64,000 bases of DNA from assembly GCA_900542145.1 (NCBI GenBank), contig UQMF01000002.1:136847-200846 (forward strand), given 5' to 3'. Position 1 is the first letter of the stretch; every line of letters begins with the position of its first letter. Made by a program: the position numbers and the translations under genes. The DNA comes from an uncultured Oscillospiraceae bacterium (GTDB taxonomy: Bacteria > Bacillota > Clostridia > Oscillospirales > Ruminococcaceae). Positions 1-64,000 of this stretch are shown here, one piece after another. Under the pieces are notes generated by a model, which saw only the letters and a program-made list of their open reading frames with translations, was not told the DNA's origin and made no database searches.

Positions 1-49
1 TCCTTTATCTTAAGTATAGCATTTTTCTCCGATGAATTCAATAGGTTAT

Positions 50-89
50 CTAATAAAAAACAGCCCCTCAGTAATAGAGGGGCTGTCAG
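50..89 (-). terminator. Rho-independent terminator downstream of the oleate hydratase gene
   Basis: GC-rich hairpin CAGCCCCTC-AGTAATA-GAGGGGCTG at 61-89. On the - strand it is followed by TTTTTTATTAG, the complement of 51-60. Confidence 0.6.
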
Positions 90-128
90 ACTGACGATAA
101 AGGCACATCTGCACCTTTATCGTCAGTC
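89..128. repeat. Perfect 15-bp inverted repeat (GACTGACGATAAAGG, 10-nt loop, CCTTTATCGTCAGTC)
   Basis: Read directly from the sequence. It lies between the ohyA stop at 138 and the terminator hairpin, giving a tandem hairpin arrangement. Confidence 0.6.
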
Positions 129-137
129 CGGGGAGTA

Positions 138-1931
138 TCATTCGATAAGTCCACTTTCCTTCAGCAGGATCTCCAGGTCGGTTCCCTTGACCTTCTTCAT
201 GACTACCTTGAGCATTTCCTTCTCGACAAAGGAGAGCTTGGCATCGGTTATCGGCTTCTTGTCGATCGCGTAATAGCACGCCTTCAGCAGCTCACGGACA
301 TCGTATTTGCTGCCCCATACCTCAGGCACGCCGCGGTCGATATCCAGCAGAGTGTAAACGGCTTCCATACCGGTACGCATGGAGTACTCGATGGTGAATA
401 TGGTGTCGCGCGGAGTTTCAGTGAACTGTCCCAGGAATGCGAAGTTCACGGAGCCATCCGGCACGATGTGTGGACGATCCTCGTTCTTGCGCGGCTGGAA
501 GAATGCGTTGATATACGGCATGAAGCAGGTGGTGGTGTTGCAGGCTTCTTTTGCAAGTGTGTCGATCTTGTCCTCGGGGACGCCGATGTGATACAGCCAC
601 TCGCGGCATACTTCCTCGCCGGTGCAGTCGCGCATTGCCTTCTTGACGTAGTTGCCCGGCTTGTTGGTGTTCAGGGAGTACAGCCATACCAGCACCATGT
701 TCTTGTCCTGGGACTTGAACTGCGGCTGACGATTGATTGTCCAGGAAAGATACCAGTTATCCATGCTGTCCTTGACGGTGACGATACCGCCGGTAGTTAC
801 CTTGCCCTCCCTCGGGTCGCGCTTGCAGACGTTTATGATATGCTGGATAATCTCCTCGTTGGAGGTAGCCACGGTGGCGCTCATCCAGTTGGTGGCGTCG
901 ATGTTGTTACAGAATGCGTCAGGATTGCCGTATTCGCCGTGCTCAGCCTGGGCAGCGATAGCCTTCCACATATCCCAGGATTCGCCGCGTCCGTCGTGGA
1001 GCTTTGACAGGTCCGGAGCGTGGTTCTGGTCGCCGTAGCAGGTGGAATCCGTGCAGCAGCCGTTGGTGATGAATACCAGGTCATCCTCGATGAGGTCGAG
1101 GGTCTGCTGCTCGCCGTCCTTGACGTAGACGATCTGCTTTGCGATCTTCTTTCCGCCGACGTTCTCAATTATGACGTTCTTAACGTCCATACCGTATTCA
1201 ATGCGCACGCCGTGGGATTCCAGATACTTTACCAGCGGCATGATAAGGCTCTCGTACTGGTTGAGCTTCGTGAATCTCAGTGCGCTGAAATCCGGGAGCC
1301 CGTCTATGTGGTGGACGAAACGGCAGAGGTAGCGCTTCATTTCAAGCGCACTGGACCAGCGCTGGAATGCGAACATTGTCTGCCAGTAGAGCCAGAAGTT
1401 CGTGCTCCAGAAGGAATCCGGCAGCACCTCGGAGATTTTCTTCCCCTCCAGATCCTTCTCGGGAGTGATGAAGAGCTTGGACAGCGCCATTGCGGATTCC
1501 TTGTCCAGGTTGAACTTGCCGTCCGTGTGGGCGTCCTCGCCGCGGTCAATGGTGGCGCGGCAGAGGGAGTAGTTCGGGTCGTGCTTGTTCAGCCAGTAGT
1601 ACTCGTCAAGTACTGAAACACCTGGAGTTTCCAGCGAGGGAACGTCCCTGAACATATCCCACATTACCTCAAAGTGGTTGTCCATCTCACGACCGCCGCG
1701 CATGAAGAATCCCTTGGTGACGTCGCGGCGTCCGTCGCAGCTTCCTCCGGCAAGCTCCAGCTTTTCGAGAAGGTGGATATGCTCGCCCTTCATCTGACCA
1801 TCGCGGACGAGATAGAACGCGGCGGTAAGTCCGGCAAGACCCGTGCCGATGATGTAGGCGGATTTCTTGTCAACGCCTTTCGGCTTCTCGGGGTGTGCAA
1901 ATGATTCATAAGTTCCGGCTGAGTAATACAT
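138..1931 (-). CDS. ohyA: Oleate hydratase (FAD-dependent, myosin-cross-reactive-antigen family)
   Basis: 597 aa. N-terminal dinucleotide-binding motif YIIGTGLAGLTAAFYL. Length and overall composition are typical of the MCRA/oleate hydratase family. AGGAGG ribosome-binding site 9 nt upstream of the ATG at 1931. Confidence 0.85.
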   Translation of the reverse strand: MYYSAGTYESFAHPEKPKGVDKKSAYIIGTGLAGLTAAFYLVRDGQMKGEHIHLLEKLELAGGSCDGRRDVTKGFFMRGGREMDNHFEVMWDMFRDVPSLETPGVSVLDEYYWLNKHDPNYSLCRATIDRGEDAHTDGKFNLDKESAMALSKLFITPEKDLEGKKISEVLPDSFWSTNFWLYWQTMFAFQRWSSALEMKRYLCRFVHHIDGLPDFSALRFTKLNQYESLIMPLVKYLESHGVRIEYGMDVKNVIIENVGGKKIAKQIVYVKDGEQQTLDLIEDDLVFITNGCCTDSTCYGDQNHAPDLSKLHDGRGESWDMWKAIAAQAEHGEYGNPDAFCNNIDATNWMSATVATSNEEIIQHIINVCKRDPREGKVTTGGIVTVKDSMDNWYLSWTINRQPQFKSQDKNMVLVWLYSLNTNKPGNYVKKAMRDCTGEEVCREWLYHIGVPEDKIDTLAKEACNTTTCFMPYINAFFQPRKNEDRPHIVPDGSVNFAFLGQFTETPRDTIFTIEYSMRTGMEAVYTLLDIDRGVPEVWGSKYDVRELLKACYYAIDKKPITDAKLSFVEKEMLKVVMKKVKGTDLEILLKESGLIE

Positions 1932-1976
1932 AATAAATACCTCCTGTGAACGGTTGGTTCCTTGGTTTCTGGTTAT

Positions 1977-2005
1977 ATTATAACCCGGAAAACGCGGTTT
2001 TACAA
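1977..2005 (-). promoter_or_regulatory. Candidate sigma-A promoter for ohyA (TTGTAA-17-TATAAT on the - strand)
   Basis: The -35 complement is at 2000-2005 and the -10 complement at 1977-1982, with a 17-nt spacer. It sits 46 nt upstream of the ohyA ATG. Confidence 0.4.
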
Positions 2006-2020
2006 TAAACAGAAAATCCC

Positions 2021-2045
2021 CCGTGATAAAAGACTTATCACAGGG
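2021..2045. promoter_or_regulatory. Inverted repeat CCGTGATAA-N6-TTATCACAGG, candidate TetR operator or weak terminator
   Basis: Near-perfect palindrome between the TetR stop at 2091 and the ohyA promoter. Confidence 0.35.
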
Positions 2046-2090
2046 AACGGAAGTGTATAAATTTTAATCAAAACCGCCGGATTGATAAAA

Positions 2091-2645
2091 TCACACCCGG
2101 AAGCGCGCCAGGGCGTAGGCGATGGAGCCTTTTATCAGCCGGGCGAGGCGGTCAACGATGGGCTTGGGGTCCTCACGCATGTCGTCCTTTATCCAGTCCA
2201 GCATGAGTCCGATGAAGATGTAGGAATATATCTGTGCGATGAAGTCCTTGTCCTCCTCCCGGACGGTCATGCCGGCTGCCTCCTCGTTAATGACGCCGAG
2301 AAGCAGGTCGTCCACCAGCGGCTTGAGGTATTTCTCCACCTGCTCCTGGTGGACGCAGCGGTATACGTTCATGATGAACGGCTTGTTCTCCAGCACCGCA
2401 GCGAAGATTTGCAGGAATCCATGCTGCCAGGTGTCGTAGGTCTTGTTCTCCTCCAGGGCCTTGCGCGCGTCCTCCATACAGGACCACTCCACCAGGTCGT
2501 AGATGTCCTTGAAGTGGTAGTAGAACGTCATGCGGTTTATTCCGCAGTCCTCTGCGATGTCGTTTATCGTTATTTTGGTGAGCGGCTTTTTCAGCAGCAG
2601 ATTCTTCAGCGACTGCTCAAGAGCGCGTTTGGTGACCTGTGACAT
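2091..2645 (-). CDS. TetR/AcrR family transcriptional regulator
   Basis: N-terminal helix-turn-helix region (TINDIAEDCGINRMTFYYHFKDIYDL) typical of TetR. The start was moved to the internal ATG at 2645 (MSQVTKRAL), which has a GGAGG 7 nt upstream. The tracked N-terminal extension has no ribosome-binding site. Confidence 0.8.
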   Translation of the reverse strand: MSQVTKRALEQSLKNLLLKKPLTKITINDIAEDCGINRMTFYYHFKDIYDLVEWSCMEDARKALEENKTYDTWQHGFLQIFAAVLENKPFIMNVYRCVHQEQVEKYLKPLVDDLLLGVINEEAAGMTVREEDKDFIAQIYSYIFIGLMLDWIKDDMREDPKPIVDRLARLIKGSIAYALARFRV

Positions 2646-2760
2646 AGAATAGACCTCCATATTGATTATAATATGATTATACCACTTCCACAGATTTCCG
2701 TCAATCCCACAGCCGATGTAAGTTATTACATATTTTTTACAGTGATTGCGCATTTTTATG

Positions 2761-2789
2761 TTGACATATCCCTTTGAATATGATACAAT
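2761..2789 (+). promoter_or_regulatory. Sigma-A promoter TTGACA-17-TACAAT
   Basis: The hexamers lie at 2761-2766 and 2784-2789, 34 nt upstream of the TTG start of the permease gene. Confidence 0.5.
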
Positions 2790-2822
2790 TAATATGGTTC
2801 GTTATTTTAAAGGAGGCTGCTC

Positions 2823-4304
2823 TTGAAAATAAAATGGAATAAGAAATACACTACGGTTGCCACATACGCCTTTATTGTGATCGCGCTGGCGGTTCTGTTT
2901 GTGGTGTTCGTGTTCCGGTTTGATTCCTTCTCGAAGGGATTTTCCTGGATAGGGACAGTCGCAGCCCCTATAATTTGCGGCATAGTCATAGCGTACGTCA
3001 TCAATCCGCTTGTGATGTGGATCGAGCGGACTTTCTTCCGCAAGCTCGTGGAGGGAACTCCCCCCGAAAAGAACATCGTCATGCAGAAGCTGTCGGAAAC
3101 CAAAGCCGGCGACACCGCGGTAGTCCGGGCGCTGGAGAAGCATTCCGCGCCGATGGAGAAGAAGCTGAAAAGGCGACGCACAGCCGCCAGGGCGCTTTCC
3201 GTGACAATATCCTACCTGGTGGTTCTTGCGATACTCGCCGGGATATGTATCGCGGTAGTCCCCAGCGTTGCCAAGAGCCTTATCGACCTTGCAGACCAGA
3301 TGCCGGGATACATCAAGAAAGCGGACGCATTCATCACGGATTTCTTCGCGAACAACGAGGAGCTTGCCGGGCTGATTTCCGATGGAATGGTGGAGATTGG
3401 TTCAGTGCTTCAGAAGGTGTCCGGTATGATACAGCCGATGGTGGGGGATATCGCGACGGTGCTGCTGAGCTTTGCCAGCGGACTCCTCACCGGACTGAAG
3501 AACGTTGTCATAGGTCTCATCATCGGAATTTACCTGCTGTTCAGCAAGGAGCGCCTGCTTGCCCAGCTGAAGAAGATATTCTTCGCGTTCTTAAAGAACA
3601 GCACCTGCCAGCGTATTTTCTATGTGGCTGGAAAGAGCAACGGCATATTCAAGAATTACATCATCTCCAACCTTATAGATGCCCTCATTATTTTCGCTAC
3701 CATGGCAGTCGGAATGGTGGCAATGGGAATGCCTTATCCCATGCTGCTTGCGGTAGTCTGCGGCGTTACCAACCTGATCCCGTTCTTCGGCCCGTTCATC
3801 GGCGCGATTCCCTGCGGAGTGCTGATAATCCTGGTGGATCCGGTCAAGGTGATCTGGTTCGGATTGTTCGTGCTGATACTCCAGCAGCTTGACGGAAATG
3901 TCATCAAGCCGCACCTGTTCGGCGAATCCATGGGACTCCCGGCGATATGGGTGCTGGTTGCGATCACCGTCGGCGGAAACCTGTTCGGCGTTGTCGGAAT
4001 GCTGCTCGGCGTTCCGGTGTTCGCCGTGATCTACCTGCTGTTCGCGGAGTTCGTTTCCGGAAAGCTCAAGAAAAAGAACATGCCCGAAAAGACTTCGGAG
4101 TATTCCGGCGACACATCGCTGTTCCTGGACGGCTACGAGGAGGTCCCTCCGGAGGAATCCACGGCGTGGGAATCCGTCCCGGCTGAAGGATCCGTCGCTG
4201 AGCCGGCGGAATCAGAAGCCCCGGCAAATCAGCCAGAGCCTGTTGCCAGGAAATCCACTTCCCCGGCAGGCAAGCACAAGAGCGGCTCAAAATCCAGGAA
4301 GTAA
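2823..4304 (+). CDS. AI-2E family transporter (PerM/UPF0118 permease) with an acidic Pro/Glu-rich C-terminal tail
   Basis: 493 aa and multi-span. Pro/Gly-rich segments (GPFIGAIPCGV) are characteristic of AI-2E permeases. TTG start with an AGGAGG 6 nt upstream. Confidence 0.75.
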   Translation: MKIKWNKKYTTVATYAFIVIALAVLFVVFVFRFDSFSKGFSWIGTVAAPIICGIVIAYVINPLVMWIERTFFRKLVEGTPPEKNIVMQKLSETKAGDTAVVRALEKHSAPMEKKLKRRRTAARALSVTISYLVVLAILAGICIAVVPSVAKSLIDLADQMPGYIKKADAFITDFFANNEELAGLISDGMVEIGSVLQKVSGMIQPMVGDIATVLLSFASGLLTGLKNVVIGLIIGIYLLFSKERLLAQLKKIFFAFLKNSTCQRIFYVAGKSNGIFKNYIISNLIDALIIFATMAVGMVAMGMPYPMLLAVVCGVTNLIPFFGPFIGAIPCGVLIILVDPVKVIWFGLFVLILQQLDGNVIKPHLFGESMGLPAIWVLVAITVGGNLFGVVGMLLGVPVFAVIYLLFAEFVSGKLKKKNMPEKTSEYSGDTSLFLDGYEEVPPEESTAWESVPAEGSVAEPAESEAPANQPEPVARKSTSPAGKHKSGSKSRK

Positions 4305-4313
4305 ATAACCTGA

Positions 4314-4340
4314 CAGCCCCGGAATCCGGGGCTGTTTTTG
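4314..4340 (+). terminator. Rho-independent terminator
   Basis: Hairpin CAGCCCCGGAATCCGGGGCTG followed by TTTTTG. Confidence 0.6.
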
Positions 4341-4393
4341 CGTGACATTGGCGTTGTGTTATTTGATTTCTACAAAAAAAGTTCTATTTTCTA

Positions 4394-4422
4394 TTGAAGT
4401 TTTGGGCAGGATATGATATAAT
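4394..4422 (+). promoter_or_regulatory. Sigma-A promoter TTGAAG-17-TATAAT
   Basis: It lies inside the tracked N-terminal extension of ORF 4394-6064. This supports the downstream ATG at 4541 as the true start. Confidence 0.45.
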
Positions 4423-4540
4423 ATTTGTAGCATATTTTTTATATATTAAAAAATGCCCGGTTTATCGGCAGAATACAAATAGAAAATCATGTCGATATAG
4501 GGTTTACAATCATCAGACAACGGGAAATTACGGTGACATA

Positions 4541-6064
4541 ATGGCGTTTGATTCAGATTTTGAGCAGAGAATGAGCAGTGCCCTGGAGGAATACCGCCGC
4601 AGCGACAGCGAAATGCGCATGAATGCGCCCGGCTCGGAGCCTGCTCCCAGACCAGAGGACAATCCCAGGCAGACCAGCGAAAAGAAGGAAGCGGTAGACG
4701 GCTCGGTGGAGATAACCTTCGACCCCGAGGGGAATACCGCCAACATGATACTGCACAAGCCGTTCAACGGCGGCAGACCGATAACTCCGCAGGGCGTTAT
4801 GGCGGAGCTTGCAAAAAAGGGGATAACCACCGGCATTGACGACCTTGACATCAAGGACATGGTGGAGGGCAAGGTGTACGACACTCCTATATGCATTGCC
4901 CGGGCGATTCCTCCCAAGCGCGGTGAGAACGGTCGCATAAGCTTCCGGTTCGAGAAGCAGCGCGTGCCCAAGCCGAAATATGACGAGTTCGGCATTGCGG
5001 ATTTCCGTGAGCTTGACCTGATCGTTCCGATAAAGAAGGGCGAGGTTATCGCGGATATAACTCCTCCCACTCCCGGAGAGCCGGGGCTGAATATTTTCGG
5101 CAGGGCGATAAAACCGGAGCCGGGAACCATGCCTAACATCACCGTGGGGAAGAATACCCTCATGACCGCCGACGGAAAGAACATCGTTTCGGCGTGCAAC
5201 GGGCATATAATCTACGGAACCGGCTGTTTCAACGTTGAAGACACCGTTACGGTGAAATCCGACCTGGATATCTCTGTGGGGAACATCACCTTCAACGGCG
5301 ATGTCGTTATCAAGGGAAACGTTATGGAGGGATTCTCCATAAAGGCAGGGCGCAGCGTCCGTATCGAGGGCACTGCATTCAGCGCTTCCATAAACGCTGG
5401 CGGAAACATAATCATCAATGGCGGCGCGATAAATTCCCAGATCGACTGCGAGGGAGATGTGTCGATAGGGTTCTGCGAGAATACCACGATCAAGGCTAAG
5501 GGAAAGGTTGAGTCCGCGCAGTTTGCTTTCTGCGACGTGTTCTGTTATGGGGAGCTTATCGCCAAGGGGCGCACCGGCGTGATCACCGGGGGAAAGCTCA
5601 CCTGCATGAAGAACGTCACCGCCGGAATCATCGGCTCGGAGAAGTACACCTCCACTGAAATAAATATCGGCGACGGCTCTGTGACCTGCGCCCGGAAGCG
5701 CGATGCCGAGGCGGAGCTTGCATCTGCTAAGACGGCGTATTCCCAGGCGGCGAAGAACGTGGAGTTCCTCAAGACGCGTAAGAAGCGCCAGGGAGGGAAG
5801 CTCACCGACGTACAGAGCAAGCAGATGAAAACCGAAACCCAGAACAAGGTATTCTTCTCCGTCCGCTGCAAGGAGCTGGAGGAGCTTATCTCCCAGCTTG
5901 ACGCCGACCTCAAGCACCGGGACGACCTGTGCGCCAGGGTAGGGACCGCGATTTACCCGGGCAGCCATTTCTGCATAAACTACCTTTCGTTAGATGTTAC
6001 TCAGGTATACAGCCGTTCCAGAGTCTGCGTCGTTGACAACGAGATACAGGTGGTACCGTTATAA
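4541..6064 (+). CDS. FapA/DUF342 family protein
   Basis: About 507 aa. The repetitive beta-rich middle region (GNIIINGGAINSQIDCEGDVSIG...) and the C-terminal coiled-coil are typical of DUF342. The start was chosen at MAFDSDFEQR. Confidence 0.6.
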   Translation: MAFDSDFEQRMSSALEEYRRSDSEMRMNAPGSEPAPRPEDNPRQTSEKKEAVDGSVEITFDPEGNTANMILHKPFNGGRPITPQGVMAELAKKGITTGIDDLDIKDMVEGKVYDTPICIARAIPPKRGENGRISFRFEKQRVPKPKYDEFGIADFRELDLIVPIKKGEVIADITPPTPGEPGLNIFGRAIKPEPGTMPNITVGKNTLMTADGKNIVSACNGHIIYGTGCFNVEDTVTVKSDLDISVGNITFNGDVVIKGNVMEGFSIKAGRSVRIEGTAFSASINAGGNIIINGGAINSQIDCEGDVSIGFCENTTIKAKGKVESAQFAFCDVFCYGELIAKGRTGVITGGKLTCMKNVTAGIIGSEKYTSTEINIGDGSVTCARKRDAEAELASAKTAYSQAAKNVEFLKTRKKRQGGKLTDVQSKQMKTETQNKVFFSVRCKELEELISQLDADLKHRDDLCARVGTAIYPGSHFCINYLSLDVTQVYSRSRVCVVDNEIQVVPL

Positions 6065-6141
6065 AATTATATCCGCTCCGGCATGAGCCTGGGCGGATAA
6101 TGATTACGCAAGAATGTAAACGATTAATCGGAGCACTGAAC

Positions 6142-6696
6142 ATGACTGACAAAAGACTTATCCGCACATGGAGCGGAGTTTTCTTCTCTCCGCTGGAACC
6201 CCACCCGGAGGATATCTGCCCGGAGGACATCGCTCATGCGCTGTCCCTGCTGTGCAGGGCGAACGGGCACTTCCGGTGCTTCTATTCGGTGGGGCAGCAC
6301 TGCCTTGCCTGTGAAGCCGAAGCGCACGCCGCCGGACTTCCGCGCAGCGTCCGTATTGCATGCCTGCTGCACGACGCCAGCGAAGCGTACATCTCGGATA
6401 TTACGCGCCCGGTGAAGTTGGGGCTTCCGGAATACCGCGTGATAGAGAAGCGGCTCCAGGACACGATATACCGGCGCTTCGGGATAGACCCGGAGGATTC
6501 CGCGGTGATGTCCGAGGTAAGCCGTATTGACGATACTATGCTGTATCATGAATTCCTGGCGCTTGGCGGCTGCGCCCTGTTCGATGAGGCACCGCCGAAG
6601 ATTACCGACCCGGAATTCGCGTTCCGCCCTTTTGACGAGGTGGAGGTGCAGTACCTGAAAACACTCATGGAACTTTTAAATTCGGAGGAACAATAA
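6142..6696 (+). CDS. HD-domain phosphohydrolase
   Basis: Contains an H...HD motif (LLHDASEAYISDI). GGAG lies 8 nt upstream of the ATG at 6142. There is a 1-nt TAATG overlap with the downstream GH2 gene. Confidence 0.6.
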   Translation: MTDKRLIRTWSGVFFSPLEPHPEDICPEDIAHALSLLCRANGHFRCFYSVGQHCLACEAEAHAAGLPRSVRIACLLHDASEAYISDITRPVKLGLPEYRVIEKRLQDTIYRRFGIDPEDSAVMSEVSRIDDTMLYHEFLALGGCALFDEAPPKITDPEFAFRPFDEVEVQYLKTLMELLNSEEQ

Positions 6697-9600
6697 TGAC
6701 CGCGACCAACAGACTTTTTAACGACGGCTGGCAGTTCTGCCTGTGCGATATCGGCACCGGGATATCCTCCCTGGAGGGGAAGCGCTGGTACGACGTGGAA
6801 TTACCGCACGACTGGCTGGTAAATGACACTGCAAACCTATACAAAACCGGCGAGGGCTGGTACCGCCGCAATCTGGATTGCACCGCCGGAATGCTGTCCG
6901 GGCGTGTGCTGCTGAATTTCGACGGGGTGTACATGAACTCCACCGTGTACGTCAACGGCAGGGAAGCCGGCAGCTGGACCTACGGCTATTCCGCGTTCGA
7001 GTTCGATATCACCGACTTCCTCCGGGAGGGCAGCAACGAGATCATGGTGCGCGTTCAGCATGAAGCGCCGAACACGAGATGGTATTCCGGCGCCGGAATA
7101 TTCCGCGATGTCACGCTGAAACTCCGCCCCGGAACCTATATCCGCACGAATGGCGTGTATATCCACTCCGACAAGCAGGAATCCGGCTGGAACACTGAGG
7201 TCGAAACCGACGTAGTGGGACTGGCTGCGGATATCCGCATGGTGATGGAGGTCATCGACCCCTACGGGAATGTCGCCGCGGCAGGCAGCCTTGAGGCGAA
7301 TTTCGGCGGCGGTGAGGAAACCTTCTCCACCAGCTTCGCCAACAGCGACCCTGTTCTGTGGGATATTGACGACCCTATGCTGTACACGCTGCGGATAAGC
7401 CTATACAGCGGCGAGGAACTCCTGGACTGCGTGAGCGAGAATTTCGGCTACCGCACGACGGAATTCAGCCCGGACAGGGGATTCCTGATCAACGGCAGGG
7501 AAGTGAAAATGCACGGCGTATGCATGCACCACGACCTGGGCGCACTGGGAGCCGCGATGAACACCTCCGCGCTCACCCGTCAGCTGAGGATAATGAAGGA
7601 AATGGGCGTCAACGCTATTCGCACCTCCCACAATATGCCGGCGCGGCAGTTGGTGCAGCTTTGCGATGAGATGGGACTGCTGGTGGACAGCGAAGCCTTC
7701 GATATGTGGGAGAAACCCAAGACGGAGATGGACAACCACCGCTTTTTCGTGGAGCATGCCGAGCGCGATGTCCGCAGCTGGATAGAGCGCGACCGCAATC
7801 ACCCCTGTGTGATAATGTGGAGCATAGGAAACGAGATAAACGACACCATCGATCCCCACGGACTGGATATCACCAGACGGCTGTATGACTACGTTCAGAA
7901 GTACGACCCCAAGGGGAATGCCGCCGCGACGATAGGCTCCAACTACATGGGCGACGAGAATGCGCAGAAGTGCTCCGATGTGGTGAAGCTTGCCGGGTAT
8001 AACTACTCCGAGTACCTCTATGACGAGCACCATGCGAAGTATCCCGACTGGTTCATCTATGGCAGCGAAACTGCTTCCGCAGTGCGCTCAAGAGGAATTT
8101 ACAGATTCCCGGCGGATACTCCGTCCCTTACCGGGGTGGACTACCAGTGCTCCTCCCTGGATAACAGCGTGGTGGGCTGGGGCTCTTCCGCGATGAAATC
8201 CTGGCGGCTGGACCGCGACTGCGGATTCTGCGGCGGTCAGTTCATCTGGACCGGATTCGACTACATCGGCGAGCCAACGCCGTACAATACCAAGAACAGC
8301 TATTTTGGCATAGTTGACACCGCCGGATTCCCCAAGGATATCTACTATTTCTATCAGAGCGTGTGGCTTTCTCCGGAGCAGAAAAAGGTACTGCACATCG
8401 TACCCTCCTGCTGGGATTTCACCCCCGGACAGGCGGTAGACGTTATTGTCTACAGCAACGCGCACCACGTTGACCTGTTCCTTAACGGAGAGCATATCGG
8501 CAGCCATGTTATGAATCTCGACACGGACGCGGAAATGCGCGCGCATTTCACCGTGCCATTTCAGCCGGGAGTTGTCCGCGCAGTAGGCGCCTATGAGGAC
8601 GGCAGCGAGATTTCTGAGGTGCTGCGTACTCCGGCTGACCCGGCGGCGGTAGTCCTGAGGGCTGACCGGGATTCCCTGATGGCGGACGGAAGGGACATCG
8701 CATTCGTTGAGATATCCGCGGCGGACGTGAATGGCGTGGAGGTCGGAAATGCGCGCAACCGCATAAAGGTGGAGGTATCCGGAGCCGGACGTCTTGTCGG
8801 ACTGGACAACGGCGATTCCACGGATTACGACAGCTACAAGGGCGACAACCGCAGGCTGTTTTCCGGAAAGCTGCTGGCTATGGTGGAGAGCACGCTGGAA
8901 TCCGGCGATATCGTGGTGCGCGCGTATTCCGAGGGGCTGGAGCCTGCGGAGATCACGCTGCGCGCAGAGGACTGCGGCAGCCCGGAGGGTGTGAGCGTAG
9001 TCAGTGAGAACGGATTCCCGGCTGCGCAGACGGAATACACCCGGGAGATTCCGGCGCGCCGCCTGGTTCCGGTAACGGATTCCTCCGTATTCACCCCGGA
9101 GCGCCCCACCGGTGAGCTGCGCGTGAAGCTGTTTCCGGAGGGCTGTACTTACAGCGACATCAAGTGGAGTGTAGTCCGCCGGAACGGCGTTGAAAGCAAC
9201 CTTGCCACGGTGGAGTGGGACGGCGAAAAGGCGCTCGTCACTGCAAAGGGCGACGGGGAATTCTGCGTGCGTGCGATGGTGCATAACGGCGCTGAGCATC
9301 CACAGGTCATCGAGGATATCTCGTTCCGCGCGGAGGGGCTGGGAGCCGCATTCAAGGACGCCTACGGATTCATCAGCGCGAACACTCTCGACAGCTCCAA
9401 TGTGCCGACCAACATGATAGAGGACGGCGCAATATCCAACTTTGACGGGCGTACTGTCATGACGTACAAGGACGTGGACTTCGGAAAGACCGGCTCGGAG
9501 ATAGTGTCGATAAACATAGGAGCGTGCTTTGACGTGCCCGTGGAGGTCTGGGAGGGAATCCCCGGCGAGGGAACTCTGCTTTGCAGCGTGAAATTTGGCA

Positions 9601-10094
9601 ACAACGGGCACTGGTGCGGATTCGCCGGACAGGATTTTCCGATGTCGCAGCGGCTTACCGGCGTGCACGACATCAGCGTTGTGATAAGCGACAGGATAAT
9701 TTTCGGCGGAATCGGGTTTATTCCGGTGCAGCGCGCGTATGATACCAACTGGGTCGGCGAGGCTGACAGCGTTTACGGCGATGACTACAGCATTACCGGC
9801 AGGAGCGTGACCGGAATCGGCAACAACGTTATCATCAACTACGAGGGTCTGGACTTCGGCGTTGCCGGCACGGACGAGCTTGTCATCAGCGGAGTCACCA
9901 GGAATCCGATGAACCAGATACAGCTGAGGTACACTCCGGAGGGCGGCTCCCAAAAGACCGTCCTGCTGGAATTCACCCAGGACGGCGGCAGGGAGCAGCG
10001 CTTCACGATTCCTGAGATAACCGGAGTCAACGATATCAGCTTTGTATTTATGCCTGGCTCGAGTTTTGATTTTGACTGGTTCAGATTCGAATGA
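6696..10094 (+). CDS. Glycoside hydrolase family 2 protein (beta-mannosidase/beta-galactosidase-like) with a long C-terminal extension
   Basis: 1132 aa. The N-terminal sugar-binding region, TIM-barrel region (IRTSHNMPARQLVQLCDEMGLLV, MWSIGNEINDT) and later WTGFDYIGEP segment are characteristic of GH2. No signal peptide. Confidence 0.8.
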   Translation: MTATNRLFNDGWQFCLCDIGTGISSLEGKRWYDVELPHDWLVNDTANLYKTGEGWYRRNLDCTAGMLSGRVLLNFDGVYMNSTVYVNGREAGSWTYGYSAFEFDITDFLREGSNEIMVRVQHEAPNTRWYSGAGIFRDVTLKLRPGTYIRTNGVYIHSDKQESGWNTEVETDVVGLAADIRMVMEVIDPYGNVAAAGSLEANFGGGEETFSTSFANSDPVLWDIDDPMLYTLRISLYSGEELLDCVSENFGYRTTEFSPDRGFLINGREVKMHGVCMHHDLGALGAAMNTSALTRQLRIMKEMGVNAIRTSHNMPARQLVQLCDEMGLLVDSEAFDMWEKPKTEMDNHRFFVEHAERDVRSWIERDRNHPCVIMWSIGNEINDTIDPHGLDITRRLYDYVQKYDPKGNAAATIGSNYMGDENAQKCSDVVKLAGYNYSEYLYDEHHAKYPDWFIYGSETASAVRSRGIYRFPADTPSLTGVDYQCSSLDNSVVGWGSSAMKSWRLDRDCGFCGGQFIWTGFDYIGEPTPYNTKNSYFGIVDTAGFPKDIYYFYQSVWLSPEQKKVLHIVPSCWDFTPGQAVDVIVYSNAHHVDLFLNGEHIGSHVMNLDTDAEMRAHFTVPFQPGVVRAVGAYEDGSEISEVLRTPADPAAVVLRADRDSLMADGRDIAFVEISAADVNGVEVGNARNRIKVEVSGAGRLVGLDNGDSTDYDSYKGDNRRLFSGKLLAMVESTLESGDIVVRAYSEGLEPAEITLRAEDCGSPEGVSVVSENGFPAAQTEYTREIPARRLVPVTDSSVFTPERPTGELRVKLFPEGCTYSDIKWSVVRRNGVESNLATVEWDGEKALVTAKGDGEFCVRAMVHNGAEHPQVIEDISFRAEGLGAAFKDAYGFISANTLDSSNVPTNMIEDGAISNFDGRTVMTYKDVDFGKTGSEIVSINIGACFDVPVEVWEGIPGEGTLLCSVKFGNNGHWCGFAGQDFPMSQRLTGVHDISVVISDRIIFGGIGFIPVQRAYDTNWVGEADSVYGDDYSITGRSVTGIGNNVIINYEGLDFGVAGTDELVISGVTRNPMNQIQLRYTPEGGSQKTVLLEFTQDGGREQRFTIPEITGVNDISFVFMPGSSFDFDWFRFE

Positions 10095-10153
10095 TCGCTC
10101 GCCAGCCATCTGCCTGGCTTGAAATTTGACTTTGACTGGTTCAGATTTGAAAG
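10051..10153 (+). repeat. Imperfect ~43-bp direct repeat with a 60-bp period, duplicating the last 14 codons of the GH2 gene
   Basis: Copy 1 at 10051-10093 is TGCCTGGCTCGAGTTTTGATTTTGACTGGTTCAGATTCGAATGA. Copy 2 at 10111-10153 is TGCCTGGCTTGAAATTTGACTTTGACTGGTTCAGATTTGAAAGA. Confidence 0.7.
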
Positions 10154-10254
10154 ACAGCTGTATATCAATTGAATAAAAGAACCGGATTCTGGGCAATTGT
10201 CCGGAGTCCGGCTTGCTGTAACCAAATTGTAAGAATATTGTAACCAAAATACCC

Positions 10255-10284
10255 TTGCATTCTAGTACAAGTCTGTTGTATAAT
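10255..10284 (+). promoter_or_regulatory. Candidate promoter TTGCAT-18-TATAAT
   Basis: Upstream of the NlpC/P60 gene. Confidence 0.35.
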
Positions 10285-10343
10285 AAACGCAGGACTAAAC
10301 TCTACGCAAACGGACAGTATATGACAGAAGGGACGGTGCCTTC

Positions 10344-10961
10344 ATGAAGAATAATATTATCCTTATACTTGTTGTTACAGTTATAAGCATTGCTGTGATT
10401 ATAATAAGCGTTACGGTCAGCCTTGGCGGTCATTCCGATGACAGCAGTTTAACGCAGACTTCGGAGGAAACCTCCGGTACTACGAGCCGTACAGAGCCTG
10501 TTACCGACCCGGTTGTGATAACCAGCGAACATGAGCCGCCCCAGTCGGAGTCCCCGGTGGAGCCGGAGGATACCGCTGAATCCGTGGAGCCTGCCGCGGA
10601 GGACATCATCGCGCTGGCGCGTTCCCTTATCGGGACGGATTTCGCGGACGGCGGTGAAACCCCTGCGTCCGGATTCGACAACAGCGGATTTATTTACTAC
10701 GTCCTCCGGGAGAACGGTTATATCACCTGCCCCAGAGGAGTTGCGGCGCAGTCACAGATGGGTGCTCCGAAGGAATACAGCGATCTCGCCCCGGGCGACC
10801 TTGTGTTCTTCTCCGAGGGGGATTCGGCGGAATTCGGCGGAATATACACAGGCGGCGGAGTGATGATCGCCTGCCTTATGCCCGGCACCCAGGTCCGGGA
10901 GGTTGATATCACCACGAGTTACTATTCCAGCCACTTCTTCTGTGGCGTTGGGATAATATAA
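10344..10961 (+). CDS. NlpC/P60 (C40) family cell-wall peptidase, membrane-anchored
   Basis: N-terminal transmembrane helix followed by a low-complexity Ser/Thr/Glu/Pro linker. The C-terminal NlpC/P60 domain has the Cys motif GFDNSGFIYYV and a downstream His region. Confidence 0.8.
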   Translation: MKNNIILILVVTVISIAVIIISVTVSLGGHSDDSSLTQTSEETSGTTSRTEPVTDPVVITSEHEPPQSESPVEPEDTAESVEPAAEDIIALARSLIGTDFADGGETPASGFDNSGFIYYVLRENGYITCPRGVAAQSQMGAPKEYSDLAPGDLVFFSEGDSAEFGGIYTGGGVMIACLMPGTQVREVDITTSYYSSHFFCGVGII

Positions 10962-10970
10962 CAGGGAACA

Positions 10971-11000
10971 GGAGCTGATTATTTCGGCTCCTTTTCTTTA
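10971..11000 (+). terminator. Rho-independent terminator
   Basis: Hairpin GGAGCTGATTATTTCGGCTCC followed by TTTTCTTT. Confidence 0.55.
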
Positions 11001-11058
11001 TGAAAAAATCGTGTTGTCTTTTGGGAAAATAATATCCGAAAAAAATATCGTTACCTAC

Positions 11059-11087
11059 TTGAAAACGTTTACAAAGTATGCTATAAT
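11059..11087 (+). promoter_or_regulatory. Sigma-A promoter TTGAAA-17-TATAAT
   Basis: Canonical hexamers with a 17-nt spacer, 61 nt upstream of the ATG at 11149. Confidence 0.5.
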
Positions 11088-11148
11088 AAACGCATAACAA
11101 TGTAATAACGCGCGTCAAGCGCTGATAAATCGAAAGGAATAACCACCA

Positions 11149-12594
11149 ATGGAACAGAAGATCTATTCAGTTGAAATGGGCGCTGCCAAGTGCGCCGTAG
11201 ACCTCGGCGACGGAAGCGAGCGCGGCGAGTACGTTAACCAGGATTATATCCTGCACAAGATGGGCAGACCGCACCGCGCAATCAGCCTGATGTACTGCTA
11301 CTACCCCCTGGACAAGACCTGGCCCGTCCGCGCCCGTGACGCATTCGCAGACCAGGAAGTAAGCTTCCAGTGGGATTACCCCTATGATGATTATTTCACC
11401 TATAAGGGCGGAATCGGCGGAACCACCGACGGCGAGCCTTTCACCTGCATGAAGGACGTGCGCCGCCACGGTCAGGACGTTATCATCACCCTTACCGTTG
11501 ATCCGAACCTCACCGACGAGTACCTCATAAAGATCGCACAGGAACTGCGTACCTACGGCAGAATGCAGCTGCGTATCAACCACGAGGCTACCGGCAACTG
11601 GTTCAGCTTCACCAAGCGCGCTACATACCAGCAGATCGCGGATTTCTATGTTCGCTTCCACAATATCATAAAGAAGGAAGCCCCGAACGTGTCCACTATC
11701 CTCTGCATAGGCGGTGTGGAGCACCCCGAAAAGGGCGGCGAGATCGAGATGGAGAAGGAGTTTGCAGACGCAGTACGCGCTACGGATATTTGGTCTGTGG
11801 ACAAGTACATGAGCCTTCACTGGGGCTGGCCCTATGACGTCGCTGATGTAGGCGGCAACAGCTTCAGCAGAAGCAAGGTGGCTGATACCTATAATCTGAC
11901 GAAGCTTTCCCAGAAGCGCTACAAGGAGCTTTGCGGCGGTGTCCAGAAGCCGATGGTAATGAGCGAGTTCAACGCGGACGGCGACGTTACCGGTCCCTAC
12001 GACCAGGCGGCTATGATCAGGGAATTCTGCGACATGCTGAAGAACGACCCCGAGCAGGGCTGGTTCAGCGGATTCACATTCTACCAGTTCCGCGACCGCG
12101 GCAGACTGGGACTTGAGATCGAGGACCCGAACAATCCCGACGTGGGAATCGAGCAGCCTGCTCTCCAGACCTACAAGGAGATTATCCACGATGATTATTT
12201 CTACCCGGCAGTAAAGCAGGGTGCGGAGATCGCGCTGCCTGCAAAACTCCGCTGGGGCGGCAGCGAGGACGCGACCGGTATTGCGATCCCTCTGCACTTC
12301 GACAAGAGTCCTGTATTCTGCGAGGCAACATTTGACGAGCCGCTGAACCTCATGATGGAGATCAACGGCAAGTGGTTCTACAAGAGCCCCGAGGCAAAGA
12401 CCATCGACTTCATGCCGGCATTCTTCGAGAAGCCCCTGGACGGCGCGGCTGACCTTACACTGAAGATATTCGCACCTCCTGCTTCCGGTGAAAACGATCC
12501 TTCCCAGGGCGAGGACTGGCAGACAAACTACTACACTACCATCAACAAGCTGCCGAACATCAGAATCAGATTCGCCCCTATCATTGAGGGCTGA
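11149..12594 (+). CDS. Clan GH-A glycoside hydrolase, GH26/GH113-like putative beta-mannanase, cytoplasmic
   Basis: 481 aa. The RINHEATGNWF motif parallels the GH26 acid/base motif (RxxHExxGxWFWWG), which is present in canonical form in the neighbouring GH26. VMSEFN is a candidate nucleophile strand. No signal peptide. Confidence 0.55.
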   Translation: MEQKIYSVEMGAAKCAVDLGDGSERGEYVNQDYILHKMGRPHRAISLMYCYYPLDKTWPVRARDAFADQEVSFQWDYPYDDYFTYKGGIGGTTDGEPFTCMKDVRRHGQDVIITLTVDPNLTDEYLIKIAQELRTYGRMQLRINHEATGNWFSFTKRATYQQIADFYVRFHNIIKKEAPNVSTILCIGGVEHPEKGGEIEMEKEFADAVRATDIWSVDKYMSLHWGWPYDVADVGGNSFSRSKVADTYNLTKLSQKRYKELCGGVQKPMVMSEFNADGDVTGPYDQAAMIREFCDMLKNDPEQGWFSGFTFYQFRDRGRLGLEIEDPNNPDVGIEQPALQTYKEIIHDDYFYPAVKQGAEIALPAKLRWGGSEDATGIAIPLHFDKSPVFCEATFDEPLNLMMEINGKWFYKSPEAKTIDFMPAFFEKPLDGAADLTLKIFAPPASGENDPSQGEDWQTNYYTTINKLPNIRIRFAPIIEG

Positions 12595-12603
12595 TAAAGC
12601 AAA

Positions 12604-12637
12604 ATACAGGGACGGAAATCCGCCCCTGTACTGTTTT
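12604..12637. terminator. Bidirectional terminator between convergent genes
   Basis: Hairpin ACAGGGACGG-AAAT-CCGCCCCTGT with T-rich flanks on both strands. Confidence 0.5.
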
Positions 12638-12644
12638 AATGGTT

Positions 12645-13502
12645 TCAGATGGTTCCGGTGACGGTGAGTATGCCGACAGAGGGAGTTATCTCGACTGCGC
12701 CGTTGGTTTCGTTCCGGGAGTATTCCGCCGCCGGGACGGTTATTGTGCCAGCAGTGGTTGCAAATGCGCCGGTTTCCGCATTGTAGGTGTAGTCTCTGCC
12801 CAGCGTCAGCGGAGTGCCGTTGTACGCGGCAGTAAGACCGTTCAGCACCGGCGTGAAGATATCCTCGACGATTGCGCCGAGCGCCCCGTCCGCCGCTGAG
12901 TTTCCGGTATTCTGGATAACAAAGGTATAGGTCACCTGTCCGTTTGCGCTTACTGTTGACGGATTTATTGCCTTGCTTATCGACAACTGTGCGCCGGTTC
13001 TTGTGGTGACAGTTTCTTCGGCGGTGAGAGTCTCTGCGACACCGGGACCGGTGAGCGAAGCGGTGTTTGTTACCACAGCTCCGGCGTCAAGCGGTGCATA
13101 GATATTCGGCCGAGTTTCGTATATCAGTATCGCGTTGCCGCCAGCCGGGACGTTTATCCCGGTTATTGTGATGTCGTTTCCGGCGGTCACAGTAAGGGCA
13201 GGCTGCAACGCTCCGTTGACATAGTATCTCATGGAGCCTTCGATATACGTCAGGGGAATCAGCCGGGTCTGTTCGTTGTACTGGTAAGCGCCGAGGTTAT
13301 CGGTCAGAGTCAGCCCGGTGTATGCCGTTTCACTGTTATTGGTGATTCCGATGACGTAAGTTGTGTTCTCATCGGTGGAATATTCCTCGCGGACTGCTGT
13401 CTTTGTGATGTCCAGCGCCTGAACAAGATTTCCCACAACGATGTTGGAATTGGTCACCGTGTTATTATATCTCAGGGTAGCCTGATTAGTAAATTCTGCC
13501 AT
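12645..13502 (-). CDS. DUF11/conserved-repeat-domain protein (Thr/Asn/Gly-rich beta-repeat)
   Basis: About 286 aa. The start was moved to ATG 13502 (MAEFTNQATLRYNN), which has an AGGAGG 6 nt upstream. The repeated beta-strand-like TGxxxYTxxIxNTG segments are typical of DUF11 surface/spore-associated repeats. No signal peptide. Confidence 0.5.
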   Translation of the reverse strand: MAEFTNQATLRYNNTVTNSNIVVGNLVQALDITKTAVREEYSTDENTTYVIGITNNSETAYTGLTLTDNLGAYQYNEQTRLIPLTYIEGSMRYYVNGALQPALTVTAGNDITITGINVPAGGNAILIYETRPNIYAPLDAGAVVTNTASLTGPGVAETLTAEETVTTRTGAQLSISKAINPSTVSANGQVTYTFVIQNTGNSAADGALGAIVEDIFTPVLNGLTAAYNGTPLTLGRDYTYNAETGAFATTAGTITVPAAEYSRNETNGAVEITPSVGILTVTGTI

Positions 13503-13747
13503 AAATGCCTCCTGTATTATTCTGAATTTTCGGGATTTTTCCTCCCGTTTATCATATGAATTCCGGCATGTTATGGTGCCTGTAATTACCGCTTCTTTTT
13601 CGGTGCGGACTGCATAGAATAAGCCTGTACCGGCGTTTACTGATATGTAAAAAAAGCATGACGTTCCCACGCTGCTTTCACGCGGATTTCACATATGTAC
13701 TGTATACTGTCCAAAGCCGCGAGGGAATATGCTTTTGGAGGAAAACT

Positions 13748-14908
13748 ATGACAAACTATAAAACTGACTTTGAAGCTCTGAGAAAGCAGCTGTCTGCGAA
13801 GCCGGTGGATCCGGAAAAACTGATAACCCCGGATCCGACGCCGAACACCCAGCGCCTGTGGGAATACCTCAAAAGCTGCTACGGTAAGAAGTTCATCTCC
13901 GGTCAGCAGTATCTTTGGGAGGACGAGAAAGAGGATCTTGTTTATTGGAACACCACAGGAAAGATCCCGGCGATACGCGGCTACGACTTCATGGGAATCA
14001 GCGGACTTGCCCGGGGATACGACCAGCTTGGCAGAGCGCTGGACTGGGCGCGCCGCACCGGAGGAATACTCACCATGTGCTGGCACTGGAACGCTCCGGA
14101 CGACATGGAGGATATCGCGAAGGAATGCTCGTTCTATTACAAGACGACGAACTACGACCACAAAACGGGATTTGACATAGTGCGCGCCATGCATGAGGGA
14201 ACTCCGGAGCATGATTTCGTGATCTATGAGATAGACCTGGTGGCAAGCGCGCTTAAAATGTTCGAACAGGCGGATATCCCGGTGCTGTGGCGGCCGCTGC
14301 ATGAAGCGGCAGGGAACTGGTTCTGGTGGGGAAACCGCGCCGAGGCAGGCAAACAGGATCCCGAGAGCGTGGAGGCATACAAGAAGCTGTGGTACACTAT
14401 CTTCGACAGATTCATGAACCTGCATAAGCTGCGGAATCTGATATGGGTGTGGAACGGTCAGGCGCCGTTCATGGCGGTGGATCCGAACACTTTTGACATA
14501 GCCGGCGAGGATATCTATGATGAGATACCGAATCACGGCTCCCAGCTGGAGCGCTTCCGGGGCGTAAGCAGCTACACCCATGGCAAGATGATAACCCTGT
14601 CCGAGTGCGGAAGCATTCCGGAGCCGGACGAAATGCTGAGGGACGGCGCCACATGGCTGTGGTGGCTGCCCTGGTGGGGAAGCTTCGTGTACGACACGGA
14701 CGATAAGTGGCACGCTGTCCTGGACGATAACGGGATGCCGCGCCCCAATCCGAAGTACATGGACGAAGCGTTCATGAAGCGTATCTTTGCAGATCCCCGG
14801 GTGGTCACTCTGGAGGATCTGCCCTGGTACGATAAGCAAAAAAAGCCGCTGCCCTACGCTCTGCATCAGCGGCTGAGAAAGAAATATGGAAAGGAAACAG
14901 GAATATGA
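13748..14908 (+). CDS. GH26 family mannan endo-1,4-beta-mannosidase (no signal peptide)
   Basis: Canonical GH26 catalytic acid motif WRPLHEAAGNWFWWG and nucleophile region ITLSECG. The start at 13748 (MTNYKTD) has a GGAGG ribosome-binding site. Confidence 0.8.
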   Translation: MTNYKTDFEALRKQLSAKPVDPEKLITPDPTPNTQRLWEYLKSCYGKKFISGQQYLWEDEKEDLVYWNTTGKIPAIRGYDFMGISGLARGYDQLGRALDWARRTGGILTMCWHWNAPDDMEDIAKECSFYYKTTNYDHKTGFDIVRAMHEGTPEHDFVIYEIDLVASALKMFEQADIPVLWRPLHEAAGNWFWWGNRAEAGKQDPESVEAYKKLWYTIFDRFMNLHKLRNLIWVWNGQAPFMAVDPNTFDIAGEDIYDEIPNHGSQLERFRGVSSYTHGKMITLSECGSIPEPDEMLRDGATWLWWLPWWGSFVYDTDDKWHAVLDDNGMPRPNPKYMDEAFMKRIFADPRVVTLEDLPWYDKQKKPLPYALHQRLRKKYGKETGI

Positions 14909-15609
14909 AAAAGTTTTTAGCAACAATGGCTGCCCTGGCAGTTGTAACAGCGGCTTTCACAGGCTGCTCCAACAATAACACGGATTCCAACAGCTCTGCG
15001 GCGAACAGCAGTTCTGCGGCGGAGAGCGGCGCGGCTTCCGATAGCAGCGCTGTAGATTCTGCTCCGGAAACAGTACGCACCGCGAAGGATATCACAAATG
15101 CAGTGTTTGAGAGCGTTGACTGGGTGTCCTCTGAGGAGATCACTGACGCTGAGCTTGCAGATACCATGATAGGACTGGATCTCAGTCTGGTGGAGGACTA
15201 CTCGATATTTGTTCCGATGATGAGCGTTCATCTTGACGAACTCGTTGTCGTTAAGCCCAAGGCAGGCAGCGAATCCAAGGTGGAGGAGCAGCTTTCCGCT
15301 CACCTCGACTATATCAAGGACGGCGCGGCGTTCTATCCTGAACAGGAGATCGCGGCGGCTGGTGCAGTTATGGGAAAGACAGACGATGGATTCTACTATG
15401 TGGTTGTACACCAGGTAGGTTCTGAAATCGCAGAAGTGATCAAGAACTACAAGCCCGGCGATGAGATCACCAAGATCGATGTTCCGGAGATTGACGGCGA
15501 TGGCGTTACCGTCGTTCCTACGGACGAGTTAAACGGCGACGCAGACAACAATGCTCCTGCCGTAATGCCCGGAGATACTCCGGTTGATGATGGAGTAGCT
15601 GTATCCTGA
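14905..15609 (+). CDS. Lipoprotein of unknown function (DUF4358-like)
   Basis: Signal peptide with lipobox AAFTGC. Ser/Asn-rich linker. ATGA overlap with the GH26 gene. Confidence 0.6.
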   Translation: MKKFLATMAALAVVTAAFTGCSNNNTDSNSSAANSSSAAESGAASDSSAVDSAPETVRTAKDITNAVFESVDWVSSEEITDAELADTMIGLDLSLVEDYSIFVPMMSVHLDELVVVKPKAGSESKVEEQLSAHLDYIKDGAAFYPEQEIAAAGAVMGKTDDGFYYVVVHQVGSEIAEVIKNYKPGDEITKIDVPEIDGDGVTVVPTDELNGDADNNAPAVMPGDTPVDDGVAVS

Positions 15610-15626
15610 TAAAATCCGATATGCGA

Positions 15627-15656
15627 ACTCCCACCTTTGCTGGTGGGAGTTTTTTG
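15627..15656 (+). terminator. Rho-independent terminator
   Basis: Hairpin ACTCCCACC-TTTGC-TGGTGGGAGT followed by TTTTTTG. Confidence 0.65.
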
Positions 15657-15884
15657 CTGGTGTTGTGAAATCTGTGAAAACCTCCTGCGTGAAGAATACC
15701 AGTTTTGCCGGAGCAACTGCGCACAGTGTTGAGGACTGCCAAAATGACCATACCCGCCGCCGGAATCCGTGGCGGATTTTACAAAGGTAATGCGGCTGGT
15801 ATTATATTTTGTGCCGATTCTGACACTGGAAATATATTCAGTTCTGTAGTAGAATATAAGCAAATAAAAATGGAGGCAGCCATT
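15657..15884 (+). promoter_or_regulatory. About 230-nt structured leader upstream of the ECF S-component, possible riboswitch or attenuator
   Basis: Long untranslated region. It contains GTGAAAACCTCC and GCCGGAGCAACTG...GAGGACTGCC segments that loosely resemble cobalamin-riboswitch core and B12-box elements. A hairpin CCGCCGCCGGAATCCGTGGCGG followed by ATTTT precedes the ribosome-binding site. Confidence 0.3.
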
Positions 15885-16442
15885 ATGGAACTGAACAAAA
15901 AGAACACAAAGGACAGACTTCTCAAGATATGCGTTGCGGCGATGTTCACCGCACTGATATGCGTAGCGACTATGATCATACAGATTCCGTCGCCGCTGAA
16001 CGGATTCGTGAATTTCGGTGATTGCTTCATTCTTATTGCGGCGTGGGTACTCGGTCCGTGGTACGGATTTGCCGCAGGTGGAATCGGCTCCGCGCTCGCT
16101 GACCTTTTCAGCGGATATATGCACTATGTTCCCGGAACTTTCGTGATCAAGGGACTCATCGCGGTTGCGGCGGCTCTTATCTGCCGTGCGCTTCTCAAGA
16201 GATTCACCAAGTTCCCGATCGTGGCTTATGTAGCCGGCGCGCTCGTTGGCGAGATCATCATGGTAGGCGGATATTACGTTTATGCGGCGCTTCTGCTCGG
16301 CAAGAGCTTTGAAGGCGCCCTTGCAAGCGTTCCCGGCAACCTTGTCCAGGGAGCTTTCGGTCTGGTGATCAGCGTTATCGTGATCAGGGTCATTGCCAGA
16401 ACAAAGGTGCTCAATAAATTTGACGTGTACGCGGTGCAGTAA
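15885..16442 (+). CDS. ECF transporter S component, substrate unknown
   Basis: 185 aa with about 5-6 transmembrane helices. Small and Gly-rich (GPWYGFAAGGIGSALADL). No adjacent EcfA/T genes, so it is a group II solitary S component. Start at 15885 with a GGAGG 8 nt upstream. Confidence 0.7.
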   Translation: MELNKKNTKDRLLKICVAAMFTALICVATMIIQIPSPLNGFVNFGDCFILIAAWVLGPWYGFAAGGIGSALADLFSGYMHYVPGTFVIKGLIAVAAALICRALLKRFTKFPIVAYVAGALVGEIIMVGGYYVYAALLLGKSFEGALASVPGNLVQGAFGLVISVIVIRVIARTKVLNKFDVYAVQ

Positions 16443-16456
16443 CAGTTGAATGCGAT

Positions 16457-16490
16457 AAAAAGGCGGAAAGCAATTTTCGCCTTTTTGTGT
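16457..16490 (+). terminator. Rho-independent terminator
   Basis: Hairpin AAAGGCG...CGCCTTT followed by TTGTGTT. Confidence 0.5.
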
Positions 16491-16497
16491 TATCCCT

Positions 16498-16526
16498 TGA
16501 CAAATCCTGCCGGAACCGCTAAAATA
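16498..16526 (+). promoter_or_regulatory. Sigma-A promoter TTGACA-17-TAAAAT
   Basis: Upstream of the GH5 lipoprotein gene. Confidence 0.5.
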
Positions 16527-16567
16527 GTAATCAGGCACACTACCAATAATCTATGAGAGGGATCTGT

Positions 16568-17776
16568 ATGAAGAAATGTATTTATGCACTGCTTATGAGC
16601 GCGGCGCTTGCCGCAGGGATTACCGGTTGTTCCGGGGATAACGGCTCCTCCGGGGCGCAGCCGCAGGAATCCGGGAGCGGCTCCTCGGTACCCACCGCGG
16701 AGGCGGAGCAGCCTGAGGAAAAGAAGAACGCGAAAGTCACCATCGAGGGCACGAAGTTCATGGTGGACGGTCAGGAGCTCTGGCTGAACGGCGTGAATAC
16801 TCCCTGGCAGAGCTGGAACGACTTCTGCGGCAACATGGACGAAGCCGCATGGGAATCCACCTTTGCGCTGCTCCAGCAGGATAACATCAATTGCACCCGT
16901 ATCTGGATAAACTGCAACGGGACCAGCGTTGTCAGTCTTACCAGCGACGGCATGGTGGAGGAGGTCAACGAGGACCACTGGACTGACCTGGACAAGCTAT
17001 TCGCCCTGGCGGAAAAGTACGAGGTTTATGTAATGCCCACGCTGCTTTCCTTCGACCACTTCAAGGATAACAACACCGGCAAGCAGAAGTGGCGCGACCT
17101 GGTAATGTCCAGCGCTGGCTGCGATGATTACGCGGAGAAGTACTGCGCGGAGTTCGCGAAGCGCTACAAGGGCTGCGACTGGATAATGGGCGTTGACCTG
17201 ATGAACGAGCCGGACTGGGTATACGAGAACGAGGAGTGTGGTAAGCTTCCCTGGGAGAATCTCACCTATCTGTTCGCAAAGTGCGCCCAGGCTATCCACG
17301 AGAACAGCGACATGCTGGTGACCGTGGGACTTGGAATGCCGAAGTACAACTCCGACAAGTACAACGGCAACATGATCTCTGATGAGCGCCTGAAGGAGGC
17401 CGCTGGCAGCGACCAGGCGTACCTGGATTTCTACAGCCCACATTACTACAGCTGGGAGCGCTCATCCTTCGGATTCCCGTTCACCTCCACCCCGGAGGAA
17501 TACGGACTTGGCACGGACAAGCCCTGCGTGATCGGTGAAACCTCCAACGACGACAAGGCGTACAAGATGACCTGCGAGGAATTCTACCAGTCCGCGTATG
17601 AAAAGGGCTGGAATGGTGTGCTTGTCTGGATGGAATACCGTACAGACGGAAGCAGCGGCTGCGATGAACTCTGGTACAGATACGACCTGACCAAAGCGGC
17701 GACCAACGCAATGAACGAGCTTATTCCCGAGAAGATTCACCCCTGGAACAACGCGGAACAGTCCGAAGCAGCATAA
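16568..17776 (+). CDS. GH5 family glycoside hydrolase (mannanase/cellulase superfamily), secreted lipoprotein
   Basis: Lipoprotein signal LAAGITGC. Catalytic acid motif VDLMNEP and nucleophile region VIGETS, both typical of GH5. Confidence 0.8.
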   Translation: MKKCIYALLMSAALAAGITGCSGDNGSSGAQPQESGSGSSVPTAEAEQPEEKKNAKVTIEGTKFMVDGQELWLNGVNTPWQSWNDFCGNMDEAAWESTFALLQQDNINCTRIWINCNGTSVVSLTSDGMVEEVNEDHWTDLDKLFALAEKYEVYVMPTLLSFDHFKDNNTGKQKWRDLVMSSAGCDDYAEKYCAEFAKRYKGCDWIMGVDLMNEPDWVYENEECGKLPWENLTYLFAKCAQAIHENSDMLVTVGLGMPKYNSDKYNGNMISDERLKEAAGSDQAYLDFYSPHYYSWERSSFGFPFTSTPEEYGLGTDKPCVIGETSNDDKAYKMTCEEFYQSAYEKGWNGVLVWMEYRTDGSSGCDELWYRYDLTKAATNAMNELIPEKIHPWNNAEQSEAA

Positions 17777-17780
17777 GAAA

Positions 17781-17818
17781 AGCCCCTGCACGATAATGCA
17801 GGGGCTCGTTTTATTTGG
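17781..17818. terminator. Bidirectional terminator between GH5 (+) and the histidine kinase (-)
   Basis: Hairpin AGCCCCTGCA-CGATAA-TGCAGGGGCT followed by CGTTTTATTT. Confidence 0.6.
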
Positions 17819-19499
17819 ATTTGGGAAGCGTAAGCGTGAACGTCGTTCCGGTGCTCTCCGTGCTTTTGACGGTGATATTGCCGCCATGCAGCAGCACTCC
17901 GTGTTTGACGATGGAAAGACCCAGACCGGTGCCGCCGATCTTCCTGGAATGGCTCTTGTCCGCCCGGAAGAACCTCTCGAACACCCTGTCAATGCAGTCC
18001 GCCGGAATACCTATTCCGGTATCGGATACCGTGACGGTTATGTCGTGCTCTCCGTCAGCAACATTGATATCCGCCCTGCCGCCCTCGCGGTTGTATTTTA
18101 CGGCGTTGTCCAGCAGGTTGTATACTATTTCCTCCAGAACCGAGCGTATTCCGGTCATTTCCGCGCGTTCGCCGGTCACATTTATTGTGACATGCTTGGA
18201 TTCTGCGGCAGGTTTCAGCCGCTCGGAAGCAAGCTGTGCCAGAGTGAGTATATCCACGGTTTCCTCGTGGTCGGCGAAGGAGTTCTCGTCCAGCTGCGAC
18301 AGCTTGATGATGTCCTCGATTAGGGTAATCATGCGACCTGCCTCGTCCCGGATATTCTTTGCGAATCCTGGTATATCCGCCGTTTTCACGATACCGCCGA
18401 CAAGCATATCGGAAATCCCGTAGATTGTCGTGAGGGGTGTTTTCAGCTCGTGTGAAACATTCGACGTGAATTCCCGGCGGAGTTCCTCGCGGCCCTCTTT
18501 CTCCGTGATGTCCAGGATAATTATTACCGCGCCGGTCACCTTGCCGTCAGTGAACACCGGCGTTGCGATCACCTGGTATATCTTCTCGGAGATAGTCATG
18601 CTGACCTCGCAGCGTTCTCCTGCGAGCGCCTTTTCGACTGCATTGCGGAATCCCTCGCTGCGGTTCAGCACAAGCACGCTGTGGCTGTCGCCGGTGAAAT
18701 CTGAGCCGAGTATATTAAGCGCGGATTTGTTGTAGGAGAGCACCTCCGTCCGGCTGTCGATGATGATGAATCCCTCGCTCATGTTCTCGGTGATGAGCGC
18801 GAATTCCGTGCGGCTGCGCGTGAGTTCCTCGATCTGTTTGTCGATCTCCCTGTTCTGCTCGGTGATACGGTGGAGCAGGGGAGCGATCTCGCCGTAGCTT
18901 TCGTTGATGTCGGGATTCCGCAGGTCAATGCTGTTTATCGGCTTGACAACAGCCCTTGCGACCAGCGCGGCAACTCCCAGGGAAAGCATGGCGGATATCA
19001 GGATAACCAGCAGGACTTCCCACCACATGCCGCCGACTCTCGCGAACACGGTGTCCATCGTGCCGGAAACCCGGACGATGCAGCCGAATCCGATGGTGCG
19101 CGCGCAGTAAACGGTCATTTCTGACAGGGTGTAACTCTCGCGTATTGCGGTGCCAGTACCGGACTGCTTCGCGGCAACGACCTCTTCGCGGTTGAGGTGG
19201 TTCTCCATTTCGGAGATATCCGCTTTGTTGTCATAAAGCACTGTGCCGTCGGCGCCGATATAGGTTATCCTGTTCTCAAAGGTGCTGTGGATATCCGCGC
19301 TGAGCTTTTGCAGGGATTCCACGTCCAGTTCCGGGGTGGTGTTATCCATTGTGGCAGCAAGCAGCATAGCCTGCTGTTCAAGCTGGCTTCTGAAAAGCTG
19401 CTGCTCTTTGTTGTAAGCAATCCCCAGTACCAGCGCCACGGAAGAGATTATTGCGATCAGCGACACCAGAAAAGCGCCGCCGAAAATTCGTTTAGTCAT
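17811..19499 (-). CDS. phoR: Sensor histidine kinase, PhoR-like
   Basis: N-terminal transmembrane segment and sensor region. H-box HELKTPLTTI. C-terminal HATPase region GGTGLGLSIVK. It is the last gene of the pst-phoU-phoP-phoR operon. Confidence 0.85.
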   Translation of the reverse strand: MTKRIFGGAFLVSLIAIISSVALVLGIAYNKEQQLFRSQLEQQAMLLAATMDNTTPELDVESLQKLSADIHSTFENRITYIGADGTVLYDNKADISEMENHLNREEVVAAKQSGTGTAIRESYTLSEMTVYCARTIGFGCIVRVSGTMDTVFARVGGMWWEVLLVILISAMLSLGVAALVARAVVKPINSIDLRNPDINESYGEIAPLLHRITEQNREIDKQIEELTRSRTEFALITENMSEGFIIIDSRTEVLSYNKSALNILGSDFTGDSHSVLVLNRSEGFRNAVEKALAGERCEVSMTISEKIYQVIATPVFTDGKVTGAVIIILDITEKEGREELRREFTSNVSHELKTPLTTIYGISDMLVGGIVKTADIPGFAKNIRDEAGRMITLIEDIIKLSQLDENSFADHEETVDILTLAQLASERLKPAAESKHVTINVTGERAEMTGIRSVLEEIVYNLLDNAVKYNREGGRADINVADGEHDITVTVSDTGIGIPADCIDRVFERFFRADKSHSRKIGGTGLGLSIVKHGVLLHGGNITVKSTESTGTTFTLTLPKSK

Positions 19500-19523
19500 A
19501 GTCTGCCTTTCGTATCAGCTGAT

Positions 19524-20195
19524 TTATTCATCTGCAACTGCCTTATAGCCAATGCCGCGAACCGTTTCTATCATGCTGCCGCAATCCCCGAGCTTCAGGC
19601 GGAGCGTGCGGATATGAACGTCCACGGTGCGGCTCTCGCCGTCGAAGTCGTAGCCCCACACCTTGGAGATGAGCTTTTCCCTGGAGAGTACTGTGCCCAT
19701 GTTGTCCAGAAGCGTGCAGAGCAATTCGAATTCCTTGAACGTCAGCTGGACTTCTTTGCCGTTAACCTGCACAATGTGTTTGGACGTATTGACATACAGC
19801 TTACCGACCGAGTATTCAGTTGTCGCAACGGTGTTGGTGCGGCGCAGGAGCGCTTTGATCCTGGAGATGAGTTCCATCGTGCCGAAGGGCTTTGCGAGGT
19901 AGTCGTCGGCGCCGCTGTCCAGACCTATCACCTTGTCGTATTCCGAGCCCTTGGCGGTGAGCATGATAACCGGCAGCCCGGAGTACTCGGGATTCGCCCG
20001 GATCTTTGACAGCACGGAAAGCCCGTCCTCCTCCGGGAGCATGATGTCCAGCAGGAGCATCGTGGGCTTTTCCTCCCGGAGCGCCTCCCAGAATTCGCTG
20101 GGGCGTTCGAAACCCTTGGCTTCAAGCCCGGTATTGTTCAGCGCGTAAAGTACGAAATTCCTTATATTTGCGTCGTCCTCAAGCATGTAGATCAT
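19524..20195 (-). CDS. phoP: OmpR-family response regulator, PhoP/PhoB-like
   Basis: Receiver domain (MLEDD...LLLDIMLP) and winged-helix output domain (LTFKEFELL...RTVDVHIRTLRLKL). The start was chosen at ATG 20195 (MIYMLEDD). Confidence 0.85.
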   Translation of the reverse strand: MIYMLEDDANIRNFVLYALNNTGLEAKGFERPSEFWEALREEKPTMLLLDIMLPEEDGLSVLSKIRANPEYSGLPVIMLTAKGSEYDKVIGLDSGADDYLAKPFGTMELISRIKALLRRTNTVATTEYSVGKLYVNTSKHIVQVNGKEVQLTFKEFELLCTLLDNMGTVLSREKLISKVWGYDFDGESRTVDVHIRTLRLKLGDCGSMIETVRGIGYKAVADE

Positions 20196-20220
20196 AATAT
20201 AACTCTCTTTCTGTATGTGC

Positions 20221-20859
20221 TCATCGTTCTCCGGTGATGGAGTAGAGCACCCATTCCGCAATATTGGTTGCATGGTCGGCAATACGTTCAAGGTATTTCG
20301 CCGCCATCAGCAGGTCCATAAAGTATTCCGCTTCCTCGGCGTCGCTTCTTACCAGCCTGATAAGCTCCTGCTTGACCTCAAGGAAGAGGGAATCCACCTT
20401 GTCGTCGGCGGAGATAGCCTGCTGTGCGAGCTTGATATCCTTCTTGACGAAGGAATCCACGCTCATCGTCACCATGCTGATCGCCTCGTTTGCCATGTCG
20501 GAGATGTGCACCTTTCCTGTCAGGTCTGTGGAGTGCACAAACCCGGCTATTTCCGCGATATCCTGGGACTGATCGCCGATACGTTCCATGTCGGAGATCA
20601 TCTTCAGCGCAGAGGAAACACAGCGCAGGTCCCGGGCGACAGGCTGCTGATGGAGCAGCAGCTTCATGCAGAGCGCTTCAATGTCATGCTCCATGTGGTC
20701 AGTTTCGACCTCGTTGTCGTTTACTTTTGTGATCATGTCCTCGGTCTTTTCGTTGAAAAGCGCCTTGGTGGCGCAGGCAATGCTTTCCTCGCAGAGCGCG
20801 CCCATCTTGATAAGCTCAACGTTCAGCTGCTCCAGCTGTTCGTCAAATCGGTTTCTCAT
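20221..20859 (-). CDS. phoU: Phosphate signalling complex protein PhoU
   Basis: Two PhoU repeats with conserved ERIGD and ERIADHATNIAE motifs. Start at ATG 20859 with a GGAGGG ribosome-binding site. Confidence 0.9.
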   Translation of the reverse strand: MRNRFDEQLEQLNVELIKMGALCEESIACATKALFNEKTEDMITKVNDNEVETDHMEHDIEALCMKLLLHQQPVARDLRCVSSALKMISDMERIGDQSQDIAEIAGFVHSTDLTGKVHISDMANEAISMVTMSVDSFVKKDIKLAQQAISADDKVDSLFLEVKQELIRLVRSDAEEAEYFMDLLMAAKYLERIADHATNIAEWVLYSITGER

Positions 20860-20874
20860 AATATTACCCTCCAA

Positions 20875-21621
20875 TTATCCGAAGCGTCCGGTTATGTAGT
20901 CCTCAGTGCGCTGGTCCTGCGGATTCGAGAATATCTGGTCGGTGTCGGCGTATTCCACCACTTCGCCCAGCAGGAAGAACGCCGTTTTGTCGGATATTCT
21001 GGCTGCCTGCTGCATGTTATGAGTAACCATAACTATAGTATACTCCTTTTTCAGCTCAATTGCAAGGTCTTCTATCTTGGAAGTTGATATCGGGTCCAGT
21101 GCGGAGGTCGGTTCGTCCATAAGCAGGACTTCCGGATCCACGGCGAGCGCTCTTGCAATGCAGAGTCGCTGCTGCTGACCGCCGGAAAGCCCCAGGGCGG
21201 ATTTCTTGAGCCTGTCCTTGAGTTCGTCCCATATTGCGGCGTCACGCAGGGATTTCTCCACGATATCGTCCAGCTTTACCTTGGAGTGAATCCCATGGGT
21301 GCGCGGACCGAATGCGATGTTGTCATATACACTCATCGGGAATGGATTCGGCTTCTGGAATACCATACCGACGCGCTTGCGCAGCAGGTTGACGTCCATC
21401 TTGCCGTAGATATCCTCGCCGTCCAAAAGAAATTCGCCAGTGATGCGGCAGCCCTCCACCAGGTCGTTCATACGGTTGAGGGACTTCAGCAGCGTGGATT
21501 TTCCGCAGCCGGAGGGTCCGATAAAAGCAGTTATCTTGTTCTCGGGTATTTCGAGGTTTATTCCCTTGAGCGCCTTGAAGTCGCCGTAGTACAGCTCGGC
21601 GTTTCTTATGTCGAATTTCAT
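20875..21621 (-). CDS. pstB: Phosphate ABC transporter ATP-binding protein
   Basis: Walker [10 protein letters not shown], signature LSGGQQQRL and Walker [12 protein letters not shown]. Confidence 0.95.
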
Positions 21622-21625
21622 GGTT

Positions 21626-22561
21626 TTATCCTTTCTTCTTTGCGATATGACGCTCTATGAGGTCGGAAATGAGGTTGATGATGAATGTGAGCGCCAGCAG
21701 TACTACTGCGGAGGCGAAAGCCTCGTTGACATGCAGTCCCTCGTTGGAGAGAATATACATATGCACGGTGAGGGTCGCGGCGGAGCTTCCGGAGCCTGCG
21801 AGCGCGCCCGGAATGCTGTGTCCGGAACCTGAGGTGAATATCAGCGCCGCAGATTCGCCCACGATACGTCCGATGGCGAGAATAACGCCGGACATGATAC
21901 CAGGCACTGCAGTCGGGAGTATTACGCGGAACACGGTGCGCATTTTGCCTGCGCCCAGTCCGAAGCTGCCCTCGCGGTAGCTGTCGGGGACTGCCAGGAG
22001 CGCCTCCTCGGTGGTGCGGATTATCAGCGGCAGGATCATCATTGCCAGCGTGACAACGCCTGCCAGCATGGAGAATCCCCAGCCGAGGGAGAGGTTGAAC
22101 ATCAGATAGCCGAACAAACCGAATACGATGGACGGAATACCGGAAAGAGTTTCGGTGGTCACGCGGATTACCTTCACAAGCTTGTTGCCGCGCTTGGCGT
22201 ATTCAACGAGGTAGACCGCCGCGAATACTCCTATCGGAACTGCGATGACGAGGGTCATTGCGGTCATGATGAGGGTATTTATGATAGCCGGCATCATGCT
22301 GACGTTTTCGGTGGTGTAATTCCAGTCGAACTGCTCCGCGGTGAGGTGCGGAACGCCGTTTATAAGAATGTAGGAGATGATGAATATGAGCATTCCCACC
22401 GAGAAAATCGCCGCCAGCATGACAAGTATCATGAGTATCAGCGAAATAGGGCTTCTGGTGTACTGCTTCAGCCGCGCACCGAATGTAACACGGTTTATGT
22501 AGTTCTCGGGCGCAGAGGTTGTTTTACCACTTTTCATGGCTGCTGTCGGAACGTCGGTCAT
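21626..22561 (-). CDS. pstA: Phosphate ABC transporter permease PstA
   Basis: Multi-span permease with the ABC transmembrane EAA-like loop. Its position between pstC and pstB fits. Confidence 0.9.
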
Positions 22562-23415
22562 CAGTCTTTCCTCCTTTTAAGAGCAGAGAAGCAGAGGTTG
22601 ATTATAAGAATGAACACAAATAGTACAACGCCGGTCGCAATGAGAGCTTCGCGGTGAAGTCCGCCGGCGTAGCCCATTTCGATCACGATGTTGGAGGTCA
22701 TCGTGCGGATACCGGATGTGATGCTCTTAGGAAGTATCGTCTGATTGCCCGCCACGAGGATAACCGCCATGGTTTCACCGATAGCACGTCCCACGCCGAG
22801 GATTATTGCCGCCAGGATACCGGATTTCGCTGCCGGCAGGGAAGCGAAGAACACGCTGCGTTCATGGGTCGCGCCGAGCGCCAGTGCACCTTCGTAGTAG
22901 CTCCTGGGAACGGCGTTCAGCGAGGATTCCGTGGTTTTGATGACTGTGGGGAGTATCATGATACCTAACAGAATACCTGCCGTCAGCAGCGATTTTCCGG
23001 AGCCGCCCACCAGATCCTTCATTATCGGCACGATAACCACCAGACCAAAGAATCCGTATACGATGGAGGGGATTCCAGCAAGAAGATTGATTGCGGGCTT
23101 TACGAAGCGGTACAGCTTCTTGGGGCAGTAATGCGACATGAATACAGCGCACAGGATCCCGATAGGCACGCCGATGATCACTGCAATACCAGTGACGAGT
23201 ATTGAGCCGATGATCATCGGGAATATCCCATAGTAGCCGCTGGAGGGCTTCCATTTGGTTCCGAAAAGAAAGTCTGTGAAGCCAATTTCTGCCATGGCCG
23301 GGACGCCGCTTGCAAACAGGTAAACGCAGATCAGAACTACTGCGAGTATCGAAACGCATGCACATATCAGGAACAGGGCGTGCATAACGCCTTCTTTGAC
23401 TTTTTGCATAGTCAC
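22561..23415 (-). CDS. pstC: Phosphate ABC transporter permease PstC
   Basis: Multi-span permease with a 1-nt overlap with pstA. Confidence 0.9.
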   Translation of the reverse strand: MTMQKVKEGVMHALFLICACVSILAVVLICVYLFASGVPAMAEIGFTDFLFGTKWKPSSGYYGIFPMIIGSILVTGIAVIIGVPIGILCAVFMSHYCPKKLYRFVKPAINLLAGIPSIVYGFFGLVVIVPIMKDLVGGSGKSLLTAGILLGIMILPTVIKTTESSLNAVPRSYYEGALALGATHERSVFFASLPAAKSGILAAIILGVGRAIGETMAVILVAGNQTILPKSITSGIRTMTSNIVIEMGYAGGLHREALIATGVVLFVFILIINLCFSALKRRKD

Positions 23416-23465
23416 ACCTCATTTGATTTCCAGTAAATAACTTTACATTTCATATCTCATAAAAA

Positions 23466-23512
23466 TGCGCTGCACTGCAGCTGTACAGCCGCTGCGCAGC
23501 GCCAAAAGGGAA
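23466..23512 (-). promoter_or_regulatory. Intra-operon GC-rich stem-loop between pstS and pstC, candidate partial terminator
   Basis: GCGCTGCACTGCAGCTGTACAGCCGCTGCGCAGCGC forms an extended imperfect hairpin. On the - strand it is followed by ATTTTTATG. Confidence 0.4.
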
Positions 23513-23547
23513 GGGAGAAACCAGTTTCAGAAAAGAATTTCTGATTA

Positions 23548-24513
23548 TCAGTCAGCGAGTTCGCTCCAGTTGTTGATCTCGCCGGTGTAGATCTTCATGA
23601 TCTCGTCGGAAGTGATATTCTCAATGGGGTTGTCGAGGTTTACGATAACTGCGATACCATCGTCAGCGATCTTCATCTCGGTCAGACCAGCGTCGAGCTC
23701 TTCCTGCTTGAGTTCACGGGAGGACATTCCGATGTCGCAGGATCCCTCGGTAGCGGAGGTGATACCAGCGCCGGAACCGGTCTGCTGAATGTCTATGGAT
23801 ACATCTGGGTTAAGAGCCTTGTAAGCTTCGCAGAGCTTCTCCATTACGGGACCTACGGATGTGGAGCCGTTCAGGGAGATCGCACCGGAAACTCCGCTTG
23901 CGGTGTATGCGCCGGTGGATTCGATGGAGATATAACCGTTGTCTGCGATGATCTTCTGTCCGTCGTCGGATTCAATGAAGGCGATAAGATCCTTTGCAGC
24001 TGCATTGCTGTCGAGCTTTGCCTGCTGATAGCATACATTGAAAGGTCTTGCAACAACGTAGGTGCCGTTCTTGATGTCGTCAACTGAGCACTCAACGCCG
24101 TTAACGTCCAGAGCCTTTACGGTGTCGTTGAGGGAACCAAGGGATATGTAGCCAATAGCGTCAACGTTGCCTGCAACACTCATCATTACGCTGTTAGTAG
24201 AGTTGGAGATTTCTGCGTCGCCGCGCGTCATGTCTTCCTTCTCGCCTGCTTCGTTCTTCTGCTCAATGCCCATCAGTTCTACGAATGCGCCGCGAGTGCC
24301 GGAGCCGTCCTCACGGGAAACCACTGTGATGTCGGTATCCAGTTTGGTCTTGGTGCTGCCATTGTCTGCGGAGTTATCCTGTGCCACGGAGCTGTTGTCC
24401 TGTGCTACGGAGGAATCGCTGGAGGTGCTGTTTGTATTACCGCTGCAACCTGCGAGTGCTGCTATTGTGAGAAGCGCCGCGGTGCTGAGAGTAAGCTTTC
24501 TTGTGATTTTCAT
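23548..24513 (-). CDS. pstS: Phosphate-binding lipoprotein PstS
   Basis: Lipoprotein signal LAGCSGN. Short tandem repeat SSVAQDN x2 in the linker. The periplasmic binding domain contains the SGAG motif. Confidence 0.9.
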   Translation of the reverse strand: MKITRKLTLSTAALLTIAALAGCSGNTNSTSSDSSVAQDNSSVAQDNSADNGSTKTKLDTDITVVSREDGSGTRGAFVELMGIEQKNEAGEKEDMTRGDAEISNSTNSVMMSVAGNVDAIGYISLGSLNDTVKALDVNGVECSVDDIKNGTYVVARPFNVCYQQAKLDSNAAAKDLIAFIESDDGQKIIADNGYISIESTGAYTASGVSGAISLNGSTSVGPVMEKLCEAYKALNPDVSIDIQQTGSGAGITSATEGSCDIGMSSRELKQEELDAGLTEMKIADDGIAVIVNLDNPIENITSDEIMKIYTGEINNWSELAD

Positions 24514-24589
24514 AGTTGTTGTTCTCCTTTAATATCTGCGGCTTGTGCCGCCTGTTGTTCTGTACAAGTCCTTTTTCCTTGTTACAAGT

Positions 24590-24665
24590 TAATTATAGCA
24601 GGTGAATGTAAAATCCAAAAGCAGTTCAATGTTAAATCTTCGTAAATTGATTTTACATTTCTCCG
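24590..24665 (-). promoter_or_regulatory. Candidate PhoP-activated pstS promoter with Pho-box-like direct repeats
   Basis: On the - strand, TTTACG-N5-TTAACA-N17-TTTACA-N9-TATAAT, with no recognisable -35. This arrangement is typical of Pho-box-dependent promoters in Firmicutes. Confidence 0.4.
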
Positions 24666-24687
24666 GCATCTTATTATAATGCATAAA

Positions 24688-24714
24688 GAAAAAAGGCGCT
24701 CTGTTTAAAGCGCC
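24688..24714 (-). terminator. Rho-independent terminator of the rubrerythrin gene
   Basis: Hairpin GGCGCTCTG-TTTAAA-GCGCC. On the - strand it is followed by TTTTTTC. Confidence 0.6.
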
Positions 24715-24725
24715 TGGGTTGATGT

Positions 24726-25259
24726 TCAGTAATTTTCCGGCTTCTGCTGAAAATAGGATTTCGGATAGCCGCAGACGGGGCACTGCTCCGGAGCTTTTTT
24801 TCCGAAATGCAGATGACCGCAGTTCCGGCACTGCCACATGATCTCCTCGGTCTTTTCGAATATCTGCTGCATTTCCACGGTATTCAGCAGCCGCAGGAAT
24901 CTCTCCTCGTGCGATTTTTCCACCGCCGCCACCTTCCGGAATTTTTGGGCGATTTCCCTGAATCCTTCCTCGTCGGCGACCTTCGCGAATTCCTCGTACA
25001 TTTCCGTCCATTCAAAGTTCTCGCCGGAGCGCGCGTTTTCAAGATTCTGCGCCGTGTTGGAAAGCGCCCCAAGTTCCTGGAACCACATGAATGCATGAGC
25101 CTGTTCGTTCGCTGAAGTTTCCCGGAATATCCCGGCGATTTGTTCAAATCCCTCGTTGGAGGCTGCTTTCGCAAAGTAGTCGTACTTGCTGCGTGCCTGG
25201 GTTTCTCCGGCAAATGCTGAGCGCAGATTGGCCTCTGTACGTGTTCCTCTGATATCCAT
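24726..25259 (-). CDS. rbr: Rubrerythrin
   Basis: Ferritin-like diiron motifs (EEARH-like ...E..H...). C-terminal rubredoxin-like CRNCGH...CPVCG. Confidence 0.9.
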
Positions 25260-25331
25260 TGATGATCTCCTTTCACATGTATGTGGAATGTAGTTTCCCC
25301 GGAAGATGGCAGATTATACAAACGAATATCA

Positions 25332-25359
25332 AAATAAACACGCAATAATATGTTTATTT
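25332..25359. promoter_or_regulatory. Inverted repeat AAATAAAC-N12-GTTTATTT upstream of rubrerythrin, candidate repressor operator
   Basis: 8-bp perfect arms, about 75 bp upstream of the rbr start and within an AT-rich promoter region. Confidence 0.3.
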
Positions 25360-25395
25360 TATACAAAACGCACAAAGAAAAATTGGTCAAATCGC

Positions 25396-25424
25396 TTGAC
25401 AAAAAATAGATAAAGTGATAAAAT
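25396..25424 (+). promoter_or_regulatory. Consensus sigma-A promoter TTGACA-17-TAAAAT with an extended -10 TGn
   Basis: Hexamers at 25396-25401 and 25419-25424, with TGa immediately upstream of the -10. Confidence 0.6.
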
Positions 25425-25488
25425 ACAAAATGTAAACAGAGATCGGTTTAATAAGCCGACCAATACGAACAAAAGAGGTAATTTTATC

Positions 25489-25824
25489 ATGAAGATTTCT
25501 AAGATCGTTCTTTCTGCTGCTATCGCTGCTACAATGGCTGTAGCTACTGCTGCTGTTGCTTCTGCAACTGACGAGGTTGCTGCTACTGCTGAGGCTGTTG
25601 CTACCGCTGAGGCTACCGATACCGAGGCTACTGTTGAGGTTGCTACTGCTGACGCTGACACCGCTGAGGCTGCTACCGCTGAGGACACCACCGTTGAGGT
25701 TGTTGCAGCTCCCTCTGAGGACAAGGGTTCTCCTGACACTGGCGTAGCTGGCGTTGCTGCTGCTGCAGGCGCTGCTGTACTCGCTGGCGCTGTTCTGGTA
25801 GTTTCCAAGAAGTCCAGAAAGTAA
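25489..25824 (+). CDS. Small Ala/Thr/Glu-rich surface protein with an (S/P)PXTG-type sorting signal
   Basis: 111 aa. N-terminal signal peptide, then an acidic low-complexity Ala/Thr/Glu repeat region. C-terminal SPDTG followed by a hydrophobic stretch (VAGVAAAAGAAVLAGAVLVV) and a basic tail KKSRK. Together these form a cell-wall sorting signal. Confidence 0.75.
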   Translation: MKISKIVLSAAIAATMAVATAAVASATDEVAATAEAVATAEATDTEATVEVATADADTAEAATAEDTTVEVVAAPSEDKGSPDTGVAGVAAAAGAAVLAGAVLVVSKKSRK

Positions 25825-25930
25825 TCTGAATACAACGCACTGAATATTCCCGGATCAACGGGTGAATAAGTGCAGATCAGCCCGATGTCTGTTCGCAGAT
25901 GTCGGGCTGATTCTATATTCCGGCGCGCAG

Positions 25931-25966
25931 AAACGGGGCTGTGGAATTTCCGCAGCCCCGTTTTTT
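25931..25966 (+). terminator. Rho-independent terminator, preceded by a second hairpin at 25877-25908
   Basis: Hairpin AACGGGGCTG-TGGAATTTCCG-CAGCCCCGTT followed by TTTTTTATT. Confidence 0.65.
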
Positions 25967-27023
25967 ATTCTGCCTTTATCGCCCAGCGCATTTTTGTTGA
26001 CTTTGACCGTGGATTCTTCACGCATTCCTCCGGCGTGGGGCGGATCACGTCCCGGGCGACGTCGCTGTACACGCCCTCGCGGTGCAGCTCCTTGAAGGAG
26101 CGCTTGACCAGCCTGTCCTCTCCGGAGTGGAACGTGAGTATTGCGGCTCTTCCGCCCGGAGCAAGTATTCCCGGCAGCTTTTCCAGGAAGGAGTACAGCA
26201 CCTCGAATTCGCTGTTCACGTCGATCCTGATCGCCTGGAAAGTCCGCTGGCAGGACTTCTTGATGATCTCCTTCTTCTCGCCCTTCGGGAGGAAGTCCAG
26301 CGCTTCGGTAATGCACTCGCGCAGCTGCGTTGTGGTGGCGATGAATGTTCCCTTATTGCGCCAGCGCATTATGGTGCGTGCAATCTGTTCCGCGTAGGGT
26401 TCGTCGGAGTTCTCGGTGAGCATTCCGACTATCTCGGCATAGGTAAGCTCCTGAAGGCGCTCGGCTCCGCTCTTGCCTTTTCTGGGATTCATTCTGAGGT
26501 CGAGGGGACCGTCCACCTTGTAGGAGAATCCGCGCTCCGGATTGTCGATCTGCATGGAGCTGACTCCCAGGTCCGCAAGGACGAAATTGAACTTCTTTCC
26601 GGTGTCGGCGGCTACCTTGTCGATGTCCGCGAAATTCTGTAAGCGCACCGTGAGGATATCATCGCCGTAGCCGAGATCGTTAAGCCGCTTTTTTGTCTTT
26701 TCGGATTCTATAGGATCAACGTCCAGCGCGTAAATATGTCCGCTGCCGTTCAGCTTGTCCAGCATTGCCCGGGTGTGGCCGCCGTATCCGAGGGTGGCGT
26801 CAAGTCCGGTCTGTCCCGGCTGAATATTCAGAAAGTCGAGTATCTCGTTCACCATGATGGAGATATGCATTCCTGCCGGAGTAGCACCCCGGGAGATGAT
26901 GTGCTCAATATCCTTGGCGTATTTTTCCGGATTCAGCTCCTTGTATTTCTCTTCAAAGCGCCTGGGGTGAGTCCCCGAGTAGCGCACTCTGCGTTTGTGC
27001 TGTACTTCTTCTTCGTTGCTCAT
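25965..27023 (-). CDS. RsmH/MraW-like S-adenosylmethionine-dependent rRNA methyltransferase paralog with a basic N-terminal extension
   Basis: Motifs DATLGYGGHTRAML, DLGVSSMQID and FSYKVDGPLDLRM match the RsmH family. About 50 aa Lys/Arg-rich N-terminal extension. It is not in an mraZ-rsmH-ftsL context. Confidence 0.7.
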   Translation of the reverse strand: MSNEEEVQHKRRVRYSGTHPRRFEEKYKELNPEKYAKDIEHIISRGATPAGMHISIMVNEILDFLNIQPGQTGLDATLGYGGHTRAMLDKLNGSGHIYALDVDPIESEKTKKRLNDLGYGDDILTVRLQNFADIDKVAADTGKKFNFVLADLGVSSMQIDNPERGFSYKVDGPLDLRMNPRKGKSGAERLQELTYAEIVGMLTENSDEPYAEQIARTIMRWRNKGTFIATTTQLRECITEALDFLPKGEKKEIIKKSCQRTFQAIRIDVNSEFEVLYSFLEKLPGILAPGGRAAILTFHSGEDRLVKRSFKELHREGVYSDVARDVIRPTPEECVKNPRSKSTKMRWAIKAE

Positions 27024-27098
27024 GTCGTTTCCTTTCGTCGTATATTACTTATATATTGTATTATGTTTTCGCCGGATTGTCAAGTGCGAATTCCGCTA

Positions 27099-27127
27099 TT
27101 GACATATTTCTGCATATGTGGTACAAT
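27099..27127 (+). promoter_or_regulatory. Sigma-A promoter TTGACA-17-TACAAT with TGn
   Basis: Canonical hexamers. Confidence 0.5.
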
Positions 27128-27217
27128 TGATTGCAGGTAATTATTATTACTGCCTGGCACAGTTAGATATTGCTAACGCTATGGCAGTCCCGGAAAGGGA
27201 AGAAAGGGAGACCACAG

Positions 27218-27838
27218 ATGACTATCACAAAGATATTTATGCTTGTCGCGTGTATTTCGCACCTTGCAACGATGGAGTGCGACCGGCTGATAACATACAC
27301 GCCGAACGGCAGGTTCGGATTCCCGGCGCTCAAGGACAACGAGCAGCTGTCAAAGCTGTTTGACGGAACTCCGCTGAAGCGCGCCATGATATCCATGGTG
27401 CTTGGCGTGTATTCCCTCGCGGTGTCGTTCTTTGGCTATCTGGCGCTGGTCGAGTGGCTCCGGGAGTATTCCGTGGTGTATGCGGTGCTCATGCTCATCG
27501 GGGCGGTATTGTTCTTCCTGCCCGGCGTGGCGCACCATGTGTTCTTCGGCGCGATAGAGTGGTTCTATATCCGCTCCGGCAGGACCGAGGAATCCCGGAA
27601 GATGATCATGGAATTCTTCCGGAAAACTTCCTCCACGATGTACGTCTGCTATTTCGGTTTGCTCCTGTTTTCGGTGTCGCTTTTCATTCCTGTCGTCAGC
27701 GGAATCACGCCGCTTCCGCAGTGGGCGTGCGTGTTTAATATCCTTCCGCTGTTTATAGTCCTCGCGCCGATAAGGATAGTGGGCACGGGTAATCTGGCAA
27801 GCGCCCTGATGTTCCTGGGACTGTTTATATTTATCTGA
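27218..27838 (+). CDS. Hypothetical integral membrane protein (about 6 transmembrane helices)
   Basis: Start at 27218 with an AAAGGGAG ribosome-binding site. Hydrophobic helices throughout. No recognisable family. Confidence 0.5.
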   Translation: MTITKIFMLVACISHLATMECDRLITYTPNGRFGFPALKDNEQLSKLFDGTPLKRAMISMVLGVYSLAVSFFGYLALVEWLREYSVVYAVLMLIGAVLFFLPGVAHHVFFGAIEWFYIRSGRTEESRKMIMEFFRKTSSTMYVCYFGLLLFSVSLFIPVVSGITPLPQWACVFNILPLFIVLAPIRIVGTGNLASALMFLGLFIFI

Positions 27839-27852
27839 GCGCGTTTATTCAG

Positions 27853-27895
27853 CTCCCCTTTTGCTGTTTTCTCTGGCAGAAGGGGACTTTTTTAT
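27853..27895 (+). terminator. Rho-independent terminator
   Basis: Stem TCCCCTT...AAGGGGA followed by CTTTTTTA. Confidence 0.5.
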
Positions 27896-28034
27896 GCGCC
27901 GGGGACAATTTATACAAAAAATTACTATAAATTTTGTTGAGTCTGTTAATTTACAAATTAGCTAAAATGACTTAAAATAGTATTATACATATTTAATAAG
28001 TAATTGCCGGCAAATGGCATGAAAGGATATTCAA

Positions 28035-29051
28035 ATGACGAAAAAAGCCGTTACCATGAGTGACATCGCAAAGGCTATGAATGTCAGCACCGTAACCGTA
28101 TCCAAGGCGCTTGGCGACCGGGACGGCGTAAGTGCGGAGCTGCGCGAGAGGATCAAGCAGAAAGCCACGGAGATGGGCTACCGCGTCCACGCAGGCACTC
28201 ACGGTGCAAAGGACGGACTGACCTACAACATCGGAATAATCGTTGCCAAGCACTTCATCAGCGACGCAAGTTCCTTCTACTGGATCGTGTACCGCTACAT
28301 TGTCGAGCTTCTCCAGAAGCAGAACTATTACGGCATGCTTGAGGTTGTCAACGACCACAACGGCATGGAGGAGATCCCGAATTCCGTACTTGACCACAAG
28401 GTGGACGGACTTATCGTGCTGGGACAGCTTTCCGACGAGTACATCAGCAAGCTTATCAGCCACCAGCTCCCCACGGTTTTCCTGGATTTCTACGGCAGCC
28501 GCGAGGACGCAGACGCAGTGCTTTCCGATAACTTCTATGGAGCGTATATGCTGACGAGCCACCTTATCGAAAACGGCCACCGCCGCATCGGATTTCTGGG
28601 AAGTATCGGCTCCACCAGCAGCATTCAGGACAGATACCTCGGATATTACAAGGCGCTGCTTGAGAACCGCATTCCGCTGCGCCAGGATTGGGTGATCGGC
28701 GACCGCTCTAACGAGAGCGACATATTCCCGGAGTTCACCCTTCCGCAGGATATGCCAACCGCATTCGTCTGCAATTGCGATGAAACCGCATACAAGCTCG
28801 TGAATCAGCTGAAGAACGCCGGATACAGCGTTCCGGAGGATATCTCCGTCGTGGGCTACGACAACCACATTTATTCCACAATCTGCAACCCCAGGCTCAC
28901 AACGATAGACGTGAACAGCCGCGTGATGAGTACCGAAGCCGTGGATATAATCCTGCACAAGATACGCGATGTGAACTACCGCCGCGGAAGAACCCTGGTG
29001 ACCGGAAAGCTGGTCCGCCGAGAGAGCGTGAAGAAGCTGACAGAAGAATAA
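28035..29051 (+). CDS. LacI family transcriptional regulator
   Basis: N-terminal helix-turn-helix MSDIAKAMNVSTVTVSKAL. Periplasmic-binding-protein-like sugar-binding core. Confidence 0.9.
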   Translation: MTKKAVTMSDIAKAMNVSTVTVSKALGDRDGVSAELRERIKQKATEMGYRVHAGTHGAKDGLTYNIGIIVAKHFISDASSFYWIVYRYIVELLQKQNYYGMLEVVNDHNGMEEIPNSVLDHKVDGLIVLGQLSDEYISKLISHQLPTVFLDFYGSREDADAVLSDNFYGAYMLTSHLIENGHRRIGFLGSIGSTSSIQDRYLGYYKALLENRIPLRQDWVIGDRSNESDIFPEFTLPQDMPTAFVCNCDETAYKLVNQLKNAGYSVPEDISVVGYDNHIYSTICNPRLTTIDVNSRVMSTEAVDIILHKIRDVNYRRGRTLVTGKLVRRESVKKLTEE

Positions 29052-29092
29052 AAATAAAGCCCCCGGATAAATTTCCGGGGGCCCTGTTTGTT
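29052..29092. terminator. Bidirectional terminator between the LacI regulator (+) and sigA (-)
   Basis: Hairpin GCCCCCGGATAAATTTCCGGGGGC with AAAAATAAA upstream and TGTTTGTT downstream. Confidence 0.6.
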
Positions 29093-29094
29093 AC

Positions 29095-30165
29095 TCAATC
29101 GAGGAATATACGCAGATTCTTGCTGCGGGACTGTTGGCGGAGTTTCCTCAGCGCCTTTGCTTCTATCTGGCGGATTCGCTCTCGGGTGACGTTGAATTCC
29201 TTGCCGACCTCCTCAAGGGTGTGGGAGCGATCGCTGCCGATTCCGTAGCGGAACTTGAGTACGTCGCGTTCCCTTGCCGGGAGGGTGTCCAGCGCCTTGT
29301 TAAGCTCGTCCTTGAACACGGACTGCATGGCGCTGTCGATAGGCGCCGGCGCGTCCTCGTCCGGAATGAAATCTCCCAGAAAACTGTCCTCTTCCTCGCC
29401 GACCGGTGCCTCGAGGGAAACAGGGTCCTGTGCAATGCGGATTATCTCGCGCACACGTTCGGGAGTCATATTAAGTTCCTTGGCAACCTCCTCGACGGTG
29501 GGCTCGTGACCATTGCGGTGGAGCAGGAGGTTCTGCGCTTTCTTGACCTTGGTGATGGTTTCCACCATATGAACGGGGATTCGGATAGTCCTTGCCTGGT
29601 CCGCGATTGCCCTGGAAATAGACTGGCGTATCCACCATGTTGCGTAAGTGGAGAACTTGTATCCCTTTGTGTGGTCGAACTTCTCAACAGCCTTGATGAG
29701 TCCGATGTAGCCCTCCTGGATAAGGTCCAGGAAAGGCATTCCTCTGCCGACAAAGTGCTTTGCAATGCTGACGACAAGACGCAGGTTCGCTTCAATAAGC
29801 CTGTCTCTCGCGTACTGGTCGCCGGAGCTGATCTTTTCCGCAAGCTGTATCTCCTCCTCGGCGGAGAGCAGGGGAATGCGCCCTATCTCCTTGAGGTGTA
29901 CCTTCACGGGGTCGTCAACTGCAATGCCGTCGGTGGAATAGTCGCTGTCATCGTCGTTGGTGAAATCCAGGGCGTTGTCCAGGTCGCCGGTCACGATGTC
30001 GTCAACTATCTCGATGTTGTTGCTTTCAAGGTCATCATACAGCTTGTTTATCTGTTCAGCGTCAATATCCATCTCCTCGATGGCGTCGGTTATCTCCTTG
30101 GTGGTGAGCTTTCCGTTCTGCTTTCCGCGCTCGAGAAGCTCGCTGATAACTTTAGAGTTGCTCAT
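29095..30165 (-). CDS. sigA: RNA polymerase sigma-70 family primary-like sigma factor, second (distal) copy
   Basis: 356 aa. Regions 1.2, 2, 3 and 4 are all present, including [29 protein letters not shown] and [34 protein letters not shown] ribosome-binding site. It lies 43 nt downstream of the first copy. Confidence 0.85.
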
Positions 30166-30208
30166 TATTTGTCCTTTCCAGTGTTATTATGTACAAGCAA
30201 TGATGATA

Positions 30209-31300
30209 TCATTCCAGGAAGTCCTTCAGTTTCTTGCTGCGGGTGGGGTGGCGGAGCTTTCGCAGCGCCTTTGTTTCGATCTGGCGGATTCTCTCACGGG
30301 TGACCTGGAATTCCTGCCCGACCTCTTCAAGGGTTCTCTGCCTGCCGTCGATAAGACCGAATCGCAGGATTATAACGCGCTTCTCTCTCTCGGTAAGTGT
30401 ATCCAGCACTTCGCCCAGCGTCTGTTTGAGAACACTGTTGCATGCCTCGTCCGCCGGAGCCGGAGCGTCCTCGTCCGGAATGAAGTCGCCCAGGTGGCTG
30501 TCCTCCTCCTCGCCGATAGGGGTTTCAAGGGAAACGGGGTCCTGCGCGATACGGATTATTTCGCGTACCTTGTCCAGCGGCATGTTGAGCTTTTCCGCGA
30601 TCTCGTCCTCGGTCGGCTCGTAGCCGTTCTCGTGGAGGAGCTGACTCTGCATTTTCTTTACCTTTGTGATGGTTTCCACCATGTGAACGGGGATTCGGAT
30701 AGTTCTTGCCTGATCTGCAATGGCACGGGTTATGGACTGCCTGATCCACCATGTGGCGTAGGTGGAGAACTTGAATCCCTTTGTGTAGTCAAACTTATCC
30801 ACAGCCTTGATCAGTCCGAGGTTGCCCTCCTGTATCAGGTCAAGGAACTGCATTCCGCGGCGGACGTATTTCTTCGCGATGCTTACCACCAGACGGAGGT
30901 TGGCTTCGCTAAGGCGCTTCTTTGCGGCAGGATCGCCGTTTGCCATGCGCTCGGCAAGCTTGATCTCCTCCTCAGTGGTGAGCAGGGGAATGCGGCCTAT
31001 CTCCTTGAGGTAGAGCTTTACGGAGTCGTCCGCGAGCATTCCGTCGGTGTCGTAGCTTTCGTCGGCATTCTCGGATTCCGCCAGGTCGATAAGGCTCTCG
31101 ATATCCAGGTCGGCGGTATAGTCATCGACGATCTTTATATTAAGATTGTCAAGCTCCTCATAAAGCCCGTTGATCTGCTCCGCGTCAAAATTCAGCTCCT
31201 CAAGGACGTCTGTGATCTCCTTTGTGGTGAGGCTTCCTTTTTGCTTTCCCTGTGTGAGCAGGTCACGGAGTGACGCTCCGCTGCCGTTGTTCTCTGTCAT
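30209..31300 (-). CDS. sigA: RNA polymerase sigma-70 family primary-like sigma factor, first copy, coupled to dnaG
   Basis: 363 aa with the same region architecture and about 70% identity to the distal copy by eye. ATGA overlap with the dnaG stop. Confidence 0.85.
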
Positions 31301-33048
31301 TTGCTTTTCTTCTCCTTTAGCTTTTGTGCCAGCGTGAGCAGGTCGTCCTCGGACATGCTGCCGGCTTCTCTCTGATTTATATTGTCATGATACTCGTTGA
31401 GCACCCTGATATAATCGTTCACGGCGTCCTCTGAATTGGCGAACTTCGAAAAGTCGTTCAGCGTGCCGTATATTCTCCCGACTTCCTCGGTGGAGAAAGC
31501 CTCGTTGAACATTGTACCGGCAAAATTCGCCCCGGAATTATGCTTTTGTTCCATAAATTCGAACACGCGCCGGTTGAAATCCGTGGCGAAGCCGCCGGGC
31601 AGCTTTCTGCGCACTGCGGCGAGCTTGTCCGGATTCTGGAACACATAACAGATAATGCCGCGCTCCGCCTTTTCCTCCCGGGGGAGCTTTGCGGCTTCCG
31701 GATTCACCTTGTCGGTATTTCTCGGGGAGATAAGGCTGCGGTATTCGTCCCTGTCAGATTTCTTTTTCTGTCGGGAAATTTCGCTCTCCACGGCGTATCT
31801 TACCGTGTCCGCCGGGACTCTCGCGGTGTCCGCCGCCTTCGAGATGTAGACGGCGCGCTCCAGCGAGCTTCGTATCTGCGCCAGGAATACCACCGCCTTT
31901 TTCAGGTAGGCGGCTCTGTCCTCCTCTTTGGCGAGGTCAAGCCCGTAGCACAGCTTTCCCATCTCGTAGTCGATCGCTCCGCCGGAGCTTTCGATAAGGT
32001 GGGCAAAAGCCTGCGCCCCGAATTTCTTGATGTATTCGTCGGGGTCCTTTGCGCCGGTCATCTGGAGTACCCGGGCCTTCACGCCGGCTTCGCTGAGAAG
32101 GTTTATTCCCCGGGAAGCCGCCTTCTGGCCCGGACCGTCGCTGTCGTAGGAGAGTATCACCTCGGATTTCCCCATGCGCCCGATAAGCCGCGCCTGGGTA
32201 GCGGTTATCGCGGTGCCGAGAGTAGCCACCGCGCTGTCGAATCCTGCCTGATGCATGGAGATGACGTCCATGTACCCCTCGCAGAGAATGAAGTAGTCTG
32301 CCTTAGAATTCTTGGCGTAGTTCAGCGCAAACAGGTTGTCGCGCTTCTGGAACACATAGGTTTCGGAGCTGTTGAGGTATTTCGCCGGCGCGTCGGAAGC
32401 AAGCGCCCTACCGCCGAAGGCGATGATATTGCCGCGCGTGTCGAAAATCGGGAACATCACACGGTTGACGAACTTGTCGTAAACGCGGTTGTTGTTGCGC
32501 ACCAATAGGGAGCCATCCACCAGTTCGTCCTCGGAGAATCCGAGGTTTCTCATGTAGTAGTGCAGCTTGTGGTAATCGTTCACCGCATATCCTATCCCGA
32601 AATGCCGGATAGTATGCTCGTTCAGCTGGCGCCCGGTAATGTAATTCCAGCCATCTGCGCCTTCCGGGGCGAACAGCTGACGGTGGAAGAACTTCCCGGC
32701 TTCGCGGTTCATTTCGTACAGCCTGCGGCGTTTACGGGCGGAATCGTCGTCGCGGTCCTCCGGCATAGCCATTCCGGAGCGCTGCGCCAGGAATCTCACC
32801 GCCTCGATGTAGTCAAGGTTCTCGATAGTGCGGATAAAGGTGATGACGTCGCCGCCGGCGCCGCAGCCGAAGCAGTAGTAGCTCTGGGTGTTCGGGTAGA
32901 CATGGAATGACGGCGTGCGCTCCGAGTGGAACGGGCAGCGGCAGGAAAACGTGCTCCCGGACCTCTTCAGCTCGACATAATTTTCTATAACAGAAACGAT
33001 CTCGTTGCTGTCGCGGAGTTCCTGAAGAAAACCCTCCGGCAGTGCCAT
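31297..33048 (-). CDS. dnaG: DNA primase
   Basis: Zinc ribbon [15 protein letters not shown]...CFGCG. TOPRIM region EGYMDVIS. C-terminal helicase-interaction domain. Confidence 0.95.
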
Positions 33049-33075
33049 ATTCTCACCCCATATTCTGTATTTTGA

Positions 33076-34098
33076 TCAGACCAGCTTGGAAGGAGTGCCG
33101 TTCCAACCCTTGGGAATGCAGATCTCCATGAACAGGTCAACTGCGTAATCATCGGTCATGCCGCTGATGAAATCCCCTACGGCGGTAGGCTTGTCGAAGC
33201 GCTCCGCCAGCGTCAGATAAAGCCCCGGCATTTTCTCCGGGCGGTCTATAAAGAATTTGTAAAGGAACTCGACAATATACTGTGCCTTGTCCTTTTCCGC
33301 GATCGTGGGCGCGGCATGGTAAACATTGCTGAACATGAACGCGCGGAGCTCGTCGTGCGCCTTTTTCGTCACGTCGTCCATGTGGATATTCTCCGCTCCG
33401 CCTTCGACGAGGGAGCGCACCAGGGAAGCTATCCTCGCGGATTTTGTCTGCCCGAGGATCCTCACGGGTTCCTCCGGGAGGTCGTTCTCGCTGATAACTC
33501 CACCGCGTATCGCGTCGTCGATGTCGTGATTTATGTAGGCGATCTTGTCGCAGAACCGCACCACCATACCCTCACGGGTGTAGGGAAGCGGCGCCCTGCC
33601 GGAAGTAGTGTGTCCCACGATACCGTCGATAACTTCCGCGGTAAGGTTCAGCCCTCTGCCGTCCTTCTCGATGAATTCCACAACGCGCCTGCCCTGTAAG
33701 TTGTGTGCGAATCCGCCGGGCATAAGATTTGACAGGACGTACTCGCCGTCATGTCCGAAGGGAGTATGCCCAAGGTCGTGCCCCAGTGCGATGGCCTCAG
33801 TGAGATCCTCGTTGAGCCCCAGCGCCCGGGAAACCGTCCGGGATATCTGGCTTACCTCAAGGGTATGCGTGAGCCGCGTGCGGTAATGATCCGAATGAGG
33901 AATAAGAAACACCTGCGTTTTCCTCTTCAGCCTGCGGAATGCGCGGCAGTGGATTATCCTGTCGCGGTCTCTCTGGAAATCCGTTCGGAAATCGTCCGGC
34001 TCCTCCGGCATTGCGCGCCCCTTTGTGTCGGCGGCTTTGCAGGCATATTCGCTGAGTATCAGCGACTCGTTGTGCATGATACGTTCTCTGGGCTGCAT
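33076..34098 (-). CDS. dgt: dGTP triphosphohydrolase-like HD-domain protein
   Basis: HD motif (HTLEVSQI...GHDLGHTPFGH). The usual position upstream of dnaG. Start at ATG 34098 with a GAAAGGA ribosome-binding site. Confidence 0.8.
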   Translation of the reverse strand: MQPRERIMHNESLILSEYACKAADTKGRAMPEEPDDFRTDFQRDRDRIIHCRAFRRLKRKTQVFLIPHSDHYRTRLTHTLEVSQISRTVSRALGLNEDLTEAIALGHDLGHTPFGHDGEYVLSNLMPGGFAHNLQGRRVVEFIEKDGRGLNLTAEVIDGIVGHTTSGRAPLPYTREGMVVRFCDKIAYINHDIDDAIRGGVISENDLPEEPVRILGQTKSARIASLVRSLVEGGAENIHMDDVTKKAHDELRAFMFSNVYHAAPTIAEKDKAQYIVEFLYKFFIDRPEKMPGLYLTLAERFDKPTAVGDFISGMTDDYAVDLFMEICIPKGWNGTPSKLV

Positions 34099-34244
34099 GG
34101 TAAATCCTTTCACTATATCGGCAAAAGGGCGCAATTATCCCTCTATAATAGAATACACTTTTTTTGAGCGTAATACCTTTTTTGTCAGAGCATTTTTGTT
34201 AAAACTACACAAAAGAAAAAAATAAATGCACATTCCATAGGTTA

Positions 34245-34865
34245 TTATGCAAAATCGTAGTTTAGCTTTTCCAGCTCGTTGACTGAAATATTACCGTTGC
34301 AGCTGTCGATGAGCTTGTCGGAGAGCGTCTTGGCATTTTCCTCGCGGATACAAAGGGTGATTTGCACATTGTCGGCGAAGTCCTCTTTTTCCACCCTGGC
34401 GTCGAGGTCGGCGAAGATCTGCGCGAGTCTGCCATAAAGACCGTAGTCAACTGTGACTGCCATTCGCACCGCTGCTGCCATGCATTTTATCTGTGCGGCG
34501 TCCACGGCGTCTTTGGCGCCCCTGGTGTAGGCGCGGACAAGTCCGCCGGCGCCCAGGAGTATTCCCCCGAAATACCGCGTCACAACGCAGCACACGTCCG
34601 TCAGCCCCTCCTTTCGGAGCACCTCGTAAATGGGGACTCCGGCGGTGCCGCCCGGTTCCCCGTCGTCGGAGTGCCGCGCTGCATTGTTCTCCCGCAGAAT
34701 ATACGCGTAGCAGTTGTGGGTAGCCTTGCGGTGCATAGCGCGTATCTCCTCGATGAACGCGACGGCTTCCTCCTCCGTCCGGACGGGGCAGAGGTACCCT
34801 ATGAACTCGGATTTCTTCTCGATAAATCTGGCTTCGCAACGGCGCGCGATGGTCTTGTATTCCAT
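34245..34865 (-). CDS. yigZ: YigZ/IMPACT family protein (UPF0029)
   Basis: Start moved to ATG 34865 (MEYKTIARRCEARFIEKKSEFIGY), which has a GGAGG 6 nt upstream. Conserved SKFIG-like region and C-terminal DUF1949-like domain. Confidence 0.7.
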   Translation of the reverse strand: MEYKTIARRCEARFIEKKSEFIGYLCPVRTEEEAVAFIEEIRAMHRKATHNCYAYILRENNAARHSDDGEPGGTAGVPIYEVLRKEGLTDVCCVVTRYFGGILLGAGGLVRAYTRGAKDAVDAAQIKCMAAAVRMAVTVDYGLYGRLAQIFADLDARVEKEDFADNVQITLCIREENAKTLSDKLIDSCNGNISVNELEKLNYDFA

Positions 34866-34950
34866 GAGTACCTCCGTTATAAACGCAAAAACACACGCAG
34901 GGAGATCCGAGCGTGTGTTTTTAACTACTTTCAGTCTACCGGTTGAACAA

Positions 34951-35154
34951 TTACTTGCCCATGTTGTAGCGCTTCTTAAATCTGTCAACACGTCCGCCGG
35001 AGTCAACCAGCTTCTGCTTACCGGTGAAGAACGGATGGCACTTAGAGCAGATTTCTACTCTGATGTCCTTCTTGGTAGAGCGTGTCGGGATCTCGTTACC
35101 GCAAGCGCATCTGATTACAGTAGCTTCGTATACGGGATGAATACCTTCTTTCAT
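34951..35154 (-). CDS. rpmE: 50S ribosomal protein L31 (zinc-binding C+ form)
   Basis: [10 protein letters not shown]-terminus with Cys pairs C..C and C..C (RCACG, CSKCH). Start at ATG 35154 with a GAGGTG ribosome-binding site. Confidence 0.9.
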
Positions 35155-35239
35155 GAATTTCACCTCAATCCATATATGCCAAACCCTGGTTTGCTTACCA
35201 TCAGCGGTTCAGACCTTGGCATAGTCATTACAATTATAT

Positions 35240-35268
35240 ATTCTATCACAACTTTCTAGAAATTGCAA
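35240..35268 (-). promoter_or_regulatory. Sigma-A promoter TTGCAA-17-TAGAAT on the - strand for rpmE
   Basis: Hexamer complements at 35263-35268 and 35240-35245. Confidence 0.45.
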
Positions 35269-35323
35269 TAGGTTTTCAGAAATTTTCTGAAATTTTTTCG
35301 TTCCACATGGAACTTACTTCCAA

Positions 35324-37039
35324 TCAGAAGCCGAGGATTTTTGTGAAATCAGTGGAGAGCTTTTCCTGGAGTGCCACAGCGTCGGACTTCTGCGCTCCAG
35401 TGGTGGTGTAGTAAACCTTGATCTTAGGCTCAGTTCCGGAAGGTCTGATAACTACGCTGGCGTTGTCCTGGAGGAAGAATGTGATGACGTTGGACTTAGG
35501 CAGGGTGATCTGCTCGGTCTTGCCGTCGGTGTAGGTCTTTACGGAAGCCTCGTAGTCTGCAACAGCCTCAACAGCCAGACCGCCGATGGACTTGGGACCG
35601 TTCTTTCTGAGGTCGGACATGATCTCGCTCATGCGCTCCATACCGCTCTCGCCCTCGCAGGTGAAAGTGTCCAGCTTGTTGAAGTAAACGCCGTATTCAG
35701 CGTACATTCTCTTTCTAGCCTCAATGAGGGAGATACCCTTGGTGCGGTAGAATGCAGCCATCTCGCAGATGAGCATGGAAGCAACTACAGCGTCCTTGTC
35801 GCGTACATAGCCGCCTGCGAGGTAGCCGTAGCTCTCCTCGAAGCCGAAGATGTAGCGGTTCTCCTCGCCCTTTTCCTCGAGGAATCCGATCTGCTCGCCG
35901 ATGAACTTGAATCCGGTGAGGACTTCGCGCAGTTCAACGCCGTACTTCTTGCAGATCGCCTTGGTGATATCGGTGGTTACGATGGTCTTTACTGCAACAG
36001 GGTTCTTGGGCATTGTGCCGAGAGCGATACGCTCCTTGCAGATGTATTCGAGGAGGAGTGCGCCTACTTCGTTGCCGGTGAACAGCTCGTAGTGGTCGCC
36101 GTCGGGAACTGCGATACCAACGCGGTCGCAGTCGGGGTCGGTAGCGAGCAGCAGATCAGGCTTCTCGGTCTCGCAGAGCTTCAGACCGCAAGCGAGTGCT
36201 TCCTTAATCTCGGGGTTCGGGTAGGGGCAGGTGGGGAAGTTTCCGTCAGGATTCTCCTGCTCGGGAACAACAACAACGTCCTTAACGCCGATCTCCCTGA
36301 GAATGCGGCGAACGGGCTTGTTGCCAGTGCCGTTCAGAGGAGTGTAGACTACCTTCAGACCGCTGAAAGCGACCAGATCGGTATGCAGACCCTGCTCCTT
36401 GACCTTAGCCATATAAGCGTCGATAACATCGTCGCCGATGAAGCTGATCATTCCGTCAGCAACAGCCTTGTCGAAGTCAACAGACTTCACGCCGTCGAAG
36501 ATGTCGATAGCGTTGATCTTTGCGAGAACAGCCTCAGCAGCCTCAAGTGTGAGCTGGCAGCCGTCGTTTCCGTATACCTTGTAGCCGTTGTACTTGGCAG
36601 GGTTGTGGCTTGCTGTTACCATTACGCCGGCGCCGCAGTCCAGTGCTCTTACTGCCCAGGACAGCATGGGGGTAGGCATGAGTTCCTTGTAGATGTGTAC
36701 CTTGATACCGTTGGCAGCGAGAACCTCTGCTGCGCTCTTGGAGAAGTAGTCGGACTTGATACGGCTGTCGCAGGAGATAGCCACGGACTTCTTCTCGCCG
36801 CTTGCGAGAATATACTCAGCAAGACCCTGAGTAGCCTTCTTTACGGTGTATACGTTCATTCTGTTGGTGCCTGCGCCGATAACGCCGCGGAGTCCGCCGG
36901 TGCCGAACTCGAGGTCGCGGTAGAAGCGGTCGTTTTTGCCGTCCTCGTCGTCCTTAATGCTCTCAAGTTCCTTCTTGAGGTCGGGGTCAGCGACTGCCTT
37001 AGCGAGCCACAGGTCATAGAGCTTCTGAATATCTGCCAT
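35324..37039 (-). CDS. pgcA: Phosphoglucomutase/phosphomannomutase (alpha-D-phosphohexomutase family)
   Basis: 571 aa. Active-site phosphoserine loop TASHNP. Metal-binding loop DPDCDR. Confidence 0.9.
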   Translation of the reverse strand: MADIQKLYDLWLAKAVADPDLKKELESIKDDEDGKNDRFYRDLEFGTGGLRGVIGAGTNRMNVYTVKKATQGLAEYILASGEKKSVAISCDSRIKSDYFSKSAAEVLAANGIKVHIYKELMPTPMLSWAVRALDCGAGVMVTASHNPAKYNGYKVYGNDGCQLTLEAAEAVLAKINAIDIFDGVKSVDFDKAVADGMISFIGDDVIDAYMAKVKEQGLHTDLVAFSGLKVVYTPLNGTGNKPVRRILREIGVKDVVVVPEQENPDGNFPTCPYPNPEIKEALACGLKLCETEKPDLLLATDPDCDRVGIAVPDGDHYELFTGNEVGALLLEYICKERIALGTMPKNPVAVKTIVTTDITKAICKKYGVELREVLTGFKFIGEQIGFLEEKGEENRYIFGFEESYGYLAGGYVRDKDAVVASMLICEMAAFYRTKGISLIEARKRMYAEYGVYFNKLDTFTCEGESGMERMSEIMSDLRKNGPKSIGGLAVEAVADYEASVKTYTDGKTEQITLPKSNVITFFLQDNASVVIRPSGTEPKIKVYYTTTGAQKSDAVALQEKLSTDFTKILGF

Positions 37040-37195
37040 TATATGTTCCTCCTGTTGTTCTTTTCTACAATCAGGTAGAGTAAGTATAAGCTACTACCTG
37101 AACAATCATAAATATTATAGCATACTCCGCAGGAAAATTCAAGGGGTATGAAATATTTTTTTAGCTAAAATTGTGGCTTTAATAACTTTTATCTA

Positions 37196-37303
37196 ATGCC
37201 GCCGGATATACTTGACAACTCCGGCGCCGAGATAATCCTGCTTGACCGCACCGAGCAGGGCGGATTTTCAGACAGCAGCGGAAACGTGTACGTCCCTGTT
37301 TAA
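37196..37303 (+). other. Orphan 35-codon ORF (MPPDILDNSGAEIILLDRTEQGGFSDSSGNVYVPV) or small RNA, ending at an intrinsic terminator
   Basis: ATG at 37196 and TAA at 37301. No clear ribosome-binding site. It is followed immediately by the terminator at 37312-37347. Confidence 0.25.
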
Positions 37304-37311
37304 TTAAGATG

Positions 37312-37347
37312 ATACGCACGGTGGGTGGATCGTGCGTATTTTTTTCG
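37312..37347 (+). terminator. Rho-independent terminator in a 475-bp intergenic region
   Basis: Hairpin ATACGCACG-GTGGGTGGAT-CGTGCGTAT followed by TTTTTTT. Confidence 0.6.
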
Positions 37348-37355
37348 AATACCCC

Positions 37356-37384
37356 TTGACAAATCCGTGGGATTGTGATATCAT
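37356..37384 (+). promoter_or_regulatory. Sigma-A promoter TTGACA-17-TATCAT
   Basis: It is followed by an approximately 130-nt leader before the DUF3793 ATG at 37515. Confidence 0.45.
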
Positions 37385-37514
37385 AATATTGTAGTTAGGA
37401 AACACTAACGCAGCGGAACAAAATCCACTATATTATTTAGATATAGGTTAGTGGGAACTAATTCAAAGAATGCGGAATAGAGCAGTCCGTATTAGCAGAA
37501 GATAGGAGAGAGCA

Positions 37515-38093
37515 ATGTCAACGGAGGAATGCAGGCGCTTTGAAAAGAAGCTGGCGTTTCACACAGCGCCGTCGCTGCTTGGAATAAAGTGCGCAAGTCT
37601 GCTGACGCTTTCACGCAGCGAGTTTGATATCAGCGGAAATGCACGCAGATTCAACCGGCGTGCGTCGGCAAAGGGACTGAAGATCAAGGTGCTGCGCGAG
37701 GAATGCGCGTGCCGCGACCGGTCGCTGATACTCGTCTATAACGAGAATAAGCTCGCGGAAAGGCTCTCCGGCAGGGAGGCACGGCAGCTGCTGAGCGAAT
37801 ACGGCTACGGCGATGAAATGACTCCGGAGCAGTGCCTTGAGCGGCTTTCGCAGCGTACCGCGTGCGACGAATTTCCGCACGAGATCGGCGTATTCCTTGA
37901 CTATCCCGTGGAGGACGTCCGCGGATTCGTGCAGAACAGCGGCTGCAACTATAAGCTGTGCGGCTGCTGGAAAGTATACGGGAGCGTTGAGAGCGCCCGG
38001 AAGAAATTCGCAGCGTATGACAAATGCCGTGAATATCTATGCAGAAAACTGGAGCAGGGCGAGGATATCTACCGTGCCCTGAAGATATCGTAA
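37515..38093 (+). CDS. DUF3793-like Cys-rich protein of unknown function
   Basis: 192 aa. AGGAGAG ribosome-binding site. Conserved Cys pairs (CNYKLCGCW, CREYLC). It lies 13 nt upstream of the flavodoxin gene. Confidence 0.5.
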   Translation: MSTEECRRFEKKLAFHTAPSLLGIKCASLLTLSRSEFDISGNARRFNRRASAKGLKIKVLREECACRDRSLILVYNENKLAERLSGREARQLLSEYGYGDEMTPEQCLERLSQRTACDEFPHEIGVFLDYPVEDVRGFVQNSGCNYKLCGCWKVYGSVESARKKFAAYDKCREYLCRKLEQGEDIYRALKIS

Positions 38094-38106
38094 GGAGGAC
38101 TTCTAC

Positions 38107-38514
38107 ATGAAAACAGCAGTTATTTACTGGAGCGGAACAGGCAACACCGAGGCAATGGCTAAGGCAGTGGCTGATGGTGCAGGCGCTGAGCTTTTCAGCG
38201 TATCCGCTTTTTCCGGCGATGTGGCAGATTACGACGCAGTGGCGTTCGGCTGCCCCGCAATGGGCGCAGAGAACCTTGAGGAAGGCGAGTTCGAGCCGTT
38301 CTTTGAGGGAATCGAAAGCAAGCTTTCCGGCAAGAAGGTGGCACTGTTCGGTTCCTATGGCTGGGGCGACGGCGAATGGATGCGTGAGTGGGCTGAGCGC
38401 GTCAAGAAAGACGGCGCAGTTCTCGTTAATGACGAGGGTCTTATTGTGAACGAAGCCCCCGACGACGCAGCCCTCGCAGACTGTAAGGCGCTCGGCGCAA
38501 AGCTTATCGGGTAA
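38107..38514 (+). CDS. Flavodoxin (short-chain)
   Basis: FMN phosphate-binding loop WSGTGNTE. 135 aa. Confidence 0.9.
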   Translation: MKTAVIYWSGTGNTEAMAKAVADGAGAELFSVSAFSGDVADYDAVAFGCPAMGAENLEEGEFEPFFEGIESKLSGKKVALFGSYGWGDGEWMREWAERVKKDGAVLVNDEGLIVNEAPDDAALADCKALGAKLIG

Positions 38515-38620
38515 TGTGACCCGGTGTTAAGGCGCAGCCCGGTTCACCTTTCCCCGGACTGCACCTGCGGCAAATGGCGCCGTTACCCGAAATTTGCAGA
38601 TCTTTTCATATGATATGTCT

Positions 38621-38656
38621 GCCATGCGCGCTGATTGCCGCATGGCGCTTTTTTTA
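38621..38656 (+). terminator. Rho-independent terminator
   Basis: Hairpin GCCATGCG-CGCTGATTGC-CGCATGGC followed by GCTTTTTTT. Confidence 0.6.
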
Positions 38657-38687
38657 TGAAACTTGTGTGATAATTCCGGCGGCGGAT

Positions 38688-38716
38688 TTCCAAAAGCTTG
38701 ACAAAAATGCTCAGGG
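38688..38716 (+). promoter_or_regulatory. Sigma-A promoter TTGACA-17-TATACT
   Basis: Canonical spacing, 41 nt upstream of the ATPase ATG. Confidence 0.5.
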
Positions 38717-38756
38717 GGGATATACTATATTATAAACAAACGACAGGGGTGATATC

Positions 38757-41303
38757 ATGACTGATCCTATGACCGGACTGACCCGGGAGCAGGTCGCCGA
38801 AAAGACCGCCCGGGGCGAGAACGCCGGGGATTCCACCGTCAGATCAAAGAGCGTCGGCAGGATATTTGCCGATAATATATTCACGCTGTTCAACCTGATA
38901 AATGTGATAATTGCCGTGCTCGTGTTCCTGGTGGGAGCCTACCGGAACATGCTTTTCATGGGAGTTATCCTGTGCAATATAGCTATAGGAATATTCCAGG
39001 AGATACGCTCCAAGCGCATAATTGACCGGCTGTCCCTTATATCCGCGCCTAAGGCGCACCTGCTGAGGGACGGCGAGGAGCAGGTGCTTCCGGTTGCGGA
39101 CCTTGTCCCGGGGGATATCATGCTTCTTTCCACCGGCAGGCAGCTCTGTGCGGACGGGGTTCTCGTGTCCGGCGAGCTGGAGGCAGATGAGAGCCTGCTG
39201 ACCGGCGAAAGCGACACGGTAGTGAAGCGCCCGGGGGACACGCTGTATTCCGGAAGCTTTGTGGTAGCCGGCAGCGGAAAGGCGGAAGCGACAGCGGTCG
39301 GAGCGGCGGCATACGCGAACAAGATCGCAGCAGGCGCCAAGAAATCCAGAAAGCGCCGTTCGGACATGATGGACGCCATCAACAAGATAATCTCTGCTAT
39401 ATCCGTGTGTATCCTGCCGTTTGCGCTGGTGCTGTTCACCAAGGCGCTGTTTGTTGCCGGGCAGGAGCTTCAGTACAGTGTGACGAGTACCGCTGCCGCA
39501 ATAATCGGAATGATCCCCGAGGGGCTTGTTCTGCTGACGAGTATCGCGCTGGCGGTGAGCTCCATAAGGCTTGCGCGCCGCCGTACTCTCTGCCAGGACC
39601 TGTACTGTGTGGAAAGCCTTGCCCGGGTGGACGTTCTCTGCCTTGACAAGACCGGAACGATAACCACCGGAAACATGCAGCTTAGCGAGATAGTCCGCCT
39701 GGACGCGGATTTCACGCCGGAGCCGGCGCTGTCTGCACTTTCCGGGGCGCTGGGGGCGGAGAACCAGACCATGGCGGCAGTCGCCCGCAGATTCCCGGGA
39801 GGAAACGACGTGCACTGCGTAAAGACGGAGCCGTTTTCCTCCGCGCGGAAATGGAGCGCGGCGCAGTTCGAGGAATATGGCACGCTGATTCTGGGCGCGC
39901 CCAGCTTCGTCCTCGGCGCGGACGAGTATTCCGCCATCAGGGAGCAGTGCGAGAAGTACTCCTCCCGGGGAATGCGCGTGCTTCTCCTGGCGCAGAGCCG
40001 CGAGCCGCTGCCGGACAAGGCGCTTCCCGGCGGAGTAGTTCCGCGAGCGCTGGTGGTGCTTTCCGATGAGATAAGGGAGAGCGCGCCCTCCACCCTGGAG
40101 TACTTTCGGTCGCAGGGCGTGGATATCCGCGTGATATCCGGCGACGACCCGGTGACGGTATCCAACGTGGCGGCAAAGGCAGGGCTTCCCGGCGCGGAGA
40201 ATTACGCCGACATATCGCTGCTGACCGATGAGGAGCTTCCGGAAGCTGCGGAAAAGTACACCGTCTTCGGCAGGGTAACTCCCTCCCGGAAGCTTGCGCT
40301 GGTGAAGGCGCTGAGGTCGGCAGGTCACAAGGTCGCGATGACCGGCGACGGAGTGAACGATGTGCTGGCGCTCCGGGAGGCGGATTGCTCCGTGGCGGTG
40401 CAGTCCGGCAGCGACGCGGCAAGGTGCGTGTCCCAGCTTGTGCTGCTCGACAGCGACTTTTCCGCAATGCCCCTCGCCGTGGAGGAGGGCAGGCGCTGTA
40501 TCAACAATATCCAGCGTTCTGCGTCTCTGTTCCTTGTTAAGACGATATTCTCGTTCCTGCTTTCGGTGATGTTCCTGTTCTCATCGTCGGCGTATCCGTT
40601 CCAGCCGATACAGCTGACGCTGATAAGCGCGCTGTTTATCGGCGCTCCATCGTTCCTCCTGGCTCTGGAGCCTAACAAGGACCGGGTGCAGGGAAGATTC
40701 ATAGCGAACGTCCTGAAAAAGGCGCTCCCGGGAGGGCTTACTGTCGTGTTGGGTATCGGCGCCCTGCTGGTGCTCCAGAATATATTCTCGATTCCGCAGG
40801 AGCGGCTTTCGGTCATGGCGGTATACGTCACTGCCGGAGTACTCTACGGGGTGCTTTTCCGGGTCTGCAAGCCGTTCCGGAAGTGGCACATCATCATGCT
40901 GGCAGTCGTCCCGGCGGTGTTCTGCGCCGCGTGCTGGCTCGTCAGCCCGCTGTTCTATATCGTTCCACTGAATTTCAGCGAGTGGCTGTGCGTTGCGTGT
41001 GTGATTCCCGGGGAACTGATGATTTTCTGGGGGCTGGTCAATCTCCTGGGCAGGATACTCGGGCGCTGGTCCGGCGGATTCCCACCAATGCCGCGCACCA
41101 AGAAGGCCTGCGCCGGGACTGTGCTCGTCCTGTCGGCGGCATATGCGGTGTGGCTTTTCCTGATACTGGCGGATTACCTTGCCGTAAGGAACGGCGCGGT
41201 CCCGATATTTGCCATGAAACAGCCGGACGGCACGAATTCCGGGCTTCTCTACACGATAACCGACGGAGTGTTCCATGTATTCGGGCGTGATATAATTCCA
41301 TAA
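38757..41303 (+). CDS. Cation-transporting P-type ATPase (P2/P3-like, Ca2+/Mg2+ type)
   Basis: 848 aa. Actuator TGES. Phosphorylation site CLDKTGTITTG. Hinge MTGDGVNDVLAL. About 10 transmembrane helices. Confidence 0.9.
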   Translation: MTDPMTGLTREQVAEKTARGENAGDSTVRSKSVGRIFADNIFTLFNLINVIIAVLVFLVGAYRNMLFMGVILCNIAIGIFQEIRSKRIIDRLSLISAPKAHLLRDGEEQVLPVADLVPGDIMLLSTGRQLCADGVLVSGELEADESLLTGESDTVVKRPGDTLYSGSFVVAGSGKAEATAVGAAAYANKIAAGAKKSRKRRSDMMDAINKIISAISVCILPFALVLFTKALFVAGQELQYSVTSTAAAIIGMIPEGLVLLTSIALAVSSIRLARRRTLCQDLYCVESLARVDVLCLDKTGTITTGNMQLSEIVRLDADFTPEPALSALSGALGAENQTMAAVARRFPGGNDVHCVKTEPFSSARKWSAAQFEEYGTLILGAPSFVLGADEYSAIREQCEKYSSRGMRVLLLAQSREPLPDKALPGGVVPRALVVLSDEIRESAPSTLEYFRSQGVDIRVISGDDPVTVSNVAAKAGLPGAENYADISLLTDEELPEAAEKYTVFGRVTPSRKLALVKALRSAGHKVAMTGDGVNDVLALREADCSVAVQSGSDAARCVSQLVLLDSDFSAMPLAVEEGRRCINNIQRSASLFLVKTIFSFLLSVMFLFSSSAYPFQPIQLTLISALFIGAPSFLLALEPNKDRVQGRFIANVLKKALPGGLTVVLGIGALLVLQNIFSIPQERLSVMAVYVTAGVLYGVLFRVCKPFRKWHIIMLAVVPAVFCAACWLVSPLFYIVPLNFSEWLCVACVIPGELMIFWGLVNLLGRILGRWSGGFPPMPRTKKACAGTVLVLSAAYAVWLFLILADYLAVRNGAVPIFAMKQPDGTNSGLLYTITDGVFHVFGRDIIP

Positions 41304-41352
41304 GATAAAAGCGAACAGGGAAGCCCGTACAGGACTTCCATAAATAAAGATT

Positions 41353-41385
41353 GGAGGGTGCACAGCGCCCTCCGTTTGTATTTTA
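41353..41385. terminator. Bidirectional terminator between the ATPase (+) and the VWA gene (-)
   Basis: Hairpin GGAGGGTGCACAGCGCCCTCC followed by GTTTGTATTTT. Confidence 0.55.
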
Positions 41386-42531
41386 TGCGAAACCGGCAAG
41401 CGAACGCCGCTTCAGCGCATTTTCCAGCACTTCCGGAAGCCGCTCCGGAGGGCACGCGAAGCATGGGATATCCAGTGCCGACACCCTTTTGGCGAGTTCC
41501 TCGTCAAATATAGGCTTTCCGCTGTCGGATACCGCGAGCAGCACCACGATGTTCACGCCGGAGCTGCGGAGTTCCTCCAGACGGCGGAGCAGTCTGCTGC
41601 GGTTTCCGCCCTCGTACAGGTCGGTGACAATGAACATTGTGGTTTTTTCCGGCTGAGTCACCAGCCCGGAGCAGTACGCCACGGATTTTTCTATGTCCGT
41701 GCCGCCGCCGAGCTGTATTCCATACAGCAGCTCCACCGGGTCGGAGCAGTGCTCCGTGAGGTCGGTGACGGCGGTGTCGAAGGCGATGACGTGAGTCCTG
41801 AGGGAGCTTATGCTGGCGAGGATACAGCCCATCACGGAGGAATATATCGCGGATTCCGCCATGGAGCCGCTCTGGTCGATATCCAGAATCACGGTGCGCG
41901 AGCCGGATTTCGCCGCGCGCTCATAGAACCAGAATTTTTCCGGCAGCAGCAGTTTCCGCTCCGGGTCGTAATTTCCGAGATTGCGGCGGATAGTCGTGCG
42001 AAAATCCAGCGCCGCCGCACTGGGTATGGGGGAGTGTTCCCGGCGGTTCAGCGCGGAGCTTACGGAGCGGCGCAGGTCGTCGGACAGGCGGCGGTTTATG
42101 TCCTCCACTATCTTCGCGATATAGCGGTGCGCGTTGTCCTTTGCCCGGGCAGGGATCTGGTCTTTCAGCGTGAGCAGCAGCGCCGCCGTGGAGATATCCG
42201 GTGCCAGTCCCTCCAGCATTTCCGGCTCAAAGAGAAGCTGCTTCAGTCCACAGCGTTCGATCGCGTCGTTCTGTATTATGCGAATCTCGGTCTGGCTGAA
42301 AAGCGAACGCAGGTCGCCGAGCCATTTCGTCAGCTTCGGCGAGGATTTGCCGCTGCCTGCCATTCCGGAGGAGCTACCGTCGGAGTTTCCGCCGTATATC
42401 TGCGACAGCGCGGAATCCATGAGCATATCCTCCTCGGACATCGCGCCGGCGCCGCCTAGGGAGTTCATCGTATCCTCGCAGCAGCTGCCGAGAATCAGCC
42501 GCCAGCGTTTCAGAATTTCCTTGTTTTCCAT
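41383..42531 (-). CDS. VWA-domain protein with a MIDAS motif (YehP-like)
   Basis: 382 aa. MIDAS D-x-S-x-S in VILDIDQSGSM, with downstream T and D metal ligands. It is the last gene of the five-gene operon and its start abuts the upstream stop. Confidence 0.8.
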   Translation of the reverse strand: MENKEILKRWRLILGSCCEDTMNSLGGAGAMSEEDMLMDSALSQIYGGNSDGSSSGMAGSGKSSPKLTKWLGDLRSLFSQTEIRIIQNDAIERCGLKQLLFEPEMLEGLAPDISTAALLLTLKDQIPARAKDNAHRYIAKIVEDINRRLSDDLRRSVSSALNRREHSPIPSAAALDFRTTIRRNLGNYDPERKLLLPEKFWFYERAAKSGSRTVILDIDQSGSMAESAIYSSVMGCILASISSLRTHVIAFDTAVTDLTEHCSDPVELLYGIQLGGGTDIEKSVAYCSGLVTQPEKTTMFIVTDLYEGGNRSRLLRRLEELRSSGVNIVVLLAVSDSGKPIFDEELAKRVSALDIPCFACPPERLPEVLENALKRRSLAGFA

Positions 42532-44772
42532 TCAAATATCTCCGAAGTCAAAATCGTCAAGACTGCCGATGTCCTGCTGTTCCTGCGCATTCAGCGCCCC
42601 GGTCGTGAATTCAGCCGCCGACTGCTTTGAGATCCCCAGCACTTCGCCGATGTTCTCGGCTATGTCGGATTTTTCAGCAGGGGTGTATTCCGCGAACGTG
42701 CGCCGCAGGCAGACAAGCACCGGCTTGAATTCCTCGGTGGAAAGCCCTGCCGTGAAATCGCACAGCTTCTCCCAGACGGAAAGGCGGCTTATCAGTGCGC
42801 GGCGGTTCTTCTTCGAGAATCCCTCGAACCACTGCGCGCCCTCTGCGGCGAATCCCGGGGACAGCCGCCTGCCGATAAGCTCCGAGAGCTTGCCGGGGGC
42901 TATCAGTCCGCGCTCCATCAGCACCGCGCAGCAGAATCCCGAGAGCAGCGGCGCGGCGAAGTTGCTGTCCGCGATATCCGATAGCAGGGCGGTGAATCGG
43001 TCGCCGTCCATAAAATCATGCGCAGTGCAGGCATCGTTCACGGCGGAAACCGCGGTTATCAGCTGCTCCGCCGCCGGGCGGTCGCATACTGCTCCCGACG
43101 GAAGGCACAGGCAGAATCTCAGGAACAGCTTCTCCATAAGTTCCGGCAGGCTGCTGGTATCCAGCCGGCGGATACTGCCGAAGCGCAGTATTCCCGACAG
43201 CGTGCCCAGCGCCCTGCCGACTTCCGCGGCGGAGGAGCACTCCGCGGTCTGCTTCTGCACGGAGGAAGCGGCGGTCCGCACGCAGTCCGGCAGTCCGCAT
43301 TCAAACGCGGTGTCGAGCAGCGCGGCGGTCTGCGCCACGGATTCCGCCCCGGCAAGCTGCAGGGAGATATCGTTAGCCGCCGCCTGCTCCACCGTGTCGC
43401 CCTTCAGGGAGGCCTCCACTATTTCGATTTCCGCCTGGGGCGTCCAGCGGAGTTCCCACAGTTCCGCCCAGGTGGCGTTGTCCTGCGGCCGCGCCTTCTG
43501 TAGGCAGAAGCTGACGCCTAGCGCTTTCAGCCGGTGCAGGAAGAACGAGCGCTCAAGGTCGATGAACGCCGCCTTTTCCGTCTTTACCCGGAGATTCTCG
43601 CGCAGGTCGAGGGGCAGTTCCTCTGCGGTCGCCTTGCGGTATTTTTGCAGCTTCAGCTCCTTCAGCTGCCGCATGAAATCCTCCTGGACGGAGGTGCAGA
43701 CTGCGCCCTCCGGCATGGAGCCTATCCGCGTTCCGATCTCGACGTCTGCGCAGGCGAGGGATATTTCCGCGAAGCTGCCGTGACCCATGCAGGTGACTGC
43801 CGCGTCGCGCAGGTCGGCGAGGTTCGGAAGCTTGCCGCCGCGCATTTCGGCGAGAGTGTCCGCAAGGCGTTTGGCTTCGATCACTTCCGCCGTGGAGCAG
43901 GCGAAGCCGTGTTCGCGCTGATACTCCGCTATTTTAGCGAGGTACTGCGCGGCGCTGTTCCGGATATCCCCGGAGCGGCGGCAGTTCCACAGGAGTTCGC
44001 TGTATCCGGGAGCCCTGCACCCGGCGCCGTAGCCGGAGCGCTCCGACAGGCGGTAGTAGGAATACGGCATGAGCGTCGCCTTTGAGGTCACGGTCGGTAG
44101 CTTACCGGTGAGTTTCGCGTCCTCCTGTGTGAACGGGACGTTTTTCAGTCCTGCGGTGTGGAAGGCTCCGGTCAGCACCGCGATATTACCGCCGGGGTGC
44201 GCGGATTCGCACTCGCTTATCACCCGGCGCATGAATGCTTCGCGCAGGGAGTTGTGCGCGTCGCTGCCGGAAAAACCGCGCAGCGACGCGCCGTAGTTCT
44301 CAGCGGCGGCGAGGAAGTCCTCATAGCTTTCGCACTGCTCAAAGCAGTATTCCCAGAAGGAGCCGTTGTCCATTCCGGAAACCGCCTCCATGCGCTCGTA
44401 AACGTTCGGCGAGCGGTCGTCAGTGGAGCCGTCCTCGTCGTCGGATTCCTGCTGTATCTGCGCCAGCACGCAGTCGGAGGGCAGGTCGCAGAAGCGCACC
44501 TCCACACCGTTTCGCACCGCCCACATCATCGCGGCGTATTCCGGGGAGAATTCCGCGAAGGGGTAGAGCACGGTGTGCACCGGGGCTTCCTCGGTGTAGG
44601 CGAGTATCGCGCCGGGCAGCTTCACCTCCGGGGCGCAAAGCTGCGGGATCAGTCCGCTGAGGTCGGAGGGACCCTCGATGAGCAGCACCTCCGGCTGTGT
44701 GCGCCGCAGGAATTCCTCAGCGTAATATGCGCAGGCAGGGGAGTGGTGTCTTACTCCGAAATAGTGCGTCAT
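42532..44772 (-). CDS. DUF5682-like large protein (YehM-like), function unknown
   Basis: About 746 aa. The start was chosen at ATG 44772 (MTHYFGVRHHSPACAYY), which has a GGGAGAG ribosome-binding site and a TAATG overlap with the AAA+ gene. No catalytic motifs recognised. Confidence 0.6.
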   Translation of the reverse strand: MTHYFGVRHHSPACAYYAEEFLRRTQPEVLLIEGPSDLSGLIPQLCAPEVKLPGAILAYTEEAPVHTVLYPFAEFSPEYAAMMWAVRNGVEVRFCDLPSDCVLAQIQQESDDEDGSTDDRSPNVYERMEAVSGMDNGSFWEYCFEQCESYEDFLAAAENYGASLRGFSGSDAHNSLREAFMRRVISECESAHPGGNIAVLTGAFHTAGLKNVPFTQEDAKLTGKLPTVTSKATLMPYSYYRLSERSGYGAGCRAPGYSELLWNCRRSGDIRNSAAQYLAKIAEYQREHGFACSTAEVIEAKRLADTLAEMRGGKLPNLADLRDAAVTCMGHGSFAEISLACADVEIGTRIGSMPEGAVCTSVQEDFMRQLKELKLQKYRKATAEELPLDLRENLRVKTEKAAFIDLERSFFLHRLKALGVSFCLQKARPQDNATWAELWELRWTPQAEIEIVEASLKGDTVEQAAANDISLQLAGAESVAQTAALLDTAFECGLPDCVRTAASSVQKQTAECSSAAEVGRALGTLSGILRFGSIRRLDTSSLPELMEKLFLRFCLCLPSGAVCDRPAAEQLITAVSAVNDACTAHDFMDGDRFTALLSDIADSNFAAPLLSGFCCAVLMERGLIAPGKLSELIGRRLSPGFAAEGAQWFEGFSKKNRRALISRLSVWEKLCDFTAGLSTEEFKPVLVCLRRTFAEYTPAEKSDIAENIGEVLGISKQSAAEFTTGALNAQEQQDIGSLDDFDFGDI

Positions 44773-45851
44773 TATGCGTTTCTCTCCCTGCATTCAGCGT
44801 ACAGTCCTGCGCATTCACGGCGCTTTTTCATCACGTTTTCGAGGTATTCCGCCCAGACAGCCTTGTCCTTGGTGTCGTCCTTGACGACTGCGCCCTGGAG
44901 CGCGGAGGCAAGGTCGGAGTCGGAAATCACGCCGTTACCGAAGCTTCCGGCGAGCGCCATGCTGTTTATCAGCAGGGAGATAGCCTCCGCGGAGGACAGC
45001 ACTCCGGAGGTCTGCTTCAGCTTGACCTGCCCGTCGAGGGTCTGCCCGTTCCGGAGTTCCCGGAAAATAGTCACAACGCGTTCCACGGAGGTGCGGTCGG
45101 GGAGTTTCGCGGTCAGCCCGAAGCTGTCGGAAAGCTGCGCGACCCTGGTATTTACAATGTTGATTTCGGTTTCCATATCCGCCGGGGCAGGAAGCACCAC
45201 GATATTGAAGCGGCGCTTCAGCGCGGAGGACATCTCGTTGACGCCCTTGTCGCGCGTGTTGGCGGTGGCGATAACGGAGAATCCCTTTTTCGCAGGGACT
45301 TCCTCGGAAAGCTCCGGCACGGAAATGCGCTTTTCTGAAAGAATGGAGATGAGCGCGTCTTGCACCTCGCTGGCGCAGCGCGAAATCTCTTCAATGCGCG
45401 CAATAGCGCCGGCTTCCATCGCAGAGTACACCGGGCTTTTCACGAGCGCTTCGTGGGAGGGACCCTTCGCAAGCAGCAGCGCGTAGTTCCAGGAGTAGCG
45501 TATCTGCTCCTCAGTGGTGCCGGCGGTACCCTGGATAACCAGGGAGGAATCGCCGTTTATTGCTGCGGTGAGGTGCTCCGACAGCCAGGATTTCGCAGTG
45601 CCCGGCTCGCCTATCAGCAGGAGGGCGCGGTCGGTGACGAGGGTCGCAATGCATATCTCAACGATACGGCGGTCGCCCATGTATTTCGGCGTGATGACGG
45701 TATTACCGGACTTGCCGCCCATTATGTAGGTCAGCACGGAGCGCGGTGACATCTTCCAGCCGGTGGGCACGGGGTCTTTTTCGTTTTTGATGAGGGCTTC
45801 AAGCTCCGCCTTGTACAGTTCCTCGGCAGGCAGGCGCAGTATATCGGACAT
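44772..45851 (-). CDS. MoxR-type AAA+ ATPase (AAA_5; YehL-like)
   Basis: 359 aa. Walker A LLIGEPGTAKS. MoxR-like sensor/Walker B region ARIEEISRCASEVQDALISILSE. Arg-finger region ALKRRF. Confidence 0.85.
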   Translation of the reverse strand: MSDILRLPAEELYKAELEALIKNEKDPVPTGWKMSPRSVLTYIMGGKSGNTVITPKYMGDRRIVEICIATLVTDRALLLIGEPGTAKSWLSEHLTAAINGDSSLVIQGTAGTTEEQIRYSWNYALLLAKGPSHEALVKSPVYSAMEAGAIARIEEISRCASEVQDALISILSEKRISVPELSEEVPAKKGFSVIATANTRDKGVNEMSSALKRRFNIVVLPAPADMETEINIVNTRVAQLSDSFGLTAKLPDRTSVERVVTIFRELRNGQTLDGQVKLKQTSGVLSSAEAISLLINSMALAGSFGNGVISDSDLASALQGAVVKDDTKDKAVWAEYLENVMKKRRECAGLYAECRERNA

Positions 45852-45867
45852 GGTATGGTTCCTTTCT

Positions 45868-47691
45868 TTATTCGGGGAGTTCTTCCAGCAGATTCCTTGC
45901 TATCGTGGAGAAGTGCGAGAGCGGTCCGGTCAGCACTTTATCCAGCATTTCCAGCAGGAGAGTGCGCTTCTGCTGTACGGTGAGGAGTGGGGTCTTTGCG
46001 ACTTCATATGCAGAGCGCGGCGCGTTGGGTGGGAACATCGCGCAGTCCCGTATCAGCCGGAAAGTCGTTTTGCTGTCCGGCGAGCCGTAATTTACGATTA
46101 GCTCCAGCAGGTCCAGATGTGGTATCTTTTTTATCGCAGCGAGGGCGAATTTCACAGTCTGCTCCTTTATCGCACCGACATCATCGGGAGCCGCTGTTTC
46201 AATAGCGGTTTTCAGGAAATTACAGCGTGCCTGTACTGGGTATGTCATTTCCCTGGAATCGCCGCTTATCATGGAGGATTCGCCCAGAAGCTCCGTCAGT
46301 GACTGCGGCATGCGTGCGAAAAGAGGCATTGTCAGCACGCGGACAGGGATATCACCGTATGCGACCGGAACTTCCGCCGCGAAGATATATTTCCCGTCGC
46401 TTTCAGAATAGCGGATACCATCTTCAAGCAGGTGAAAAGCAGCGTAGCTGCCCCGGCGTGATATGCGCTTCTTCATTTCCGCGGCGACCTTGTCCGGATC
46501 GTCCGGGAGCATAGCTATACACCATGCGGTGAAGAATGCTTCCGGCTCCTTTTCATGCAGCCGCAGCGTCATTGCCTTAAATCTGCCGTCCGGGTCGGGG
46601 AACATGTTGTTGATGAGCACATAGTTCATCTCGCGCAGCTCATATATTCCCTTCGGGCTGGCAGGAAACTTCCTGGAGAATTCCAGTGCTCGCAGGAAGC
46701 AGTCGTCGATGTCCGGCTTGTGTATCATCATGGATACCGTACTCATGACCTGCTTCGGATCCGGGCGATTCTTCTTATCGGCGGAGAAGGCGCTGTCCAA
46801 CCTGTTGCGGATAAAATCCACCGCCACATCGGACGGTGAAGTGCACAGAATCGGCAGGTAGCTGTCCTTGTACTTCGCGGTGAGTTTCGTTAGGATATCA
46901 TCGAATCCCGGAGGATTCAGCCGCGCAGTTTCAAGGAGGGCGGCGGTTTTTACCCTGCCCTTTTCGGTGCGGCAGAAATCCAGCAGGCGCAGAGCGTTTG
47001 CGCTGTCCCGTCCCAGTGCCTGGATCGCCTTTATCCGGACATTCTGTGGAGCTTCCTCGTTTTCCGCGAGGGAGAGGTACCAGTCGTTTTCCGCGCTTCC
47101 GGCGGTGTTCGCGATGTAGTCCACCTGCACCCCGGAAGCCTTCTCGTCCGACATATCGATGGAGCCTTTCAGCAGCGGCACGATGGAGGTTCCATAGGCG
47201 GCGCACATCGTATCTGCAAAGGCGCTGATATTCTCGCCCTTCTCTCCGGAGGCGGAAATAAACATCTCCAGTATTCTTGGGTCGCCTAGCAGTGCATATT
47301 CATCCGGGTCAAGCTTTTTCAGGTGCTGGCTTTTCGTGAGTATCGCAGCCCACAGGGATTTCACGGATCGCCAGCCTGCCTCCATGTTGTATTCCACATC
47401 GTATTCCAGCGTGCCCGGTTGGGATTCCTCGGCGTTGGTGTAGTGACCCTGGGCAACCGCCAGGGCGTCCGCCAATGCAATGCAGTCCGCCAGCAGGAGT
47501 GCCGGCTCCGGCTCGGTAAAGAGCCTTGCGCACATATCGCGCAGGCGTGCGAAGGTCTTGTTGGCTTCCGCGAGGGGAGCCATACCCTCCACGGCGCGCT
47601 TCAGCCGGAAGTCCTCCGGTATGGAAGCGCACCCGGCGGAGGCGCAGTCGTAAAGTCTGTCGTGAAGCTCGTAAAACGGCGCAGTATTCAT
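45868..47691 (-). CDS. Large hypothetical protein (607 aa), operon-embedded, no recognisable domain
   Basis: AAAGGAA ribosome-binding site. Predicted to be helical/repeat-rich. It lies between the SWIM and AAA+ genes with 13- and 16-nt spacers. Confidence 0.55.
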   Translation of the reverse strand: MNTAPFYELHDRLYDCASAGCASIPEDFRLKRAVEGMAPLAEANKTFARLRDMCARLFTEPEPALLLADCIALADALAVAQGHYTNAEESQPGTLEYDVEYNMEAGWRSVKSLWAAILTKSQHLKKLDPDEYALLGDPRILEMFISASGEKGENISAFADTMCAAYGTSIVPLLKGSIDMSDEKASGVQVDYIANTAGSAENDWYLSLAENEEAPQNVRIKAIQALGRDSANALRLLDFCRTEKGRVKTAALLETARLNPPGFDDILTKLTAKYKDSYLPILCTSPSDVAVDFIRNRLDSAFSADKKNRPDPKQVMSTVSMMIHKPDIDDCFLRALEFSRKFPASPKGIYELREMNYVLINNMFPDPDGRFKAMTLRLHEKEPEAFFTAWCIAMLPDDPDKVAAEMKKRISRRGSYAAFHLLEDGIRYSESDGKYIFAAEVPVAYGDIPVRVLTMPLFARMPQSLTELLGESSMISGDSREMTYPVQARCNFLKTAIETAAPDDVGAIKEQTVKFALAAIKKIPHLDLLELIVNYGSPDSKTTFRLIRDCAMFPPNAPRSAYEVAKTPLLTVQQKRTLLLEMLDKVLTGPLSHFSTIARNLLEELPE

Positions 47692-47704
47692 ATGTATCCT
47701 CCCC

Positions 47705-49120
47705 TCAGCACAGCTTGGTTATTCCGTCCGTGTGGACAATGGACATCGGACAGAGGTACATGCGGTGGTCTTCCGGCGCGTAGTACATCAGCCCGAAAAG
47801 CGCGCCGTCATGCAGCCGGCGGCTGTCCACAAAGGAAAGAATGTCGCAGCAGTTCGGGAACTGCCGGTAGTATGCCTGGAGAGTTATGCTCTCCTCCCCG
47901 AGTTTCAGCACGGCGCGGCGCTTATCCGCAAGCTGTATCTCGTCGAACCGGAGCAGCACACCGGCATAGGGCTCGGAGAGCGTGTTTTTCAGGTCGTTCT
48001 TGGCGGTTTTAACAGCTTCAGCGATACTGGTGCCAGCCTTTTCGAGCACCCGGGAGTAGTCCGGCGCGGATATCTCAGCCGCCTCCCACCGCACCCGGGG
48101 ATTCAGTCCCCCGGGGTAGCGGCAGAGCACGGGAACATGGAAAATCCCGGTCGCGGAATCCTCCTGCTTCAGGTATTTTGCCGCCTTTACCGGGCGGATA
48201 TTCCGCGTGCAGTATATCTCTCCGGAGCCGAGGTCGAGCCAGAATCCGTTGTCGGTTTCCACGGTGAGGTTGTAGTTGTTGTTCTCGCAGAAGGCCAGCT
48301 GGATAAGCTCGGCGTTTTCCTTGTACAGTCCGGCTTCCCGGAGCTGCGAGAGCTTCCACACGCCGCCCAGTTCCTCGTAGAGTACGCTGTCCTCCGGGAG
48401 CACGTCGCCGGATTCCAGCTTTGCGGTTATGTACTGCCGGGATTTCTTCACGGTGGCGGCAAGCCTTATCAGCAGGGAAGTGATGTAGCGCATGGATTTG
48501 TCGCCGGGGTCGCCGGTGAGATACTGCACGGAATCCACGATACGGTTCATTATCTCCTGGAGCCCGGGCAGCCAGTAGTCGCCGAGCTGCTTCGCGAGGG
48601 CGCGGTACTGGTCGGCAGCGGCGCTGTTGGCGGAGTACACTCCGCGGCTGAGCATGTCCTTCACGAAGCTTTCCGCGAGGTCGAGTCCCTCCAGCTGCTT
48701 CTTCAGTTTCTTTGCGGCTGCGGATTTGTTCTGCTTTGCCGGAGCGGCAGGAGCTGCCGCCTTTTCGGCGCGCTTTGCTGCCTTTTCGCGCTTCTGCGCT
48801 ATGTCGTCGGGGATATCTGCGGTTTCGAACGGTTTTCCGGAGAGCCACTCCAGCATGAGCGCCAGGGAGTGCTTGCACGGGAACTGCCTGCTGGGGCAGG
48901 AGCAGCGGAATACCGGCTCGTTCCCGGAAAAATCCGCCGAGGTGGAGTAGGGATTCTTTCCGCTGCCCTGGCACTCGCCGAAAATCAGGGTTTCGTCCGC
49001 CGTCTTTTTCAGGTTGATGAACTCCCCACGGGAGCATATCTTCCGGGCGTTATCTATGGCGGCAGTATTCGGCGCCACGGAGCGCACCAGCTCCATTGAG
49101 ATGATACTTGCTGTTGACAT
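47705..49120 (-). CDS. SWIM zinc-finger domain protein
   Basis: 471 aa. SWIM signature CxCx(n)CxH in FRCSCPSRQFPCKHSLALMLEW. Lys/Ala-rich low-complexity linker. GGAGGAAAG ribosome-binding site. Confidence 0.75.
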   Translation of the reverse strand: MSTASIISMELVRSVAPNTAAIDNARKICSRGEFINLKKTADETLIFGECQGSGKNPYSTSADFSGNEPVFRCSCPSRQFPCKHSLALMLEWLSGKPFETADIPDDIAQKREKAAKRAEKAAAPAAPAKQNKSAAAKKLKKQLEGLDLAESFVKDMLSRGVYSANSAAADQYRALAKQLGDYWLPGLQEIMNRIVDSVQYLTGDPGDKSMRYITSLLIRLAATVKKSRQYITAKLESGDVLPEDSVLYEELGGVWKLSQLREAGLYKENAELIQLAFCENNNYNLTVETDNGFWLDLGSGEIYCTRNIRPVKAAKYLKQEDSATGIFHVPVLCRYPGGLNPRVRWEAAEISAPDYSRVLEKAGTSIAEAVKTAKNDLKNTLSEPYAGVLLRFDEIQLADKRRAVLKLGEESITLQAYYRQFPNCCDILSFVDSRRLHDGALFGLMYYAPEDHRMYLCPMSIVHTDGITKLC

Positions 49121-49151
49121 GGCTTTCCTCCATTGTTAATGTTATGTATCA

Positions 49152-49180
49152 ATTATATCAGAAAACCGCCGTTTTTTCAA
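49152..49180 (-). promoter_or_regulatory. Consensus sigma-A promoter TTGAAA-17-TATAAT on the - strand for the SWIM/MoxR/VWA operon
   Basis: The -35 complement is at 49175-49180 and the -10 complement at 49152-49157, about 30 nt upstream of the SWIM gene ATG. Confidence 0.5.
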
Positions 49181-49247
49181 TACACTAAATACCCCGTTTT
49201 CCCATCGGACGCATGCTTCGGTCTGATTTGTGGTGTGGAAAGTATAA

Positions 49248-49871
49248 TTATGTCAGCATATACATCAGTGCGTTGACTATCGCTGCGGCGACATTGCTGC
49301 CGCCCTTTCTTCCCCGGGCAACGATATACGGGACTCCGCTCTGCATGATGAGCTCCTTCGACTGAACTACGTTCACGAATCCCACGGGAACGCCTATTAC
49401 GAATGCCGGAGAGAAATCCCCGGCAGTGATATGCTCATACAGCCGGATAAGTGCAGTCGGAGCGTTTCCGCAGGCGAAGATCACGGGCTTCCCCAGCTGA
49501 GCGGCGCGGTCAACGGAAGCCGCCGCCCGGGTAGTTCCATGCGCCTTTGCGGCTGCGGCGGTTTCCGGGTCTGACATGAAGCAGAGCACCTCGCAGCCAA
49601 GTCTGCTCAGCGCGGATTTGTTGATGCCTGCCTTCGCCATGTTGGTGTCGGTCACTATGACGGCGCCGTTGCGGAGCAGCTCCAGCGCTGTGTCCACGGC
49701 GTTTTCCGAAAAGCACAGGTTGTCCGCGTAGTCAAAATCCGCCGTGGTGTGTATCACCCGGTAAAGCACGGGCTTTATCTTTTCCGGGAATGTCCTGCCG
49801 CCAAGCTCGGATTCGATGATCTCAAAGCTGCGGTGCTCGATATCCGCCGGAAGTACATATTCTATGTTCAA
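49248..49871 (-). CDS. cbiC: Precorrin-8X / cobalt-precorrin-8 methylmutase
   Basis: CbiC/CobH family from the conserved core. Proposed TTG start at 49871, forming a TTGA overlap with the cobO stop and sitting behind a GGGGG ribosome-binding site. That gives about 207 aa, the usual CbiC size. The long tracked N-terminal region is Arg-rich and non-coding. Confidence 0.75.
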   Translation of the reverse strand: MNIEYVLPADIEHRSFEIIESELGGRTFPEKIKPVLYRVIHTTADFDYADNLCFSENAVDTALELLRNGAVIVTDTNMAKAGINKSALSRLGCEVLCFMSDPETAAAAKAHGTTRAAASVDRAAQLGKPVIFACGNAPTALIRLYEHITAGDFSPAFVIGVPVGFVNVVQSKELIMQSGVPYIVARGRKGGSNVAAAIVNALMYMLT

Positions 49872-50389
49872 TATTCTATCCCCCTGCGTGCGTTGATTCC
49901 CCGGGTGTAGGGGTGCTTTACGCACTTGATTTCGCTGACGTAATCTGCGGAATCCACGAACATCTGCGCAGGCTCTCGCCCGGTTATCACAAGCTCGGCG
50001 CTGCCGGGCTTTTCCGTCAGGAATTCCTCTGCCGCCGCCCTGTCGAGAAGTCCGCTGCGGTATGCCGCGTTGAATTCGTCGATTATCAGCATGTCCACCT
50101 CCCCGGAGCGCACCATGGAGTAGCCTTTTTCCAGCAGGGCATTGTGGCACTCGGTGATTCCGCGCTTGTCCTCGTCGGTCATATTCCAGACGAAGCCGTA
50201 ATTCCTGTCGCAGCGCTCAAGGGTGATTCCCGGAATGCTTCGTATTACGGACAGCTCCGAGGTGTCCGAGCCTTTAAGCAGCTGGATTATGTGCACGCGC
50301 ATTCCGGCGCCTGCCGCCCGGACTGCCAGCCCTAGCGCCGCTGTCGTTTTTCCCTTGCCGTCGCCGCAGTAAATATGCAGAAGTCCCAT
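49868..50389 (-). CDS. cobO: Cob(I)yrinic acid a,c-diamide adenosyltransferase (CobO/BtuR/CobA type)
   Basis: P-loop CGDGKGKTTAALG. 173 aa. Confidence 0.85.
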   Translation of the reverse strand: MGLLHIYCGDGKGKTTAALGLAVRAAGAGMRVHIIQLLKGSDTSELSVIRSIPGITLERCDRNYGFVWNMTDEDKRGITECHNALLEKGYSMVRSGEVDMLIIDEFNAAYRSGLLDRAAAEEFLTEKPGSAELVITGREPAQMFVDSADYVSEIKCVKHPYTRGINARRGIEY

Positions 50390-51859
50390 TCAAATGCCCT
50401 CCCTGATAATTTTGTAGATGAGTTCCATGTCCAGGCTCTCCCGGACGGAGTCCGCCAGCAGGTCGTACTGTGACTGCTTGTAAGCCTCCCTGTCAACAGT
50501 GCCGCCGGTGTATTCCAGCCCTTTTCGGCGGAAAAGTTCGTTCACCAGCCTGCCGCTGACGTCGCTGCTGTCGAAAATCCCGTGAATGTAGCAGCCGCAG
50601 ATGTTCCCGGAATACGCGCCGTCCCCGGTGGAAAGCAGCGGCAGCCCGGCGGATTCCGTACGCCCCATGTGTATTTCGTAGCCGGAAAACTCCGCTCCGG
50701 AAAGGAACGAGAATCCTCCGGAGATGTCGCCGAATCTGCCGGAGGTCCGCGTGCGGCGCTTCTCAGCGGCGAACACTGTTTTTGCCGGGAGCAGCTCCAG
50801 TCCGCGTATCTCGCCGCCGCCCTCGGAGCATTCAGGGTCGGAAATCACGGCGCCGAGCAGCTGATATCCGCCGCATATCCCGAATATAAGCGCACCTGAT
50901 GAAGCCGCCTTTTTCAGCGCGGCTTCCAGTCCGGATTCCCGGAGCCACCTCATGTCGGAGATGGTGCTTTTCGTCCCGGGAAGGATTATCATATCCGGAT
51001 TTCCGAGCTGCTCCGGCTTCGTGACATACCGGACTGTGACCCCGGAATACTGCGAGAATACATCGAAATCCGTGAAGTTTGATATCCGCGGCAGGCGTAT
51101 CACCGCAATGTCCACAAGTCCCACGGAGCGGTTGTCCAGCTTCTCGGAAAGGCTGTCCTCGTCCTCAATGTCGCACCGGACGTAAGGGACGACTCCGGCG
51201 ACGGGCTTTCCGCTGCGCTGTTCGAGTATTTCTACGCCGCTGCGGAATATGCTCCGGTCTCCCCGGAACTTGTTGACGATGAGCGCCTTTATCATGTCCT
51301 GTTCGGAGGGCTCCAGCAGCTTCACCGTGCCGATCAGCTGCGCGAAAACTCCGCCGCGGTCGATGTCGCCCACCAGAACCACCGGGGATTTCGCGAGCCT
51401 TGCCATGCCCATATTCACGATGTCGTCAGCTTTCAGATTCAGCTCCGCCGGACTTCCTGCACCCTCGATGACGATTATGTCGTGCTGCGCGGACAGCGTG
51501 TCGTAAGCCGCCATTATCTGCGGAATGAATTCGCGCTTCCGCCGGAAATACTCCATCGCGCGCATGTTCCCGATTACTTCGCCGTTGACTATGACCTGGG
51601 AGCCGACGTCGCTTGTCGGCTTAAGCAGTATCGGGTTCATGAGGACTGACGGCTCGACGCCTGCCGCCTCCGCCTGCATTACCTGCGCCCTGCCCATTTC
51701 CAGACCCTCCGCGGTGATGTAGGAATTCAGCGCCATGTTCTGGGATTTGAACGGCGCAGCGGAATATCCGTCCTGCCGGAATATCCTGCACAGCGCCGCC
51801 GCGATAAGGCTTTTCCCGGCGTTTGACATCGTTCCCTGAATCATTATCGGTTTAGCCAT
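50390..51859 (-). CDS. cbiP: Cobyric acid synthase
   Basis: N-terminal ATPase domain (GTMSNAGKS) and C-terminal glutamine amidotransferase domain. 489 aa. Confidence 0.9.
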
Positions 51860-52904
51860 GAAGCACCTCCATCAGCGCCGCCAGAAGCATTTCGTTTTCT
51901 TCCCGGAGCCGCACCGCAGTCCGGAACCAGCCCTTTCCCAGTCCGTCGTAGTTCTCGCAGTTCCGCACCATCAGCCCATGTTCCGGGAGCAGTTCGTCAA
52001 GCGGAACATCGCACCGGAACAGTATGAAGTTCGCCGCAGACGGAATTACCTTCAGTCCGAGGGCGCGAAGTCCTGCGCTAAGGAATCTGCGCTCGGTGCT
52101 GATAAGTCCCACGGTCTTTTCAACGTAGCCGTCAAGCTCCAGCGCCGCGATTCCAGCCGCCTGCGCCGGTACTGACACGTTCCAGGACTGTCCGGATTCC
52201 GCGACCCTTGCGGCGGTGCGCTCGCTGCCGAAAATCGCGTAGCCGAGCCGCAGCCCGGGCATGGCGTAGATTTTCGTGAACGCCTTGAGCACCGCGGAAT
52301 TTTCGTTCAGCAGCGGCTTTGCCGACAGCATATTTCCGCCCTCCACGAAGTCAAGGAAGCACTCGTCAACCACCAGGAATGTCCCGGATTCCCGGCACTT
52401 CCCTGATATCTGCCGCAGCAGCGCCGCCGGAATCGTCACCCCGGTGGGATTGTTTGGCGTGCACAGGAACAGAATGTCAGTTCCCGGGGCGATATCTTTC
52501 AGGATTCCCTCGGTCAGCGCGAATCCGTTACCGCGATTCAGCATATGCTTCCGGATTGCGCAGCCGTGCTCCGTGAGCGCTTTCTCGTACTCGCTGAAAG
52601 TCGGGGCGCAGAGCAGCGCACAGCGTGGATTCAGCGCTGATACTATGCGGTAGATGAGATCTGCGGCGCCGTTGCCACAGACTATGCGCTCAGGTGGGAT
52701 CACCTCCTGCCGGGAGAGCGCTTCCGCAAGCGCCCGGCAGCATGGGTCCGGGTAATTCGAGCATTCCAGGAGCGCCCGGGAAGCCGCCTGTACCACCTCG
52801 CCGGGAATCCCCAGCGGATTTATATTTGCGGAAAAATCGTGTTCTATGCGGCGTGAATAAACATCGCCGCCGTGGCTGAATCTGTTCACAGAATTATCCC
52901 CCAT
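51852..52904 (-). CDS. cobD: L-threonine-O-3-phosphate decarboxylase (class I/II aminotransferase fold)
   Basis: Conserved N-terminal HGGD. PLP-lysine region [13 protein letters not shown]. The start is ambiguous between ATG 52904 and GTG 52889, the latter forming a GTGA overlap with the cbiB stop. Confidence 0.8.
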
Positions 52905-53854
52905 AACAGCGCCCGGACTGCGGTGCAAAGTATCAGCATGAGCGCCGAAGTGCAGTACATCAGCCGGTTGGCGCGGCGTATGTCCTCGTTTTCGATTTCA
53001 CGGATATTGTCGCCGATGAACGGCTTTTTGTGCAGCTCCCCGAAGTAGTACGCGTCCCCGGCGAGCCGCACGTCCAGCGCCCCGGCGCATACTGCTTCGG
53101 TCTGCGCGGAGTTCGGGCTGGCGTGATTCCGGCGGTCGCGGCGCCATATCCTCCAGGCGTTCTTCATATCCAGCCGCAGTATTCCGGCGGAAAGTATCAT
53201 AAGCAGTGCGGTCAGCCGCGACGGAATGTAATTCAGCACATCGTCCAGCTTCGCCGCGAATTTCCCGATGTGGAGGTATTTTTCGCTGGTGTAGCCTATC
53301 ATGGAATCCATCGTGTTCGCCGCCTTGTAGAAGAATCCCAGCACGGCGCCGCCAAGTCCCATGTACAGCATGGGGGCGGTGACTCCGTCGGAGGTGTTTT
53401 CCGCAACGGTTTCAACCGCCGCGCGGATTATTCCGTTCCTGTCCAGGGGCTTCGTGTCCCTGCCGACTATCATCGAAACCGCCGTCCGGGCTTTCTCGGT
53501 GTCGTTTTCGCTTATCGCGCGGTAGGCTTTCATGCTCTCGCTGCGCAGACACCGCGCCGCCAGCATGTAGTAGCACAGAATGCTCTCCGCCGCCGCGCCA
53601 AGCCAGATGTTCACGCGATAGCACAGAAACAGTACCGCCAGCGGAATCCCGGCGGAGGTCAGCAGGACTATCAGCGCGAGTATAGTTCCCCCGGCGGTCA
53701 GGTGATTCGCGAACGCGTTACGCGCCCACTTTTCCAGCGCGGATATCAGCCTGCCTATCAGCCGTATCGGGTGGGGGAGGGAATAAGGGTCGCCCAGAAT
53801 GCAGTCCAGCAGGAATCCTGCCAGAAGCGGCAGTACAGCAATAAGAATCTTCAT
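52886..53854 (-). CDS. cbiB: Adenosylcobinamide-phosphate synthase
   Basis: Multi-span membrane protein of the CbiB/CobD family. ATGA overlap with cobC. Confidence 0.85.
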   Translation of the reverse strand: MKILIAVLPLLAGFLLDCILGDPYSLPHPIRLIGRLISALEKWARNAFANHLTAGGTILALIVLLTSAGIPLAVLFLCYRVNIWLGAAAESILCYYMLAARCLRSESMKAYRAISENDTEKARTAVSMIVGRDTKPLDRNGIIRAAVETVAENTSDGVTAPMLYMGLGGAVLGFFYKAANTMDSMIGYTSEKYLHIGKFAAKLDDVLNYIPSRLTALLMILSAGILRLDMKNAWRIWRRDRRNHASPNSAQTEAVCAGALDVRLAGDAYYFGELHKKPFIGDNIREIENEDIRRANRLMYCTSALMLILCTAVRALLWGIIL

Positions 53855-54414
53855 TTTATCTCCGTAATCAGCGTGAGATTTTCACCGTCGAATCCGGCGG
53901 AAAATCCGCAGCCGTTGGCGCACTGCCAGTCGTAATATCCGCGCTTCGGCAGGGCAAAGCGCTCCATGACTGACATTATCGTACCGCCGTGTACGACGAA
54001 TGTCAGCGTGTCCGCGGACGGATTCACCCTCACTGCCCGGAGGAATCCCTCACAGCAGCGGACGCGGAAATCCTCCGGGGATTCTCCGCCGGGAAAGGGA
54101 AGAGTGCCGCTGCTGTCTATCCAGCGCTGGTAGTCCGCGTTCCCGGAGAGTTCCTGCCAGTTCTTCCCCTCGAAATCCCCGAAGTCGCACTCCCGGAGTT
54201 CCGGATAAATCCGCGGCTGGACCCCCGGAAATATCGCCTGCGCGGTCTGGATACAGCGCTGCATGGGGCTGCATATCAGCACTCCGGGGTCGGGGTATTT
54301 CCGGGAGCCAAGTCCGGAGATTCCCTCGGCGCATAGTGGCTCGTCCGTCCTGCCGATGTAGCGCTTCTCCAGGTTCCCGGCGGTCATTCCGTGGCGTATC
54401 AGATTGATTTTCAT
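53851..54414 (-). CDS. cobC: Alpha-ribazole phosphatase (histidine phosphatase family)
   Basis: RHG motif LIRHGMTAGN. Start at ATG 54414 with an AAGGGGGA ribosome-binding site. Confidence 0.8.
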   Translation of the reverse strand: MKINLIRHGMTAGNLEKRYIGRTDEPLCAEGISGLGSRKYPDPGVLICSPMQRCIQTAQAIFPGVQPRIYPELRECDFGDFEGKNWQELSGNADYQRWIDSSGTLPFPGGESPEDFRVRCCEGFLRAVRVNPSADTLTFVVHGGTIMSVMERFALPKRGYYDWQCANGCGFSAGFDGENLTLITEIK

Positions 54415-54797
54415 GGGAGTTCCCCCTTTATCACGGTCGGGATTCCGCAGCACATTCTGACAACGGCCCTGGATCTCCCGGCAATGTAACAGCAGGCGCG
54501 CCCGGTTTCCTCGCGCCATATCCGGTCGGATTTCTCCATCGGGATTATGCCGCTGCCTATCTCGTCCGCTATGATGATTATATCCGGATTTCGACCGGAC
54601 AGCTGTTCCGCCAGCGCCGCGCCGCTTTCATTCCCGAAGCGCTTCACGAACAGCTGGAAGTTCTTCATTGCACGGTAGGAATACGCCTGCTCCGGAGTGC
54701 ACTCCGCCCCGTCAAGGATATCCGTTTCGCGGAGCGAGAATCTGTGCATTGCGAAATCCGTTTTCCCGGAGTACGCGCCGCCAATCACTAGTATCAT
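54411..54797 (-). CDS. Short CobU/CobP-like P-loop protein (second adenosylcobinamide kinase-like paralog, 128 aa)
   Basis: P-loop VIGGAYSGKT and a C-terminal region matching the CobU family (IIADEIGSGIIP...CGIPTVIKG). It lacks the middle segment of full-length CobU. AGGAGG ribosome-binding site. ATGA overlaps on both sides. Confidence 0.6.
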   Translation of the reverse strand: MILVIGGAYSGKTDFAMHRFSLRETDILDGAECTPEQAYSYRAMKNFQLFVKRFGNESGAALAEQLSGRNPDIIIIADEIGSGIIPMEKSDRIWREETGRACCYIAGRSRAVVRMCCGIPTVIKGELP

Positions 54798-55567
54798 AAT
54801 ACCTCCTGAATAAGTCCGGCAAGCACTGCGGCGGCAAGCTCCGCAAGCTCGCACACCTGTAGGAAATGCCCTGCCGTGTCCCCGGTTATTCCGCCGAAAT
54901 TCCTGTAAGAGGATATCCGGTAATACAAAAGCGCCAGCCCGGCGGCGGTGATTGCCGCCGCGCCGCGGACCGGAGCTGCAAGAATCATTCCGGCTGCGGC
55001 GGCGCATGCCTCCACTGCAAGTATGATGATGGAATTCCGCCGGTGTGCAGGCTTCACGAAGCTTTGCAGTGTGCCGTCCTTTTTGGCGCAGCGGAACGTC
55101 ACCGCCGCGAATCCGCTGAGCGCCCGGGATAGCACATATCCGCAGGCAGGAATGACCGCCGCGCGGATTCCTCCTACTTCCGTGAACAGACCGAACTGGA
55201 GCAGAAAATACAGTATCGAGTAGATCAGGGCGAAGGAGCCTACATGTGGGTCGCTCATTATTTCGAGCTTCTTCTCCCGGGGAGCGTAGGAGGATCTCGC
55301 GTCCGTCACGTCGCAGAATCCGTCCGCGTGTATTCCTCCGGTGACCGCTATCGGAATCACGCAGCAGACCGCAGCGTACAGCCATTTCCCGGAATGGAGG
55401 ATTCCGCAGAGGTATGTCCACAGGATAATCAGACCGCCGATTACCGCCCCCACAAACGGGAACATCGCAAGGGAATAGCGGCGGTTCTCCTCCTTCCATT
55501 CCACCTGCGGCATGGGGATACGCGAGTACATCAGGAACGCGCAGGCGAGGGATTTTACTATCGTCAT
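54794..55567 (-). CDS. cobS: Adenosylcobinamide-GDP ribazoletransferase (cobalamin synthase)
   Basis: Multi-span membrane protein of the CobS family. Start at ATG 55567 with an AAAGGAG ribosome-binding site. Confidence 0.85.
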   Translation of the reverse strand: MTIVKSLACAFLMYSRIPMPQVEWKEENRRYSLAMFPFVGAVIGGLIILWTYLCGILHSGKWLYAAVCCVIPIAVTGGIHADGFCDVTDARSSYAPREKKLEIMSDPHVGSFALIYSILYFLLQFGLFTEVGGIRAAVIPACGYVLSRALSGFAAVTFRCAKKDGTLQSFVKPAHRRNSIIILAVEACAAAAGMILAAPVRGAAAITAAGLALLYYRISSYRNFGGITGDTAGHFLQVCELAELAAAVLAGLIQEVL

Positions 55568-56091
55568 CAGAGCGCTCCTTTCAGCACAAGTGGGATTCCG
55601 CATACGCACTCTATCACCACGTCCGCCAGTCCGGCGACTGTGGAATTGAGCCTGCTCATTATGCGGATATAGTCCATCGTTTCCCCGGAGTATTCAATCC
55701 CGTCAGCGGAAACCTCGTTGGTCACTATCACAAGCTTATCCACCCGTTCGGAGAGTGCTTTCAGCCCGGAAATTATCCTGTCCGACGGGTCGTTTATCCC
55801 GGCAGGGGAGAACATTTCGTTCGCACAGAGGGTTGTCAGGCACTCAAGCAGAGCGCAGCAGGGAAGTCCGCCGTCCGGAAGCAGGATCCCCCTGATGTCC
55901 CGGGGGCGTTCAATCGTCCGGAATCCCTTGCCGCGGCGCATTTCCCGGTGCCGGGCTATAGCGCGCTGCGCGTCCTCGCCGTAGGGCTCCATCGCCGCGA
56001 TGTAGTATTTCTCCCCGGGGAATCCGTTCAGCAGTCCCTCCGCGACCGAGGATTTACCGCACTTGGAGCCGCCGGTTATCAGTATCATCAT
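55567..56091 (-). CDS. cobU: Bifunctional adenosylcobinamide kinase/adenosylcobinamide-phosphate guanylyltransferase
   Basis: 174 aa. P-loop ITGGSKCGKSS. ATGA overlap with the cobT stop. Confidence 0.85.
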   Translation of the reverse strand: MMILITGGSKCGKSSVAEGLLNGFPGEKYYIAAMEPYGEDAQRAIARHREMRRGKGFRTIERPRDIRGILLPDGGLPCCALLECLTTLCANEMFSPAGINDPSDRIISGLKALSERVDKLVIVTNEVSADGIEYSGETMDYIRIMSRLNSTVAGLADVVIECVCGIPLVLKGAL

Positions 56092-57116
56092 GTAAGTTCC
56101 GTGTACCTTTCCATGTTCATGTCGTCGAATCTGTGCGCGCCGTAGTATACCGAAAGGGCGCCGTCCAGCAGCGGAAGAAGCATGATTCCTCCGGTGCCCT
56201 CTCCGAGATGGAATCCTGCGGTTATCGGCGCAGAAAGTCCTAGTCTGTCCAGCAGCAGCTTCGCCGCCGGCTCGTTTGAAATATGCGATGGCAGCATAAA
56301 GTCCCGACAGCCCGGGGATATCATCTCCGCAATACACGCGGCGGCAGCGGATATCACACCGTCTATCACCACTGGGATTCCGCATTCCGCGCCGCCGAGG
56401 AGCAGACCTGCCATTCCTGCAATGTCAAATCCGCCAAGCTTCGCCAGAATGTCCATGGGGTCGTGGGGATACGGCGCATTCACCTTCAGGGCGCGTCTGA
56501 TGACGGATATCTTCCGGTCAAGCCCGGCGCTGTCAAGACCTGCGCCGCGCCCTGCCGCCTGCTCTGGAGGTGTTCCAAGAATCACGGAAGCCACCGCCGC
56601 CGACGTGGTGGTGTTGCCGATTCCCATTTCTCCGGTGACGATGATATCAGTGCCGCTTTCGGAAAGCTCCCGTACAAGCCGTATTCCCACGTCCACCGCG
56701 CTTTCAGCCTGTTCCCGTGACATTGCCGGACCGTCCGCGATATCCCCGGTGCCGTATGCGATTTTCCGGTTCAGAATCCGCCCGTCGTCCACGTCGGTAT
56801 TCATGCCGATGTCCACCGCTATGACCTCCGCGCCGAACTGCTCCGCCAACAGATTCACACTGGACCGCCCACCAGCGATTTCACGCGCCACAGCGGCGGT
56901 AACGCTGCTGTCGGACTGGCTCACGCCCTCCCGGACAACGCCGTTATCCGCGCACATGATGACCGCCGTCCGCTTCCGGAGCGCCACGTCTGGATCTCCG
57001 CGCATTCCGGCGATCTTCGATACCATGTCCTCAAGCAGTCCAAGTCCGCCGAGCGGCTTTGCTATGCTGTTCCAGCGGAGTTTCGCCTGCGCCTGCGCAG
57101 CTGTGTTAAATTCCAT
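56088..57116 (-). CDS. cobT: Nicotinate-nucleotide--dimethylbenzimidazole phosphoribosyltransferase
   Basis: 342 aa. Conserved GEMGIGNTT motif. Confidence 0.9.
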   Translation of the reverse strand: MEFNTAAQAQAKLRWNSIAKPLGGLGLLEDMVSKIAGMRGDPDVALRKRTAVIMCADNGVVREGVSQSDSSVTAAVAREIAGGRSSVNLLAEQFGAEVIAVDIGMNTDVDDGRILNRKIAYGTGDIADGPAMSREQAESAVDVGIRLVRELSESGTDIIVTGEMGIGNTTTSAAVASVILGTPPEQAAGRGAGLDSAGLDRKISVIRRALKVNAPYPHDPMDILAKLGGFDIAGMAGLLLGGAECGIPVVIDGVISAAAACIAEMISPGCRDFMLPSHISNEPAAKLLLDRLGLSAPITAGFHLGEGTGGIMLLPLLDGALSVYYGAHRFDDMNMERYTELT

Positions 57117-58455
57117 ATTTACCTCCGAATCCGGCGCAGTTTTCCACGAACCTTTCCGCCGCCCGGATATTCGCGTAGAAGTACAGGTGCGGAAATCCGG
57201 CGTACATGGCTGCGGAAGTGTGGACGCAGTCCCACTGCCTGCCGTTGCTTTCCTTGACGGCGGTGAATCCGCTTCCGCAGTTTTCGCTGTCCCAGTAGTG
57301 GAATTCGTGCGCCGGAATCACTCCACCCTTTTCGCAGAGCAGGCTGTCCGCCTTTGCGTGTAATTTCACATACCCGAAGCGCTGTAGCTTCGCCGTGGAG
57401 AAGCATCTCCCGGGGATCACCCCTGCCATCGGATATTCAGTCCCGTCCTCGCCGGTCAGGGATTCGTGCAGGTACATGAATCCGCCGCATTCCGCTATCA
57501 CCGGCATTCCTCCGGCGATACTTTTCCGGACGGAATCCAGCATGCTGCGGTTCTGCGACAGCCTTTCCGCGTAAAGCTCCGGATATCCGCCGCACAGGAT
57601 AAGTCCGGCGGCGCCCCGGGGTATTTCCGTATCGTCCAGCGGCGAGAAGTACTGTATCTCCGCCCCCAGACGCTCCAGCAGCCGCATGTTGTCGCGGTAC
57701 AGGAACGAGAACGCGGAATCCCGAGCGACAGCTATCCGGACGCGCCTTTCCCTGCGCGGAGGGAGTTCCGCGAGATCGTCCAGCGGCGGCATTTCCGAAG
57801 CTGCGATAAGCCCGTCGATGTCAATTGACTGCTCCGCCTTTTCCGCGAGGAGCTGCGTTTTCCGTTTTAGATCCTCAACTCCGTCCGGGGTCACCAGTCC
57901 CAGCCTGCGGCTTTCCAGCGCGGATTCCGGGCTGGCAGGGAAGTACCCGAAGAACCCGGTGTGCAGTTCATCGCACATCGCGCGGACCTCCGGGATAAGT
58001 TGTGCCGGGAGCCGGTTGAAGATGAATCCGGCAATGCGGTTCGGCTTGCGGAAGTTCAGGAATCCCTGCATGACCGCGCCGATGGACGCGCTCATTCCCT
58101 TGCAGTCTATCACAATTACCGCCGGGCAGTCGATGTCCAGCGAAAGCGCATGGGAGCTTGCTCTCCCGGTGATTCCGTCGTAGAATCCCATAACGCCCTC
58201 GACGACGGAGATATCCGCTTCCGCGCTGTTGTCGGTAATCAGCCGCCGGAGCATTTTTCTGTCGCAGAAATACCCGTCCAGGTTGTGGGATTCCGCGCCG
58301 ATGATCTTTTCGTGGAACATCGGGTCGATGTAATCCGGACCGCACTTGAATGAGGCGGCGCGGAGTCCTCGGTTCACCAGCGCCTGGAGTACCGCGCATA
58401 CAACGGTAGTCTTTCCACAGCCGCTGTTGGTCCCTGCAATCATTATTTTGCGCAT
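57106..58455 (-). CDS. cbiA: Cobyrinic acid a,c-diamide synthase
   Basis: P-loop GTNSGCGKTT and C-terminal glutamine amidotransferase domain. 449 aa. Confidence 0.9.
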   Translation of the reverse strand: MRKIMIAGTNSGCGKTTVVCAVLQALVNRGLRAASFKCGPDYIDPMFHEKIIGAESHNLDGYFCDRKMLRRLITDNSAEADISVVEGVMGFYDGITGRASSHALSLDIDCPAVIVIDCKGMSASIGAVMQGFLNFRKPNRIAGFIFNRLPAQLIPEVRAMCDELHTGFFGYFPASPESALESRRLGLVTPDGVEDLKRKTQLLAEKAEQSIDIDGLIAASEMPPLDDLAELPPRRERRVRIAVARDSAFSFLYRDNMRLLERLGAEIQYFSPLDDTEIPRGAAGLILCGGYPELYAERLSQNRSMLDSVRKSIAGGMPVIAECGGFMYLHESLTGEDGTEYPMAGVIPGRCFSTAKLQRFGYVKLHAKADSLLCEKGGVIPAHEFHYWDSENCGSGFTAVKESNGRQWDCVHTSAAMYAGFPHLYFYANIRAAERFVENCAGFGGKYGI

Positions 58456-59648
58456 TTTCCTGCTCCTTTTATGATGAATACCGGATTCTCAGCCGCTAGC
58501 ATTGTGTGGCTTCCAAGCTTTCTCGTCCGGGTGACTGCCGCCTGGATAATTTCCGCGCTGATACCCTGCCCGGCGAGGGATTCCACGGCTTCGTGCAGCG
58601 TTTCCAGGGAAACCGCAGTTATCACGATGACCGCCGCCGGATTCCTGCTGACCGCCGCCGAAATGATTCCGCGCAGATAACCGCCGGAACCTCCCACGAA
58701 TACCTTGTCCGGTGCAGGAAAATCCGCCGTATCGCCGGGCGCGGAGCCAGTCCGCACAATTATGTTGTCGCAGTGGAACTTCACCGCATTCCGCCTTGTC
58801 AGCTCTGCCGCTTCCGGCTTGACGTCGATGGAGTATACCGCGCCGCGATAGCATTGCAGCGCCATTTCCACGGACACGGAGCCGGTTCCGCAGCCGATGT
58901 CCCACATGGTGTCACCGGGGCATATCCCGAGCCGGGAAATAACCAGCGCACGCACCTCGGATTTCGTCATGGGCACCTTATCCCGGATAAATTCCTCGTC
59001 CGGTATTCCCGTGCGGATATGCGTTTCCGGTGCCGGATTTTCCGTCAGCATTACCGAAAGGCGGTCGGTTTCGATGTCGGTGAATCCCTCCGCCGTGCCG
59101 GAGATAACGCGCTCCTGCGGATACCCGAGCCGCTCCCCGATGTGCACCGTCATGCCGCCAAGCCCGTATTCACACAGCCGTCTGCACACCTCACGCGCGC
59201 CGGATTTTCCCCCCAGCAGGAAGAAGCAGCGGCGGTGCATGGCGGCATTCCGCGCGATATTCGCGGATTCCCCGTGCAGGTTCACGGTGGGGATATCCTG
59301 CCAAGGGATACCGAGCTTTCCGCAGAAGTACACCGGGGAGGAGATTCCGGAAATCACCTCCGCCCGAACGGAGTCCGGCAGCGCCATCAGAAGTCCCTCC
59401 GCGCCGCTGAAATAGCCGCAGTCCCCGGACATGAGCACCGCAAACTTATCATATCCGGAATCCAGAATATACCCGGCTATCTCGCCGCTGTTCCAGCTTG
59501 TGAAACACGGCTTCGACAGCGCGGAAAACGGCTCCAGCATTCTCGCCGCGCCTATCAGGCAGTCCGCGCTGCCGATCGCGGCGCGCGCCTGCTGTGTGAG
59601 GGTGGAATTTCCGTCCATTCCGATTCCGACTATGTAAACCTTTTTCAT
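58443..59648 (-). CDS. cbiET: Precorrin-6Y C5,15-methyltransferase (decarboxylating), fused CbiE-CbiT
   Basis: 401 aa. N-terminal tetrapyrrole-methylase domain and C-terminal S-adenosylmethionine-methyltransferase domain (DIGCGTGS). Confidence 0.85.
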   Translation of the reverse strand: MKKVYIVGIGMDGNSTLTQQARAAIGSADCLIGAARMLEPFSALSKPCFTSWNSGEIAGYILDSGYDKFAVLMSGDCGYFSGAEGLLMALPDSVRAEVISGISSPVYFCGKLGIPWQDIPTVNLHGESANIARNAAMHRRCFFLLGGKSGAREVCRRLCEYGLGGMTVHIGERLGYPQERVISGTAEGFTDIETDRLSVMLTENPAPETHIRTGIPDEEFIRDKVPMTKSEVRALVISRLGICPGDTMWDIGCGTGSVSVEMALQCYRGAVYSIDVKPEAAELTRRNAVKFHCDNIIVRTGSAPGDTADFPAPDKVFVGGSGGYLRGIISAAVSRNPAAVIVITAVSLETLHEAVESLAGQGISAEIIQAAVTRTRKLGSHTMLAAENPVFIIKGAGKCAK

Positions 59649-60394
59649 GTTATCTCCGTTTCAAGGATTTTTTCTGTCTGTGCGAGGGAATAGCCCTGCT
59701 CCACCGGGCGGCGGAGCGTCAGCAGTTCCGCACCGCACTGCGCCGCGGCTTCCGCCTTTTCCGGGAATCCTCCGGCGGCTCCGCTTTCCTTCGTCACGAG
59801 TATTTCTGCTGCCGCCTGTTTTATGTGGGCGACGTTCTGTTCCACCGTGAAGGGTCCCTTTTCGAGGATAGTCCGCTCCGGCAGGAATCCCAGCTGCGCA
59901 CAGTGTTCCGCCGCGCCCTCCGCCGGGAGAATACGCACCGTCAGCCGGTCACGGAAACCGCGCACTTTCGTGTATTCTGCCAGGGAGTTCCCTCCGGTGG
60001 TTATCAGCGCCTTTTTGTCGCTGGCGTTCAGGTATTCCACCATCTCCGGGATACTGTCGAACAGCCGCCCGGGCGGATTTCCGGATCCCTCCCGGAGCAG
60101 CCGCAGGTACCGCACGCCGGATTCCGCGCAGGCTGCCATGACGTTGGCGGACACATTCCGCGCAAAGGGGTGGGTGGCGTCTATCACCGCCGCATAATCC
60201 CCGGATCTCAGCAGCGCGGAAATTTCCTGCCCATCCAGTTTTCCCACAAGTTCGCGAATGAATCCCGACTGTGGGAGGAGTTCCGCGCCGTATTCCGTCA
60301 CAGTGCTGACCGCCGCGCGGATTCCCTTGGCGGCGCAGAATTCCGCCAGCAGCCTGCCCTCGGTCGTCCCACCGAAAATCAGTATCTCAGACAT
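59645..60394 (-). CDS. cbiJ: Cobalt-precorrin-6A reductase
   Basis: Start at ATG 60394 (MSEILIFGGTTEGR). CobK/CbiJ family. Confidence 0.8.
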   Translation of the reverse strand: MSEILIFGGTTEGRLLAEFCAAKGIRAAVSTVTEYGAELLPQSGFIRELVGKLDGQEISALLRSGDYAAVIDATHPFARNVSANVMAACAESGVRYLRLLREGSGNPPGRLFDSIPEMVEYLNASDKKALITTGGNSLAEYTKVRGFRDRLTVRILPAEGAAEHCAQLGFLPERTILEKGPFTVEQNVAHIKQAAAEILVTKESGAAGGFPEKAEAAAQCGAELLTLRRPVEQGYSLAQTEKILETEIT

Positions 60395-61115
60395 TCCTGT
60401 AGCCCCTCGGTGTGACCATTCTGCCGTTGATTTCCCGGGTGGAGCTGCTTCCGATGAACACGGTGCAGAACATATCCACGGCGGTTTCGCGGAGTTCACC
60501 CAGCGACATCACCCGGCAGGAGCAGCCCTCGCGCCCGATATTCCGCGCAATTCCGCAGACGGTATCCGCCGGTTTGGATTCCAGCAGGATATCGCACGCC
60601 CGGGCGAGATAGTCCGCGCGCTTTTTCGAGGAGGGATTGTACAGCGCAATCGCGAAATCCCCCTCCGCCGCCATACGCAGACGCTTTTCGATGAGCTCCC
60701 AGGGGGTGAGCAGGTCAGAAAGACTGATGACTGCGAAGTCGTGTCCCAGCGGAGCGCCTAACAGAGCGCTTCCGCTGAGCGCTGCGGTAACTCCCGGCAC
60801 CACCTCGATTTCTACCCCTGGGTATTCCACGGAAAGCTCCAGCGCCAGCCCTGCCATGCCGTAAACTCCGCTGTCGCCGCTGCAAACCAGCGACACAGTT
60901 TTCCCTTTCTGAGCCTCAGAAAGCGCCAGGCGAACGCGTTCCACCTCGCTTTTCATTCCGGTGGCGAGGTAGTCTTTCTCCGGGAATATTCCGCGGAGAA
61001 GCTCCACATACAGCGTGTAGCCCACCACAAGGTCGCTGCCGAGTATTGCGGACTGCGCGTCCAGGGTCATTCCGCCGGCGTTTCCGGCTCCGGTCCCGAC
61101 TATGTAAAGTTTCAT
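60387..61115 (-). CDS. cbiH: Cobalt-precorrin-3B C17-methyltransferase
   Basis: Start at ATG 61115 (MKLYIVGTGAGN). Tetrapyrrole methylase fold. ATGA overlap with cbiG. Confidence 0.85.
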   Translation of the reverse strand: MKLYIVGTGAGNAGGMTLDAQSAILGSDLVVGYTLYVELLRGIFPEKDYLATGMKSEVERVRLALSEAQKGKTVSLVCSGDSGVYGMAGLALELSVEYPGVEIEVVPGVTAALSGSALLGAPLGHDFAVISLSDLLTPWELIEKRLRMAAEGDFAIALYNPSSKKRADYLARACDILLESKPADTVCGIARNIGREGCSCRVMSLGELRETAVDMFCTVFIGSSSTREINGRMVTPRGYRNV

Positions 61116-62140
61116 TTCTGTTTCCGGCTGAAATCTATCAGCACGTTCCTTTCCGCCGCTGCGATGGTCACTCCGTCTGCGGCTGTTTTCCCGAGTATGA
61201 GAGTATTTCCTCCGGCTGCGGCGCTGCGTTCGCACACGCTGTCAACGCCCACGGTACGCGCCACGAAATCCGAGCCCGTGAATTCCCCGGGGACTGCCGC
61301 AAGCTGCTCTGCCGTGTAGGTTTTCAGCGGCACCTTCAGTTCCTCGCAGAGCCGCAGAATACACGGCTCCTCCGACTTGCGGTCGATGGTGGATATCCCG
61401 GAAATACGCCGTATCTGCGTCGCTGTAAGTTTCCGTTTCATCAGAGCCGTGAGCGCGGAGTATTCCGCTCCCTTTTTGCAGCCCACCCCGAGCACGATAT
61501 TCTTCGGCGCGAGGTTGAATGTCACCCCGAACGGCTTCGCGGACATTTCCCGGGAAATACACAGCCCGTATTCTCCGCCGTCGGCGCGGCTTATTTCCGG
61601 CGGCAGATTCACGCATTCGAACTCCGAATACAGCCCGATTTTTTCTCCGCGAAGTACCGCAGCGGCGATTTCCTTGGCGGCGCCGAGGTCGTCAAAATAC
61701 AGCCCGTTGGCAAGGGCGAAGCAGTCCGGCGAGAATCTTCCGCCGGAGTCCGTCGCGGTGGTGATCACCGGCTGCGCGCCGATTGCTTCCGCGATGGATT
61801 CCGCCAGGCAGTTTGCGCCGCCGAGGTGCCCGGAAAGCAGCGATATTGCGTATTTCCCACAGTCGTCAAGCACCACGACCGCCGGGTCGGACTGCTTGGA
61901 GTGCAGATTCGGCGCCACCGCCCTGACCGCGATTCCGCAGGCGCAGACGAATATCAGCGCGTCAAACGCCTGGAAAACCTCCGCAACGGTATCCGACAGG
62001 CTGGAGAATTCCGAAACGTTCCCGGCGGCGTATTTGTGGAAGCAAAACCGCGTGACCCGGTATTGCGGCGAAATCGCCTCGGCAATTCGCCCGGAAAGCT
62101 CCGCTCCGCGCCCTGTCACGGAAAATACGGCGGCTCTCAT
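61112..62140 (-). CDS. cbiG: Cobalt-precorrin-5A hydrolase
   Basis: 342 aa CbiG family. AAAGGAG ribosome-binding site. Confidence 0.8.
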   Translation of the reverse strand: MRAAVFSVTGRGAELSGRIAEAISPQYRVTRFCFHKYAAGNVSEFSSLSDTVAEVFQAFDALIFVCACGIAVRAVAPNLHSKQSDPAVVVLDDCGKYAISLLSGHLGGANCLAESIAEAIGAQPVITTATDSGGRFSPDCFALANGLYFDDLGAAKEIAAAVLRGEKIGLYSEFECVNLPPEISRADGGEYGLCISREMSAKPFGVTFNLAPKNIVLGVGCKKGAEYSALTALMKRKLTATQIRRISGISTIDRKSEEPCILRLCEELKVPLKTYTAEQLAAVPGEFTGSDFVARTVGVDSVCERSAAAGGNTLILGKTAADGVTIAAAERNVLIDFSRKQK

Positions 62141-62898
62141 GTGCGCTCCTTTGCCTGGCGGAATTCCGTGGAGAATCCGCTGTCGTAAAGCTTTGACAGC
62201 TCATAGTCGCCGCTGAGGAAGTTCCCGACAGTTATCAGCGCGGTCTTGCGGATCCCGTTTTCGTCGGCGGTTTGCGCGAGAGTACCCACGGTGCAGCGGC
62301 AGACCTTCTCGTCCTGCCAGCTTGCCTTGTACACTATCGCCGCCGGAGTGTTCTTGGAGTAGCCTCCGGAAATCAGCTTTTCGGAAAGCTCCCGGAGCAT
62401 TCCGGTGCTGAGGAATACCACCATCGTTGCTCCGTGTGCCGCGAGGGATTCTATGCTTTCACGCTCCGGCACCGGGGTGCGCCCTGCCATGCGCGTGATG
62501 ATCACTGTCTGGCTGACCGAGGGCAGGGTGTATTCCGCCCGGAGTGCTGCTGCGGCTCCGCAGAAGCTGCTTACCCCGGGGCACACCGCGTATTCTATTC
62601 CAAGTGCGTCCAGTCTGTCCATCTGCTCGCGTATTGCGCCGTACAGGCAGGGGTCGCCGGTGTGGAGCCTTACCGTGCGCTTCCCGGAGGATTCCGCCGC
62701 GGATATCACGTCAATCACCTCGTCCAGCGTCATCAGCGCGCTGTTGTGTGTTTCACAGTCCGGCTTTGCGTATTCAAGCAGTTCCGGATTCACAAGCGAG
62801 CCAGCGTAAATTATCACGTTCGCCTGTTGGATAAGCTTCAGTCCGCGCAGGGTGATGAGGTCCTTTGCGCCGCAGCCAGCGCCCACGAAATCAACCAT
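62137..62898 (-). CDS. cbiF: Cobalt-precorrin-4 C11-methyltransferase
   Basis: 253 aa. Tetrapyrrole methylase with GAGCGAKDLITLRG. Confidence 0.9.
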   Translation of the reverse strand: MVDFVGAGCGAKDLITLRGLKLIQQANVIIYAGSLVNPELLEYAKPDCETHNSALMTLDEVIDVISAAESSGKRTVRLHTGDPCLYGAIREQMDRLDALGIEYAVCPGVSSFCGAAAALRAEYTLPSVSQTVIITRMAGRTPVPERESIESLAAHGATMVVFLSTGMLRELSEKLISGGYSKNTPAAIVYKASWQDEKVCRCTVGTLAQTADENGIRKTALITVGNFLSGDYELSKLYDSGFSTEFRQAKERT

Positions 62899-64000
62899 TG
62901 TATTCCTCCGATATAGTTCTGATAAGCTCCCCGGCGGACGGCGTTTTTACCAGTATCCCGTACTTGTCCGAGAACATCACCGCGCCGATGGGGACAGTGC
63001 TCTTTACCTTCGCGCTGAGGTAGTATTCTGCGCGCCGCCCCAGTATCTCCATCGCCTTTTCACATACTCCGGAATCCCTGAGCAGCGATATCGCCGCGTC
63101 CGCCGTGACGCATTCCGTTATCTTCTTCAGCGTGTCCGGATCCGCACCTGCGAGAAGTCCGCAGGTGACGAGGACTTCCATTCTGCCGTCTGCCTGTGCG
63201 GAGTGAGTGTTCATTATTCCTGCGCCGAGCTTCACCATCTTGCCGATGTGACCGATTATGAGAATGCACTCAAATCCGTATTCCAGCGCTGCGTCTATCG
63301 CCTCTCCGATGAAGTTGCTGCAAGTAACGCAGCGGTCGAGGGCGAAGGGCATATTCCGCTGAATGAAGCTCTGGCTGTAGTTCCCGAGGGCCAGCAGCAG
63401 ACTGCGGCAGCCCTCCTCGCGGCGCATGCGCTCTTCCAGTCGGATCGTGTCCACCAGCGCGGAATTGCTCATCGGCTCGACGATTCCGGTGGTGCCGATT
63501 ATCGAGATACCGCCCTCGATTCCCATGCGCGGGTTGTAGGTTTTAGAAGCCAGCTCGGCGCCCTTCGGCACGGAAATAACAACGTGAAATCCGCCGCGGT
63601 AGTCGTAGTGCTCCGCGATCTCCGCCACCGCCGCCGCTATCATTTTCCTGGGTACGGAGTTTATCGCCGCAGTTCCCGGGGGCTGATCAAGTCCCGGCTT
63701 CGTAACGGTGCCGATTCCCTCGCCGCCGTCGATCGTGATTCCACTGCCGGAAAGCTCCACCCGTGCGCAGACCTCGATACCGTTCGTGATATCCGGGTCA
63801 TCGCCGCTGTCTTTAATTACGGAGCACAGCGCGCTGTTTCCGGAGATCTCGCAGCGCTCCACCGGGATATCCAGCGTGACCCCCTTCGGCGTGGGTAATT
63901 CCACACGTTCCGCCGGAGTCCCGGACAGCAGTGCGATAGCCGCCGCCTTTGAAGCCGCCGCGGCGCAGCTGCCGGTGGTGAATCCGCAGCGGAGTTTCTC
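62891..64000 (-). CDS. cbiD: Cobalt-precorrin-5B (C1)-methyltransferase, 5' end truncated by the window edge
   Basis: The same frame stays open to position 64000 and encodes ...LRCGFTTGSCAAAASKAAAIALLSG, the conserved CbiD N-terminal region. The true start therefore lies beyond the window. Confidence 0.85.
   Translation of the reverse strand, partial: EKLRCGFTTGSCAAAASKAAAIALLSGTPAERVELPTPKGVTLDIPVERCEISGNSALCSVIKDSGDDPDITNGIEVCARVELSGSGITIDGGEGIGTVTKPGLDQPPGTAAINSVPRKMIAAAVAEIAEHYDYRGGFHVVISVPKGAELASKTYNPRMGIEGGISIIGTTGIVEPMSNSALVDTIRLEERMRREEGCRSLLLALGNYSQSFIQRNMPFALDRCVTCSNFIGEAIDAALEYGFECILIIGHIGKMVKLGAGIMNTHSAQADGRMEVLVTCGLLAGADPDTLKKITECVTADAAISLLRDSGVCEKAMEILGRRAEYYLSAKVKSTVPIGAVMFSDKYGILVKTPSAGELIRTISEEYNG

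Follow-up and report, generated by a model that had tools for sequence, protein, structure and literature searches.

A five-gene SWIM–MoxR–DUF5682–VWA operon of an uncultured Oscillospiraceae bacterium as the Firmicute version of a cassette found in several bacterial phyla

Which task in the cell could call for a MoxR ATPase and a VWA protein together with three further large proteins? This question is raised by a locus in the window, a stretch of 64,000 nucleotides from an uncultured Oscillospiraceae bacterium (contig UQMF01000002.1). A preliminary description had pointed to five tightly packed, co-directional genes with their own TTGAAA-17-TATAAT promoter and a bidirectional terminator at the end. 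All of this was borne out, as were the Walker A, MIDAS and SWIM motifs that it had named, which we verified by translation. The features are as follows.

49152–49180, minus strand: sigma-70-type promoter TTGAAA-17-TATAAT with a TG-extended −10 element, 11 of 12 consensus positions
49120–41383, minus strand: operon of five co-directional, tightly coupled open reading frames, with the promoter at one end and the terminator at the other
47705–49120, minus strand: gene 1, SWIM zinc-finger protein, 471 aa (PF04434, E = 5e-5), DdrT-like by position
45868–47691, minus strand: gene 2, alpha-solenoid (HEAT-like) protein, 607 aa, located where other phyla have DUF5691
44772–45851, minus strand: gene 3, MoxR-class AAA+ ATPase of the YehL subfamily, 359 aa (AAA_5, E = 2e-40)
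42532–44772, minus strand: gene 4, DUF5682 protein (YehM-like), 746 aa (DUF5682, E = 1e-155)
44053–44772, minus strand: N-terminal TIKI/TraB/Ere-like alpha/beta domain of gene 4, residues ~1–240
41383–42531, minus strand: gene 5, CoxE-type VWA protein with intact MIDAS, 382 aa (YehP/DdrX-like; VWA_CoxE, E = 2e-44)
41352–41374, both directions: bidirectional intrinsic terminator, a hairpin with T-rich tails on both strands

Genes 1 and 2 are separated by 13 nt and genes 2 and 3 by 16 nt, genes 3 and 4 overlap by 1 nt (TAATG), and gene 5 follows gene 4 without any gap (TGA, directly followed by ATG). Each of the five start codons is preceded by a Shine-Dalgarno sequence. The promoter, located 32 nt upstream of the start codon of gene 1, is the sole strong site in the region. 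The terminator hairpin (ΔG −14.3 kcal/mol and z-score −2.8 for the minus transcript, −19.1 kcal/mol and −4.5 for the plus transcript) separates gene 5 from a convergent P-type ATPase gene (38757–41303). A division into several transcription units, or an adjacency of the five genes by chance, could draw on weak, terminator-like hairpins within the genes, of which 20 were found compared to 8 expected from shuffled sequence. These hairpins are poorer in G-C pairs than the terminal one, however, and together with the tight junctions, the ribosome-binding sites, the single strong promoter and terminator and a gene order that recurs in every intact locus of many phyla, this renders such an explanation practically negligible.

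The CxC...CxH motif of the SWIM protein, CSCPSRQFPCKH, is encoded at positions 48869–48904; a Lys-rich linker and ~330 C-terminal residues without a family assignment come after it. The SWIM match was present in 36 of 36 sampled relatives, and among 69 sequences from several phyla conservation reaches at least 97% at residues G48, C50, G52–G54, Y58, D63, C73, C75, C82 and H84. The MoxR protein carries the Walker A motif GEPGTAKS (45588–45611), and more than 100 of its residues, K87 included, are at least 97% conserved in 77 sequences. We infer that the conserved residues E154/E155 represent Walker B, N198 sensor 1 and R213/R214 the arginine finger. In the VWA protein, the MIDAS motif DIDQSGSM is located at 41860–41883. 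In 71 sequences, residues D219, S221, S223, T253 and D304 of the protein and an N-terminal W10-R11..L14-G15 motif show at least 97% conservation; T253 and D304 we read as the remaining MIDAS positions.

For gene 4, a longer reading frame starts at 44793. Because the homologues are ~745 aa long and a GGGAGAG ribosome-binding site precedes the ATG at 44772, this ATG was taken as the start. The protein had been called DUF5682-like, which the domain search upheld, and had been said to lack a nameable catalytic motif, which no longer stands. Its N-terminal domain has the TIKI/TraB/erythromycin-esterase fold, an assignment that is new here, and contains a TIKI-type His/Glu/His/Arg set that is, like the ATPase residues, the MIDAS motif and the SWIM ligands, at least 97% conserved across phyla; sequence similarity to the TIKI/TraB/PrgY/GumN/ChaN/erythromycin-esterase superfamily is at noise level. 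Based on the fold and the invariant residue set, the domain is predicted to be a hydrolase. The structural matches include the haem-binding protein ChaN, and there were weak matches to PF04187. Since ChaN binds haem rather than hydrolysing a substrate despite having the same fold, the domain could alternatively be a binding module. The C-terminal part of the protein is a helical-repeat scaffold that ends in the acidic tail LDDFDFGDI. No characterised member of the superfamily has been described with such a fusion to a scaffold of ~500 aa within an AAA+/VWA operon.

Gene 2, introduced in the preliminary description as an orphan, indeed gave no Pfam match in the domain search, and its relatives yielded weak HEAT_2 matches only, most of them under the Pfam threshold. 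It is nevertheless a member of a fast-evolving alpha-solenoid family outside all Pfam models, recognized here as new. It is the fastest-evolving subunit of the cassette and is swapped between clades for a non-homologous family, the HEAT-like solenoid in some and DUF5691 in others. Hence, the domain searches placed neither of the two large proteins in a well-characterised family, as gene 4 was assigned to DUF5682 and gene 2 to no Pfam family.

The order SWIM, HEAT-like gene 2, MoxR, DUF5682, VWA was found in 39 of 39 intact Firmicutes and Fusobacteria loci examined, so that the five genes are co-conserved. The order SWIM-DUF5691-MoxR-DUF5682-VWA occurs in Bacteroidota, Proteobacteria, an acidobacterial MAG, Rhizobium, Deinococcus and Actinobacteria; this frame spans at least five phyla besides Firmicutes and Fusobacteria, and at least 598 species possess a DUF5682 relative. 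The locus is thus a real operon and a Firmicute version of a five-gene cassette spread across bacterial phyla. To call it an undescribed system was too strong. The YehL subfamily of MoxR proteins has already been named (PMC3893208), the ddrTUVWX operon has been published (PMC5552922) and the cassette is routinely annotated by NCBI.

The proposed likeness to E. coli yehL/yehM/yehP was right at the sequence level, with identities of 41% for the MoxR protein and YehL (E = 7e-87), 28% for the DUF5682 protein and YehM (E = 2e-42) and 33% for the VWA protein and YehP (E = 3e-71). The MoxR-DUF5682-VWA order is shared, and a SWIM protein, YehQ, is encoded in the same operon. The likeness to yehQ itself holds for the zinc-finger motif alone, the only part that YehQ (614 aa) has in common with the gene 1 protein, and yehQ is the last gene in the operon. 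Furthermore, E. coli has no equivalent of gene 2 and carries WGR and DUF4132 genes upstream instead, where yehF/molR, yehI and yehK are located. We regard yehLMPQ as a rearranged version of the cassette.

In Deinococcus, DdrO binds the radiation/desiccation-response motif (RDRM). The ddrTUVWX genes (Deide_18730–18690) form a radiation-induced radiation/desiccation-response operon of five genes, with the SWIM gene first and a gene for a CoxE-like VWA protein last (PMC5552922). They rank among the genes that radiation induces most in D. deserti, depend on IrrE/DdrO and have an RDRM operator in five Deinococcus species. In D. taeanensis, the order SWIM, DUF5691, AAA, DUF5682, VWA is identical to that in the window, the DUF5682 proteins share 30% identity (E = 8e-67), and the SWIM gene is preceded, at a distance of 20 nt, by the only RDRM-like site of the cassette, which directly follows the −10 element and overlaps it in part. 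Given the published gene descriptions and this congeneric locus, ddrTUVWX is most likely the same cassette. It differs from the operon in the window in gene 2, which is DUF5691 in Deinococcus and not homologous to the HEAT-like solenoid, and in its IrrE/DdrO-controlled induction by radiation, whereas the near-consensus promoter of the latter operon has no recognisable damage operator.

Further links to DNA damage were found in other lineages. Exact Cheo (Gram-positive LexA) boxes are located in or beside the promoter in three of four Bacillaceae loci, from three species, whereas the background frequency is 0.007 per 390 nt. WGR and DUF4132 accessory genes, which are DdrO-regulated in D. radiodurans, adjoin the cassette in E. 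coli and some Bacteroidota. The yehF gene is preceded, at a distance of 25 nt, by a LexA-like box; LexA regulation of molR has been reported, as has induction of the proteins by mitomycin C. No LexA/Cheo box was detected at the operon promoter of the window, and Oscillospiraceae, Lachnospiraceae, Paenibacillaceae, 10 beta/gamma-proteobacterial loci and two actinobacterial loci likewise yielded no damage operators; these operators are lineage-restricted. Because homologues are radiation-induced in Deinococcus and have LexA operators in Bacillaceae, the biological context of the cassette would most likely be a genotoxic-stress response.

An AAA_5/MoxR motor and a MIDAS VWA adaptor are also found in RavA-ViaA, CoxD-CoxE, CbbQ-CbbO, NorQ-NorD, CobS-CobT/ChlI-ChlD and Rea1/midasin, and those MoxR-VWA pairs that have been characterised function as chaperones or insertases (PMC3893208, PMC7159879). 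The cassette could thus be a maturation or cofactor-insertion chaperone of the CoxD/CoxE, CbbQ/CbbO, NorQ/NorD or CobS/CobT type for one housekeeping enzyme, possibly of cobalamin metabolism, with the ChaN-like domain binding a tetrapyrrole or a metal. The CoxE family membership of the VWA protein and the matches to ChaN and PF04187 fit this, as does the location of the operon directly downstream of cbiC-cobO-cobQ with no terminator between them in this species. The operon in the window differs from these pairs, however, by three more conserved subunits, one with a predicted hydrolase domain, and by the lack of a conserved adjacent client enzyme. Among 82 loci, neither a conserved flanking gene family nor a candidate client gene was found, nor is there a CobN-like or enzyme-client partner. 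As no flanking gene is conserved, the cobalamin neighbours are regarded as incidental; such genes occur within 10 kb of the cassette in none of ~80 other loci, and the B12 link suggested earlier is unsupported. The invariant His/Glu/His/Arg set is a better fit to the hydrolases of this fold than to ChaN. To our knowledge, E. coli, which carries yehLMPQ, has no de novo B12 synthesis. Altogether, we regard a chaperone of this kind as quite improbable.

A role in biological conflict appears unlikely as well. In an anti-phage system, the MoxR-VWA pair would act as a thresholding switch, a role that has been proposed for the vWA-MoxR ternary systems, the solenoid and SWIM proteins would sense the invader, and the TIKI-like domain would be the effector protease or toxin. 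The cassette is self-contained with variable flanks, its fastest-evolving gene is replaced by a non-homologous one between clades, and its logic resembles the vWA-MoxR ternary conflict systems (PMC7159879), in which a MoxR-vWA core is joined by large, rapidly diverging alpha-helical partners and a peptidase-type output is plausible. The MoxR protein narrowly passes the bpMoxR threshold (28.3 versus 27 bits over 50 residues), E. coli yehL and yehM are silenced by H-NS, toxins such as RRSP and HopBA1 exist among TIKI-fold proteins, and induction by DNA damage is compatible also with the sensing of prophage induction. On the other hand, the defining third components of the ternary systems (VMAP, iSTAND, FtsH or beta-propeller types) and a VWA-fused effector are lacking, and neither SWIM nor YehL systems are mentioned in PMC7159879. 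PADLOC-DB gave no meaningful match to any of the five proteins, the sole match being at chance level (Cas8e versus the MoxR protein, E = 5e-4). The phyletic range includes unicellular gut Firmicutes, and yehLMPQ is core-like rather than island-like in E. coli, with a single locus in 5353 of 5426 complete genomes. Plasmids rarely carry the cassette (44 of 72,556 records, mostly megaplasmids or mislabelled chromosomes), from phages it is essentially absent, and in the window it is adjoined by cobalamin genes and a P-type ATPase.

We tentatively favour, at somewhat less than even chances, a putative ATP-driven remodelling and hydrolase complex in a genotoxic-stress context, of which E. coli yehLMPQ would be a rearranged version and ddrTUVWX most likely the same. 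The five proteins would form one complex, in which a MoxR hexamer hydrolyses ATP and the MIDAS metal site of the VWA protein grips a peptide belonging to a partner or substrate. DUF5682 would provide the helical scaffold and, with its TIKI/TraB/erythromycin-esterase-type domain, the only predicted catalytic centre, while the SWIM protein and the gene-2 solenoid may serve in target choice or docking. Overall, such a complex would remodel and cleave a protein or protein-nucleic-acid substrate in an ATP-gated manner. For the solenoid, a probable docking site is the C-terminal tail of DUF5682, which is lineage-specific. That this tail varies with the type of gene 2 is a new observation and suggestive only, because a deep phylogenetic split coincides with both: the tail L[DNE][DE]FDF[GD]D[ILF], or a form that departs from it at one residue, was present in all 45 full-length loci with a HEAT-like gene 2, whereas many DUF5691-type loci have a hydrophobic, LLG-type tail and E. 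coli has yet another one.

Five open reading frames (ORFs) on the minus strand, from here on g1 to g5, were recovered by ORF calling on the window as laid out in the preliminary description, and the protein motifs quoted there were all found again upon translation. The operon and its signals are arranged as follows:

49180-49152, minus strand: promoter TTGAAA-17-TATAAT with TG extension, the sole strong promoter-like site in 41000-49600
49120-47705, minus strand: g1, SWIM protein, 471 aa
47691-45868, minus strand: g2, 607 aa
45851-44772, minus strand: g3, MoxR, 359 aa
42532 up to 44772 or 44793, minus strand: g4, DUF5682 protein, 746 aa from the ATG at 44772
42532-42558, minus strand: acidic-aromatic tail ...LDDFDFGDI-COOH of g4, also found in all DUF5682 proteins of the compared loci L005-L049
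42531-41383, minus strand: g5, VWA protein, 382 aa
41352-41374, both strands: hairpin separating g5 from the convergent P-type ATPase gene, with T-rich tails on both sides

The g4 gene likely starts with the ATG at 44772, yielding 746 aa, because close homologues measure about 745 aa and this codon is preceded by a ribosome-binding site, GGGAGAG. With this start, g4 is located immediately 3' of the MoxR gene and overlaps its stop codon by 1 nt (TAATG), as had been described. At the remaining junctions, the genes are 13, 16 and 0 nt apart, and a Shine-Dalgarno sequence is present at each start. The folding energy of the hairpin is -14.3 kcal/mol on one strand and -19.1 kcal/mol on the other.

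Pfam searches confirmed the SWIM (PF04434, g1), AAA_5, DUF5682 and VWA_CoxE domains and returned no match for the 607-aa g2 protein, while NCBIfam yielded only far-below-threshold AAA matches, MadB and GvpN, for the operon proteins. In E. coli K-12, the corresponding region encodes YehL (MoxR), YehM (DUF5682), YehP (VWA) and YehQ (SWIM), with yehF (WGR domain), the pseudogene yehH, yehI (DUF4132) and yehK located upstream. The similarity extends over the full length of three proteins: g3 is 41% identical to YehL (E 7e-87; AAA_5, E 2e-40), g4 is 28% identical to YehM (PF18934, E 1e-155) and g5, the last gene of the operon, encodes a protein 33% identical to YehP (PF05762, E 2e-44) in which the MIDAS is intact and the DxSxS motif conserved. 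The SWIM protein g1 was rejected as an orthologue of YehQ because the zinc-finger motif alone aligns, and g2 was rejected as YehQ or YehI by BLASTP and hhalign. The yehLMPQ genes were present in 5353 of 5426 complete E. coli genomes, always as a single locus. They are repressed by H-NS (PMC3686432), and YehL is one of seven MoxR subfamilies, named without an assigned function (PMC3893208). No functional study was found in the literature on DUF5682, DUF5691, yehLMPQ or the combination SWIM, MoxR and vWA. The cassette represents a known but uncharacterised family with a named relative rather than a categorically new system.

A pattern scan for DUF5682 motifs, using one genome per species, matched at least 598 species, and among the matches listed 80 loci were ORF-called and classified with HMMs of the window families and the E. 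coli proteins. The five genes are co-conserved: the order SWIM, HEAT-like, MoxR, DUF5682, VWA was found in 39 of 39 Firmicutes and Fusobacteria loci uncut by a contig end, including Oscillospiraceae, Lachnospiraceae, Bacillaceae, Paenibacillaceae, Fusobacterium and Leptotrichia. The same frame occurs in Bacteroidota, beta- and gamma-proteobacteria and an acidobacterial MAG, where gene 2 encodes a DUF5691 protein of about 490-570 aa (Pfam, E 1e-54 to 1e-119 in non-Firmicute loci). NCBI-annotated records of Rhizobium and Deinococcus list SWIM, DUF5691, AAA, DUF5682 and VWA in overlapping genes, and two actinobacterial loci possess the same five families in the same order. The SWIM gene is first in the window cassette, as it is in the Rhizobium, Deinococcus, Bacteroidota and proteobacterial loci. 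Membership of the locus in this SWIM / gene 2 / MoxR / DUF5682 / VWA cassette family is secure; it has the Firmicute form, with an uncatalogued HEAT-like family in place of DUF5691. The operon proteins themselves were found in hundreds of human-gut metagenome contigs, the nearest named relatives being Oscillospiraceae MAGs. Present in abundant human-gut Firmicutes and carried by about 99% of the E. coli strains with a complete genome, the cassette is among the more widespread uncharacterised bacterial operons. Some Bacteroidota cassettes additionally encode a DUF4132 protein (about 980-1000 aa), either behind the VWA gene or as an insertion ahead of it (L058, L070, L073 and L075 from Chitinophagaceae and relatives, and L001), echoing yehI beside yehL in E. 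coli.

The HEAT-like family occupies the gene-2 slot in all Firmicutes and Fusobacteria loci. The possibility that g2 is a divergent DUF5691 protein was rejected, as PF18944 gave no match to g2 or to ten distant relatives, and a comparison with a DUF5691 alignment reached a probability of about 1% in hhalign. Among the five subunits g2 evolves fastest: over 36 loci, the median identity to the window proteins was 28% for g2, 42% for SWIM, 47% for DUF5682, 55% for VWA and 74% for MoxR. In g1, the zinc-ligand signature CxCxnCxH (C73-x-C75...C82-x-H84) was invariant in 69 homologues. The SWIM finger is followed by a Lys/Ala-rich low-complexity linker (KREKAAKRAEKAAAPAAPAKQNKSAAAKKLKK; window about 48690-48810, residues about 105-145), which caused a spurious PDB match to LidA. 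PDB sequence searches with g1, g2, g4 and an N-terminal-domain profile gave nothing significant.

The only candidate for a catalytic centre lies in the DUF5682 protein. In its AF2 model (pLDDT 81.4), helical repeats come after an alpha/beta domain that takes up about 240 residues at the N-terminus. For residues 1-240 the predicted alpha/beta fold has a parallel beta-sheet core, as in TraB, Ere, ChaN, HopBA1 and PMT, and most of the structural matches of this domain are members of the TIKI superfamily, whose catalytic set of 2His/2Glu plus Arg is placed at strand ends (PMC6254334). Candidate counterparts in DUF5682 are H9, located after strand 1, E33 at the end of strand 2, and R177-E178, located ahead of the strand 197-202 leading to G202-x-x-H205. 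Across 82 sequences from several phyla, YehM among them, the conservation of H9, E33, E78, D96, R177, E178, G202 and H205 is at least 97%. At the sequence level, 2 of 15 N-terminal domains matched the ChaN/Tiki Pfam family, with marginal support (E about 0.03), and a Foldseek comparison of the whole model with the PDB returned non-significant helical-repeat matches only, among them a ZSWIM8-CUL3 chain at a probability of 0.28. Because of these two results, we consider the TIKI/TraB/Ere-type fold of the N-terminal domain likely rather than certain, and infer from it a hydrolase, either a peptidase or an esterase.

The C-terminus of DUF5682 varies with the type of gene 2. It reads L[DNE][DE]FDF[GD]D[ILF], or a one-residue variant thereof, in 45 of 45 full-length loci with a HEAT-like gene 2, and this acidic-aromatic tail is confined to such cassettes. 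In many DUF5691-type loci the tail is hydrophobic (...LLG...), and in E. coli, where gene 2 has no equivalent, YehM ends in yet another type of tail. This covariation suggests that the tail may dock the second subunit, or that the acidic type may dock the MIDAS site. Because the tail types also separate along a deep phylogenetic divide, it is a lead and not proof.

Directly upstream of the operon, a co-directional cobalamin biosynthesis and salvage cluster extends over 49248 to about 63900 on the minus strand, with genes for CbiC, a CobO-like adenosyltransferase, CobQ, a class I/II aminotransferase, CbiB/CobD and a histidine phosphatase. There is no terminator between cbiC and the operon promoter. 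The mechanically called CbiC ORF (49248-50150) is 300 aa long and runs into the CobO-like gene of 173 aa; its start is over-extended, because gene calls on identical metagenome contigs give a CbiC of 207 aa. Downstream, a DUF3793 gene (37515-38093) and the convergent P-type (E1-E2) ATPase gene (38757-41303) follow, the latter using the same bidirectional terminator as the operon. In two related Oscillospiraceae/Ruminococcus MAGs (L005, L008), and in these only, the cassette is located directly 3' of the co-directional late flagellar genes flgM, flgN, flgK, flgL, fliW, csrA, fliD, fliS and fliT, separated from them by a terminator-like hairpin alone.

When 619 flanking genes were clustered, the largest flank family occurred in 8 of 82 loci, and no neighbour family was conserved beyond the five cassette genes in these 82 loci. 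Cobalamin genes flank the cassette in this species only, among the loci compared. The lack of a shared flank family, the cobalamin flank in one species and the flagellar flank elsewhere show that the cassette is self-contained and its neighbours in the window incidental. For an involvement in B12 metabolism, no conserved linkage to cobalamin genes was found, and Rfam at gathering thresholds detected neither a cobalamin riboswitch nor any further RNA family across the 64 kb. On the grounds of this single-species adjacency and the missing riboswitch, a link to B12 or to chelatases was rejected, and a B12 role is unsupported.

A different cue emerged from regulation. In Deinococcus deserti, ddrTUVWX is among the most radiation-induced transcription units, its induction depending on IrrE/DdrO; the RDRM operator is conserved upstream of it in five Deinococcus species, and its authors gave the operon a name but no function (PMC5552922). 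We liken ddrTUVWX to the cassette through the D. taeanensis homologue. On the D. taeanensis plasmid p_TS293_3, an RDRM-like site, TTACGCCAGAAACATAA, is located at L088:2735-2751, the sole one in this 16-kb locus. It is situated 20 nt 5' of the start codon of the SWIM gene and immediately 3' of the -10 element of a TTGACA-16-TACAAT promoter, which it partly overlaps. In Bacillaceae, exact LexA/Cheo boxes (GAAC-N4-GTTC) were found within or beside the cassette promoter in three of four loci, representing three species, at a background of 0.007 sites per 390 nt. These boxes lie about 46 to 49 nt (L033 and L034) or 130 nt (L041) upstream of the SWIM start, and in two loci the box fills the 17-nt spacer between -35 and -10, TTTACA-GAACGTATGTTCGTTAC-TATAAT. 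Furthermore, WGR and DUF4132 proteins adjoin the cassette in E. coli and several Chitinophagaceae. The D. radiodurans WGR and DUF4132 genes are DdrO-regulated and their proteins rise after mitomycin C, and E. coli molR was reported in the LexA regulon (bioRxiv 10.1101/2021.07.07.451423). A LexA-like box is present 25 nt upstream of yehF.

DNA damage as the cue is experimental in Deinococcus and predicted from operator sites in Bacillaceae. Several groups lack such operators, which counts against the generality of the link. In the window, the region from -300 to +90 of g1 contains no GAAC-N4-GTTC at up to one mismatch and no SOS/Cheo box, nor does any other Clostridia or Paenibacillaceae locus searched contain an SOS/Cheo box; the upstream regions of related Oscillospiraceae loci have no obvious common operator. 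LexA boxes of the E. coli type were absent from 10 beta/gamma-proteobacterial loci, as was the alphaproteobacterial box from the Rhizobium locus. RecA-NDp is the actinobacterial LexA-independent damage-response promoter motif; in the two actinobacterial loci, similar sites occurred at background frequency only and a LexA box was absent.

From its conserved parts, we infer that the cassette may combine an active AAA+ ring and a MIDAS adaptor with a single predicted hydrolase centre, carried by a helical scaffold, and with two subunits for targeting or docking. The role most consistent with the evidence is a response to genotoxic stress; if true, bacterial genome maintenance would gain a new multi-subunit AAA+ machine, and several Deinococcus ddr genes would be explained. 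A more specific reading, which we consider improbable, is that the cassette is a previously unrecognised cross-phylum bacterial machine clearing damage-induced protein obstacles (DNA-protein crosslinks, trapped topoisomerases). The predicted hydrolase and the regulation by DNA damage in three lineages fit this reading without demonstrating it. The MoxR ring and MIDAS adaptor would then feed or activate a TIKI-fold protease on its helical scaffold, which the SWIM and solenoid subunits would target, making the cassette a functional analogue of eukaryotic Cdc48/p97-Wss1/SPRTN. This reading, if true, would provide a function for E. coli yehLMPQ and Deinococcus ddrTUVWX.

The same parts may alternatively belong to a conflict system, which would then be a new and very common defence architecture. 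The vWA-MoxR ternary conflict systems possess VMAP, iSTAND, FtsH or a beta-propeller as third core component, with effector domains fused to vWA or to this component (PMC7159879). None of these third components was detected by Pfam in the five proteins, and the 382 aa of g5 comprise an N-terminal conserved region and the VWA domain without a fusion. One SWIM relative gave a chance-level match to VMAP-M9 (E 0.043), and the only match in PADLOC-DB v2 was a spurious Cas8e (E 5e-4, 17 bits), leaving no defence-system match. The study of the ternary systems does not cover SWIM or YehL systems (PMC7159879). The cassette may also act as a dedicated maturation chaperone; the conserved linkage to client enzyme or pathway genes of chelatase or cofactor-insertion types (CobST/CobN, CoxDE) was absent from the 82 loci. 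The domain list now translates into testable statements: DUF5682 contributes both the one predicted catalytic centre, its TIKI-type His/Glu/His set, and a candidate docking peptide, its C-terminal tail, which varies with the second subunit; DNA damage is put forward as the physiological cue.

The cassette is chromosomal; of 72,556 plasmid records, 44 contain it, and most of these are megaplasmids or chromosomes that were mislabelled. The single phage record with a full-length DUF5682 protein, 46% identical to g4, is doubtful: MT835988.1 ('Bacteriophage sp.', 14,207 bp, human faeces) is probably a misclassified bacterial contig.
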